Source: Amphiscolops sp. MND2022
Taxonomy: Eukaryota
Length of the DNA: 64,000 nucleotides
Direction of reading: 5' to 3'
Assembly (NCBI GenBank): GCA_964187785.1
Contig: OZ076409.1
Span: forward strand, 26,972,001 to 27,036,000
Below the pieces are notes generated by a model that saw nothing but the letters and a program-made list of their open reading frames with translations, ran no database searches and had not been told where the DNA came from. The first letter of the stretch is position 1. Every line of letters begins with the position of its first letter. Of the stretch, positions 1-64,000 are shown one piece after another. The translations under genes and the position numbers were made by a program.

Positions 1-3000
1 CATACCGAAAAACGAAAAGGAACTAAAATCCTTTTTGGGAGCAATACAATATCTGTCAAAGTATATCAAAAATCTATCAGCACAGACAGATATACTCAGA
101 AAACTACTAAAAAACAAAACGAATGGATCTGACAGACGAACACACAGAAGCGTTCAACAATTTAAAGAAATTAATCACCCAATTGCCATGCCTAGCGCAT
201 TACAACTCGAATAAAGAAAATATCCTAACAACCAATGCAAGTACAAAGGGACTAGGGGCTACACTCTGGCAAAAACAAAAAGATGGAAATTTGAAACCGG
301 TTGGCTTCGCAAGCAGATTTTTATCGGACACCGAGAAAAAATATGCGATAAACGAACTAGAGCTACTAGCAGTAGTGTGGGGACTGGAGCATTTTCGCTT
401 ATGTGTTTATGGAAAGCCAATTGAATTACTAACCGATCATTAGTTGATCAACCGCTGGAACCATTAGTTAAACGAAACAGATCAAATAAAACTTATAGCG
501 CAAAATTAACAAAATGGTTGGATCGATTAACACACTTTGATATAAACATAAAGCATACTGCCGGCAAGCATTTAAAATTGACGGATTATTTTAGCAGAAA
601 TCCGATTTCAAAGCCGGAGCCAATGGAGAAGTACGATGAAGAATACGTAATCAATTGCGTAATACCCTTACTGGAGGTTATTAACACACACGGTAGCATC
701 ACCGATGAAAAGAAATTGGAAGCACAAACGGACGAAATAGCAGCGTCAGCGAACAGCCAATCACAATCAAGAAGCGTGCACAAAATACAGCTCAGCGAAA
801 ACGAACAAGACAAACAGTGGTCATTGAAATTCTCACGAAGCAAAGTACGTTAAAATACAGCTGACACAAACAAAACCGTACAAAACAGAATGGACATTAA
901 AACAATCGAATGGATCGAAAAAGACGATCCATCGGAAGAAACACTGAGATTAACAAGATGGAAGGAGATAACAAAGCCAGGCGATTACAGTTTCACACAA
1001 GGACAATGGAAAAAATACAATCCATCCAGAGCACTGCGGGCAGAAACAAATCGAAGTCGAGTTGTGGCAGAAAAGAAACAAATTGCTATGGAAACGCATG
1101 GAGAACAACATCAAAGAAACAGAAGAAGAGCTAGAGAGAAAAAGAGAATTCCATAGAGTCATCGAAAAAATCAGAGCGAAGCCAAAAAGGGACGAAACCG
1201 GGACAAGCAGTAGCACACAACAACCACAAGGACAAGATGAAATAGAAACAACGTCATCGGACTCTGACCAAACAATCGCTGTACCGGCGATCAATTTCAA
1301 GAGATACCTGGGGGCAACCAGTGTACCATATATCCAAATGGGAACGGCGAGTAGAGTGCAATATAACGAAGAATGGGACCTAGAAGAAACCAATCGTCAG
1401 GCCGAACAAAATTTCTCAACCGATTTAAGGACAATTGCAGACGAAACAACAAATGACGAAAAAATTAATCAAAACACTGGTATGCCTGGAGAGGAGAAGT
1501 TACGAACAGATATCAGATGATTACAAGGACCATCACAAAAACATGTCGACACGATTTGGAGTAGTGTTCTATAATGACAAAATAGTAATTCCGAAGCCAC
1601 TACGGAAAACAGTCATCTTACTATCACATAAAGGCCACCCCGCTATCAATAAGATGACACACGCAGCCCAACCTTTCTGGTGGCCAAAACTCAACAAGGA
1701 TATTCAGACGAAATGCAACGAGTGTATTCCCTGCAAATTGTCAGGTAAGAGTATAAAACCACAAATACCAATGACGGAAATAAATTACTTACCTCCGGTA
1801 GAAAAACCAAACGAGGAAATCCAAATGGATTTCATCGGACCAATAAGATTCGAGCATCGGCGATTTTTTATACTGATATCTATTGACCGGTATAGCAGAT
1901 GGCCGGCAGCCTGTATATGTGAAGCTCCTACAGGCAAAACAGCAAAAAGTTTCCTACAACAATACATACTACTGAACGGTATCCCACAAGTAATTAGATA
2001 GGATAAGGAACCGCCTTTACCGGAAAAGAGTTTAGACAAATGTGTAAAATTTTACACATTAAACTAATATATGGCACACCTTATATACACACAGATACGG
2101 GATTAGTAGAAAGGGGAATAAAAACACTAAATAATTAATGAGTACTAATTTAGAAGACAAATGCAACTTAAACAACGCTTTATACCAGTCCCTGAAGGTA
2201 ATGCGAATGACCATTCATTCAAAAACCAAAGAGACACCGTTCGAAAGAAACTACGGCCGAAAGCCGCGAACGGAATTAACCAGTTACTTACACTTACCAA
2301 CGGACAAAAATGATTATGTTTCAGCACAACCGGAGACCCTACAAGTCTACTCGTTTAACAACGGACATGGAGGATACGACCAGCTCATCATAAAAACCCC
2401 TCGGAAGCTGAATTGCGATGTTAGTAATAACTTCCCATAGAAATTCCTAGAGAAAAAACAAAACAAAAACAAATTCGAAAGTGAATACGATACAAATCCG
2501 CAAACAGCAGTAGCCGAAACTAAACACACAATAACGACGGACACAAATAAAATAATACACAAAAAGCGGATAAGTGACCCATTACCAAACTCATTTCAGA
2601 ACCCCCTGTCAAGAAGAGGAGAAAACCGCAGAGGTACGGACGAAAGATTTGTCCAAACGTCCATACAGTCAGGCTCAGAAGATGAAGAAGAGGAAGAAGA
2701 GGAGACACAAACTGAGACCGATGAAAGGCGAGCAAGTACCCCAACGGGGAAACATCAGTAGAGGGGATGGACACCAGCTTTGACTTCACACCGCCGATAC
2801 AAATCGGACGAGGGAGAAAAAAGGTGACTGAAGAAAAAACCCCGGGGAAAACAATCTAAAACTCCACGTGGACAGAAAGAGCGAAGAACAGCTAGAACAA
2901 GCAATGGAGGCAATAGCCGAGGACCCGACAATAATCACCATCTTCGACAACAACGGTAACGAAAATCAAAACCAAAACAATCAAAACCAAATAAAAACCG

Positions 3001-3617
3001 AAATAACCGAAACACCAGATACAATTGAAACCAACAATACAGACAAACAAACTAGAAAGTCTTCTAGAATAAGGGCGAATAACCCTATAGTAAGATACGG
3101 AAATCCAGTAACATTCTGATATTTACAGGAAACACAGTTAAACGAATAAACAGCCAAGCCAGCGGCAACACAGCATCAGACTGAGGAAGACCGGGGGAGA
3201 AAACAGGAGTAAAAAGAGTCTACCAGTAACACGGTATCGAGGCGAGAAGCATCGTAAAAACTTGAACAAGAAACTGAACGGACTCATTATCAACAATTGA
3301 GTTGATATAACCTTTTTGTTTATACATTATACATGTAATCTAATTTTGCGCAACTTTGATTTATAAAATACAGTTATCAATGGTATTAGATAACTATCCC
3401 TACCAGAGGGAAATGTGACATGAACATAGTCTGAAGGTCAATAGTAACGCAATGTTACATAATTCTTACTTTACTCTATGACCTTTATGTTAATTACATA
3501 ATATACCTGCCAGTATCTTGATGCTAACTGTAGTACGATATAGTGGACACTATAACTCGATCTTACGTACAATACAGTATTATATTCTCAAACTTTTTTT
3601 TCCAACGATATACAACA
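1..3617 (+). mobile_element. 3' half of a decayed Ty3/Gypsy LTR retrotransposon (RT connection, RNase H, spacer, integrase, 3' LTR); 5' part is outside the window
   Basis: RNase H motifs (TNASTKGLGATLWQ, YAINELELLAVVW, LLTDH), integrase HHCC (HKGHP...CNECIPC) and core (QMDFIGP, IDRYSRW, GLVERGIK), C-terminal RKSSRIRANNPIVRY. RH-before-IN order is Gypsy-type. Multiple stops and frameshifts. Confidence 0.93.
3414..3617 (+). repeat. 3' LTR of the Gypsy element (~204 bp)
   Basis: Purine tract AGAGGGAAA (3405-3413) immediately before TGTGAC; ends TACAACA at 3617, after which an unrelated repeat resumes. Confidence 0.75.
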
Positions 3618-4408
3618 AGGTCTAAAATAGGGAATAACGTCTAAAACATGGAAACCTGTCTAATTTCATGAAGTGTCTAAAATTGTACAAACTCCGAAAA
3701 AATCAAAAAACCATCATAAAACGTCTGAAAAACAGGAATAACGTCCAAAAACTAAGGAAACGCCTCAAATTTCAAACAAATCATAAACCCGGAATATTGT
3801 CTAAAATCGGGAAACAATCCAGCCACTTGGGATCTAAAACAAAAAAGTGATTTATAGAATAAAACGATGTCCCGTTTTCCTCTAGTACCTCGCGGCCCCT
3901 TGGGGCTCCTTATGTACCCGTCGTGCTAAGCGAGTTCGAGCAGGATCAAAGACCTGCGAGAACGGAGGTCGGGAAGTGATCGTAGTGGGAGCTGGTCTTT
4001 GCGACGATGAGGGCGAGCGTGCATACACCGGATATGTCCCACATTAGGCGTACTACTCACATAATGTTACAGTAGAACACTATCTAAGGTGACAAAATGT
4101 AAGGTAATCTAATCACTCCAATTGACATGAATGATGGTGTTCTAACCAATCATACAATTTTAGAAACTGTTCTTCTAGATACTATTCCCGGTTTTGTTTT
4201 TCATTTATTTGTCAAATAATTTTTTAAATTAGTTTGTCGAAATTTTCACTTCTGGGCATAACGTCTAAAACAACGAGAATAGCGTCTTAAAAAAACGGGA
4301 ATAGCGTCTAAACGCTATAGTAGTTATTCACGGAAAATGACCTAAATTTAGATAATTTTCCCGTTTTTAATTTAGACGGTTCGCCTTTAGACGTTATTCC
4401 CGCCCGCC
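3618..4408. repeat. Non-autonomous DNA-transposon-like element with iterated GGAATAACGTCTAAAA motifs, interrupted by the Gypsy insertion
   Basis: Motif recurs at about 3631, 3735, 4258, 4277 and 4298, and in inverted form (TTTAGACGTTATTCCCGCCCGCC) at 4386-4408. Confidence 0.5.
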
Positions 4409-5159
4409 AGGTCTCCATGACTAACAGCCTCCCGGTTTGAACATTGAACAGCCTCCTGTAGACAATCGTTGCGAAAGTACTGCCATCAAGTTTGCAATTA
4501 GGCTAAAGAAGTACGACGATCTGGTTCACTACTGTCATCAACCCGCACTCTCTAGAGCATCCAGTAAAGCAATTTTCCTAGAAGCTAGCGTGAAGAGCGT
4601 TTCCAATATTCACTCAAACGACACAAGGTCGAAATATTTGCCCCCAGAAAAAGTCATGACTTCATAACAAGTTTGTGGCGACATACATGGAACAGCAGCT
4701 TCAACATCTGAATCCTGGAAGCTTTCGAATACAGCTAACCATCAAACGGAAAATCATCGCCTTGGTCTACGGCACAAATTTACTGATAACAAGTAAAGCA
4801 AATTCTTCGTCGAGAACACCATGAAACTTGCAGAAGACAATATATTTTATATATATAATTTGAAATATATACTTAAATGATCGAACATCACAATACTTAC
4901 CTCTTCACACAGTTTGTTGTTGCCGTTTTTTGTCCAGTGCACAGCCGAATGAAGTCGCAGGTTCGTTCATCTTGTAGCCAAAAGTAACATTTTGTTTGTA
5001 GTATTAGTACATCCATGGAATCTTCCTCTGTTTCCAACAATAAAGTTCAAAAAACAAGAATCCGGAACAATTGATGATATAGTGTTATGTTTGTAGAAGA
5101 CTTGACTGCAATTATTTTGAAGTAGGAACTATGTTACTTTCAATTCATGAATATGGAAA

Positions 5160-8100
5160 ACCAAAACGAACAAAAACATTTCAAAAAATAAACGGGAGAT
5201 CGAGATAATAATTTTTGAGAACTTTGATAAAAAATAGTTTTGGAGGACTATTTTGAAATGTTGTAACGACAGACTGAAATCGAGCAACTTGAGACTGTTG
5301 AGGTTGTTTGCTGTTCTAGTGGTCCTGATAGAGTTGTTACTTTCAGAGTCAAATTTTAAAGTTTTCGAACATCGATTAGACCAGGAGTAGATGATATGGT
5401 GTTCAAAGGTACTCGTGGCAAGATTGTGATTGTCATTTAGATAGCGGTTGAGTAGTTCCTAGAGCAGTGTGACATCAATTTCTGCAACTAAAAACAAGCG
5501 TAGAGAAAAGTAACTCAAAAGGCTTGACATAATTTTTGTCAGATCAAATTTCATTGAAACCGGGATTTTGGAATAATAAATGAAATCCAAGTAGCAGAAC
5601 AGGTACTACCCTACCAGAGAGTGATAAAACAGATTTTTTGGGGACTCAGAGGTAGAAAATTAAATTGTTTGACGCAAAAAATGAGGTTTCTCTTGAATTT
5701 AGCGAGTTTCGTATCAAAAACGTTCTCGCAGTGGAGGTTAGATGTGGTGTAATCACACGGTCCTCAATGCTCTTTTCACATAGCAAACCTTTTGATCCAT
5801 GTTCAAGCGTGAAGTTTTGCATTCTAAAAAAGAATAAATTACCTTTACACTTCAAAACTAGGAAACTAAGACCATTTGAAACGGACCAATGCAAAAAGAC
5901 TTCAACATCTTTTTGAATGGGTTGAAAGGGACAGTCATTATGCATTTTTCAATAATCAGCAAAAAAGGTATCAGTGTTCCGTAGAATCCATCATATCGTT
6001 GATAAACAGAGGGAACAACAGGGGTCCAAAAGCACTTTCTGAGTAGGAGTACCATGAAAAGTGGTGTTGTGTCAGCTTCAAACAATTGGTATTGGATACT
6101 TGAGTTGAAAACCAAAAATTGGAGTCTAAATTGGAACTGTAAACGTCAAATAATTGGGTTTCCGAAATAACAGTCCTTGCTGCAACGTTCAAAAGACCGA
6201 CGAATCATTCTTTCAATGCGCACAAGAACTCCTGAATCTCTTCTCTGACTTTTACAGTCGACAGCTTGGCCACAAAATCGATTACCGATTGCTTTGCTGC
6301 AAGATCGGAAACTTCTCCATTTTGCATTTAGTCTAGTTGCATGTCATGTCACATACACACATGACACGTTTCACAACAATGCGACACTTTTTACACTTTG
6401 GTTGATCGGTTTTCGGTCCCTTAAATTCTCTACATACAATCGCGTGTAGAACTCTGTTTTTGACAAGATGATTTTCCACTCGTTGATATGTTTCTTCTTT
6501 GGTGTAATTAAAACACACATTTTGTTCACCTCGTCGGTATCACTTCCGCTACTGTTCTCGAAGTCGGAATTAACAGCAACTTCTGTCATTAGCAGTTCTA
6601 CAGTCATTTAAAATAGTCATTACAAAGGCATCTGATAAGGTCGCGATAAGGTCTCACAAGCCACGATAAGGTCGAGGATATTGGGTAATCGGGTCTGTTT
6701 CTGTCTTGGAAAGTTGGATTTCCACGTTTTGTGAAACTCTATTTTTTGCGTAAAGGGTTAGTTGGGGCAGTACTTGGGTTAGGTTAAATGGGTGCAGTTA
6801 GACATTTATAATGGGAAATTAATTGGTCTCCAGTTAATTCTGTTGGTAACAAGTATTTGGGTTCAAAATTTGCTCTCTCTGTTCCTGGGGAACACCTCTA
6901 GGTACAGAAGGAAGCTGGAGGCGATTCTTGCACTGTGACAATTTGAATTCCTTTGATGAAAACTAAGATTCTGTTAGTTCCGAGAAACCACTACACACAA
7001 GAAAACGTTTGAGTTTGAATAAAAACAAATGATGAGGAAGTGAATCGAAGTCTTCTTGCACTTCAAAATAAAGAGACAAAGGAAGTTTTAGAATCCATGA
7101 TACGATAGCCATAAACTAAACATGTTATCATTTGAGTTACAGTGCTTCGGGTTCTCATGAAGACGTATTGTTTACTATTAATTACCTTGAGTTACTTGAG
7201 TTAATATTCACTTTGTACAATTCGAGGAACTCTCGATGGATAGTTTCGGGCCTGTTTCATGCTATTGTGTTCTGTGCGAATGTGTTCTGTGCGAAACGTC
7301 CAATTAACATTCAAAGGATCGATTTCATAAAAAACGTGTGAATTGTTCGTCCACATGTGGAGCTAAAAAAGTTGATGCTTTCCGAAGATCAAAAGGAGTG
7401 ACTTCATCTGGACATACAGAAATGGAGTATTTACTTTTCCGCAGGCGTGAGGTCTCTTCAATAAGAGAAAGTTGAAGATCAAAAACGTGCTGGTGCAATT
7501 TCAGTTCCTCATTGAGCGAGAAGATCAACGGACTAAAGACTGAACTAAGGTATTTGTTGCAGGCATTGGCAAGATCACTGTCAGTGCCGTACTTTCGGTT
7601 GTTGTAATGCATATCAAAAGGAAAGCGGTTGCAAAAGCAAAGCACTCAGTTGAATTGAGAGATCATAGGAAAAATAAAATTAGGCTATCCATAAAAACAT
7701 GTTTATCTTTTTCAATAGATTGGGGTATTGGTAAAACTAAATTACGTTGTTTCAGGGCTAATGGAAACGACCTGAATCTGAGCATATCGCGAAGTTTGTA
7801 ACTTTTCGACTCAGCAGATGAATCGCAGGTGAGGATAAGAAGATAAGAGTAATACGACAACGTTTCCTCTTTCGTCTAATAGCAATTGTTAACGAAGAAG
7901 ACAAAAGTGATACCATTCAGCTACAAGGTCATAGGCAGTCGATTGCGTGAAACAAATCAAGGCGTTTAAGGGAAGTAAATCGATTGAAAAATGATTCATC
8001 AAATGATGACTGTGAGTAGCAAAGTACAATAGGTACTTCGGTTTTCGTGCACTCGAGTAAAAAACAAATGTGATAATGATCACAGAAATTATTTTGGTTC

Positions 8101-8216
8101 ACCCAACAATCAAGGTTGCTAGTGTCAGAGAGTATAAAGTGGACGACGTTTATGAGTAGGTGAAAGAAAAACTGTGACAGACAGAGCTCATTTACCGCTT
8201 CGAGGAAGGAAAGCAT
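5160..8216 (-). mobile_element. Decayed non-LTR retrotransposon (CR1/L2 group) ORF2 remnant
   Basis: Fragmentary RT motifs (SESAFGPLLFPLFINDM = GSVLGPLLFLLFINDL type; WSVSNGLSFLVLKCK), endonuclease end (..CDHYHICF), typical C-terminus (RTANNLNSL...FKIVLQNYF). Many stops. Confidence 0.75.
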
Positions 8217-9119
8217 TTTTAGTTGGCACGCTTTCCATTGAGGAAAAAGTCCAACTATTACAGTGACTAGTTTTGTTTAGTCATATAACAGAAGGTATGC
8301 GTAGTGGACACTTTATACTGAATGACTAAAAAACTAAACTATTGAGCCGGCAAAGTCTGGCCAGCGAAAACGCAACTAAGGTAGTGCAAAGGGTCACACC
8401 TGTTTTTAAACGTAACAAACAAAACCGAACGAAACCAAAAAGTTTGTACTGTCCATATTCTGGAGATTGAGATTCAAAAATACTGGGCTTTATCCGACTT
8501 TTCGATGTTATACCAGAACTGTTATGCGTTTTACTGAGCAGGAAAAGAAGGTTCGAAAACGAGCCCTCCCATTTGTCCTAGCACGCTATTTCGGAACTTA
8601 TTTCCGAAATATTTTGCGTTTTATTGAGCAGGAGTCATAGGCTCAAAGATAAAAAACTGCTCTCTCAAAACACAATAAGTGTAAAGGAATTACGTCTTTT
8701 GCCCAGTAGTTGCTTGTTCCCGAGAAATTTTTCATTCAAAGTTTGTTTTTTTTTCTGCAGTTTGAGCAACAACAGAACAGTCTCCAGGTACAGGTGTGAT
8801 TTTGACCATAACTTTTTTTTACAAAATTTGTCCATCACTGAAACTGAAAAAGCGGAAGAGCTGCCACAATCAATTTTCGAAGGACATCATCTTCGAGAAC
8901 AATTTTGTGACCCGGATCTTTTTGCAGCGGTCAGTGTTACCGCTGAAAACATCGGCACTGAAGAAGATGAAGAGTTCACCAAGCGGAATGGGAAAGTGAA
9001 ATCAAGTGTCGTCCACTGTCGACCGCCGTCGACACTGATAAAATTCTTGTAAGAAAGCTAAAACAACCAGCGAGCAAAAAGTGATATTTTCACAATTATT
9101 GCTATCGGATTGCAATCTG

Positions 9120-9570
9120 GCCCTGAAAAGCATCGTATGAAATGTTCATTTTAACAAAGTAGTAAGGCAAACTATACATCGAGCTCGGGCTACACTCCAC
9201 TTACTTTGTGCAGCCTTGTCGATAAGTTGTTCGAAAGAATGCTAGACAAACAATTGAAAATATTTCTCGAAAGTAAATCAACTAATGAAGATGAACAAGA
9301 ATGGTTTCAGGAGAAACGTAGCTCTGAAAAAAATCCTGAGAGCAAGTTCTTTTGCTGCTTTACTTAATATAGACTTTGAGAAGCCTTCGACAGCTTTGGG
9401 GTTGATGGCCTCCTTGTGAAACTCACCCATGTTGAATCATGAGTCCGATGTTCAACAATATCAAATCATTCTTCTTGCACTCTCGTGAAACTGATCTAAA
9501 GGTAGGAAACTATATATTACCATCTTTTGAGAATCTAAATGGTCTTCCTCAGTGTAGGTCTCACCAAAAT
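9120..9570 (+). mobile_element. Short decayed LINE reverse-transcriptase fragment
   Basis: Translated pieces SLVDKLFERMLDKQL, GFRRN, LNIDFEK(A)FD, KVGNYILPSFENLNGLPQ resemble N-terminal RT domains. Confidence 0.6.
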
Positions 9571-9679
9571 GACTTGTTTTTTCTTAAAATTCTTCATGGA
9601 CACGTTCTCTCTCCGCCGCATAAATTGCAGACAACACATAACAGAATGAATTTTTTTCAAAGATCGATGATTGGAAACT

Positions 9680-11003
9680 TAAACCATTCAAAACGGACCA
9701 ATAAAAAAGGTATCAACATCACTGAAGGAGTTGGAAGGGACAGTGGAATGCACTTTCCAACCATCAGCAAAAGAATGAGGGTGTCAATGTTCATTAGAAC
9801 CAATCTTATTTGTTGACAAACAGAGTGAACAACAGGGGTCCAAAAACACTTTTTGAGCAGGAATACCGAGCATTTGGGTACCGTGAAAATTGCTGTTGTG
9901 TCAGCTTCAAACATTTGGTATCGGGTAATTGCCTTGAAAACCAAAAATTGGGTATGAAATCGTCAAATGTTTAGGTTTCCGGAGAAATAGTCCTAGCTGC
10001 ATCGTACAAAAGACAGACGAAGCATCCTTTTGATGCGCACAAGAACTCCTGAATCTCTTCTCCAACTTCGTTGTTGCCAATGACTTTTACAGTCGACAGC
10101 TTGGCAACAAAATCAATTACCAATTGCTTTGCTGCATTATCGGAAATTTCTCCGTTTTGCATTTAGTCTAGTTGCATGTCACATGCATACATGACACGTT
10201 TCACAACAATGCGACACTTGTTACACTTTGGTTGATCGGTTTTTCGGTCCTTCAAATTGTGTACATACAATCGTGTGTAAATGTCTGTTTTTGACATGTT
10301 GATTATCCACTCGTTGATCTTTTTCTTCCAAGGTGGAATTACAACACACAATTCGTTCCTGTGGTACATCTGAAGGTACAGAAGCTAGAGATAAATCTTT
10401 CACTTTTACAATTTGAATTTCCTTTGACAGCTGAGATTTGATCAGTTTCAAGAAACCAGGACAAAACGTTTGAGTTTGGATAAAAGTAAATGATGAGGGA
10501 CTGAATCAATGGCTTCTTGCACTTCAAAATAGAAAGACAAAGTAGGAGTTCTATCCTTTTCGATAGATTGCGACAATGCTAAACCTAGATCACGTTGTTT
10601 CAGAGTTCATGGAAGTGACCTGAATCTGAGCCTATCGCTAAGTTTGTATCGTTTTGACTAAGGAGATGAATCGTAGGCGAGGAGTAGGAGATGAGAAAAT
10701 TACGACGACTTTTCCTTTTTTATCGAATAGCAAATGTTAACGAAGAAGATACAAGTTATTGCCTTTCAGCTACCAGGTCATAGTCAATGGACTGCGTGAA
10801 ACAAATCAAGGCTTTTAAAAGAGGTACTTTGATCGAAAAATGATTCATCAAATGACGACTGTGAGTAGCCAGTAACGAAAAGTAATTTGGTTTTCCTGCA
10901 TTCGAGTGAAAAACAAATCGGATAATGATCCGAAATATGGTTTTGATCGACCCACCAGTCGAAGTGGCTAGTGTCGGATAGTATAAGGTGGTATAGGATA
11001 GTA
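9680..11003 (-). mobile_element. Second decayed copy of the LINE remnant at 5160-8216
   Basis: Collinear similarity: 9680-10350 vs 5880-6520, 10370-10540 vs 6900-7080, 10590-10990 vs 7740-8140. Confidence 0.75.
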
Positions 11004-12945
11004 TTTTTAGCCGGCGCATTTTCGTTCATGAAAAAAGTCCGCCTCTTACAGTGACAAGTTTTTTGTTTCATCAGATAACAAAATGTACACGTAGTGGACA
11101 ATTTTCACAGAACCAATGAAACTACGAAACTACTAGACCGGCCACGTCTGGCCAGCTAGATCGCATCTAAGTTAGTGCAATGGGTCACTCACTCATATTT
11201 CTTTTCAACGTTTCATACAAAACCGAAGGAGACTAAAGAGTTCCCTCTGGTTTTTTCTTCGGTGATAAGGCATTTTTTTTCAAAAATAGTTAAATGTCTC
11301 CAAAGAGTACCATCTTCATGTTTGTGATTTTGTGAAACCAAATGGCTGTCAAACAATCCCGAAGGACACCTCTTCTAGACGCACATCAGTTCGTATTTCC
11401 CACAAAAAGCCAAACTGTGAACAAAGAAGTATCAAAAAACTACTTCTTTTCCTTTTAAACAGTCGTTTTCCCCCTTAAATGAAGTTTTAACAAAAACAAT
11501 ATTTACCTTTGCCAACTGAAAATTTAATGCCGTGGAAAAGAAACTTTTGTTGAGAACCGCGGGCACCGCCGAGCTTCGGAGCTCCGAAAAAATTCCAAAC
11601 GTCCAGAAGCAAAGGGCTAGCAATTTCACAATGAAATCTGTTGCAGAAAAATCGTGCTCCTAGAATGATGTAGGAATTTTTGATTTGTTCAATTTCAAGG
11701 TGAATTTTTGAGTATCTGATGTTTAGCTCGAGAGCTGGCTCTCTTTCAACAGTTGGTGGATGATGCAAGCTCTGTGGATGGCAAGAAGCAAGACCTCAAT
11801 GTCACCCAATCGGCGAAAGCTGACAGTGCCACTGTACCCTTGCAACATCAGTTTGAACACCCAGTGGATTGCAATGATGATGTGGAGATGTTTTCAATGC
11901 CAGCTTCTCCGCTTGGCAAGGGCGTCATGCCCGGGGAGTGATGACACAGCACCCTCTGGTACAGCCGATTTCGCAATTTTGACATGTTCACAAATGATGT
12001 CAAAAATTTCAATTCGATGTGTTACGTGGTACTGAGTATGTGATTGCTCTTCTCGCTGTTTTCGCCGTTTTCAATGCAAAACAAGGACGAGAGCCGTCCG
12101 AGCGGGAAAACAGAGAACGACATGATCTGAGAGCCCATAAAGACTGTGAAAACTCATAGGAAGACTCTTTGATGCTAACACCCGGGTTTTATTGATTTTC
12201 AGCATTTTGCGGAAACCGTTAAAATGAGTCTTTTCGCTCAAAGGTCTTTGTTTGGTATTTGTTGTCCCTGCGCCCCAGCTTGTAGCTGTGTGGTTTGCCA
12301 TATTCATCCGTGCTTTGATGTATTTTCACTGGTTTTAGCTAGACCGAGAGCCCGAGAGTCCGAGAGGGACGTATTTCACACCCGGAGGCAAAATGGATCT
12401 GTGGCGTTGGGTTCCTCACCTGTGTTAACGCGTTAAGAAAACGAAGCATGCCATTACATGTAATTATCAGGGGTGTCCACTCAAATTGGAATTTTGATTG
12501 TCGAAAAGTAACCTTTACCACCAGTGAAAAATCTCCATGTGACAAACCCTAGATATCATTCACAATAATCCTCATTTCCAGCGCCAAGTCAGTCCCCTTT
12601 TAAGAAAACGATAAAAGAAACTGCAGATGAGAATATCTAACTTGCTATGCCAGTGATGTACTTGTATCTGCCAACTTGCCTTCTTACTGAGTCTTACAGA
12701 GGTCGACATCTTGATTCTTTAGACAGTTTTTCAAGCTGTCTAGAGTGGCTGTCTAAAGAAAAATTGGTCTAGAGGCTTTTGTGGAATTGATTTGTTATTC
12801 GCCAAATTGACCAATTCTACTTTTGGGCTGTCGATTTAAGTTTTTGTGACCAATTAGAAGAAACTTTAGTTTTTTATACCCCTCTGGTGGTTTTTGCTAT
12901 TGGTAGTTTTGAGCGCTATTAGTTTCTATGCATATGGGAAAGGAG

Positions 12946-13190
12946 AACAAGCCGGGATCGGCATAAGTCGGCGCCATATCTAAGGCTCAAAAATAGCAAA
13001 AGGATAGCAAAGTGTCAAGTATTATTTACAGTACCAGAAAAACCCAAAAATTGGACCGAATTGTCGTGCTAAAAGGGGGACACTTTTGTGTTTTTCAATA
13101 TCCATTCTGTCGCAAAACATCAAAAAATTGAGGGGGACCCTTTGGAGAAAAAAATGTCACAATGCCGAAAAAACTGAAATGGGGGACCGA
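12946..13190 (+). mobile_element. Truncated copy of HINE/DINE-1-like repeat family 1
   Basis: Starts AACAAGCCGGGATCGGCATAAGTCGGCGCCATATCTAAGGCTC, same head as 37034, 57365 and 58022. Confidence 0.7.
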
Positions 13191-14058
13191 TGTTCCCCCG
13201 GTATTCTGTGGGCTTTTCTGAAGCGCTATCTGCTGATTTAAGTCAGAAAATAGGGTCCAACGTATTTTTGAAAGATTTAGTGACCATTTATTTACAAACT
13301 AGATTTAGTTTATTACAAACCTTTCAATTGCCAAAAAGCTTCAAAAAACTCTAGATGATACTATTTTAGTAAAACTAGGTTCGCAGTACTCTCTTGAAAA
13401 AGAACTATGCAGTTTTGGTTCAAAAACACCTCAGAATGACCCAAAAAATTAAAAAAAAACGTTTTTTAAAGTCTATATTATTTGTTTGAATAATTTGTCT
13501 GAATGGTTGAAAGTTCAAAATTCGTGAAACAACGTGACAATATTCGCTAAACTTTAGGTTGTTTAAGTGCAAATATTCGACCAATTCTAACGACTTCAGT
13601 AATGTACCAATCGTGACAACAGAATCTACGAGAGCTACGAAATTTGGGTTATGCCAAAGTTCTGTTGTTTGTACGGATACTGAACGAACAAATATTTTTC
13701 AGTCAAAATTACTTTTTCTCATGTACAAAGGAGTCGTTTCATAAAATTAGAATCAAGTATACCAAAGCGAGTTAGAGAGTTCAACGATAAAGCCATTAAG
13801 GTTTCGATTTTTCAGCTATTTGCCTAGGAAACATTTATTCCACAATATCATCAAAAAGCCTTGTCTCAGCGCAAATACACACTCCAATTACAGATTATTC
13901 GAGAGCCAATTGATCAACTAAAATGATGGGTTCACAATGGTTTTATCAAAACTATGTTTTCTCAGTTGTTTTCCCGGTAAAGAGTTGAACTTGATGGAAA
14001 AGAGTTTAATTTATAACACGTGGAACACTTTTTTCAATCAGAAGAATTGGGCACAGTA

Positions 14059-15718
14059 ATGGCCACCGCAAAAATTAGAGTACCTCCCAACACTCTGGAG
14101 TGTCCCATTTGTCTGGAAACGGTGGTAGACCCTAGAATCTTACCATGTGGTCACAGTTTGTGCGGTCCAAGATCTTTGAACAATTGTCTATTCAAGTTAG
14201 AAGAAAACTTTGGTCCCATTAAATGTCCTTCTTGCCAGATAACCCATTCCGTTCAAGCAGCAGATGTGCCAACTAACTTCTCACTGCGAGATATGCTGGA
14301 ATCTGTGGAGCCGATGAAAGAAACGAAAGTTTGCAAAGTACACGGGAAAGAAATTGTTGCGGTTTGCAAAACGGATGGTGATAAAATTTGCATGTGTTAA
14401 AAATCATGCTGGGCATGATATTTGGGATATAGAAGAGGAAGAGTTTGAGACACTTTCATTCTTCTGGAAAACTCAAAGCGGTAAACTCGATGATATGATC
14501 ACAAAGTACGGGCACTGCAAAGACGCTATTAAAGATTCCATCAACTACTTGGAGCAAACCTACTTGAAAATTGACTCAATACAAGCTAAACTGACCCAAG
14601 TTGCGTCCAAAAAAGACAACATATCGCGCAAGTTAGTCGAAGGCAAGTTCAATCCAAAAGATGAAGATATTGTACTTCTTAAAGAGTTTTTAGAACTCAA
14701 AGAATCACTTCAGATCAGTGTCGACAAAGTTTCACACTTCGGCAAGTCGGTAGCAACATGTCTGGAAGATTTATATTTGGTGGGATCTACTGAATTGATA
14801 GATAAAGCTAATTCGCCCATCCAGAAATATGGCAAACAAACTACTGTGTTAGCTCTCGGAATTTTTGGTGGCGAGACGATAGTTGGAAACCAAGATGAGT
14901 TGACCAGAAAATGGAACAATGAAAAGCCATTCTCGGATTTTGGCTCCGGTTTCCAAGCAGTGTGCTATGAGAAGAAGTTGTACGTGATTGGCGGAAGGAA
15001 GAAACGTTGTTGGCAACCAGTTAAGTCTGTTCATGTTTTCTCTATACCAAATAATAAATTGACCCAAGGTCCATCTTTGAATATGGATCGATCAGATATG
15101 ACTTCTTGTTTCCATGATAGCTCTAGGTCTATATTTGTGATTGGCGGCAACTGTTTTAATCGTAACTATCTTGAAACAATCGAGAGGTTAGTTTTGAATG
15201 ACGAAGGGGATGTTGTGGGTGAATGGGAGATGATTACACCGATGCCTGTGGAAGCAACAGGTAGCGCAGCTGCTGTGCTGGGAGATTGTCTCTATGTGTG
15301 CGGAGGTACAAATAAAAGTGGCCGAATGGATTTAGTTCAAATTTTCAACGTCCCCACCGGAACATGGAAGCTAGGTTCCCCCATGAAAAATCGCAGATAC
15401 GGTCATTCAGCTACTACAGTTGGCAACAAAGTATATGTCATGGGGGGCTCACTAACAAAGTTCATGTCATCTCTTTCTGGTTCGTGCGAAGTATATGATC
15501 CAGCATTGAATGTTTGGTCATCGATATCTTCAATGCCAATCCCTAAATATTGTTTTGGAGCAGCCGTTTTAAACGACCAAATTTACATTGTGGGTGGTTA
15601 TGGCGACAGCACCAAAGCACATCGATTCGTTCATGTATACGACACACAAACAAACAAATGGTCCACCGGAGCACAAAGAAAGTCTGTCGACGGATTCACA
15701 GTTTGCGTCAGTTGGTAA
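14059..15718 (+). CDS. Intronless TRIM-like protein (RING, B-box 2, coiled coil) fused to six Kelch repeats; one frameshift at ~14385-14400 (pseudogene, null allele or sequence error)
   Basis: RING: CPICLETVVDPRILPCGHSLC...C...CPSC followed by PTNFSLRDM. B-box: CKVH...CKTD...IC / ACVKNHAGH, split across two frames. Heptad-rich linker. Six GG-containing blades (GIFGG, YVIGG, FVIGG, YVCGG, YVMGG, YIVGG) with YDP/YDT..W motifs. Acceptor-like T-tract + CAG ends at 14041, upstream of the ATG. Confidence 0.9.
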
Positions 15719-16551
15719 AATCGTTTCATACCATTTATGTTGAGCGACATTTCATTCGACAAACGCCGGATTTCACTAACCCGAATGAACTGCAACAGAA
15801 CTGGAAAACAAACTGCAAATACATGAAAATGATGAACATTTTCAATCGAAAATAAACATCAACTTCAGAGCTACAGTCTCAATTCTCATGCCATTTTGCA
15901 TATATACGTGGCTGATTCAAACATAAGGATTTTCTGTGATTTTGGATACAATTTTAGTTAGAAATCTGCCTTTCTGTTAGAAAGAAAATACTTTGAAATT
16001 TCACTTGGCGATCCATCTTTTAAACTATTTTTCATACCGTTTCAAAGGCTATTTTTTGTTTTCTCAACCTTTTCTTTCAGTAGCTACAGTTGGGAAAACG
16101 TAACCTAGATATATTCCCAAAAAAAGTTTTTCGGAGTTTGCGAGTTTTTCGTAGATAGGGTTTTCGTCCAGTGCCTTTTACTCTTGACACCTATTGCTCA
16201 AAACTTCTCCCCTATCCGCAATTTCAAGCACCCAATGATTGTTGGTAGACTATTTTGATAAACCAAAACTGTGATCACAGACATTCCGTTTTTGAGGTCC
16301 ATTGTTAAATTAAAACAGTAGGTCTCGCTACTTTTGTTGAGTATTTAGCCAAATATGTCTACAAACTGAAATGCTCTTTCTATTACTTTCCGATAAAAAC
16401 AAACGAGAATCACTCAGTCGTCCATTATGATGAAAATAGATTCCGGCACTGAAGTACACTGAATACTGAATCCCTGCTCCGGTGTATTTATCCATAGACA
16501 GAAAAGTCAGAGAAATCAAAAAAATCAACGATATTAGTTGTACGAATCCAG

Positions 16552-16974
16552 CTATCCGAAAATGGCATGTGATGATGAGAAACACGTCTTGTTGCGCCTG
16601 TTAAGACTGTTTATCGGGGTAGTTTTAGGTGCAGCCGTATTAGTTTTCACAGGCGTTGACGTGCGAGCTACGGAAAGATTTTCAGTTTCAGAATCAAAAC
16701 ATTGTGTATTTTGGTGAGCAGAAGATTTTTTGGCAGATGGTACTACTAGCTCCATTATCTCCTTCTGGTTCTCAGCTAGTAACTTAGCTAGGTCAGACAT
16801 TATCTCTTTTCTTAAGGAAGTTTTTATCTCTTCTAAGTTTTCAGGTTGTATTTTGGGGGATTTACTGGGACCTGCTATTAGATTTTCAGGCTGATTGCTC
16901 TCTACTATAGAAGCTTCATACTCTCCAGAAACAAGTTCAGCTACTGCCTTTCTTTTCTGAGTTCTAGTTGTCAT
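16552..16974 (-). CDS. ORF starting inside solo LTR A (MTTRTQKRK..., basic N-terminus plus coiled coil; possibly a gag N-terminus), reading through the LTR end into flank
   Basis: Open 140-codon frame; the first ~125 codons lie inside the element boundary at 16599. Confidence 0.55.
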   Translation of the reverse strand: MTTRTQKRKAVAELVSGEYEASIVESNQPENLIAGPSKSPKIQPENLEEIKTSLRKEIMSDLAKLLAENQKEIMELVVPSAKKSSAHQNTQCFDSETENLSVARTSTPVKTNTAAPKTTPINSLNRRNKTCFSSSHAIFG

Positions 16975-18953
16975 TCTTTCAGTTGAAAATTAGAGTCTTC
17001 GGTAAAGAATGATTTCTTCGAAAAAAATTTACGTTTGAACAACGGAACAATTGAACTCTAAACAATTCTCAGGATTAACTAAGTTTACATGTTATTCCGA
17101 ACTATATATACGTTCCCAGCATCATTTGTTCCTCACCTAAAAAATCTTAGGTAACTTAAAAATCGGGTTTGTTCACAAAAAAGCGCTAATCATTCAATAT
17201 ATTTCAGTCTCGCATCATAAAATCAGGTATCAAAAATCCTTGCTATTCCGTAACATTTTGTTGAAATCATTTTGTTCTGGCAATTCCATCTCCTGTTTCA
17301 AGTCAAAAATGCGGTAAACTAAAATTCTAGCTGACAATTTCATCGCTGAAGGCACGCCGGCGTGATCAATTAGTCAATTCCCAACTTAGAAAATTAAAAA
17401 TCGGAGCAAAAGTATGACACTCAAAAATGGCGACGGGAATAGAACGGAGTTACGAATTCCGAAAATAAAGATATTCGAATACTAAAAAGATGCTGGAATA
17501 GCATTTTCCAATTTTTACCAAAAGCACAAAACATCATCATACGAGACAATACACAGATTATGATATGATAGCAAATTACTCTGTACAACTAAGTTAACGA
17601 TAACAAAACTCATTTTAAACAGAAAATATCAGTCATTCCATGGTAATACAAACTCAAATAAACACAGCGTTATTAGTATCGCATGATTAGAATTGACCAT
17701 ATAGTAAAAACTGAAAGCTCAGAAACGCACCCTCCATTATTAAAAAGATCATTGGCACGATGATTTAAGAAAAGGAGAGAGACACATTACATTCATCAAA
17801 TTTGGATAATAGCAATCTTACGATGCATTTTTGACGTAAGCGTTAAGTCATGATCCATACGTAAAATGTAATGTTTCATTATGATCATTCTGAAAACAGG
17901 TTATTTGCAACGAAAGGTGAGCATGAACTTTGCCGTTCTCAACACAGACACTCTTTGAAGTAGCACACAATCAAAAGTATTTCCATGTTCTTTCTTACAG
18001 TACAGCTCTAATACGCAAATTTTTATTCCTAAAATCCTTTAAATGCGTCAATTCAAGCAGAACTTCATTCGAATTAGTTTGAACTGTCGTTCTGTATTTG
18101 TTTTTTACAATTCTCTCCGTAGTCGCTCCGTACGTATCAAGGTTAGATAAAGCTGAGTGACGAATTTTAATTTTACAATTCGCTTCGTAGTAGCTCCGTA
18201 CGTATTATAATTAGATATAGCTGAATAGCAGTAACTGGCGGAGAGGGAGCGGAGAGCATAGGCGATTTCATTCTCTTTCCCTTAGCTAGTCGGCGTTGCT
18301 AGGGGCAACTAAGCACGATTCTATTGGTTTGAGCTCAAATAATTCACTTAAGGAACGACGCTATTGGTCAGTAGAAATAGAAACACCGGTTACTACCTTA
18401 GTTGAGTGACGCTGTCATAACGTTGTGAAAATTAGCTTAAAATACTTGACTGTACTTTATGTGAAATTTGACAACTACTTCAGTACTGGAAAACAAGTCC
18501 ACTAAACTATTTTGTATGTTCTTTTCAAATTAGATTGTATGAACTCCGTTGGGATCGCGGTGTTAAATATTATTTCCAATATTTCATTTTAGTGTGGAGA
18601 AGAAACAGATGATCCCATTTCCGAAAATATTCCTATTTTGATATTTAGATTAGTATGGAAATTTCAGAAGACGATGCCGGAAGTGGAAAATAAAGTTACG
18701 TGTGAAAACATTTCACCGGAAGTTTAAGTTAGTCTAAGATCATTTCTAAAAACATACGGTAACGTTTACGTTCGCTTTTGTGTTCGGAAAATTATCTACG
18801 AATATTTCGGCTGTACTGTAAGTAGAATTAGGTTAATTAAAAACTAATTAGAAACTAATTAATAGTACTTGTAATATTCATGGCCGCGTCCTTTGCCAAA
18901 TCCCACCACTCCAGAGCAGCATGTAAAATTGCAACCAGGAGCGGGTCGCTACA
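16599..18953 (-). mobile_element. Solo-LTR-like element A (2355 bp) with 5-bp TSD
   Basis: Termini TGT...ACA, flanked by perfect GCGCC duplications (16594-16598, 18954-18958). No internal pol. Minus-strand CCAAT boxes near 18322 and 18362, and a ~70-bp internal direct repeat at 18100-18220. Confidence 0.85.
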
Positions 18954-20503
18954 GCGCCAACTACACATTATATGAAAACCAATACACCAATTAACACTCC
19001 GAAGCTTCCTGAAAATACTGAACATCAGTAGCAGAAAAACAAACGAAATCCAGATGCACAACTTTCAACTTTTGCCAACTCCTCAAAAAAGAATAGTGAA
19101 CTGATGTCTCAAGTCATACCATTGGAACGTTCTGCGGAGAAACATCATGAAGACTGCAAAACAATCAACTTCGCCCCGCTCAAGGTGCAAACAGAGAAGA
19201 GGTTCTTTTCTAAAATTTTAAAGCATCAAAAATATTGATTTAGCGCGGGACTCAGACCCAGGTACTCTGTTTTTGAGGACTTGTCACCAGGCCTGGAAAT
19301 CCACGCTAACCTAGAGGCCAGATGACATTTGAATTGAAGTTATGGCATGGAGTTAATTGAAACAATGTAAGTTAATGAAAATGGGCATTTCACGGTGACT
19401 GACGAAAAAAACATTTTGTAAGATCGGACTAAAACGACAAAAAGAAACTACGGTGGAGTACACCGCAAAAGTCAAATACCTCCAGTGCCCTAAAAGCAGG
19501 AACGAAACGAACACACGTGTCATTACTAGTCGAGCGGCTGATTTTGACGAAAACCGAGAAGCGTTTTTAGTCAGCACCTTTTGTCTGAACAAAAATGCCT
19601 ATCTGTCAGAACGTACCGACGTCTCAACATTTCGGACATTTTGGCTGTTCTCTTCCCTACCATTGAATATCTTTTCGGCAAGGTTTCTCGCCATACTGAA
19701 TATTCCAAAGTTTGTCTACTCATATCCATGAACTTTTGCTCTATTCTATGCCCTTCTTGGTCTCGTTCCTGAGACCGCATAGCTTCTTCACTTTTTTCTG
19801 GCAGGTAATTTCATGAGTATGCTAGTGTTACCATCCTCATCACTGAATGTATTCATTTCTCATTGTTCATTTCTACTATTTCTGTTAGACTGTGATCTTT
19901 TAATTACCATGGAGGTAAGGTTTCAGTTCGAATTGTTTAACGATTCAAAGATAGTAAATATCAGATTTTACAAAGTGGATCCGATAAAAAGTGAAATTTC
20001 AAACATGATCACTACGTCTGAAAGTCACGGTTGCAATAGTTCTACTGGTTACACTCTATAGCGCAATAGCACCTTCAAAATCCCTAAATGCGCGTTAATT
20101 GAGTGCGTCTATCTGGTTGGTTGGCGGTTAAGCTGTCAATTATCACATTTTGGTGCGTTATACGACTCGTTGCCTCATTCGCTGGTAATCAGCATAAGAC
20201 CACTTTCGCACCTGTTATCGCACTGGTGTTAAATATTGATCTTCGACTTCAAAGCACTTGCTGATTAACGACTAAGGAATACAGTCGTTACCATGATTTC
20301 AAAACTTTTACATATTTCTTGGCAATAATATTCTAAATGTATAAGATGATGCAACGAATACTGACGACGACTGAAGTTTATGGTCGTTAAGATGATTTCA
20401 CTATTATTGCAAATGATGAGTAAAAATGACTGCTAAATGTACTAATCGATACACTAATACTATTCGACATTTACATGATAATAATATTCGACATTTACAC
20501 TAA

Positions 20504-20606
20504 TCGACATTTACATGCAGTTCATTATATTTCAAATCTTTATTAATGTAGTTAGTAACTACATTAATAAAGATTTGAAATATAATGAACTGCATGTAAA
20601 TGTCGA
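20504..20606. repeat. Perfect inverted repeat, 50-bp arms with a 3-nt centre (AGT)
   Basis: 20504-20553 is the exact reverse complement of 20557-20606. Confidence 0.95.
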
Positions 20607-21708
20607 ATGAATGACGACTGGATAGGTTAGTCGTTTTTTCTTTAAAATCTATCATGAAGTGCTTGTTTACATGAAACTGGGTTCAAAGCTCTTGACGACC
20701 AGGGTATGTCGTTGTTAAGTTTATTAGTGCTAATTTCTATGACATGAACTCTTACATTGACTTTTTCTCCTGCCCCAGAACTCACACTGAAATGTCCACT
20801 TTTTACAGAATTTCTCTAGGCCTTCCTACCTTTCTAGAAAGCAATATTGCGTACTTTGAAAGGGTACCATCTCTAGATCCCATATTTTTTGAAATTTTTG
20901 TCGTTACTAGACTACTCAAAATGTTTTTTGCTCATTTTTCGGCATTGTGACACATTTTTCGATGTAGTCACATAGTCATGTTTTGTTTTTTTTTCTGCAA
21001 CAAATTGGAGGATGAAAACACATATAGGGTGCACTCTTTTGCGTTTTTCGGCATGGTCAGACTTTTTTCAAAAAATTTTTAGATCCTGGGATTTGATTAG
21101 TTTTTTAAATGAATTTGGAAAAGACCTACGAGTTTTTCCGACCCTGTGCGATTTTTTGATACTATTTTCATTTGGTCAAAGGGTACCACCTTCATTTTCA
21201 TTAGATTTTCGGCCTGAAAAAAGTCTTCGTCGAGCGTGAAACTACATTTTGACCCTGTGAGACTTTTACCCGAAAAGATTTTTCCGGCACTATTTATTTT
21301 TTAAATTCAGTTATTTGATCATTCAAGTTGGGGAAAAAGGGATTTTCGAGTCTTATGCGTATCCCTTCAGGATTATTTTGGCACTGCAAATTTGATACAC
21401 TTTTCACAAATTGTACCTTTGCTTAGGCCGTTCCCGGCTTGTTTGCTGTAACCGAAACTTGCCTTACAATTGAAAAAAACGTTCGTAACATCTTTACGTT
21501 GCTTGATTGGCATTTCTTTTCGTTGACTTTTTGAATCCGTTTTCACAAGTTTTGCCTGATCGATAAACGTTCGCAACCTATTTTTTGGTTTTCCAAGTTT
21601 TATGGCAACCCGGTTGAAAGGTCGTTTCAAAGTTGAAAAGTGATTCATTTACCTTGCCGTCATGTTTTTCTTTGGTTTCAGCCATGGTTATTGGGTCAAA
21701 TTGGTTAC

Positions 21709-22275
21709 CTAACTACTCATACTGCTACATTTTTGTCGTCTCTTGATCCTGTTGTAAGGACCTAGGTCGTCTGTGTTTCTCAGATCACCAGCTGACCGAG
21801 AGTCCTTTTTTGGAAATTTAGTTTTAAACACAGGATTGTTTTTCCTATTCTCCTGTCTATTTGGGGACGAACTGGCCTCAGTGTCCCTATTTCGTGACGA
21901 AGACATCGAACTCATGATGTTTTTTATTTCAGTGATAACTCTATCAGAAACAGCCAAACATATGGCCCTGATTATTTGCGAATGCATCATGGCCATCATG
22001 GAATTCTCATTTGAGAAACTTTCCATGTAGTCTCTGGCCTCTTTTTGCCTAGGGGCGTTAATTTCATTACTAGTCTCTCTGAATTCATTTCTTGAATACA
22101 TACTAGACTCTACGTCCCCAAGTACTGATGATTCCTCAATTAGGCTTGCTATTTCCCTTTCAATAGGGTTAGACTCCACATTCCCTATCATAATGTCCAT
22201 ATTTTCAAAGTCGGACATCATGTCCATTTCCCTTGACTTTCTAGCTTTTGCTTTCTGTCTTCTAGTGGAAGGCAT
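21709..22275 (-). CDS. ORF starting inside LTR B1 (MPSTRRQKAKARKSREMDMMSDFENMD...), putative gag N-terminal extension
   Basis: 188-codon open frame, homologous to the broken ORF in element B2 (KKSRELDMLSDIENLDVILG; QIQRAISDAISNQI). Confidence 0.6.
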   Translation of the reverse strand: MPSTRRQKAKARKSREMDMMSDFENMDIMIGNVESNPIEREIASLIEESSVLGDVESSMYSRNEFRETSNEINAPRQKEARDYMESFSNENSMMAMMHSQIIRAICLAVSDRVITEIKNIMSSMSSSRNRDTEASSSPNRQENRKNNPVFKTKFPKKDSRSAGDLRNTDDLGPYNRIKRRQKCSSMSS

Positions 22276-23307
22276 AAGAGGCTTTTTTGCAAGAGGAAAG
22301 AAGTTAATTATCTTTAGCTTGCCAATTGTATATTTCTGTTATCAACTGTAATGTGGTTCACGGAGAGTTATTGTCACCGGGACTAGTAGTCCCGGGTATA
22401 TATAGTTATATTTCCATGACTTGCATAAATCAGTAGGTCATTAGCTATTTTTAGAACATAAGGTGTAAAAATAGTAATAGTAATCAGAATTCGTTACTAA
22501 AAATAGCATCATGACGTAATATCTAAATATAGTTTACATGAGAAAGCAAAATGTTTATAAGGCTTTGTGGGCCTCGTCGCCATGACATCAAACATTGTAG
22601 AGGAATGCATGTTAAATACACGTAACTTGCATGAATATTCAATGAAGAGGGGGGAGGACATCATGTCCGTTTTTGTGTACTACCGGAACTTCAGGCAACA
22701 ATTTTATGTATTTGCTATTATAAACTGCAACTTCCATCAAGCCTTAGGGACAATGTCTAAGCGTTCATTTCAGCAATTTAGTACTTTCAATTTGAAATTG
22801 GACTGGATTTTTCACAGTCGTAGTTGGACATTCTAATCAGGTGAACGGCCAAGTACGGCCTTTGAATAAAAGCTCTCACTGCACAGCAAGTTAATAAATA
22901 CTTGTCTCTGATTGGTCTAAATTCAACCGGACTAGCTCTTCAAGGCGACAGGCAAAGAAACATTTGAACACGTTTTCTTTGCCTGTACGCCTTGGTGTCC
23001 AATTACCAATAATGCATCACCGTTTACATATATGAGTATATTAGAGGAACAGCATATTAACTCAATTTCATCAATTTCATGAACTAAATGAAGGCTAATG
23101 CAACTACAAGTCCGGTTATTAGTTTCAAATTTAGCAACAATAACGAAATATTATAGCTAGATAAAAGATAAGTTTATCAGATCCATCCCTGTCCTTTTGG
23201 ACAACGAGCCCTCTTTCTTCAGTCGAGAGGGATCGTGCCAGGAAGAGTGTTATAGTGATTATATGAAATCGAGTTCCTGTTTCCATCGCAGGCGGCCGCC
23301 TTCGACA
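21753..23307 (-). mobile_element. Solo-LTR-like element B1 (~1555 bp) with internal ORF start
   Basis: TGTAAGG...CGACA termini; right end CAGGCGGCCGCCTTCGACA is homologous to 56741-56759. Flanks CCTGT/CTTAT match only 3/5; the left end could instead be 21750. Confidence 0.7.
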
Positions 23308-23393
23308 CTTATTTTTGAAACTTTTAACAAAAAAATTGAGCTAACCGTCTCAGTAACTGCCTTTTGCGGTGCATGTCTTCTTTGCTACCGGTC

Positions 23394-24016
23394 TTTTTAG
23401 TCGGCGCTTTTCTAGGGAAAAGTGCCCGACTCTTACAGTGGCTAGTTTTTTTTTCGTCAGACTACAATCTCACTCTGATTGGGCCACTTTTCTTACAATC
23501 GAAACTACTAAAACTACTAGCATAAGAGGCCAAGTCCGGTCAGCGGAAATTAGTGCAAAAGGGTCCCCCCTTTCATTTTTTACCTTTTTTACGTAACCTA
23601 CAAAACCGGAAGAGACCAAAGGGTCCCCCCTTTCAATTTTTTTTCGGCACTGTGCGAAATTTTTTTCGAAAATTTTTTAAGGTCTCAAAAGAGTCCCCCC
23701 TTCGAGTTTTTTGATATTTTGCAACAAAATGTATGTTAATAAATCCCAAAGGGTCCCCCCTTTTCATTTTTCGGCACTATGCGACCTTTTCGAAGTTTTT
23801 TCAAAAAAAACAATTTTTCAAAAAAATTTTCAAATTTTATTTTGTTCCCAGTCGTGAAACAGTGATTTTCCAGTCATATAGAGCATGAAAGGCACACTTT
23901 GGGTGTCTCCAAAGTGTTTTCAAAGCTTTTCATGAATACGTCCTGAGCATATTTAGAAAACTTTGCGCTTCTTGAGCCTTAGATATAGCGCCGACTTTAG
24001 ACGTTCCCGTCTTGTT
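23394..24016 (-). mobile_element. Complete HINE/DINE-1-like non-autonomous Helentron, family 1
   Basis: TTTTT-AGTCGGCGC ... GCGCCGACT + small hairpin + CTTGTT, with internal AAAGGGTCCCCC iterations. Confidence 0.75.
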
Positions 24017-27000
24017 GACACTGACGCTTTTTCCTATTAGCTTCATTCTTTTAGAGTAAACATAAATATCTTGAAACACATTCCGTGATTGATTGAAGGC
24101 CCCAGTCACATACCATCGATTCAATTCGAAGGATTCATCTACGACATAAACTACCTTTAAAAAAGTTTTTTTTAATCTTCAAACTCGCCAACTTTTTTCA
24201 TTGAAAATCCTGTTTTGCTGTATCCTGTAATCCTGCTTCGAAGTGTTGCTGAATTTCTTTTTGGTGTTGTTGAACTTCGTTTTGTACCATAATGTATGCG
24301 ATCCAGTTTTTCACAGTGAGTACACCTTTACGTGTTCGCAGAACTGCGTGTTCACGTTATTCGTTGTAATTTAATATTCTCCACTTTTGCAACGCTCCGG
24401 GCATGTGTTAAAACAGAAGCAACAAAACACTTGGTTTTCAGTACCATCATCGACGAAATCTGATTCGGCACTTTCCGTCCTAATCTGTTGATTTTCTTTC
24501 TTTTTCAAAACGTCTTGATATTCAATGATATCCTGTGTTTCATCCTTGGGCGAATCTTGAGGCAATCTGTGTATCCAACATTCATCTTTGAATTGCTTCC
24601 ATTTGGTTTCTCAAAGTGACGCGAATCCCATGCGAACAGTTTTTTGATCATCTAATCATTTTCAGCTCAGTACCAAACCTTGAAGCGTCGGTAGCTGATT
24701 ACAATCCATTTCCTGCGGATCGTACTGCTTGAGATGTGGCCGAACCGCGATAGACGAGTAAAACAATCTCCATGAACTACGGTTTTTATTTTCGTCTTAT
24801 CTTTCAGCTTTACATGCTTAACTAATATTTACAAATATATGTGTACCATTGGTCATTTCTTGAAGCTCTACCAAAAGGCCATCGTTTTCCCGTAATTGTA
24901 TTGACAAAAGTTTGATGCTCAAAATGCTGTTCATAATAAGACGACAATTACAATTGACAAATGAGTCACTTTCTATTCTGTTTAAACCAAATTGGAATGT
25001 AATCATTTCTTGAAGCATGCATTATTCTAAATTGGAAATTAGATTCACATTTCTCCTTTGATGTTTCGAAGATTCGATTTTTGAAAAACATGGGCTTTTT
25101 GGAAACAATGTCTTCAATTATGGCTAAAGAGAAAATAGAAGTGAAGATCTTGTTTCGAAACAAGCTCCGAGAACTTAGAAACTGCGTTAAAGAAAACGTA
25201 TCTATAAATATCAGAATACTACATTTAAAGGAGCTTCCGCTGATAATCAGTAACTATAATTCTCAAATTTAAACTTTAGTATGTTCGTTTAATTGAGTTT
25301 TATAAACAAGGATCAAACTTTGTTTAAATGTCAAATTTGTCCTTCTTCCCAAACTCCCCATGGAGAGTGCTTCTCTTTGTTGCTCAGGGCGAGTTTGTTG
25401 TGAAAGCTTTGAATTATCCACAAAAGTTTTCAATCACAGATCTCGATCACTTTGTACCGTTTTTAGTGTTGTTGTTAGCATTGGGCTGAAGCATGCCATT
25501 TGTGGAAAAGGAACAATTTGGGAAAACAAGTTAATTTACGTCAAGAAAAATGAAACTGAGAAAGTTTCTACAAGGAAAACAGGCGCACTTCATTTTGATT
25601 GAGTTATAAGGGCGAATAGAGAATATGGGAAAGAAAATGAAGGAGTTCTTCATAAGGTAGATACATTCCTCTGTTAATTGGTGCCGAGAATGACTAAGTT
25701 GTCCATAAATTGGCTGGTTGTTTGGTTGGTTGGTGTACTTGCTGCAATGGCGACGCTGGACTACCTAGTATTTGTTTCGCAAGCCAGCTAAGCCGTCACA
25801 GAATAACAAGAAGTAATCACTTCAGAATCTCATTTCAGCTCAAATAGCTTGCTTTGTGTTGGATTGAATCCATCCTAGATTTCTTTTCATGTCGTGTTTG
25901 TGACGCTCCATAATCCACTGTTTGGATCTAATGCTCCTCAGCAGCCAACTCCGCTATAGCTGAACGAGCAGATACAACAGAGTGGATCTGCCTCATGTTC
26001 CTTGTTCGCTTCTTATTGCAACACGATTCCTTTTCATTCTCTCAGTCTACTTGCTTCGGTGGAACAACCAAGCAACATTAAGGAAGAGAAACATAGTAGC
26101 AACAATTATGTACACTGTACTACACGCAGCTGAGTCTTTATGTCTGCCGAACGGTTGATTGAAGGCGCCGGTCGGAGCTTGTAGTATTGTAAGTTACAAA
26201 CAGAAGCATGTGTTGGAAGTCTACGGGAAGAGAAGCAACGAATCAGCTTTAACGGTACTTCTCGCCCTGCGACCACCGCCAAGCGTCAACATTGAATGCC
26301 ATGACGATACCGCTGACGTAACAGTCGGCCGGCCGTGTTTCATTCTTTGGACTGCTAAGGAGTTTCGAGAACTGACTCTGCAATATATTTTAGTCGCTTT
26401 AAAGTAGTTCCAACTGATTTTAGTTTATATACATACCTATATAAAAATATATATAGGACTAGCTAGTAAAACCGAGTCCCTTCCCTTCGTGCTGGCATGC
26501 AATGTGCATAACATATCCTGTCGTATATCACGACAATCTCCGAAAACATGGATGACGAATCAGAGATCTGAGAATTAGAATTGAGAGGTTGTAACATTTC
26601 TTCTCTATTTATCCCAGCGCTGCTGTCTCCTGTCTTTCTTTTTTCCATTTCTCCTTCCTCCACAGCCACTGCTGTCTTTCCCGCCGTTTTAATTCTCCCT
26701 CCGAACAATTCTGCCAATGCCGCTGTCGCCGTCGCTGTTTTCTTTCTCCTTTCCTCTGTTCTGCTCCACCGTTACAATAAAAATCACGGTTCCTTTACAG
26801 CAAGAGCGCGGATTTCAGCCGTTGTATTTGAAAATCTAAACGAAATTTGTTCAATTTATGAGCATTTGTCGTTCTAAATGAGAAGCTAACGCTAGAAGAA
26901 CATAGGTCCTTTTTCGTGGCCCGTTTCATTTACAAGCTGCCGGTGTGAAGGTAGTCGCATTTTCAACAGAGTTTGGAGGCAGTAGTAGAGATTCTTTGGC

Positions 27001-30000
27001 TCTATATTCGTTCCTCGGTCACTTCAATGCCCATTTGTGATTTACGACCCCGACGGTTACTGGCAATAACCAACTATATATAACAGACATTTGCCTCCAG
27101 CTATCATTTGTTGTTGCACTTTTTAAACATTATCGCATTTGTCTCCGCGCACATAAGCGAAAGAATCCAAATTCGCCAATAGATAACTTTCACGAAAAGC
27201 TGGGGCGGCGACGATTCGTATCTATTCGGGTCTCGTCATTTTGGTTCGTGACTTCGTTTCGTTTCGTTTCGAACGTGGTTCATCCTGTTGCCAACAAGGC
27301 GAGTAGTCATCCTTCAATAATAATGATCATTTCACACCTTCATCAAGTGAAGCGCTCTGTGACAACAACTACCCATTAATGTATCTCCAAGATAAAATGA
27401 ATTTGCGCTCCTAGAGTCAAGATAACGCAGTTACACTCGCAACTAAAGAAATTCGGGACACTTAGTCAATAATTGCGAATTTCTCGTGTTTCCCAACCAA
27501 TTTTATAGTTACCAAAATTACGGCGGCTGCAAATTTCTCAACTTGTTTACAAGATAACTAAGTCAATTGCAGCTGAAATTGCAGGAATTAATTGATCGTT
27601 AATTTTCCGAATTCATAATTTCATTGTGGCATTAAGAGAGTTTATTTTTATTTAACTTTCTGGCATTGCCATATTTCGACATTATAACTGGTGCCTTATG
27701 CTGTACATGTAGGTGTTATTTCGAAAGTTATCTCAGACTGCTCACCTGAACTGCTGAAATATTTTGCCTCCACAACTCGCGCCTGAAATTTGCTTTTTGT
27801 TCTCGAGGAAACCGCATTATCTTCTAAAGTTATTATCTCCTACCTCGGAAGGAAGAGACATAATTTAATCTAAAGTTCGTTAATCTTCAGTCATTGTTCA
27901 AGAAGCGCGAATGCAATCAAATTCATTCTCAGTCAATTACCGTCAAAATAAATAGTTTTGACTCAAAATACATTTTTTTTCTGACCGGATAATTCCCGCC
28001 AAAAGTAACTTTCTGTCTTAAAATTACTTTATTGAAATAAATTTCCGCATTGATGGAAAACTTCATATCCCTAATTAGTTATTGGCCCAGCTAATTAAAA
28101 AAAGAAATCGACGCAGCAAAAAAATCTGTAACCAAAGTGACATCATCACATATCCTAAATTGTTGCGATTATTGTCGTTTGATGAAATTACATCAATAAG
28201 CTTCTTTACGACACTTTTGTTGAGTGGGTTATTGGAAGCATCAAAGCGTCACAAAGACAAAGAAAATTAGCCGCTTCGTTGCTCAAACTTTGTAAAAACA
28301 ATAACTACTTATTTATATATTGGCAAAATTCAACAAGGCAAATTTATCTTACTTTCCTTTCTGATTTTTTTCCGAGAGTTATGGATCAAATTTAACCAGT
28401 TGTAAAAGTTTACGGGATAGGTAATGGCTGACACACGTGGGGTGAATTAAATTCCAGCATAGTTGCTATTTCGCAATAATTAGGACCGGAACAAACTTGA
28501 ACGACCAATTGCTATCGTTGAAATAAAAATATGGAAACATTTTGGATTCAATTATTTTTGTGAAGCTATTGGGGACAATCAAATTGGTATTCAAAACTGC
28601 ATGTCATACAAAAAGTGCAGTATCGATTTTCACGCCTTTCGAATATAAGTAGCTGAAGAGCGCAACTGCTTTCATGGTTCAACACACATGTTCAAAATTA
28701 TGACCCAGAGAAACACTTCAAAAGAATTGAATCATTTTGTTTATTAGAATTTTTGGAAAAACAAAGAACTCGTCTTAAAGTTGAATTTCAATGAAGAAAT
28801 CTATAGCTGGAATCTTTTTGAATATTGCAAAACCAATTGAAAGTCTTTTTAGAATAAGAAAATTGATGGGCCAGAGATTATGATTCTCGAAATTTGAGTA
28901 GTTGTTGGTGAATTAATAATTTTCAAACAGAGTCAACAGAGTCTATCTAAAACGGAAATCCTTATTTGGTTGTTTCCAGACATGATTTCAGCTTGACTCC
29001 AGTCCACGGGTATTAGATTAAACGCCCTATCTGATTCAAATATATCGAACCGTGAAGTAATTCACCGTAACCTAGGCTAAGTCAAATTGGTGTGATATTT
29101 TACTGTTAGTCATACCAATAGTCGCTGACAGTTTTGAAGTTTTACAAACGTTCAATTAACATTTTCCTCTAATTTCACAGCAAAACTTCGCCGATCAATA
29201 ATGCAGACTTGCTTTCATCTTTTTACAGACCTTGAGTTCTGAACAAAGATTAGCTGCCTTGTTTTCCCCAATTTTCAGTGAATTTTTGGGGAGACTCTAG
29301 ATTAGTTTTTCTGTTCTGTTGATCAAAAATAAAATGTTATATATGACAACCTTGGTAAGTGGCGCAAGGTCCGTTAGAAGCAACGCATTTCAGCTCTCTT
29401 GCATTATGTGAAATATTTTCCAATTTGAACATCTAAGATGAAAAATGATCAGAAATCTCTGGAGAAATTTGAAATCGACCAGGAGAAAAAAGTGTGCTTT
29501 GAAAATGCAGGTGTCGCTAATTGAAGTTTTCACATTCTTTTTTCTATAGCCCTTAAATAAACCCACAATCCCTGAGAAGCAAAAATTACATTCATCACCA
29601 TTCAAAGTAAAGTCAATTTCATGGCATTATGTCAATTTACAAGAGGCTAAGTTCTGGCGATAGTGGAAGTAGAAATATTTCGATGGAATGTTTTCTGTTC
29701 TTGTCATCAAAATCAGAAACACTTCTAGCTATCTTCTTTTCAAGAATGCTACCATCTAATGATACCATTTACGACTCGTAACAGAAACCATCAAATGACT
29801 ACATTTGCGCGTGTTTTATACTTCAATTAGACCTATTTCTGCACTAACTTATTCTTTCTGAAGTTGACACAAAGTGTGTAGAATTGGATGCTCTGAGATT
29901 TGCATTTTGAAGTCATTTTACCTCAATTACACTTCGCCCTTCGATCACAGCAGCCGAAATTCTTACTTTGATAATTTATTACCAAATATGGAAGCCATTC

Positions 30001-30315
30001 TCATTACCATTCTGAGCGCCGCTTTCACACCAGTTTCTGGTAAGTTCTTTACCGTATACTTCAAAAGCATCAGCGCTAATGGTATTAAAATGAAATCTCT
30101 GAAGATTACTTTTCAATTACTTGATTAATAAATTCACGGTAAGAACCCCACGTGGGAGTTAGAGATGCGAAACTGACGTGTTTGGGGAAATCGGAAAAAT
30201 GACGTTAGCCATTGCCTCCCTTTTTTTGACAGGAGGCGAGAAAGTTTATAACACAATTTGACGAGAAATGTTTTCCTGTGAAAGGCATCAAAGGTAAGTT
30301 TGAGAAAGTGTTTTC

Positions 30316-33300
30316 AAAAAGACGCCGGCTGACCGGCAAGATATTTTCCGCCCCAAACTCTTCTAGCAACGAGATAACGTTGAGGTGCAAGAGTAGTCAA
30401 TGCACTTTGAAAATGCAAAGCAGTATTAAAAAAAGAAAGTTTTGACACTGTTTGATTATTCTTCATCCCATTTTGAGAGAAAGCATTCAAATTAAGAACA
30501 CGCCAAGTACCTAATTGTTTTGTTGTTGAACTGTGTGGAAAACAGTACCTACCTAAATTTTCAAAACATGCGAACCAAATGCCAAAAACAGTCTAAAGTT
30601 GAGAATAAAGTTGAAAAAACTCAACTCCAGGATTGGCTATTTTTTTACTTTCCCTATTGTACATTTCTCGATAACCGCCAGCGCAAGACTACTGTCTTCA
30701 GTTTATTGTCTCTTTCTGGGCATTTCATGGCATCAAGAAACCAAAACACTTAGTATTCTTTTTAAAAGTATACTGCAAAGATACGTCATGTGTCTCTGAA
30801 CCCTTTAGTATTTTATATCCACTGAATCGTTCAAAGATTGAGTTTTGTTTGGAAAAAAATATCGAAAAAAAAAGAATTTTGAGTTTTCGAGTTTTTTTTG
30901 TATTTTTGCATATAAATTTGTCCATTTTCCTTTGAAACGCATACTGATAGCTACATGTCTCAAAGCTTGTCTGCAGGACTTTCTACTTTAGGAAAAGGTT
31001 TGCCAAAAATTGGGAAAGTATGCAAGTTTGGACTATCTTGTTGTCTTTTGTTTTTGTGGACAAAATTGTTTTTCTTTGGCCAGATATATTCAACTAGACG
31101 AGTCATTCTGACAGACTTTTAGCAAAAAACGACAAATTTTGGGTCAAAAAGGCAAACTGCATAGCTATTTCTTTGAGTTTGTTGATTATTCTAAACCACG
31201 AACGCTTCTAATGTCTACAAATTTTACGAAAAATTGTCCAGAAATTTGAAATTTTTTGACATTTTTGGGGCCTTTCGAGCCATTTTATAAGTAGAAACGG
31301 CAGATATCTCTAACGCAACGCCAACTGAATACCGGGGTTAGTTGTACGTGAATGTTTACACCATTCTAACTCACGAAGCCAATCAAAAATGTTATAAAAA
31401 ATAGCCTCAAAAGGTCAATTTAAAAACAAGACGCCCGCTGAGCAGCGAGATATTTTCCGCCCGAACTGTTCTACAACTACATAAATTTGAGGCTCAAGGA
31501 TAACTAATGCACTATAAAAACGCTAAGAGGTTCGAAGAAAAAAAGCTTCGATTTATCTTTGCCCAGTTGTGAAGGAAACACCTTTATTTTAGTATTTCTG
31601 CGATAGCTGGCCAGTTTTCGTAATTTCGACACTATGCGACTTACCGAGTGAAATTTTTCATTTTTTTTTCGAAAACAATTTTCGAAAAATATTTTTTGCA
31701 ATTTTTAGTTTTTGAGGTTTTCTGTGAAAGAAATAAGTTTCCCGAGTCTTACGGGTGACCTTTCCGTTACTTTTAATCATGTGGAACTGATGGAGTCTCT
31801 TATTGACTGTTGAAAATACATCATTTCAGTTTTTTTCGGCTCCGTACCTCTTCCCAAAATTTTCATTTGGTCAAAGCGTAGCCCCTTGATCTCATAGCTG
31901 ATTTCGGCATAAAAAAGGTAGATTGTGAGCTGAGACTTGTTCCGCCTTCATAGGATTTTACCGAAAAAATAAAAAATATGGCGTTCTGAAAATCCTGTTG
32001 GGAAAAAAATGGTTTCAGAGTCTCAGGGGTATTTATTGGGATTATTTTTGGCACTGAGAAAATGGTTTAGGCTTGAAACTAGGTCATTTGCAAGTTTAAG
32101 GAACTTGATGCGGTCCCTGGTTGGTATATTTTTGCACATAGTTCCATCAAAGGTGTCAAAAATTGGAAATTTTTCTGACAACTTTGGGATCAATTTGAGG
32201 AACTTTTCTAACATGAATCTACAGATGTCTTTTCAAAAATAGGCCTACTGGACACCGAGTTTAGTTGTTGTTTATTGCTTACACCATTCTAACCCACGAT
32301 ATAGCTTGAAACATTTTCCTTTGGAAGGTGTTCTCCATAGCTATTGAAAATAGGAAAATTTTGGGTTTTTTGTCGTTTTTGGTGCCAACTTGAGATTTTC
32401 TTCATCTAGAAAACTGCATTAAATTCTTCGTAAAAACTTTTTGGACCAATACTGTTCCTTGCTTACGCTTCGCAACATTCTGATCTACGAAGCCTGTCGA
32501 AAATGTGACAAAAATTGCATAAAAAATTCGAAAAATAGAAAGTTTTGGGTTTTTTGTCACTTTCGGTTTCAATTTGAGACCTTTTTCATTTAGAAAATAG
32601 AAAACATCTTTTCGGAAAAGCCTATTGGACAGCTAATACGGGCCGCTTTGACCGTTTTCGACATTCTAATCAACGAAGTCCTACTAAAATTCGACAAAAA
32701 TTGAATAAAATCGTTAAAAATCGGGAAATTTTGGAATTTTGGTCATTTATTGGGACAATTTTCTCTGACAAAACCGCATTTATCTCTTCCTAGAAAACTA
32801 TTGAACAACAACATCGTGCCTTGTTGAACGTTTGCAACATTCTAATTTGCAATGTTTATCAGTAAATTGACAAAAAACGCATGAAAACAGTAAAAATTGA
32901 GAAATTTTGGAGTTTTTGTTTTTTTTCGGGGCCAATTTGAGATATTTTTCATTAGGAAAACTGCAATAAATTCCTTAGAAAAGCCTACTGGACTATTACG
33001 TTTTCCTTGCTGACGCTTCTCAACATTCTAATCTACGAAGTCTGTCGAAAATTTGACAAAAAAGCTTTTAAAAGTTTGAAAAATGGAAAGTTTTGGTTTT
33101 TTTTATTTTCGGTATCAATTTGAGACCTTTTTCATTTGGAAAAAAAAGCATTTACTTTTTCTGAAAAGCCTACCGGACAGCAAATGCGTGCCATGTTGGG
33201 CGTTCTCAACATTTTGATTAACGAAGTATGTCGAAAATTTGACAAAAATTGCTTAAAATTGTTAAAAATCTGAAAATTTTGGAATTTTCGTCATTTTTGG

Positions 33301-34462
33301 GGTCAATTTTCTGGTACAAAATCGCATTTATCTCTTCATAGAAGACTATTGGAGAATGAATTCGTGCCCTGTTGAACGTTTTCAACATTCTAATTCGCGG
33401 TGTCTCTCAAAAAATTGACAAAAATTGCATAAAAACGTTAAAAAATTGAGAAATTTGGGAATTTTCTGGGTACATTTTCGGGGTCATTTCGTCATTAAGG
33501 GGTCATTTCGTCATTAAGCGGCCATTTTCGTCATTTTAAAAAACTCCAAAAATCTCTACAATTACATATCGCACGAAGCTAAATTTATGTGAGTTGAATT
33601 CTATGCGTAACACCCTTAAAGTTGAACATAAATAAATTCTTGGCAAATTTTGTAAAAAAACCGTTTGATTTAAATATTTTCCTTTCCCATATATGAAATA
33701 TGGTCGGAAAATAAAAAGTTCGGTTTTTTTGACAAAAATGGGTTATTCTGAACTACTCCATAGCTAGTTACTTTGTCTGTAGTTTTCTGAACTTTTTGAA
33801 TACCGAAATATTTCTAATTCTTCACGAAATGTAACTGAAACTGGAAACGATTTTTTTCTTCATTTTCAGGCTTTTTTCTATCATAAATCTGCGAGTATCT
33901 CTTCAAGTCTACTGGATAACAAAATAGTTTGTTCTTAATCGTGTTCAACATTTCAACCCACGGAATGGAACAAAAAAATATGCAAAACTTGCATAAAAAA
34001 CTAGACATTTTTGCAAAACATCGCAACTTTCACTTCACAAAGCGTACTACAATGCTAGTTTGTTCATCTTTGAACTCTTTGAACCTGAAAACTCATGATA
34101 TTTTGGGGTCATCACTTTGAGGCATTTTTCTAGCAAACTTCTCAAAACATCCTACTGGATAACGAATTCATTTGTTCGTGATTGTCTATAACGTACTAAA
34201 AACACGAAATAATCTGTCGAAAGTTTTGCAAAAATAGCATGAAAACGTTAAAAATTGGAAAATTTAAAGAAGCATTCTGGGGTCGTTGGTTTCAACCAAA
34301 AAAATATCCAAAAATAGAAAAACATCGCATGATCTAAAACTATGTCAGCTGAATTCTACGATTGAACCCTTTCAATTTGTGTATAAATTTGGAACAAGAC
34401 AAATTTTGGGAAAAAAACACGGCTGTTAATTTTTTTTCATATGCAATTTGGGCGGAAAATAA
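30316..34462 (+). mobile_element. HINE-like family 2: two nested copies carrying a satellite array
   Basis: Heads (AA)CAAGACGCC...TATTTTCCGCCC at 30316 and 31425; tails GG(G/T)CGGAAAATAA ending about 33714 and 34462. Confidence 0.6.
32230..33480. repeat. Tandem array of ~176-190-bp monomers with a 548-bp trimeric higher-order period
   Basis: ACATT(C/T)T(A/G)AT marker at 32475, 32661, 32837, 33023, 33209 and 33385 (spacings 186, 176, 186, 186, 176). Confidence 0.85.
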
Positions 34463-35399
34463 TGAAATTTGGAAAATTCAAGCATGGGATTTTGTTCATT
34501 TTCCATTCATGTAAAAAAATCTGGAAGCTACTAAGACTTAGAAATTTTTTGAGCAGAACGAGAAGCGTGCAAGGTGTCATTCAATGTAGCAGCTAGTGTT
34601 TGCAAAGAAAATATTTTTCATAATTTCCTATTTAAAAATTAGAAAGTTATGCAAGGGAATCCAAAGTTTATTTTTACGACGGAACAATGAGACAATTGCT
34701 AATCCATCTTCATAAAAAAATGCAGCGCAAAATAGCTTGAACTACTATTCAATCATGCATGTATTGATTCTTTGGAAACGTCGAAAAACCTGTTTTGCTG
34801 GCAAAGAACTGCTGCTGTATTGACAAGCTTCTCGGAATGCTGGTTCACCATTTAAGTAAGTAACCAAATCATTAGAATCTTGTACGACGTTGAAGCAGAT
34901 GTCCCTTGCCACTTAGCAAGTCTAATACTTTGAAAAGATCTAGAGATTGCATCTTCTACATTTGCTCCAGAAAAATACAAAACTGAACCAATTGAACAAA
35001 ACAGAATAATCAGTGTTGGGCCGGAAGAAAAAAACTAGCCATTGTAAAATCATGTCTTTTTTCAAGAAGCGCCAATTCACAAGAGCAAGAACTAGCAATT
35101 GAAATTTGGTAACACTGAGTTTGACATTGTGATCAAAACATGAAGCTGACCAGTGATTGCCCACTTGGCTGCCAATGTCTTGTCATTCTCTCGAGAAGAG
35201 ATTTCCATGTTTATAAACATGAATGTGCCCTTCTTTATAACAAGACAGTTGATACCTCCCAAAATCACCTCAAAGAATTCCATAGACACTTGTGTTTACT
35301 TTAGCAATTTTCCCAAATATTCACATAAATGTCATAAAAAGTAATTTTATAGGCAACTCAGCAACTATATTTTGAGTTGGAAAAAAGGAATAAACAGAT

Positions 35400-38300
35400 A
35401 ATCATTGTATAGTTGAATATTATACTTGAAAGCTTCAAAAATGCTGATCAAAGGACAGACCGCGAAGCGATTAACCTGTAATTACAAAAACATTTATCGG
35501 AAAAAGACTCGAAGATTGCAGAAAGAAATTGAAACCCTAGAGGAGTGAATCGGCATTCAAGAGCAGTATTCTTAACAGCACACCGTTATTATTGATAATT
35601 TATCAATCTACAATAACAAATGGCTTCTGTTGGGTAATGTACTCCAATTTTTTGACAAAATCTTGGAAGATCGATTGCAAAAAACTGCTACAAATGCGTT
35701 CCATTTTCTACCAAAATTGAAAACAAATCACCAAGTACCATATCAGTGATTGTCTGATTCCTGTATTTTCATCACAAAATTGATAGTTAAAATAGACGCA
35801 TGAGTGTAAGTCGCCACCATATGGTTCACCCAATAAACAAACCACCCATTCATCTGAGAGAAAGTATATCGAAAAATTTAGTGAAACTGAAAATATACGG
35901 GGAAAAAGAGAAATTGGTTGCGACTACCTACTACAGTCAAGTGAAAGTCTTTTCGGAAACACCTGAAAACAAGACTATCTTCAGAGTGGTACGGAACCAA
36001 AAAGATAAAAGATAACGATCAACTAACAAACATTGCACTACAACAAACACGTAACACCCGTGTCAATCAGATGATGAGTACCAACGTCAATATTCTTTCC
36101 AAGGAAAGACAACGCGAGGATTCGCCAAATATGACAGCGATGAGAAAACTTACGAATCAAAGCTCCTCAGCGGATGGTAATGAAGTAATGTGAGCAAAAC
36201 AATTGGTGAACCTGAAACGATTGTACTGTTTTCAATGACAGTAACTTGTTGAAACTTTGCTCACCATTCTTGAACCAAAGACGTTGTTGAAGTGATTTCG
36301 TGTATGACGGTGGAAACCAACCGTTGGCACATAAGACTAACAAAAAAGTTTAATTCTAAGACTAAACATATGGTATTTAATTTACCATCAAGATGAAATG
36401 AAAGTTTTATTGGAAACATTCTATACAAAGCCAGATCCACTAGCTTTACCCAAAATTTGGTTGACGAGGACAAGAATAGGGAAACGTACAACGTGAAAGT
36501 CTATCAAACTATTGAGGCCAAGCCTAGAAATATATCCAAATGGCAAGCGGATGATGTGGCGGTTTATATCAAAACAGGGATCGATTATGATTTGGTAAAC
36601 TACAATACCAACATTGAATGCTTACCTAATCAAATGAATTACCAGGAGGAAGAAGCAAAAGTATTTTGCGTACTTTACCGACTTGAACTTTATCGACTAA
36701 CTGACTTACTCCCACACTTCGAAAAACCTGCTATGTTACATGAAGAACTTTAATTACGAGTCATACCGCATTGATCCCTTTAATACTGACACGTTGAAGG
36801 ATGGCCCTGACAAAAGTAAGTATGAAACAGTATTGACCGATTATGATTTAGAAAGACAAATTTTCAGGACAAGGGCACATCCACAATCAGAAACGTGTCT
36901 TGACCATCTTATTTTCTGAGAGTTTGAGTTTATTGAATCATGACGCTACCAACAACAATCTCCAATCTGTATACAGTACTGGGATCTATTGCATCGAAAA
37001 CCAAAAGTAAAGAAACTAGTGAAGCCAGAACCGAACAAGCCGAGAACGGCCAAAGTCGGCGCCATATCTAAGGCTAAAAATTTAAAAGGGGGACCCTTCG
37101 GGCTCTGTGAAACTCCAGCTGGTTGCAAAAAATTAAAAAAATTGAAGGGGGACCCTTTGGAGACATGAAAAAATTTCCCAAAAAATTTTTTTAAATGAAA
37201 TCTTTGAACAGTGTCACAGTGCCGAAAAATGTAAAAGGGGGACCCCTTGCGATTTTTTGACATCCATTGTGTTGCAAAATATCGAAACAAATGAAAGGGA
37301 GGACCCTCTGGTGCAATCCAAAAAACTTCAAAAAAAGTCGCATAGTGCCGAAAAAAAGTGGGGCTAAGGTGGAATATTTAGTGTGTTTTTGAGGTTGTGG
37401 ACGTCTGTTTTGTTTTTTCTTTTCGTCTTGGACGCGCTTCTGAGGTTGCAGTTGTTGAGGTTTGAAGTTGTTGAGGTTAGAGGTTTTTGAACAAATGAAC
37501 AAGAAAAGTGGAACTTTCATGTCTAAAAAAACTACCCACTGTAATAGTCGGGCACATTTTGTACTAAAATGCGCCGACTAAAAACACACTCTGAGGAATA
37601 TTAAAAGTGAATATGCGCTAACTTTTTGAGGCAAGTATCAGGTGAAGCAACAGCGGAGATGCAAGTAACGTCAACCTCAAAAAAATTATTAAGATTGCGA
37701 ATCGATCGCATCCGATAGGAAAAGTGTCAAATAAGAAAACAGATGACTGTATTAGTAACAAAATAAAAATTCAACGACTACTTGCAACAAATTTTTTCAA
37801 ACGTGAATTTACGACCCATCTCCTAAAACACTTCAAATCTTTGTCCATGAAGCGAAGCAGCAAGTAAATTACAAAAAACACTTGGAGTTGAGCTCTTGCT
37901 AAAAACCCTCTGTAGCACACTCAAGGTAAAAAAGGGAATCAATGAAGCAAACCCGAGCCTCCTCGATGCAATTAAACAAAGGAGTAATTTGTTTCCATAG
38001 GTCTATTGCTGTCATCCAAGCGTTCTAAGACCAAAATGATTACCAAAAAACTTCAAAAGAAAATATCGATGGTTTTCGTAATGACAAATCAGTTAGAAAC
38101 TCAAGAAATTGATGAACAGATGATACAAAAACCTTGCGTTGGGACAACATTACGAAAGAGATACCTACCTAGAAAAAAAACAGAAAGTTTACGATTACTT
38201 CGTTCTTTAGTAAAGTCTTTCAAAAACTAATTCATAATCAAAGCGTTCAATTCGGTGAAACAAATGAACTAAATAAGTTAATCATTATGAAGTCTGCTCG

Positions 38301-39200
38301 AAGAGATCATGTGCAGATGCCATATCTTTTATGACAGTCTTCATAATACCTGAAATTGACAATAAAGCAACAGCGCAGGCACTTTTCACAAATCTTAAAA
38401 CGACATATGACATCCTGGATCACTCGGTACCTTTAGAAACGCCTACAGAGGATCATCATACATGCAACGAACAATAGTTACCTCTGTGATCGGTGGCAAC
38501 ATGTAAGTTTTGGTGGAATTTGTAATGATAATAAACAAACTCTCACAGGTGTTCCTCAGGATTCAATACGTGGACCATTTTTTGTCCTGCTGTACATAAG
38601 TGATTTTGTTACCAGTAGTGGCGATAGTAATGTAACCGGTTGCAGATGACACCACATCGATCATCACTGGAAAAAGCAGTGCTTTCTCAGAACAAGATGA
38701 TATAGATACGGTTTCGGACTGGTTAGTTGCTAGTATGTTAACTGTTAATACAGATAAGTGTGAACTGAGGGCTTTTGGATCTGGGAATTTGAAGACGTTG
38801 AAAAAAAAATTACGCCACAGACTTACAAAATATCGCTAAAACCTTGAACAAGTATTTTGGTCTAATAAACTGTTGGCGCCATCTGTATCCACGCAATTAT
38901 CTGCTTTTAATTTACAACACGTCTACGAAATTGATGATGACGTATGGCTCACTAATCTACAGTTCTGCGGCTAAAACAAGTTTAGAAAAATTGAAAAAAT
39001 GCAGCGTCAAATAATGAGAGCATTCTTTTCAAAACAAAATTCGATCCTATCCTCGACTTTCTACTTGTCAACGGAATTCTTAGTGATTGCGAACTGTATC
39101 TCAGTGAATTTCGGACGGAACGTTTACGGAAGTTACGCCACGAAGCGCCTGTGCAATTTTTGCACGAAATCACAAACATCTCATCTTGAACAAGGAATCA
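35400..39200 (+). mobile_element. Old, heavily decayed near-full-length LINE related to the element at 58708-62700
   Basis: Collinear peptide remnants: IQEQYS...IIDNL, HPINKPPIHLRE, YQTIEAKPR...VAVYIK, GVPQDSIRGP, TYGSLIYSSAAKTSLEKL...QRQIMRA. Confidence 0.8.
37034..37584 (+). mobile_element. Complete HINE-like family 1 copy inserted in the old LINE
   Basis: AACAAGCCGAGAACGGCCAAAGTCGGCGCC ... GCGCCGACTAAAAA. Confidence 0.8.
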
Positions 39201-39354
39201 AATTAAAGTTTTTCGGCACTGTTTTCGGCACAGTTTTTTGGCACTCTAAAATTGATATATTGTTCACAAAAGTGTCATTTTGCATAATTAAAAAACTTTA
39301 CTATTTTGAACCTTGAGTGGGGCGCCGACTTCGGTCATTTCCGGCTCGTTAGTT

Positions 39355-40026
39355 AACAAGACGCCCGCTATGCACCGGGATGTTTTCCGCCTTCAATTGG
39401 CTAACTATAGATGCCTAATCAAAAATTTACCTCCTCCTTGGTGAAACGCAATTACTTCGGATATAACGTCAAAATTCGGATATAGCGCAATACATTTTAA
39501 ACTCCGCGTCCGATTTAGTAAAACACAATTTACTTCGGATATAACGTCAAAATTGGGATATAGCGCAATAATTTTTAAACTCCCCGTCCGCTTTAGTAAA
39601 AACAATTTACTTCGGATATATCGTCAAAAGTTCGGATATAGCGTGCGTGCTGGGACGAAAAGTGGCGCGCTTTTTCCAACCTCCGCCTCCTCCTTAGGGA
39701 AACTCAACATTCTTCGAATACAACGTCAAAAATTCAGATATAGCGGAATAACTTCGAACCTCCACTTACTCCTTAGTAAATTGCTATTTATTTCGGATAT
39801 AACGTCAAACGTTCGCATATAGCGTGCTTGGAGAATGAGGAGTAAATAACTACATGTGAGTAAGTAACTTCATGCATGTGAGTAAGTAACTACTAAGGAG
39901 TCTGAGTAAGGAGGCTGAGTAAGTGGAGCAAGTATAAAATGGAGATTCGGCAGAATTTGGAAAAAAAACGCAACACAGATCATGATTTTCCTCCCCCTAC
40001 ACAATGAATTGTGGGGCGGAAAATAA
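39355..40026 (+). mobile_element. HINE-like family 2 copy with an internal ~80-bp tandem repeat
   Basis: Head AACAAGACGCCCGC...TTTTCCGCC, tail GGGGCGGAAAATAA; five units of TTCGGATATAACGTCAAAATTCGGATATAGCG-like sequence at 39450-39830. Confidence 0.7.
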
Positions 40027-41633
40027 TAAAGCACAGTTTAAGACCAAAAACTCGTGTGAAGGGAAAACAATTATCGTGTTATTCTAGGCCCCTGTTTGAT
40101 CATCACCACAACCTGATGCGCCCTCAGGTTCAGTGCTATGTCATATTTTACAGATCTGATGAAACTTGAGGCCCGAAGATCCAACATTGTCACCACATGA
40201 AGCACAAGCCACATAGAACAGCCTACTGAAGAATTGGCCCCCTAACCGAACTTGGGGGTGTCGTTCATAAGGTCCTATAACTGCATTCAGTTTTCGATGA
40301 AATCTTTACGGCTTTCTGCTTTAAAGTAAGAGAAAAGTTCCGAAGAATCATTGGCAATCTTGCCAGTTCATTTGAAACTTCCTTCTGAACTTTGCGGCGA
40401 GTGAAGTTTTTTACTTTCAACTTTTTTTGAAAACCAAGGAAACTCATTTTCAACGATCAAAAAATACTTATGTTGATTGCGATTCAGTAATAAATGAAAT
40501 CATTCAAATGAACAAAATAAAAGATAATTAAACATGCAAAAATTAGAAGATTACATTACTCTTTGTGATATGTGTTTTTTTTCGATGAAGAAATTAATTC
40601 CAACAAGCATTGTCTGGGACCTTGGAAAATCCTTGTTTCACAGTATGGAACATTTGATGAAAAGAATAGACTCAGTTTGATATGGGGTACCTACTTGGTG
40701 ATAATGCCAATACAGAGAGGTACAAAATGGCATATTTAATTTGGTTTGAAGAGAAGGCTCTTGAGAATTGTGTCTGTTATATTCAGCACATCAAAGATGA
40801 CGCGGTGCTCAAATTCTTTGAAAATTTATCTCTCTTCTAAGGTACGTATTTAAATTGCTTCAATTTTCCTCACTCCGACTTCGAATAGTGAAAGCATACC
40901 ATTGAATACCATGATAGCTCTTCAGGAACCGCATTTAATGAGATTCAAAATTGGGCCTCAAAGCAAGAATAAATCAAGGGACTTTACTTCACGTTCTAGA
41001 CAAACATGCATTACCGATTAGACAGGGTGCCGACAAACGTTGGGCTTAAAATGATACACTTACAGAATATTTTTGCATTTGGGTCATCTTATCGCAATCT
41101 AAGACTAATGTTAACCGAAACCAACAAAAGAAATTATCTTTACTTTAATTTATGGAGAAAAATACAAACGTGCATGCAGTTGTTTGAAACGGAGAGAAAC
41201 CCAAGCAGCTTTAATAGAGAATGAGAGTTTGGTATTCTTCTACAATAGGTTTCAATGCCTGTTTTATACATTTTCATATAATCAAAAGAATTATGTAAGT
41301 TGAAAAAGTTGAAAAAGTCTAAAGGAAACTTAAATCTTGAAGTTCTGCTAAACAAAATTTTTTGGTCAATACTTCAAAACAACCCGATCATTTTTAAATT
41401 CCTGAGCTCCGGGCTGAGCAGTGCCGACTCTATACCGCTAGACTAACTTACTTCATACACAACTTACTTCTTTGAAAAAAAAATGCGAAGTATCAAAATC
41501 GATGAAGCCGTGAACGGCCCAAGTCGGCGTCCGGTTAACGCTCGAAAGCGCAAAGCCGTACAAACTACCCGAGGGCCTGTCTTTTGCAAGAATTCATATC
41601 GTCTCACAATGTTAAACAAAGAGGAAGGATGTA

Positions 41634-42172
41634 TTTTTTAGTCGGCGCATTTTAGTAGAAAATCTGCCCGACTCTTACAGTGGGCAGTTTTTCTAAGACG
41701 CGCAAGGTCCACTTTTTTGTTGATTTGTTCAACAAAGTCAAACCTCAACAACTTCGAACCTCAACAACTCGAACCTCAAAAGCGCGTCCAAAACGAAAAG
41801 AAGAAACAAAAAAGACGTCCAGAACCTCGAAATCACACTAAGGATCTCCCCATAGCCCCACTTTTTTTCGACACTATGCGACTTTTTTTGAAACTTTTTG
41901 GATTGCACCAAAGGGTCCCTCCTTCATTTGTTTCGACATTTTGCAACACAATGGATGTCAAAAAATCCCAAAGGGTGCCCTTTTGCTTTTTTCGGCACTG
42001 TGACACTGTTCAAAAATCTCAGTTTTTTAAATTTTCCAAGTTCCCAAAGGGCTCTCCTTCATTTTTTTTTCATATTTTGCAACCAGCTAGAGTTTCACAA
42101 AGCCCGAAGGGTCCCCCTTTTACTATTTTGAGCCTTAGATATAGCGCCGACTTTGGCCGTTCTCGGTTTTTT
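41634..42172 (-). mobile_element. Complete HINE-like family 1 copy (inverted relative to 37034-37584)
   Basis: TTTTTAGTCGGCGC...TAGCGCCGACTTTGGCCGTTCTCGG; body is the reverse complement of the 37034 copy. Confidence 0.8.
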
Positions 42173-42599
42173 GGACTCTTCTGTTACACATGGTTGCAAA
42201 ACATCAAAGCACTTAAAGGAAGGCTCTTTTGAAACGTGGAAAAATGAGATAAAATCTCAATGCTGTACAGACTCAAAAAGGAGACCCACTAGTTTCCTAC
42301 AAAATGGTTAAACTGTCAATTAGCAATAAGAAGACCATTTGGATGCTTTGAAGAAACTGGGCCAAAGTTAGAAGACTGAAATTATCGAAAACATTATCTT
42401 TGATTTTCAAACGTTATCTCCAAAATATATTAAATTGTAAGCGTTATATCAAAAAATGCTATTAGACAATTTTCAGAAATACCCGTGTGATGGTATTTGA
42501 GGTATGAAGATCTAGAGTGTTGAAAGGCAAATTTATTTTTTTTCTATTAAAACGTTGTAGAATGAATCAGGACGAGTTAAATTTTTCATGGTATCGAAA

Positions 42600-42697
42600 G
42601 ATCATGGTATAGTGATCAAAACGAACAATAGGCTTGTATTGGCGCGATATCGAGTTTGAATATCTCGTAATTCAACGATATTTGGCCTTTAACTAGT
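42600..42697 (+). repeat. Degenerate tRNA-derived SINE-like head, related to 45398-45520
   Basis: GATCATGGTATAGTG...GAGTTTGAATATCTC...GGCCTTT aligns with the 45398 copy. Confidence 0.45.
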
Positions 42698-44930
42698 TGG
42701 TCACACCGGCAAAACATCTTCAAGCCCACTATTGCGTGACATCCTTACTAAATATGGTACCGTAGCTTGTTATTCGGCGCTAGTTTCCTAAAAGAGCGCA
42801 GAGTTCGAAAAGCAGAACTATTCCGCGTTCACCCAACGGACTTGAGGAGTCGAACATTTCCTGAATGACTTTCTTCATGTCATCTATCGACTGCTTTATG
42901 CAATTGGTTTAAGACTTCGGATGTTTTCGATGGTGTGAGGGTCCACAGAGTTCAACAACAAGTAGCTTACTACTTGGCATACACTTATGGAGAGAACTAT
43001 TCATGTTAAACAAAATAAGTTGTTACCAATAAGTGTTAAAACATCCAATTTTTGTTGGTTTTTATTCGAAATTTCAAAAAATTAGCATCAAGAAAAATTC
43101 GTCGCTGAAATATTTCGGAGGAGAAAATATACCGCTTATCTCTGGGAGTCTTGTTTCATGCAAAAGAAGGTGATGTTAAGCTGTCGACATCGAAGTCGTG
43201 CCCAATCGTACAGAAAAGCAAACCTGAAGAACACTGAAAACTTCATATTTGCAACACTAGGTCAGGTTTTCATAACATACAGTGCATCTGGAAGCTTTTT
43301 CTGAGCCTTTTGCGGAAATCAGGACACAAAATCTCGGCAACCGAGACGCGTGCACTGAATTCATTCCCCTCTGATGTCGACTGCCTTACCTTAGTTTTTC
43401 AATACTTTTCGATACTATGGTGGAATATACTTTAGTCTAAGTATATTCCACCATAGTATAATAAAGTATTGAAAGAGACTTAGAACCAATTTGAAGATGA
43501 ACGCAAGCAAAGCCCACAATTTTACGGAAAGTGAGGCATTTATTGGGACTTGTTTGTGGTAATTGATTCACATTTACTCTGTGGCGTAATTAGAATTTCG
43601 TTCGGCTTATTAAAATATGAGTGGAAACTGAGACGCTAAAATTTACAGCCTTCTGATTAGTTAGAATGCTTTTCTGGAATCCAAGATACGAATTTGTGGT
43701 CATATTGTCGGCGTATTCGTGGTCCCAGTTTCCGCAAAATGAAATTGGCTAGTGTATTAACACATGCCCTCGGGACCTCGGATTCCGAAAAACGCCAAGT
43801 TTCGTGGCGTGGTTTCCACAAAATCAGTGATGATATGCCAAAAAAGTGTTGATATGCATGAAACATTTTAGCAATTACCGTTAATTAGCATGGTCGTTTT
43901 TGCAAATTTTCGACAACTTCGTAAAATGATTTCAATCGTTAATATCTGCCCAACTACGCTAACCAAAGAATTGAATAATAGCGTTTGAAAGGTCTATTAG
44001 TTAGCTTTGCTTTTTGATCAGTGAGCCCATTTTGCCGTGCGCCCCTTTCTTCACAAGTTCAGTTTCTTTTTCCGGTACCGCTGCTTCGCGGCCATTCAGC
44101 ACTTCCTGTGGCTCTATGCGCGGCGACTTGTAGTAACAACAGCATATCATGTGATTTTGTTGTTAAAGATCTTGTTGTAAAAGTATTTGGGGTTGTTCTT
44201 CTTTATGGGTCAATGACTTTTGAGAAAATTGAATTTATCAAAAGGGGAATTTTGGCAAAGCTCGACATTTTTTGGGTAAGACAAACCGTTGGAGAAAACT
44301 TAAGTATCTCTCATACTTGTGACGTTTGGATCAAGCATGGTGCGAGCACATCGTACATCGTTAACGAAAACTGTGTTCCAGAAGATAGGCTTCTGGCAAA
44401 AGAATCAGGAATTGAAAAAATGTATGCTCTTTTTAAGTACTGCTATGCTAAGGGGAATTCTTCTCCAATGTTTCTTTTTTTTCTATTATATCTCTGCTGT
44501 TATAGACTTTTATAAATTCAATAGTTTTGTATGTTTTGGTTTGATCAGTAATTCAAGATTTTATAGATTTCATTTTTCTGCCATCACAATGAATTTCGGT
44601 TCTATTCGTGGCGAAGATAGTGGATTTTATTCCTTTGTCGTCTGCGCTCTATGAATAAAACGCCAATAATTTAGTGCCTTTTCGTCAGCGTATTTTTAAT
44701 TCGGTCGAAGTGACCAAAAAACTTTAGAAATGTTGTGACAACCTAAGGTCTGAAGAAGGCCAAAAAGATTCAAATGGTCCCCTTTCATTTTTGACACTTT
44801 GATTCCAAGTACAAAACTACATTTTCAAAATGTGTACCCAAGGAATCTAACTACTTTGCGCTGTTTGCGCGGTGTGCCGACTTTTGCCGATCCTGGTTTG
44901 TTGTATAATACCTACGTCTTGCTATTTTAG

Positions 44931-45170
44931 CTGCCCTGACATCCATGGAGAAGGAACACTTGGCGTTCTCTGTGAATGACGTCAAGACCTCTTACTCAGT
45001 CACCCCAGGGTCCTCCTACACACTATCATGCCCCCTGAACTTCTCAGAGTACGAAGCAAGCAGCCCCTCCCCCAGCAGTGTGCTGTGGTTTTTCAATGAC
45101 CACAAGATAGGCTCCAAGTCAGAAGTGTACTCCACCACAGCTTTAAGATTACATATCACCAGAGTGACAG
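44931..45170 (+). CDS. DCC/neogenin/frazzled-like receptor, exon a (N-half of Ig1)
   Basis: ttttag acceptor, GT donor at 45171, phase 1-1; YTLSC...VLWFFND...LHITRV. Confidence 0.85.
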
Positions 45171-45397
45171 GTTCGTTATGTAATCTCATTGCGTAATCAC
45201 CAGTAATCAATTACATCACAGTTGTTGTTACAGATGTCTATTTGGGTGACAGGCAGAAAGAGATTTGAGTAGTGGAATGTGTTTAGATTACCGATGAGAT
45301 AGGGTCTTATTTGTAATCATTACTTCTGCATTTGATTACGAACTTTGACAGGAACAATAGAAATATGTAGTGAACAATAGGAAAATAACTATTGATT

Positions 45398-45520
45398 GGG
45401 ATCATGGTATAGTGGTTAGAGCATTCGCCCTATACTGGAGCGGCATCAAGTTCGAATCTCTCTGAACTCAACATTGTTGGGCCTTCAGCAAGTCCTGTTT
45501 CCTTAGCTCAGTTGCATGAT
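45398..45520 (+). mobile_element. tRNA-derived SINE-like element (intronic)
   Basis: Pol III A box TGGTATAGTGG (45405) and B box GTTCGAATC (45450), followed by GGGCCTTCAGCAAGTCC resembling SINE core sequences; no complete cloverleaf. Confidence 0.6.
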
Positions 45521-45977
45521 CATGACAAAAAAAATGACGCATTTGACGAAGAAAAGCAAGATAAAAAGAGCAACAAAGAGCAATCAGACATTTGTGACCA
45601 TTTCAGCAAGTCTATTTGAAACCACAGCGTCAATTTCACCATTGCTTGACCACTTGACAGCAAATATACAATATCTTGCTATGTGGAGCTGGCACCAGAA
45701 GGGCGCCCACTCTGAAAAGCAGACTGTTTGTTCGGCGTCCACCGCGGTAATAGGGAAAGAGTCTTTATTTTTATATTGAGAAAATTAAGACAAACGAATT
45801 CATGCGTTTTAAAAAAAAATATGGAAAAAAATGAATTTTTTGGATGAAAAGCTAACATAACCAATGGATCCATAAATGTTTTCCACATCTAATACAGAAG
45901 CAAAAGTATTCTACGAGTTAAATAGAAGATTAAACTCAACAAAACCCAATTTTTGCTAATATATTTGTACATTGCAG

Positions 45978-46170
45978 ATGACCAGTACGGGAACTACACG
46001 TGCAGGTTCAGGCCCTTGAGTGGAACATACGTGACCTCGCCCCCTATGGCCTTGACCAAGGGGTCAGCACCCTCTTTGAACAAGAAGCAGAGGATAGTGG
46101 ATGTCAGGCAAGAGAGACTGACCCAGGTCGCGTGTCTGGGCAACTTCGGGTCACCAACCGGACGAGTCAC
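45978..46170 (+). CDS. DCC/neogenin-like receptor, exon b (end of Ig1, start of Ig2)
   Basis: ttgcag acceptor; DDQYGNYTC (DxGxYxC-type motif) and VACLGNFGSPTGRVT; donor GTGCGT; phase 1-2. Confidence 0.88.
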
Positions 46171-46203
46171 GTGCGTACCATATATACTATATTAATGAAT
46201 ATA

Positions 46204-46679
46204 TTTTTAGTCTGCTCCTTTTCCCTTAAGGAAAAAAGCCCGACTATTACAGTGGATAGTTTTTATTCTTTTTCAGCCTACAATCTCACTCTGAATGGTC
46301 CACTTTTCTTACAATTCTTACAATCTTAAAATTTTTACAATTCTTACTTAGCTTACGAACTAGCATTTTTTCATCATCTAAGAAACTCAACGGGACCAAA
46401 GGGTACTCCCTTAGAGTAGTTTCGGCTCTGTGAGACTTTTTTTTCCAAAAAATTTTTTCACCAAAGGGTCCCCCTTCAATTTTTTGATATTTTCCGACAG
46501 AATGGATGTTGAAAATCCCAAAGGGTCCCCCCTTTCAGTTTTTTTCGGCATTGTGAGACTTTTTCCAATTTTTTTTTCATAAAAGGGTCCCCAATTCAAC
46601 AATACTTTGACATTTTGAAGTCCTTTTGCTATTTTTGAGCCTTAGATATGGCGCCGACTTGGCCTGTTCCCAGCTTGTT
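46204..46679 (-). mobile_element. HINE-like family 1 copy (intronic)
   Basis: TTTTTAGTC...GGCGCCGACTTGGCCTGTTCCCAGCTTGTT. Confidence 0.75.
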
Positions 46680-48258
46680 ATTTACTAACAAAAAAATTTT
46701 CATATCATTTTTGAAAATCTTTTTCAAGTTTCCAGTACAGATAAAAAGAAAAACCAAAATCAAAACTATATGGTTGAGAAAACGAGCCAGAATGACCCAA
46801 TCGCTAGTATAAAGCTCAAAACAATTCAAGAGGCGCAATGACAATTGAGTTTTCTTGTATGATAAATCTCCATGCATGCGTAAAGCCATTGACAACATAA
46901 TTGGTCAAATATTTGAGATATTGTGGCTCGCAATTTGTAAATCGATACATGGCCTAAAATTTTAAACAGTTTAAACCGAAGCTTTTAAACCAAAATTCAA
47001 TAATAAAACTGAGCTTCTTTCTTGCAAGAACCTATAGCAAAAACATACATCCTAATATTTTCAGACTTTTTATCCAAGCGCAGCATTCTTATCTTGTCCC
47101 AAACTCGAGATCTTTAGGTTTTAGTTCAGGTCGGTCGATTTTTCTAGAAATTTCGATGAAAAAGAACTTGTTTTTTGAGCTAAAAAATAATAGTCCTATA
47201 GAGAAATCATTCAATTCACAACACGAGTTAGGTTTCTACTACTGACTTCACGTTTGGCTAAAAACAAAGTTGCTGCAACTGTCTTCATTTCAAATTTATT
47301 GACTGACAAAATTTTTTAATGATTTTTCTCTAGATAGCACAAAATAACTTTTTCAACGCAAAGGGTTTCGAAACACGCCAAAATGCACCTTTAAGTATTT
47401 GCCAAAAAATGGGCCCTTTTCAACGTATTTATCCTTGTTTTGACCTTCTGTTTTTTCCAAAACTTTGTCCACTTTGTTCAGATTATTAGCCTGAAATATG
47501 GAAATCATCGCTAAATTGAATTACGTTTTCAGTTGAGTCACAAAGCTGCACGAGATCGAAGTGTCCTACTTCCATGTTTTCAATTCGAAAAAGCTTTCAA
47601 TGCTGTAAGAATTTTTAGACTTTTCTCAAAATCCGCCAGTTTGCGTATTAGAATATTTGAAAGACCTCGTTGATTCTGAGCATTAAGAAGACGCTGACAT
47701 GGGCCGTTACTGCTTGTGCTTTCAATCTTGAATACTCAAGTAAACACTCAATAACCGGTCTAAAACTACTTTAGGAGTCAGTGCAAAAATTTTATCGCTT
47801 CAATGGGAATCCCTAAAATACAGTAGACTGCTGTAAGCTTGATCAAACAGTCTTTTTGTTCCTCATAGACTTCCGCGCAATCTCGCTCAAGAGCGACTTA
47901 CTCGCCTCAAGACTAGCCGTGAGGCACTCTCAATCACTGGTTTGAACGATTGTTAATAGTTTACACAAACGAAGTAATGTTAGTTACAATTTCGACATTG
48001 TATAATTTAAAAAGCACAATCTTGACATGTCCGCGAGCAACGAGGTTATATTTTGATATTAAAGTTCTCCCAATTGAACAGCCCTGGGCTTATTCTTGTG
48101 AAAAGGGCGCTATTGCAGTTTATTTTCCAGCTTGCTTGTGATAAATGTCATATGCAATAATTATAAGATCAAGATTCAATTTTCAATTAAATTTAGTCTG
48201 AAACTTTCTCCAGTAAATATAACCGGTTTTGGTTCACACGTTGTGGTATTTTGTTCAG

Positions 48259-48491
48259 ATGGTTCCGAGATAACGACGAGATCGTAGACAACGAAGTTTT
48301 CACAACGCTGCCCTCGGGACATCTAGAAGTGGCGGGTATTTTGAGTTCCCTGTTGTTCACAGTTTCAACCTCCACGCAGAATGTGAAGTTCCATTGTGAA
48401 GTAACGAATGAGCATGGAAAAGACACTTCCGGTCTATTGGAGCTCAAACTGGCAAAAGAAACAGAGGCAGACCAAGTCATAAGACGCTTCA
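48259..48491 (+). CDS. DCC/neogenin-like receptor, exon c (Ig2)
   Basis: ttcag acceptor; WFRD...TTLPSGHLEV...FHCEVTN; donor GTGAGT; phase 2-1. Confidence 0.88.
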
Positions 48492-48881
48492 GTGAGTGCA
48501 TGCAATTGAAACAACGTAGCCCTGGAGATATCAAACTATTTGAGGAGCCAGAACAAATGGAAGAGCTAAAATTGACTCTTCCATTTCTGCGAAATACTAC
48601 TCATATTTTCGTACAATGCATCAAGATTTTTCTATGGTTTCTGAGGTTATCAGAGTCTATTATCTGAAATAACAAGAGATTTGAGAAAACGAAAAAAATG
48701 AGAAAAAACTTACTTACTTAAAGTATTTTGAGTATATTCTTCTGGTTCTTCTGTCAGCCCAACTAGAAATATGATGTTTTCCTCGTTGTAGCTTTGTTCA
48801 GCAGTAAGAAGAAAATTTCATCAAAAACTAGTGGCGTTCATTATTTCTAGGGTCCACTTCCCCAGGGTCTGTTGTTTCTAG

Positions 48882-49026
48882 GATCCAGCTCGGATGCAAT
48901 TCAAGTGGTGAGACATAATGAGGGGGAAAGTGCAGTACTGGAGTGCGGCCGTGACGTCACACTCAAAAAACTGAGTCTCCCGATTTGGAAAAGAATTTTC
49001 AAAACCTCTTCCTCATTTATCAACAG
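48882..49026 (+). CDS. DCC/neogenin-like receptor, exon d (N-half of Ig3)
   Basis: tttctag acceptor (phase 1; alternative AG ending at 48850); NEGESAVLEC...PIWKR; donor at 49027, phase 2. Confidence 0.8.
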
Positions 49027-49658
49027 GTTAATAGTAATAACAATAGTTTTCAATCAAAAACACGGTTGCTTTCGATGTAAAAATTACCTTTCACCGGGTT
49101 ACGTGAATTTGGAAACCGAAAGACCACAGTGGCGATGTAAAACTTGTTACTGAAGATTACTCCCAGCCTTCAGATAAAAACGATAGAACTTTGATGTTAG
49201 AATGTCTTTTTCATGAGCTATTACAATTCTCAAAAACCTTAGTGGAAAAGCTGTCAAACTGTTGGACGCAAGTTTAATCACAAAAATGTGAATGAGAATT
49301 CTTTTTTTGTGGAATTAAATGGCAAACTTTTAATGGATGCGGTTAAGCAGCAGAAGGAACGCATATAAATCTGATCGTATCTTATTTGAAACGACGATGA
49401 AAATTGAAAACTTCGAGCTAATTCCACAAAATCGCCTGATTTGTGGAATAAAACGAAATTTCCGATAAGAATGGACTTTAAATTTCTCAAATTCCCAAAA
49501 CTACTTTTACAATCTTCACTTTTTCCTGTAGCAGGCAGAAAAATGACTCATATACCTGTGGTTGTTTTTCTCTGCTATTTCTAATTCATGAATTCCTCGG
49601 AGTAATTGAATAAATTAGTGACTTGCTGGAAAGAATGCTAATTGTTTTTCTGTCTTAG

Positions 49659-49804
49659 CTCTTCTTCGGATGGCAAATACTCCATTGTTGGTCAATTCAA
49701 CCTGCAAATAAATAACGTGGAGTCACGTGACTCTGGGCTTTATGAATGTGCAATCGAGTCGGCTGAAAGATACACCGCACAGCATTTCCATCTGCATATT
49801 TCGG
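49659..49804 (+). CDS. DCC/neogenin-like receptor, exon e (C-half of Ig3)
   Basis: Branch-like TGCTAAT and cttag acceptor; KYSIVGQFNLQINNVESRDSGLYEC; phase 2-1. Confidence 0.9.
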
Positions 49805-50215
49805 GTTCGTATACTGGTCCAAGTCGTTTTCCAGATACAAATTCTTGTTTATGATAAGCGAAGACGAAAAGAAATGCACGACTATCAGATACATTTATTC
49901 AAGACTTGGACTGTTACTTTACAAAGGCTATGGTTTTTGCATCTTTTCATGTCAAAAATAAACTTTCAATTTCACAATAACAGGCATGAATACAACTCCA
50001 AATACCAAGAAAACGATTAAGAAAGACAAATTGATGAAAATGATAATGCAAAACAAGTATTGCTTTTAAGCAAGAGAAATTTGAACTAAAATTTCAGACT
50101 TTTTTTACTTCGAAACATGGTTTTTTCTCGATACCTACCCTAGTACGTGAAAATCACGACGTTTATCTCCAAACATTTATTATCCTGAATTAAAGTTTTT
50201 TCATTGGTTTTTCAG

Positions 50216-50376
50216 AAACTCCGAAATTGACGTCCCTAAAAGTGGGTGCTAATGAAGTAAAAACAGTGACAGAACACGAGACAGTCACCTTCAACTGCCC
50301 GGTATCAGGGACCCCTTCGCCTCAAATAGTCTGGTCGCTAAACTCGGAGCCTTTAGTCAGCGGCGAATTTATCAAG
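50216..50376 (+). CDS. DCC/neogenin-like receptor, exon f (N-half of Ig4)
   Basis: tttcag acceptor; VTFNCPVSGTPSPQIVW; phase 1-0. Confidence 0.9.
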
Positions 50377-51407
50377 GTTACACAAACTCATCTTCTTTTC
50401 ACAAAATAGTCAACCGCGTGCTACTTGATTGTTTTCTGGGATATTTTTTCCTTTCCCCACACGCGTGAAATTATGCTGAAATATTGAAAAATTATTATAA
50501 TTTAGTGGCTGACTATACGAGATCATGTGACGTCAACAAAATAATGTGAGTTAGTTGTTGTTGTTGTTGGGGATTTTCGGCAGCGTCGAAGGGATTCTCT
50601 CCCACTACTGAAATCAGAACTTCTTCCTCGCATTTCTACAGTTACCACAATCACAGAAGATTATCCAGCTGCAGGCATCATTTTTACAAAAGCCAGAGTT
50701 CACGAATTTCTCAGTAATTGTCAGAATTCTTTCCTTGAGACCCGTTGTCACCGAGAAATCCAAGTTTCAGGAATTGTCAAACAGAACCTTTAGTGCAAAA
50801 AATAGCGCAAAAAGCGAGTATTTATAATGTGTAGGTGGAAAAGCCGTTTTCTGAATGCTACATGCCATAATCATGCCACTTGAAAGAACGAGTGTCCCAA
50901 TAGCAACATCTCCATTCCTGGATTACGACGCGTTTTTCTGTATGCATTCAACGACGTCAAGAGCAAACATGTAGTGATTCAGGCTTCAGGAGATTTATTT
51001 GAAAATTATTCTCAAATATGTTTGCATTTGTTTCGAGGCACCCTCAGGGTTTGACTACCAACCAAAATTTTTCAGTTCTTCTTTATACAGATTTTTTACT
51101 CGATGATTGCATCAATTGGGGTTGAATTCATGCGTTTTTGATCTTGGAGGTCACGCGGTCATACAGTTTATAAATTAACACCTAAAGGTACTTGATGTTC
51201 GACCTATTGAACTTTGTAATTGAATTTTCCACACAAAAAATTGGAAATTCTGAGCATTTTGCGTTCAATTTGACCTTGTTTAGCTTCAAAATTTATGAGT
51301 TTTTGGATAATCGCCTCCGATTTTGAGTGTTTCAATGACCAAGTAGTTTAGAAATGAACATCTCAGTTTAATACATGTTTCTTGCATGGGTCAAATGTTG
51401 CTTGCAG

Positions 51408-51537
51408 ACTTCGGAGAATGGAACATTGCTCACCCTATTTGGAGTTGAGACCAAAGACAGAGGAGTCGTTCAATGTATGGCAGTGGGGCCAAAAGTGTGG
51501 ATATCCTCCTTTGGTTTCTTGGACATCATTCCTTACG
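51408..51537 (+). CDS. DCC/neogenin-like receptor, exon g (C-half of Ig4)
   Basis: ttgcag acceptor; LTLFGVETKDRGVVQCMA; donor GTGAGA; phase 0-1. Confidence 0.9.
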
Positions 51538-54500
51538 GTGAGAGTTCCTTCTTTGCGAAGAAACTTTAGCATACTCTGAATTGCAGTGGAATTTTTGCAG
51601 AAAATGGGGGTTCTTTTCATATATTAATGAAAATATTTGAATAAAAAGATTTAAAACTAAACCAGAAACCTATTTGAAATTTTTTTCCAAGGTGACAGCT
51701 TAGGATCCGGACTATTTTTTATGAAGTCAGGCACCACTTCCTTTTTTGAGTTAAAAACAGTTAATTCGAACATAATCACAGTCCAAATGTGTGAAAAACG
51801 GAAAACTATTCTAATCGACTTCCTGTTATAGAAAAAGATTTTTAAAAATTATAAGCTAGGTTGATTTTTTTGCGAATTTCCCTCAAAACGATTTGATGTT
51901 GGGGGTGCAGAAATTTGTCTTTTTGCAACTTTGAAAATTGTTGCTTATCTCGGTCAAGTGTAAAACAACCTTCAACTCCTGAAAATCTGCAATAGCTCAA
52001 TGAGTCATTCCACTCATGATTAGTGATTCATTACCATTAGTTCAACGAAAGTACATTTTGTTCAAAAAATGTCGACAGAATCGTTCTAACGATAATTGCT
52101 CACTAATTATCCCCTAGTTGAGTCCTGCTTCTTATGCAAGCAGCAACTCCTAGTGTCTTTTGTTCATCCTGGTTTTTTTTGCATTTGCAAAATTAGTCAC
52201 GAATAATTTCCTCTCCCGGAATTTACATTCGACCTTCGCCCACTAATTGCCTTCCCTAATGACACAGTGGAAAATTTGGCGTCACGGCGGGTGCTCAAAT
52301 CACCAGTTGCGTCATTTCCCGACAAAAACGGGCGAAAATGTTTGAAGTGGCGTATTGAGCCTTTTGCAATTTGCAATTAACATCTTGCAACAACTGACAA
52401 ATTCTTTTTTCCCACAAAAATATGTTACTTTTGTTCAGTTCATAAAAAGCGAACGAAAAACAGAAAGTAGTGTACGCAAGTGAAAGCCATTTTAGTTTTT
52501 AAAACTGTTCGGAAGTTCGAAACAAAACCATGATTGATTGGTGATGAAAATCAAAAGTTCAGGAACAATTCTGCCTAGATGTGTCAAACATTGATTTGTG
52601 AGGAAAATAGGTCGTCTGGGGAGTATACTTTTTGGCTTAGCAGAAATACTGAATGATAGTCAGCCAAGCTTTGTTCACAGAACTTCGTCACCTCTTGTCA
52701 CATTGCATATAGCCACATGAAATATCACGGGTGACAGATGACAATACATCGAAGCATCGATCGAAATCATGCATGATTTAAAATTCTTCCATGATATTCG
52801 ATGAATCATTCCAAACTGAAATCTAGGTATAACATTCCACACAGCCAGTTTGGTGGCTTTTGTTGAGTTTCTTAAGCAGGAAAATATTTCCTGTTGTTGT
52901 TTCAAATTGAAAAAAAAACTTTTTCAGTGAATGTTCCGAACCTGGGAAATTTTCAATACTTTGTCTGCATTTGGGCTTATAATTTATTCTGCTGGCTCTG
53001 AATGCCTTCCTTAGTTGAAACTGCCGGTGTTTTTTACACGTTTCAGGCCTGTACGGAGTGTAATTTTTATGAAACATAGAAACTTCAGGCTGCAAGCAGA
53101 GAAAAACTTTCTGCGCGATAGAAAAAACTCGCTGCAACTTACAAAAATCCCTGAATAACATTTTTTCGCTAACGCCAGTGCAAGCGTAATAAAACGTTAA
53201 AAAACTCAATCTCGATATTGTAACTTGGCTAGAAATACTGATTTTCCTTTAAAATTTTCTGGAAGAGCTTAAATCTCTACTAAAGGTGATCAAAAGGAAC
53301 GGAAAATAAATTTAAACTAGGATGAATATGAAGCAAATACAAAATTCAGCAAAAAAAGCATTTTTGAAGGTTTGACAAACAATGTTTTGCATTTGGGAAG
53401 CAACATTTTCTGAACTCTGCCTTTGTCAAATGCGGATCCCAACAGTTTTTGGGGGTGCTTCTTGCAAATCTCGTAAGAGGAGTACTCACAAAAGTCACCA
53501 TTTCGGCATAATAACCTGACATAAATAAACACATTAGTATCAGCAACAAAAATAGTGGAACACTTCAAAAAGTGGAAAAAATTAAATTATATCTTCCCAA
53601 AACAGTTCTGATAACCTGGCACTATTTTTCGGACGACACACGCCCTGAAAACTGTCTTGGAAGTGAGCAATTTGATGTTTCGAGAGACAAAAATAAAAAG
53701 TGTGCTAAATTCAGGATCTCCTGATTTCATGCTCTTCAACAATCTAAGGCATACATATCTGAATGTTCTGCAAAAAACATGTTTTGGAAATTGTGGAAAG
53801 CTCTCAAACGTATTTTTCTTCAGTATCACTATTTAGTTTAATACCGCTTTCAAAATAGCCCTTGAAAACAACCATGAAGAACTTCGTTATCCACTTATTG
53901 CTTTTGTCCAATCCGGGGACTGAAGAATATTTCGTTTTTCATCTAAAAACGTTTCCGATATACGAATTTTGTTGCCACACTGGCACACGTAGACTAGTTG
54001 TTTATCATATTGTATCGTCTACACTTGCAAAATTGGTTTCGCCCGGGAAAACGTTGAAAATTTTGCTAGAGTTTTGTCTTCAATTTCTTTGATGTTGCTC
54101 TGAAAACCTGCCAAATTGTATCCTATAAAATACTTGAAGAATAAGCATTGCATCAGGGAAATATTTACCATGAATGATTCACTAAGGAACTCCCAAGATC
54201 CTGCTAAAAGTGCTCTGCAACCTTAATGAACATGTTAAGTTTCCCACCAGATTCAACTAGGGTTTCGCCAATCTAAGGTAGTGATAACCGTGACAAAATT
54301 TTCGCAGTTGCCAGTCAACGGGGTTAACAGTTTTTGGCGAACGTATCTGTTTCAAGTGTTTTTTGTCTCTCAAACTTGTTCCGTCGGAAGTTTCCGCTTA
54401 ACTGACAGATATGAAGACGTCCGCAAAAACCACAAAATATTTTATCTGCAAAGATTTAGCAACATCTTTCTTAGCTCGGGTATGCCAACAAAATTATTCC

Positions 54501-55003
54501 CTGAAGACGTTCAAAGACCGTTTGAATTTTGCAGAACAAATTTTTGGAACTTGATCTGAACATTTTTGCACTTCTTCTAATCTAGTCAATTCTAAACAAA
54601 TTCCCTCATTTTCCATGAATTTATCTACTACGAAAATAACTTTTGTGGTTGATTTCTATTTGGGAAGTTCTATCTTGGCTAGCTCTTGTATCAAACATTG
54701 GCGCGAAATGATAATAAAAAAGCACAGCATGGTCAGAACTTTGATTGATTCGCAAAGTAAAAAAAATTTTCAATTTTTTGAATCGATGAAAAATCTGGTT
54801 TAAAAAATCGATTTAATTGGTTACGCCCTTCCATAAAACATTGACTGTCAATCGAACTTGATATAAAGAGACTTCATTTGTGGTCAGTGTCCAGTTGAGA
54901 AGAGCAGTTGGTTAGCCTGGATTAGCACCGGAAGTTTCTTGAAGTTTCTTGACCTTCACCAGATGAAACTGCTCTTTATGTATGTATGTTTTTGTAAGGT
55001 GCC

Positions 55004-56759
55004 TGTCGTAAGCACGTAGATTAGGTTGACTATCATTTCGGTATTCCGTACGCTGCTCACATCAAGTATTTTTCTTGGTTCTCTCACCATAAATTTCTTC
55101 GGGAATAATATCCGGTCTCTCAGAGGGAACGTTCCACCTATTCCGTGTCACATGACCTGATCCGGCATTTATGACAGTTTGAATCTGAGGCAATATTTGG
55201 TTACTTATTGCGTCACTGATAGCCCTTTGGATCTGGGTATTAACACTGCCCATCATCTCGTCTAATTCTCTCGATAACCACCTTGTGTTCAATGCACCCG
55301 ACAGCCTATTTATCTCAGCACTTGAATTCCCACTTGTGGAATTCTGTCCATAATCGGCATTGGTACCTAAGTCACGGTTTGGACATATTTCCCCATTGTC
55401 ATTTTCAAAATTATTACTGACAGCACTTTCAGGCCTACCGGCCAAATTACTGTTTAAGCTTTCCTCTTTCTCTATGTCACTAAAGTGATTTCCCCGAGAA
55501 TTACGTCAAGATTTTCTATGTCTGATAACATGTCTAATTCTCTCGACTTCTTAGCTTCCTTCTGTTTTCTTGGAGAACCCGAATCAAACAATGAATTATT
55601 CAACTCAGAAATTAACAGTGGAACCGTTTTTGAGGGTATCTTTACTAGAAGTATCAAATTTGAACTGTGTCCCACTCAGGCAATGTATCAGTATTTATCC
55701 ATCTGAGGGGATGACACTCACATTTTTTACATTTCCTAGTTAAGATAAAGATCATATGATATGTGACTTACAAGACATTTTCCCAATGTTCTACATATTT
55801 AGGGAGTTTCAATAATCAACATCCTAAATGGGTATTCAATCTAAACAGCAACATCAAACAAGTCACCAATAAAAATATTACCGCCGGAATGTCAACAAAA
55901 TACCACTAGTTGCATCCCTGTCACCGGAATGTAACATTGACACCTGCCGACGCGTGTATATTACTAGGTGCATCAAGAAACGAAATACGATAATACATAT
56001 GCAAGTTTACGTGAAAATATGGAATAACTTGATTTTCAGCACTGGTACTTGGACAAATGTATCTTCGTATCATGGCCGGAATTGGCCAAATCCCCAAAAT
56101 AAAATAGCTATTAAGGGAGAAATTGGAAATAGCCTTAGCCGTTTACTAATTTAGGTCTGGCTCATTTAATTACTAATGTTGCACCAGGTTGGTTATTTAG
56201 TATAAAAGCACGAATACAAGAACTCCGGTTAAATATAAACGTAATTAATATCAAAGCATCGTTTTATGCAAAATAGCCGGAACCGGCCATTTGACCGAGA
56301 TACTAATGAAAGAAGACCAAATTGAGTCAACAGGCCTCATTTGGCCATCATTAAATGAAAGCGCCGGTACTACTAATGGAGCAATCTGATTGGTTGATTA
56401 TTGCGCTGAGAGCTACAACGCCGAGAAAGGACGTTTCCGCATTTGAACACGTTTCCTTCTCGCGATTGAATTGCTTACAGTCTATTACAGTATCTTTTCA
56501 ATTACTAATCTAGCATCTACTTTCCTTTGGATTCAACAATTGCCTGATTTGGATATTTCCAAATCGTAACGTTTTTAACAAACTAATAGTAATATAAATG
56601 TAGCAACAATATTTCAACATGATCTAATTGTTTAAGATATACTGTTTTGGTAGTTTTATCAGTTCATGCTCTAATAAATTGGCAGAGTTCCAGACGCGAC
56701 TTCTTGACCAATAGTGGAAGTTGTGTAGTTGATGCCATCACAGGCGGCAGCCTGCGACA
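55004..56759 (-). mobile_element. Solo-LTR-like element B2 (1756 bp) with 5-bp TSD and a frameshifted internal ORF (~55004-55580)
   Basis: TGTCG...CGACA inverted termini; perfect GTGCC duplications at 54999-55003 and 56760-56764; peptide homology to the B1 ORF. Confidence 0.88.
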
Positions 56760-57364
56760 GTGCCAAACCAAGCAGACTCATTAGTTTATACAAAACAAAC
56801 AACTTTTCAAGCTGCTTGAAATACAAAAGAAAATGACATGGTACCCAACTTCGAGTTGCTTCATCACACAAATATTTTGAAAATCAATCGGTCAGGTGGT
56901 AAAAAGGTGACAAAAGAATTACATGGGGTCGTCTTGTACATTTGGACTTATAAGTAAGTCAACAATAAAAACCTTTATGAAAACTAAACAAGGAATTAAC
57001 AACCAAAAATGGGTATCATCTGCATTGTGTTCAAAATTGGGCCAAAGATAATGAAAAAGAAAACAAAAGAAGTCTGTGTTTTCAACTTGTTTTCTCCTTA
57101 ACAGCTTCAATGAGTCAAATAATCGGAGCACTGGTCACACTAAAAGTACTACAATTTAACCTTTCAAAGCCCTTCGAAACACGCTATTTTGGCTACTTTG
57201 GGCAGAATTGAATCAAAATTCGCTGAGGCACCGACATATAGCGAATCATTGCTCGAATACGGTATATGTGATTGGGATGAAATGTTTTGGTTTTAACGTA
57301 GCTTCTTAAAACGTTTTCCGCGATAGAAAGACAACAAAACGCCCGATAAGCACCGGTATAAGCA

Positions 57365-58706
57365 AACAAGCCGGGACCGGCCCAAGTCGGCGCCATATCC
57401 AAGGCTCAAAAATAGCAAAAAGACTTCCAAGTGTCAAGTACTCTTTTACAGTACTCGAAAATCGAATTTTTTTGAGAAAAAATTACATACTCAAAAAAAT
57501 GGACCGAGTGGCGCGCCGGGGCTCGCTAGCGCGAGCCCCTGGCGCGCTAAAGTCTCACAATGCCAAAAAACTGAAAGGGGGGACCCTTTGAGGTTTTTCA
57601 ACATCCATTCTGTCGCAAAACATGAAAAAGTTGAAGAAAACAAAAATTTTCATTTTCGGGAAAAAAATCTCACAATGCCGAAAAAAAACTGAAAGGGGGG
57701 ACTCTTTGGGATTTTTCAACATCCATTCTGTCGCAAAACATCAAAAAAAATGCAGGGGGACCCTTTGGGGGAAAAAATTTTTTTTCGAAAAAAAGTCTCG
57801 CAGTGCCGAAAAAATGAAAGGGGGGAGTCTTTGGTCTCGCCCGGTATGGTATGTTACGCGGAAAAAAAGGAAAAACCTTTTTGGTTCAGTTCGCTAGACC
57901 AAATAGTGCATTTTGATGCAATAATATTTTGTAGAACTTTTGTAGAACTATTTTGGTCAGCTCGTGTGGATAGAAAATAAGATAAGATAAGATTTAATTC
58001 CATTGAGTAGCAATAAAATACAACAAGCCGGGACCGGCCCAAGTCGGCGCCATATCCAAGGCTCAAAAATAGCAAAAAGACTTCCAAGTGTCAAGTATTC
58101 GTTTACAGTAGTCGAAAATCGAAAAATTTTCGAAAATTTTTTTTGAAAAAATTACATACTAAAAAAATGGACCGAGTGACGCGCCGGGGCTCGCTACCGC
58201 AAGCCTCTGGCGCGCTAACGTCTCACAATGCCGAAAAACTGAAAGGGGGGACCCTTTGAGGTTTTTCAACATCCATTCTGTCGCAAAACATGAAAAAATT
58301 GAAGAAAACAAAAATTTTTATTTTCGGGAGAAAATCTCACAATGCCAAAAAAAACTGAAAGGAGGAACCCTTTGGGATTTTCCAACATCCATTCTGTCGC
58401 AAAACATCAAAAAAATGCAGGGGGGACCCTTTGAGGAAAAAAATTTCGAAAAAAAAATCTGAAAAAAATTGTCTCGCAGTGCCGAAAAAAATTGAAAGGG
58501 GGGACTCTTTGGTCTCGCCCGGTATGATATGTTACGCGGAAAAACAGGTAAAACAATTTTGGTCCAGTTCGCTAGGCCAAATGGTGCTATTTGACACCAT
58601 AATATTTTGTAGAACTTTTAAGAACTATTTTGGTCAGTTCGTGTGGATAGAAAAAAAAGAGTCACTATAATAGTCGCGTTTCACTTCATGAAGCGCCGAC
58701 TAAAAA
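57365..58706 (+). mobile_element. Head-to-tail dimer of HINE-like family 1 (heads at 57365 and 58022)
   Basis: Two highly similar ~660-bp units starting AACAAGCCGGGACCGGCCCAAGTCGGCGCC; only the second has the GCGCCGACTAAAAA end. Confidence 0.85.
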
Positions 58707-58843
58707 GATGTATTTAGAAGCACCCAAAGACGACGTAAAAGGAGCAAAAGGATGCTCTTCGAGTTTACGCCCTTGATGCCAAGTTGAAGCCAATGATTTA
58801 TTATCAATGAGGTATATGACGCTTGTAGAGGTTTTTTTTTCAT

Positions 58844-61679
58844 TTAATTATAAAACAGTTCTAATAGTTGTTTGTTGTCAACAATATACAGTGATGTGAT
58901 TTTCGATATATACTGTTTTAATCGACGAGGAGACATTTTCCAGGGTGAGGAAGGAACAAGATCCAAGTTTTTTAACCAATTGTATGCTTTTTGAAGGCAA
59001 TTGGTCAGAGATTTACTATTAGTAACAGTTCTGCTATATGTAGGAGTATACAGGTTCCTTTTATTCCACCTTGTTTGAAATTTAGGATCGGAGTTTTGGT
59101 TTATTTGAAGAAGGATGCGAGGTGATTCAGACTTCAATTGACGAAATAATTCTTTCAGTATTTCTACCATGAAAAGTTCAAACACAGTCAGAATTTTATT
59201 GTCTGCAAGTACATTTTTCAACGAATCAGATTTTCTTTTGAAATAAATTGCTCTCAATATTCTTCTTTGCACAGTTTCAATTTTTGATAGATTCGATTTG
59301 GCAGCAGTACCGTATAATAGTAGACCATATGTTATTACTGATTTAGCATATGAGTTGTAGAACATTAGGAGGCATTTTCTAGGATACAAATGTCTTACTC
59401 TATACATCAAGCCGCAGAATTTATTGAGTTTCTTCACCACATGATCAATGTGCTCTCTAAACTTTAAGGTTTTATCTATGTGAACACCTAAATACTTGCA
59501 TGAATTTTGGTTAAAAAGTTCTTTCGGCAGTATGTTCAAATTATCAGGCTTGCCGCAGCCAAAAAACATTGCCTCGCACTTATCAGTATTGATCGTCAAC
59601 TTGCTAGATTTAAACCATTTGGAAACAGCTACAATATCATTTTTGATTAGAGGATCAGTACGTTTTCCTGCATTAATAATGGTTGTATCATCGGCAAAAA
59701 TTATCATTTGACTATTTTGGCAGACATTTGGAAGGTCATTGATGTAAAGAAGAAACAAAAAAGGCCAAAGAACGGATCCCTGGGGAACTCCCGTGCAAAG
59801 TTTTAGTTTTTCTGTGCTCATGCTATTAGCTTTAATGTATTGCCATCTATCAGTTAAATAACTGCCAATTAGATGGTTGATATTTCCGCGCAAACCAAGT
59901 TTTTCCATTTTATTCAGCAAAATTTTATGATCAAGGGTATCAAACGCTTTCTGTAGATCAATGTAACAGGCTTGCCCGGTCAGTTTTTTATCTATCGCAT
60001 TTCTAATAAAATCAGTTATGGCAGCGATCGCATCAGTGCAAGACATTTTGTCTCTAAATCCATATTGTCTCGGGTTGAGCAACTTGCTAGTTCGACAGAA
60101 GTTCATCATTTGTTTATGAATGATTTTTTCGAAAATTTTGCTCAATGAGCTCAAAAGACTGATTGGTCTGTAATTTTGAGGGTCTTTTTTGTCACCTTTC
60201 TTATACAAAGGTATTACTTTAGCTATTTTGAAGCAATCTTCGAAAATGCAGTTTTCAATACATTGATTGAAAATCTTGACAAGGAAAGGTTCTATTATGG
60301 GAGAACAACATTTCAAAATTTCATTACTTATTCCATCATGACCACTGCTTTTTTTATTTTTCAAACCTCGAAGTATTTCAGAGATTTCTTTTTCATTTGT
60401 GGGATGTACAAACATTGTCTTCTCAAAATCGGGTGTATTACACTTTTCTGTCATGGTATCAAAGTTAGATGATAATTTTGGTCCAATTGATACGAAGTAA
60501 TTATTCAGAACATTCAAGTTGGGAAAATTCATTACATCTTGTTGTTTTTGTGTTGTTTTTAATGTTTTATAGATTGTTTTAGCAGTCGGATTTACTCCTA
60601 GTTTTTTGTAATTGGCTTTTTTCTTCTCCGATCTAATCATTCTCATGACTCTATTTCGACTTGTTTTGTAATTTATACGATTTAACTCGGTAGGGTGTTT
60701 TACCCAGAGCTGGAAGAATTGATTACGTTTATCAATAGCATTTTTAACTTTGTTTGTAATCCAATCCTCGGATTTAATACGACCTATCCAAGGTTTCTCC
60801 GGTGCAAAATGATCTACACTTGCCATAATAGTTTCTGATAGTCCTTCCATTTGTGCATTAACGTCCGATGTTACATTCATTTTTCTAAGTTTCTGATCCA
60901 GATAGAGTAGGAAATTTAGCGCAACATCTCCTTTTATTTTTTTTAAATTGCGAACTAATGGGATATTCATATTCGTACATTCTTTCCAATTGGCCGGTAT
61001 CTTTGCAGTGACCGTGAAGTGGTCACTAATAGTTGTTTGTATTGTTTCCGTAGTTACCAATCTTTCAGTGATCATATGATCAATGCATGTTTTAGATGTC
61101 GGTGTTACTCTCGTTGGTAGAGAATTACTTACTTGAAAATCATAAGCAATTAGTAAGTTGATGTAATCTGTTTTGGTTTTATGTTCTACCAGTGTGTCAA
61201 TGTTGAAGTCTCCAAAAATTATTGACTCGCCTTTTATTGTCTTCAAAAAATAGAGTAGAGCCTCAAATTCTGCGAAGAATTTAGTTAAACGGAGCGTTTC
61301 AGGTCTATATATTGCACAAAAATTTTTTACAACATTTCAGGGAAAGTTATTGTATTATAGAACATTCAATTTCAGTTTGAAATTCAATATTACTGTATTT
61401 AATACCTTCCTTTACGTAAAAAGCCACTCCTCCAGATCTGCGCTTGAAAAATTCTCAAGGTTTTGATTCAACTGGTTGGTATTCATCAAGATCCAATTCA
61501 TCTAAAGGATCGTTTTCAGTTAACCATGTTTCTGTTAAAATCAAAATTTCAGGTTTCCGCTTTAAAGTTTCGAGAAGTATTTTGAGTTGGTCATGATGGA
61601 ATCCCAAGGATCTAATATTTAAACCTAATACATTTACCTCATTCATCCGGCTTTCAAATTGGCTGATATCATTAGTCAT
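58844..61679 (-). pseudogene. LINE ORF2 (AP endonuclease + reverse transcriptase) with one TGA (61455-61457) and a frameshift near 61335-61350
   Basis: NIRSL, LTETWL, GGVAFYV, GDFNID, CIDH, SDH (APE); NYRPISLL, QYGFR, DLQKAFD, GVPQGSVL, FADD, KYLGV (RT). Confidence 0.93.
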
Positions 61680-61730
61680 GAAGTAGAAAATTTATGAACA
61701 ACAGATGGTTTGTTAGAGAGCATAGACAGT

Positions 61731-62609
61731 TTACAGTTTACCATAAACATTCTGGCCTTGTTGTTTAGCATCAACGTCATCAGTAAAAAACTCTTTAGTT
61801 ACTGCTTGTAGTTTCACTGGGTCTTGTTTGGCAGACTTGAGTTTTTGGATTAGATCTCCAAAGTCAATATCAGGTGAGCTTTCCATATTTTTCCGCTTTG
61901 AACCAGCTTCCACGAATTTCGATTGATTTGGTGTTTCTGAGCTGGTTTTTTTAAGATCTCCTGTTTGACGTAGAATAATTTTCCCACCAGTAAATAATTC
62001 GTCTACGTCCGTTTGATCAGTTACGGTATGAGCTTTTTTTCCAAAACTCGTTTTGACCAAAACTTGTGGTGCAGAATTCATTGACGTAGTCACACAACCC
62101 AAACCTCTTGCATAGTCCAACAAATTCGAATCTGCCTTAGTAAGACGTTCCTGTAGATAAATAGGTTTATTATTGATAGGGTTCATCTTACCTTTGAGTT
62201 GATACTTTCTTGCCCAAATGCGGTCCTTAGTGTAAAAATGAAGAAATCTCATTATTACATTTGGTGGTTGTCGACGGTCCGTGAACATGCCCAATGGATG
62301 ACACTCTTGTAGGTCCGTCTATTGCACCACGATACCCAGATACTCCCGCAAGAATTGAGTAACATCTTTAAAATATGAAATACCAGAGGTAAGTGGTAAG
62401 TTAGAAACGATAATGCAATTTTTGGAGTTGTATCTTTCTTGTTCATTAATTTGTTTGGATAAATAACGAACATCTTCTTTCAATGAATTTATTTCAGAAT
62501 CTTTGGCTTTCAATTCGGCCTGGAAAAGGCGGCAAATTTGGCTAACAATGGAATTTTCTTCATTGTTTTCTAGTTCAGTAATAAGTTCATTTAGTTTGGA
62601 CGCGGCCAT
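61731..62609 (-). pseudogene. LINE ORF1 (coiled coil + RRM-like), one in-frame TAG at 62319-62321
   Basis: The two ORF-track pieces are in the same frame; EQERYNSKNCIIVSNLP, CHPL...PPNVIMRF and IYLQERLT are motifs typical of L2/CR1-group ORF1. Confidence 0.8.
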
Positions 62610-62715
62610 GTTTAATTCAGCGCACACAATTGTTTAGCTGTCTTGTTTACTCTCAACAACCGACTGATCGTTAGCTATGCATATGTGTTTTTTGTTACTA
62701 CGCCGACTAAAAAGT

Positions 62716-62911
62716 ATGGAGAAGGCAAGGTTCGAAACCCATCCATACTTCTTTAAAAAGCAAACAAGTCTGGCAAAGTTGAGATATACCGACCACCTAC
62801 TTCCTGCTAAAACCGAAAAAAAAATTCAGGCTCCAGTCCGTGTTCGAACCATGCGGACGCACCGCCAACTGGGCCACGGTGACCAAAATATCCGCCTAAC
62901 TAGCTAAATGG
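62716..62911 (-). repeat. Two tandem tRNA-like (A box/B box) heads, SINE-like
   Basis: Minus strand TAGCTAGTTAGG...GGTTCGAACAC (62911-62828) and TAGGTGGTCGG...GGTTTCGAACC (62806-62716). Confidence 0.45.
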
Positions 62912-63035
62912 ATTATCACTTAAGTGGATTTTAGCAGAATTTGGAGAAAAAACGCTTGAACGTGGAAATTTCCAATCAAGTATAGTTTTGGAGGATTATT
63001 TTTCTAAGGTGGTTTATGTGTTTTTTTTGTTTCAG

Positions 63036-63252
63036 AAGAAGCGCCAGTGTCGTCTGATATTGGAACTATCCAGTCAGTGCTGGCTGAGACCATTTCCAGT
63101 CGGTTCATCCAACTGACCTGGGAAGTATCCAGGTCTCCCCACTCCGAGGCGAGTGCATCCCTCAACAGTACAAACAACGGGGTCACAAAGAAAAACATAG
63201 CTGCCTTTGAATTGCGTTATGCCGTGTCGTCTGGCAATGTGTTTCCTAAAAG
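63036..63252 (+). CDS. DCC/neogenin-like receptor, exon h (first FN3 domain, N-part); gene continues beyond the window
   Basis: tttcag acceptor in phase 1, matching exon g; AETISSRFIQLTW...NIAAFELRY resembles the first FN3 of DCC/neogenin; GT donor at 63253. Confidence 0.88.
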
Positions 63253-64000
63253 GTAGCTTCTTACGTTTGTTACCTGATTTTCATTGTTGCCAAATCTTTC
63301 TTAAAATTCTCCATTTTTATTATCTTGCTCTAAAAAGACAGGCATTTAACAGAAAAAGAATGAGAATGATTTTAATCCATCCAAAGAATGGTTGCTGCGA
63401 CAAATTTTTTCCGAATACTTCAATAGCGTCGTCAAAAATTGTACGGATGTTATTTCCATCATTTTCTTAGAATTTTTAGTCAGCACTTCTAGTGACATTT
63501 TTAATGTTATATGAGTGGTATGTAGTCACCAAGTCTGCGAATTTTTGAGGCGCCAGTTTTCTCAAATTTTTCTCAGAGCTATTAACATTTTTCAAATGAT
63601 GTAAAAGCATTGTCATTTTAATTTTTCCATTCCGCAGTCTTCTCTTTATGGCTTATATTGAAAATGTAACAGCTTATTCATTACATTGTTTGTTGGGCGA
63701 CATTGCAAATTGGTCCAGGTTTTCAATTTCTAAGCACAACACGACGAAGACACAGATGGCTGAAACATGAAAGGATGGCCTTGGAATTTTCAATGTGCGA
63801 TGCATCTTTTGATGCTGCAGCTAACACTGAATGCACGATTGATATGTAACAGTTGTGTAGTTGACACAATATTACATGCAAACATAACATGTTTTTTACT
63901 AGAGAAACTTGTTATTTAGTGAAAGTTTGTCAGACTATGTATTTAGAAGTGTTGTGCAGTCATTGGAAACAAAGAGTTGTTGAAAACCCCTCCCATTTTT

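What the first reader, a model, noticed from the sequence alone, without database searches (positions are those of the whole stretch)
14059..15718. TRIM-Kelch fusion: RING/B-box/coiled-coil E3 module joined directly to a Kelch propeller
Seen: RING, B-box 2, coiled coil and six Kelch blades in one intronless unit, with no BTB/BACK or F-box. Known: animal TRIM proteins usually end in PRY/SPRY, NHL, PHD-Bromo, FN3/COS, filamin, MATH or ARF domains, whereas Kelch propellers normally recruit substrates through BTB-Cullin3 or F-box adaptors. Inference: a cullin-independent, single-chain E3 ligase using Kelch as its substrate receptor, possibly a lineage-specific class. Its intronless form amid TEs would fit a retroposed or expanding, perhaps defence-related, family.
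Basis: partly seen in the sequence, partly recalled or inferred. Interest (0 to 1): 0.8.

Follow-up and report, generated by a model that had tools for sequence, protein, structure and literature searches.

The report
Broken retrocopy of TRIM-Kelch ligase family
This is a recently broken, intron-free copy from an expanded gene family that joins a TRIM ubiquitin-ligase head to a Kelch binding propeller, a pairing we did not find described; intact members likely tag targets for destruction without a cullin, using a fast-changing binding face.

Summary
The architecture is real: RING, B-box 2, coiled coil and a six-blade KLHL/KEAP1-type Kelch propeller, with no NHL, BTB, BACK or F-box. The window copy is broken by a 5-bp deletion in the B-box. 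That is its only lesion in 554 codons, after long purifying selection (dN/dS 0.30-0.39), so it is a recently inactivated retrogene or null allele. The family behind it is the real finding. Five of five modelled loci are multi-exon RING-B-box-CC-Kelch genes sharing eight intron positions that the window copy lacks. At least 16 such loci exist, plus an intact intronless copy. A sister family puts BTB/BACK on the same B-box-CC-Kelch core, and both families' propellers form one clade apart from the genome's ordinary KLHLs. Top-face loops diverge faster than the core in 8 of 8 paralogue pairs. No paper searched names a TRIM-Kelch, but RING+Kelch clusters of unrecorded taxa exist. Ligase activity, expression and a defence role are untested.

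The parts
14059..14400 (+). First frame, 113 aa: RING and first half of B-box 2, ending at a premature TAA caused by the deletion
14101..14238 (+). RING-HC finger: eight ligands present, five extra residues between ligands 5 and 6, Gln at the linchpin position
   Evidence: best PDB sequence matches of paralogue P0057 are TRIM72 and TRIM21
14332..14419 (+). B-box 2, split by the frameshift; all ligands present across the two frames
14391..14392 (+). Site of a 5-bp deletion relative to both C7 paralogues; the only lesion in 554 codons
14375..15718 (+). Second frame from its internal ATG (447 aa): end of B-box, coiled coil, linker, Kelch; identical to ENA protein P0169
14429..14800 (+). Predicted coiled coil: a long helix and two shorter ones
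   Evidence: helices over residues 19-142 of P0169
14843..15715 (+). Six-blade Kelch propeller of KLHL/KEAP1 type
15851..15856 (+). AATAAA, possible polyadenylation signal (inferred)
   Evidence: sequence

Best explanation
The window holds an intron-free copy, broken by one 5-bp deletion, of a multi-exon RING-B-box-coiled-coil-Kelch gene family; it likely arose by retroposition and broke recently, and intact members are predicted to be single-chain ubiquitin ligases that bind targets on the Kelch top face without a cullin. Shown: the domain order, the break, the intron-bearing relatives, the loss of all eight shared introns, purifying selection and the fast-changing top-face loops. Inferred from TRIM biology: antiparallel coiled-coil dimers place two propellers centrally; target binding clusters the dimers through the B-boxes, which dimerises the RINGs and switches on ubiquitin transfer. 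The Gln linchpin, as in TRIM72, would make activity depend on that clustering. Inferred, weaker: the paralogues form a repertoire against varied, possibly foreign, proteins. The window allele itself would give a 113-aa RING fragment and is probably non-functional.
For: Architecture. Intact single-frame example: 612 aa on C8 with RING, B-box and Kelch. Five of five loci modelled gave stop-free RING-B-box-CC-Kelch exon chains; eight intron positions and phases (window residues 26, 64, 146, 202, 346, 412, 480, 538) recur in them. 16 of 30 spliced-type RING exons have a same-strand Kelch exon within 300 kb downstream; controls 6, 1 and 4 of 30. Window versus C7 copies: dS 0.73-0.85, dN/dS 0.30 (0.23-0.39) and 0.39 (0.31-0.49); about 30-35 stops would be expected had the branch been neutral, none are seen. 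No BACK match lies in the five modelled genes. Top-face loops differ more than the core in 8 of 8 pairs (Fisher p<=0.005), raw pN/pS above 1 in 6 of 8. TRIM72 linchpin and clustering: PMC10643145, passages.
Against: No activity, substrate or expression data. The RING carries an unusual insertion, and the linchpin is Arg in only 2 of the 9 copies inspected. Some TRIM RINGs are inactive alone (PMC6487577, passages). The intact C8 copy has lost the last two B-box His ligands, and a near-identical ENA version is in pieces (P0164, P0162), so the retrocopies may be decaying. Loops vary in any Kelch family, the loop alignments hold gaps, 2 of 8 pairs give top-face pN/pS of 0.59-0.67, and I saw the variation before defining the loop set. 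The exon models come from my own aligner and are unreliable in the linker and, for C10:20.4, in the last two blades. 14 of 30 RING exons found no partner within 300 kb. No direct intron-bearing parent of the window/C7 clade was found.
Confidence: 0.68

Rival explanations
1. The window locus is still functional: the deletion is an assembly error or a segregating null allele, or splicing or the internal ATG yields a B-box-less or RING-less protein that could act as a decoy.
For: One lesion only, strong past purifying selection. The second frame has its own ATG and stays open for 447 aa. 35 GT-AG pairs could restore frame on paper. A 97%-identical ENA protein (P0170, 348 aa) shows a second version whose 5' part I could not see.
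Against: The same second frame is in another assembly record. All 35 frame-restoring splices remove part or all of the B-box, and none uses a conserved intron site. P0170 was also not called as a full-length protein.
Confidence: 0.2
2. The family does not work as stand-alone ligases. The RINGs are weak, and the proteins act as adaptors, for example by pairing through the coiled coil with the BTB-B-box-CC-BACK-Kelch sister proteins that would recruit CUL3.
For: The sister family shares the B-box-CC and the Kelch clade (99/97). The RING is atypical. TRIM coiled coils can hetero-oligomerise (PMC6487577, passage).
Against: All eight RING ligands are kept in the seven copies whose whole RING was modelled, and RING+B-box has dN/dS 0.14-0.22.
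Confidence: 0.15
3. The family is an ordinary protein-turnover or developmental ligase expansion; the loop variation is relaxed constraint, not an arms race.
For: Top-face pN/pS is near 1 in several pairs (1.03, 1.12) and below 1 in two. There is no infection or expression evidence.
Against: Ratios of 1.45-2.2 in four pairs, tandem clusters, repeated retroposition and frequent gene death fit birth-and-death recognition families.
Confidence: 0.35

Closest known systems
TRIM/RBCC E3 ligases with a propeller C-terminus (TRIM-NHL: TRIM2, TRIM3, TRIM32, TRIM71; class membership recalled)
   Same: RING, B-box 2, coiled coil, then a six-blade beta-propeller as predicted substrate reader.
   Different: The propeller is Kelch of KLHL type, not NHL. 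'kelch' occurs 0 times in two TRIM family surveys.
TRIM72 and TRIM21 (RING-B-box 2-CC-PRYSPRY)
   Same: Best PDB sequence matches to the N-terminus of paralogue P0057 (E 1.6e-7 and 2.6e-7). TRIM72 has the same Gln linchpin.
   Different: No PRY/SPRY; insertion between RING ligands 5 and 6; shorter predicted coiled coil.
KLHL / KEAP1 BTB-BACK-Kelch adaptors of CUL3
   Same: Same propeller fold (TM about 0.8 over the target); top-face loops are the peptide-binding surface (established knowledge).
   Different: No BTB or BACK. The propeller belongs to a clade apart from 8 own-genome KLHL models and 4 outside KLHL-like proteins.
TRIMCyp (TRIM5-cyclophilin fusions)
   Same: A TRIM head that acquired an unrelated binding domain, with retrotransposition involved (PMC2279257, search listing and abstract start only).
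   Different: Here the fusion is old, intron-bearing and expanded; retroposition copied whole fused genes.
Unnamed ESM Atlas clusters carrying RING and Kelch
   Same: Feature scores 0.92-0.95; Kelch_1 in 98-100% and zf-C3HC4 in 75-99% of members (63, 134 and 75 members).
   Different: Taxa not recorded; B-box is not among the three families shown for them; no sequence search linked them to this family.

Membership tests
TRIM/RBCC | N-terminal RING finger | tested here: met
   PF00097 34.3 bits over cut-off 21; atypical spacing
TRIM/RBCC | B-box 2 directly after the RING | tested here: met
   PF00643 32.8 bits in C7a; in the window the ligands are split by the frameshift
TRIM/RBCC | Coiled coil directly after the B-box | tested here: met
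   long helices, pLDDT mostly 70-90, in the model; prediction only
TRIM/RBCC | All parts in one polypeptide | tested here: not met
   Not met for the window allele (frameshift). Met by the C8 copy and by five exon models
TRIM/RBCC | Antiparallel dimer and E3 ligase activity | not testable with these tools
TRIM-NHL | NHL repeats | tested here: not met
   no NHL family at E<=0.1; listed Foldseek hits are all Kelch propellers
KLHL/KBTBD | BTB and BACK domains | tested here: not met
KLHL/KBTBD | Six-blade Kelch propeller | tested here: met
Processed retrocopy | Precise lack of introns present in relatives | tested here: met
   eight shared intron sites are absent
Processed retrocopy | Poly(A) remnant and target-site duplication | tested here: not met
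   none evident in 11500-18500; expected to have decayed at dS about 0.8

The most novel reading that the evidence does not exclude
This lineage built one B-box-coiled-coil-Kelch chassis and fitted it with two alternative ubiquitination heads, its own RING or a CUL3-recruiting BTB, then expanded both into a germline repertoire of dozens of receptors with hypervariable top faces that recognise foreign proteins and may pair through their homologous coiled coils. It would be a natural switch between single-chain and cullin ligase logic, and a Kelch-based counterpart of vertebrate TRIM-B30.2 immune expansions.
Probability: 0.25. Interest if true: 0.82.

Novelty: new variant of a known kind. Interest (0 to 1): 0.6.

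Why it matters
TRIM ligases are classed by a short list of C-terminal domains, and Kelch propellers normally reach ubiquitin machinery through a cullin adaptor. An old, intron-bearing, expanded TRIM-Kelch family adds a class and shows that a KLHL-type reader can be wired directly to a RING. The BTB-headed sister family makes the comparison testable: same reader clade, two ligase routes. The window copy itself is only a damaged pointer to this family.

Tried and rejected
No sequencing run was listed for the locus, so no reads were laid; this says nothing on expression. Single-sequence folding of the C8 protein failed (pLDDT 34). Searches for outside relatives: (9 hits of 6905 candidates, all Kelch-only matches, none with RING or B-box Pfam; 0 of 413; 2 of 7803: the family's own C8 piece and a RING-SH2 protein) found none with both halves. 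These searches need shared 5-residue words and missed even ordinary TRIMs, so they are weak. The phmmer run (22653 hits, best 150 listed) was swamped by multi-Kelch proteins; a RING-B-box profile found among those 150 only P0057, an allele-like copy of C7a. Alignment A2 was misaligned and not used. Searches used a wrong frame for the window's second half; one search corrected it. Rejected: NHL identity; a BACK exon in the multi-exon genes; one retroposition for all intronless copies (C8 groups with the C10 multi-exon genes, 97/98 in RING-B-box; no clade test run). An exact 16-base end of the C7 insert occurred only at the two C7 sites; a looser pattern found the family. Papers: searches listed nothing on a TRIM with Kelch; (six spellings) found 0 papers, on a recalled and untested guess that the animal is an acoel, listed nothing relevant and none of it was read. 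No call identifies the organism. No supplements were read; domain tables in supplements of TRIM surveys, or InterPro architectures, could hold the pairing.

Full report
1. Observation. The region runs from ATG 14059 to TAA 15718 in two overlapping frames. The first (113 aa) has a RING above the Pfam cut-off and half a B-box; the second has Kelch repeats at E 8e-42; no NHL, BTB, BACK or F-box appears. Alignment to two paralogues on C7 (75% nucleotide identity in the 5' half) shows that the window lacks 5 bases after 14391, inside the B-box. Read through with X at the break, the gene has 554 codons, no other stop and six Gly-Gly blade motifs. A model of the second frame shows a long helical segment and a confident propeller that matches KEAP1, KLHL3 and designed Kelch propellers. 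The N-terminus of a paralogue best matches TRIM72 and TRIM21 in the PDB.

2. State of this copy. Against C7a and C7b, dS is 0.85 and 0.73 and dN/dS 0.30 and 0.39, with bootstrap intervals below 0.5. An unnamed ENA record holds the identical second frame (P0169), and another holds a 97%-identical 348-aa piece (P0170). I read the locus as a once-functional gene that broke recently or segregates as a null. All 35 frame-restoring GT-AG pairs near the break cut the B-box.

3. The family. The genome (1.07 Gb; inferred to be an animal from its KLHL and TRIM genes, not identified) gave 125 RING-B-box matches (150 of 187 candidates scored) and 89 Kelch matches (135 of 193 scored). One locus on C8 is an intact, intronless 612-aa RING-B-box-CC-Kelch frame. 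I fetched five loci where RING and Kelch exons lie in order and aligned proteins to them with a spliced aligner of my own. All five gave stop-free chains. Eight intron positions recur with the same phase, at window residues 26, 64, 146, 202, 346, 412, 480 and 538; each is seen in three to five of the five models, the gaps being a missed first exon, one shifted boundary and the unresolved end of the C10:20.4 model. The window, C7 and C8 copies have none of them. Of 30 spliced-type RING exons, 16 have a same-strand Kelch exon within 300 kb downstream, against 6, 1 and 4 in three control orientations; they cluster on C9 and C10. Trees separate the nine TRIM-Kelch heads from twelve intronless TRIMs without Kelch (98/95) and place C8 with the C10 genes, which suggests at least two retropositions.

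4. A sister family. Fifteen of 17 loci fetched around long Kelch frames carry single frames of 861-906 codons. Four of four scanned have BTB, B-box, BACK and Kelch. Their B-box-CC is homologous to that of the TRIM-Kelch genes, and the start of BACK (3-box-like) is present twice, once after BTB and once after the coiled coil (13 of 13 at E<=0.02). In a 29-row Kelch tree, TRIM-Kelch and BTB-headed propellers form one clade (99/97) apart from 8 own-genome KLHL models and 4 outside proteins (six BTB rows and one outside row were left out). No BACK match lies within the five TRIM-Kelch models. The order of events is not resolved. The ESM Atlas returned ordinary KLHL-type clusters for this family, all under 0.9.

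5. Selection on the binding face. I defined the top face as the eight residues after each Gly-Gly and five residues of the preceding inter-blade loop. In 8 of 8 paralogue pairs these differ more than the core (Fisher p 3e-8 to 0.005). Raw pN/pS is 1.03-2.23 in six pairs and 0.59-0.67 in two, against 0.21-0.49 in the core for seven pairs and 1.07 for one. This is suggestive of diversifying selection but not a formal test.

6. Mechanism. From TRIM biology (PMC6487577 and PMC10643145, passages): coiled coils form antiparallel dimers, C-terminal domains recruit substrate, and RING dimerisation on clustering activates transfer. The window and C7 RINGs have Gln at the linchpin, which in TRIM72 makes activity depend on assembly. 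I therefore predict target-triggered, cullin-free ubiquitination. None of this was assayed. The RING insertion, the variable linchpin and the known inactive TRIM RINGs keep the adaptor rival alive.

7. Comparison and novelty. By domain order the intact members meet the TRIM definition; the window allele does not make the whole chain. They are not TRIM-NHL and not KLHL. 'kelch' occurs 0 times in the main text of PMC3503706 and PMC2533329, read as passages only. Six spellings of TRIM-Kelch gave 0 papers, and searches listed none on the pairing; the library lacks most subscription papers. Against uniqueness, the ESM Atlas holds three clusters with RING plus Kelch and further ones with B-box plus Kelch, taxa unrecorded. 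Sequence searches found no outside relative with both halves but are insensitive. Earlier scan notes on sponge kinase-Kelch families with a hypervariable face are an unchecked parallel.

8. Side result. Both C7 copies carry a 1.8-2.4 kb insert in blade 1. Its ends belong to a dispersed inverted-repeat element; 5 of 5 copies with both ends in view have 2-bp target duplications. A GT in the element's end and an AG just beyond its other end give an in-frame splice in both genes, and the downstream half keeps pN/pS 0.45, so the element is likely spliced out, as introners are (PMC9860276, passages).

9. Verdict. Real architecture, broken local copy, and a substantial family that I did not find described. 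New variant of a known kind; interest 0.6.

Noticed in passing
L064-L078 (C3, C4, C7, C8, C10, C1444): Intronless family of about 870 aa, BTB-B-box-coiled coil-BACK-Kelch, with a duplicated 3-box-like segment; at least 15 long open frames. Its propellers are in the TRIM-Kelch clade.
   Followed up: partly
L061 3656-6047 and the matching insert in L062 (C7): Inverted-repeat DNA transposon with a 2-bp target duplication inside both C7 TRIM-Kelch retrogenes, likely spliced out as a new intron.
   Followed up: partly
L005-L030 (clusters on C2 4.1-6.3 Mb, C6, C9, C12): A large second expansion of intronless RING-B-box-CC genes. Most end in a domain of about 130 aa with no Pfam match (3 of 3 such scanned); it looks MATH-like by eye (recalled, untested). 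Many copies are frameshifted.
   Followed up: partly
P0038 (unnamed ENA protein, 566 aa): Family member with coiled coil, linker and Kelch but no RING or B-box in the called frame; groups with the C8/C10 genes.
   Followed up: partly
L063 (C8:16420387-16420734): A partial second Kelch copy 6 kb from the intact C8 gene, with retrotransposon-like frames between them; an ENA version of the C8 gene is in pieces.
   Followed up: no
G000:C1:6.586-6.598 Mb: Tandem array of about ten RING-exon fragments of this family, several with stops.
   Followed up: no
window 58844-61336 (-) and 972-2001 (+): An 830-aa endonuclease/reverse-transcriptase frame (LINE-like) and an integrase fragment.
   Followed up: partly
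window 12932-13205, 16599-17480, 18024-18953: Dispersed repeats flanking the gene, shared with other fetched loci.
   Followed up: no
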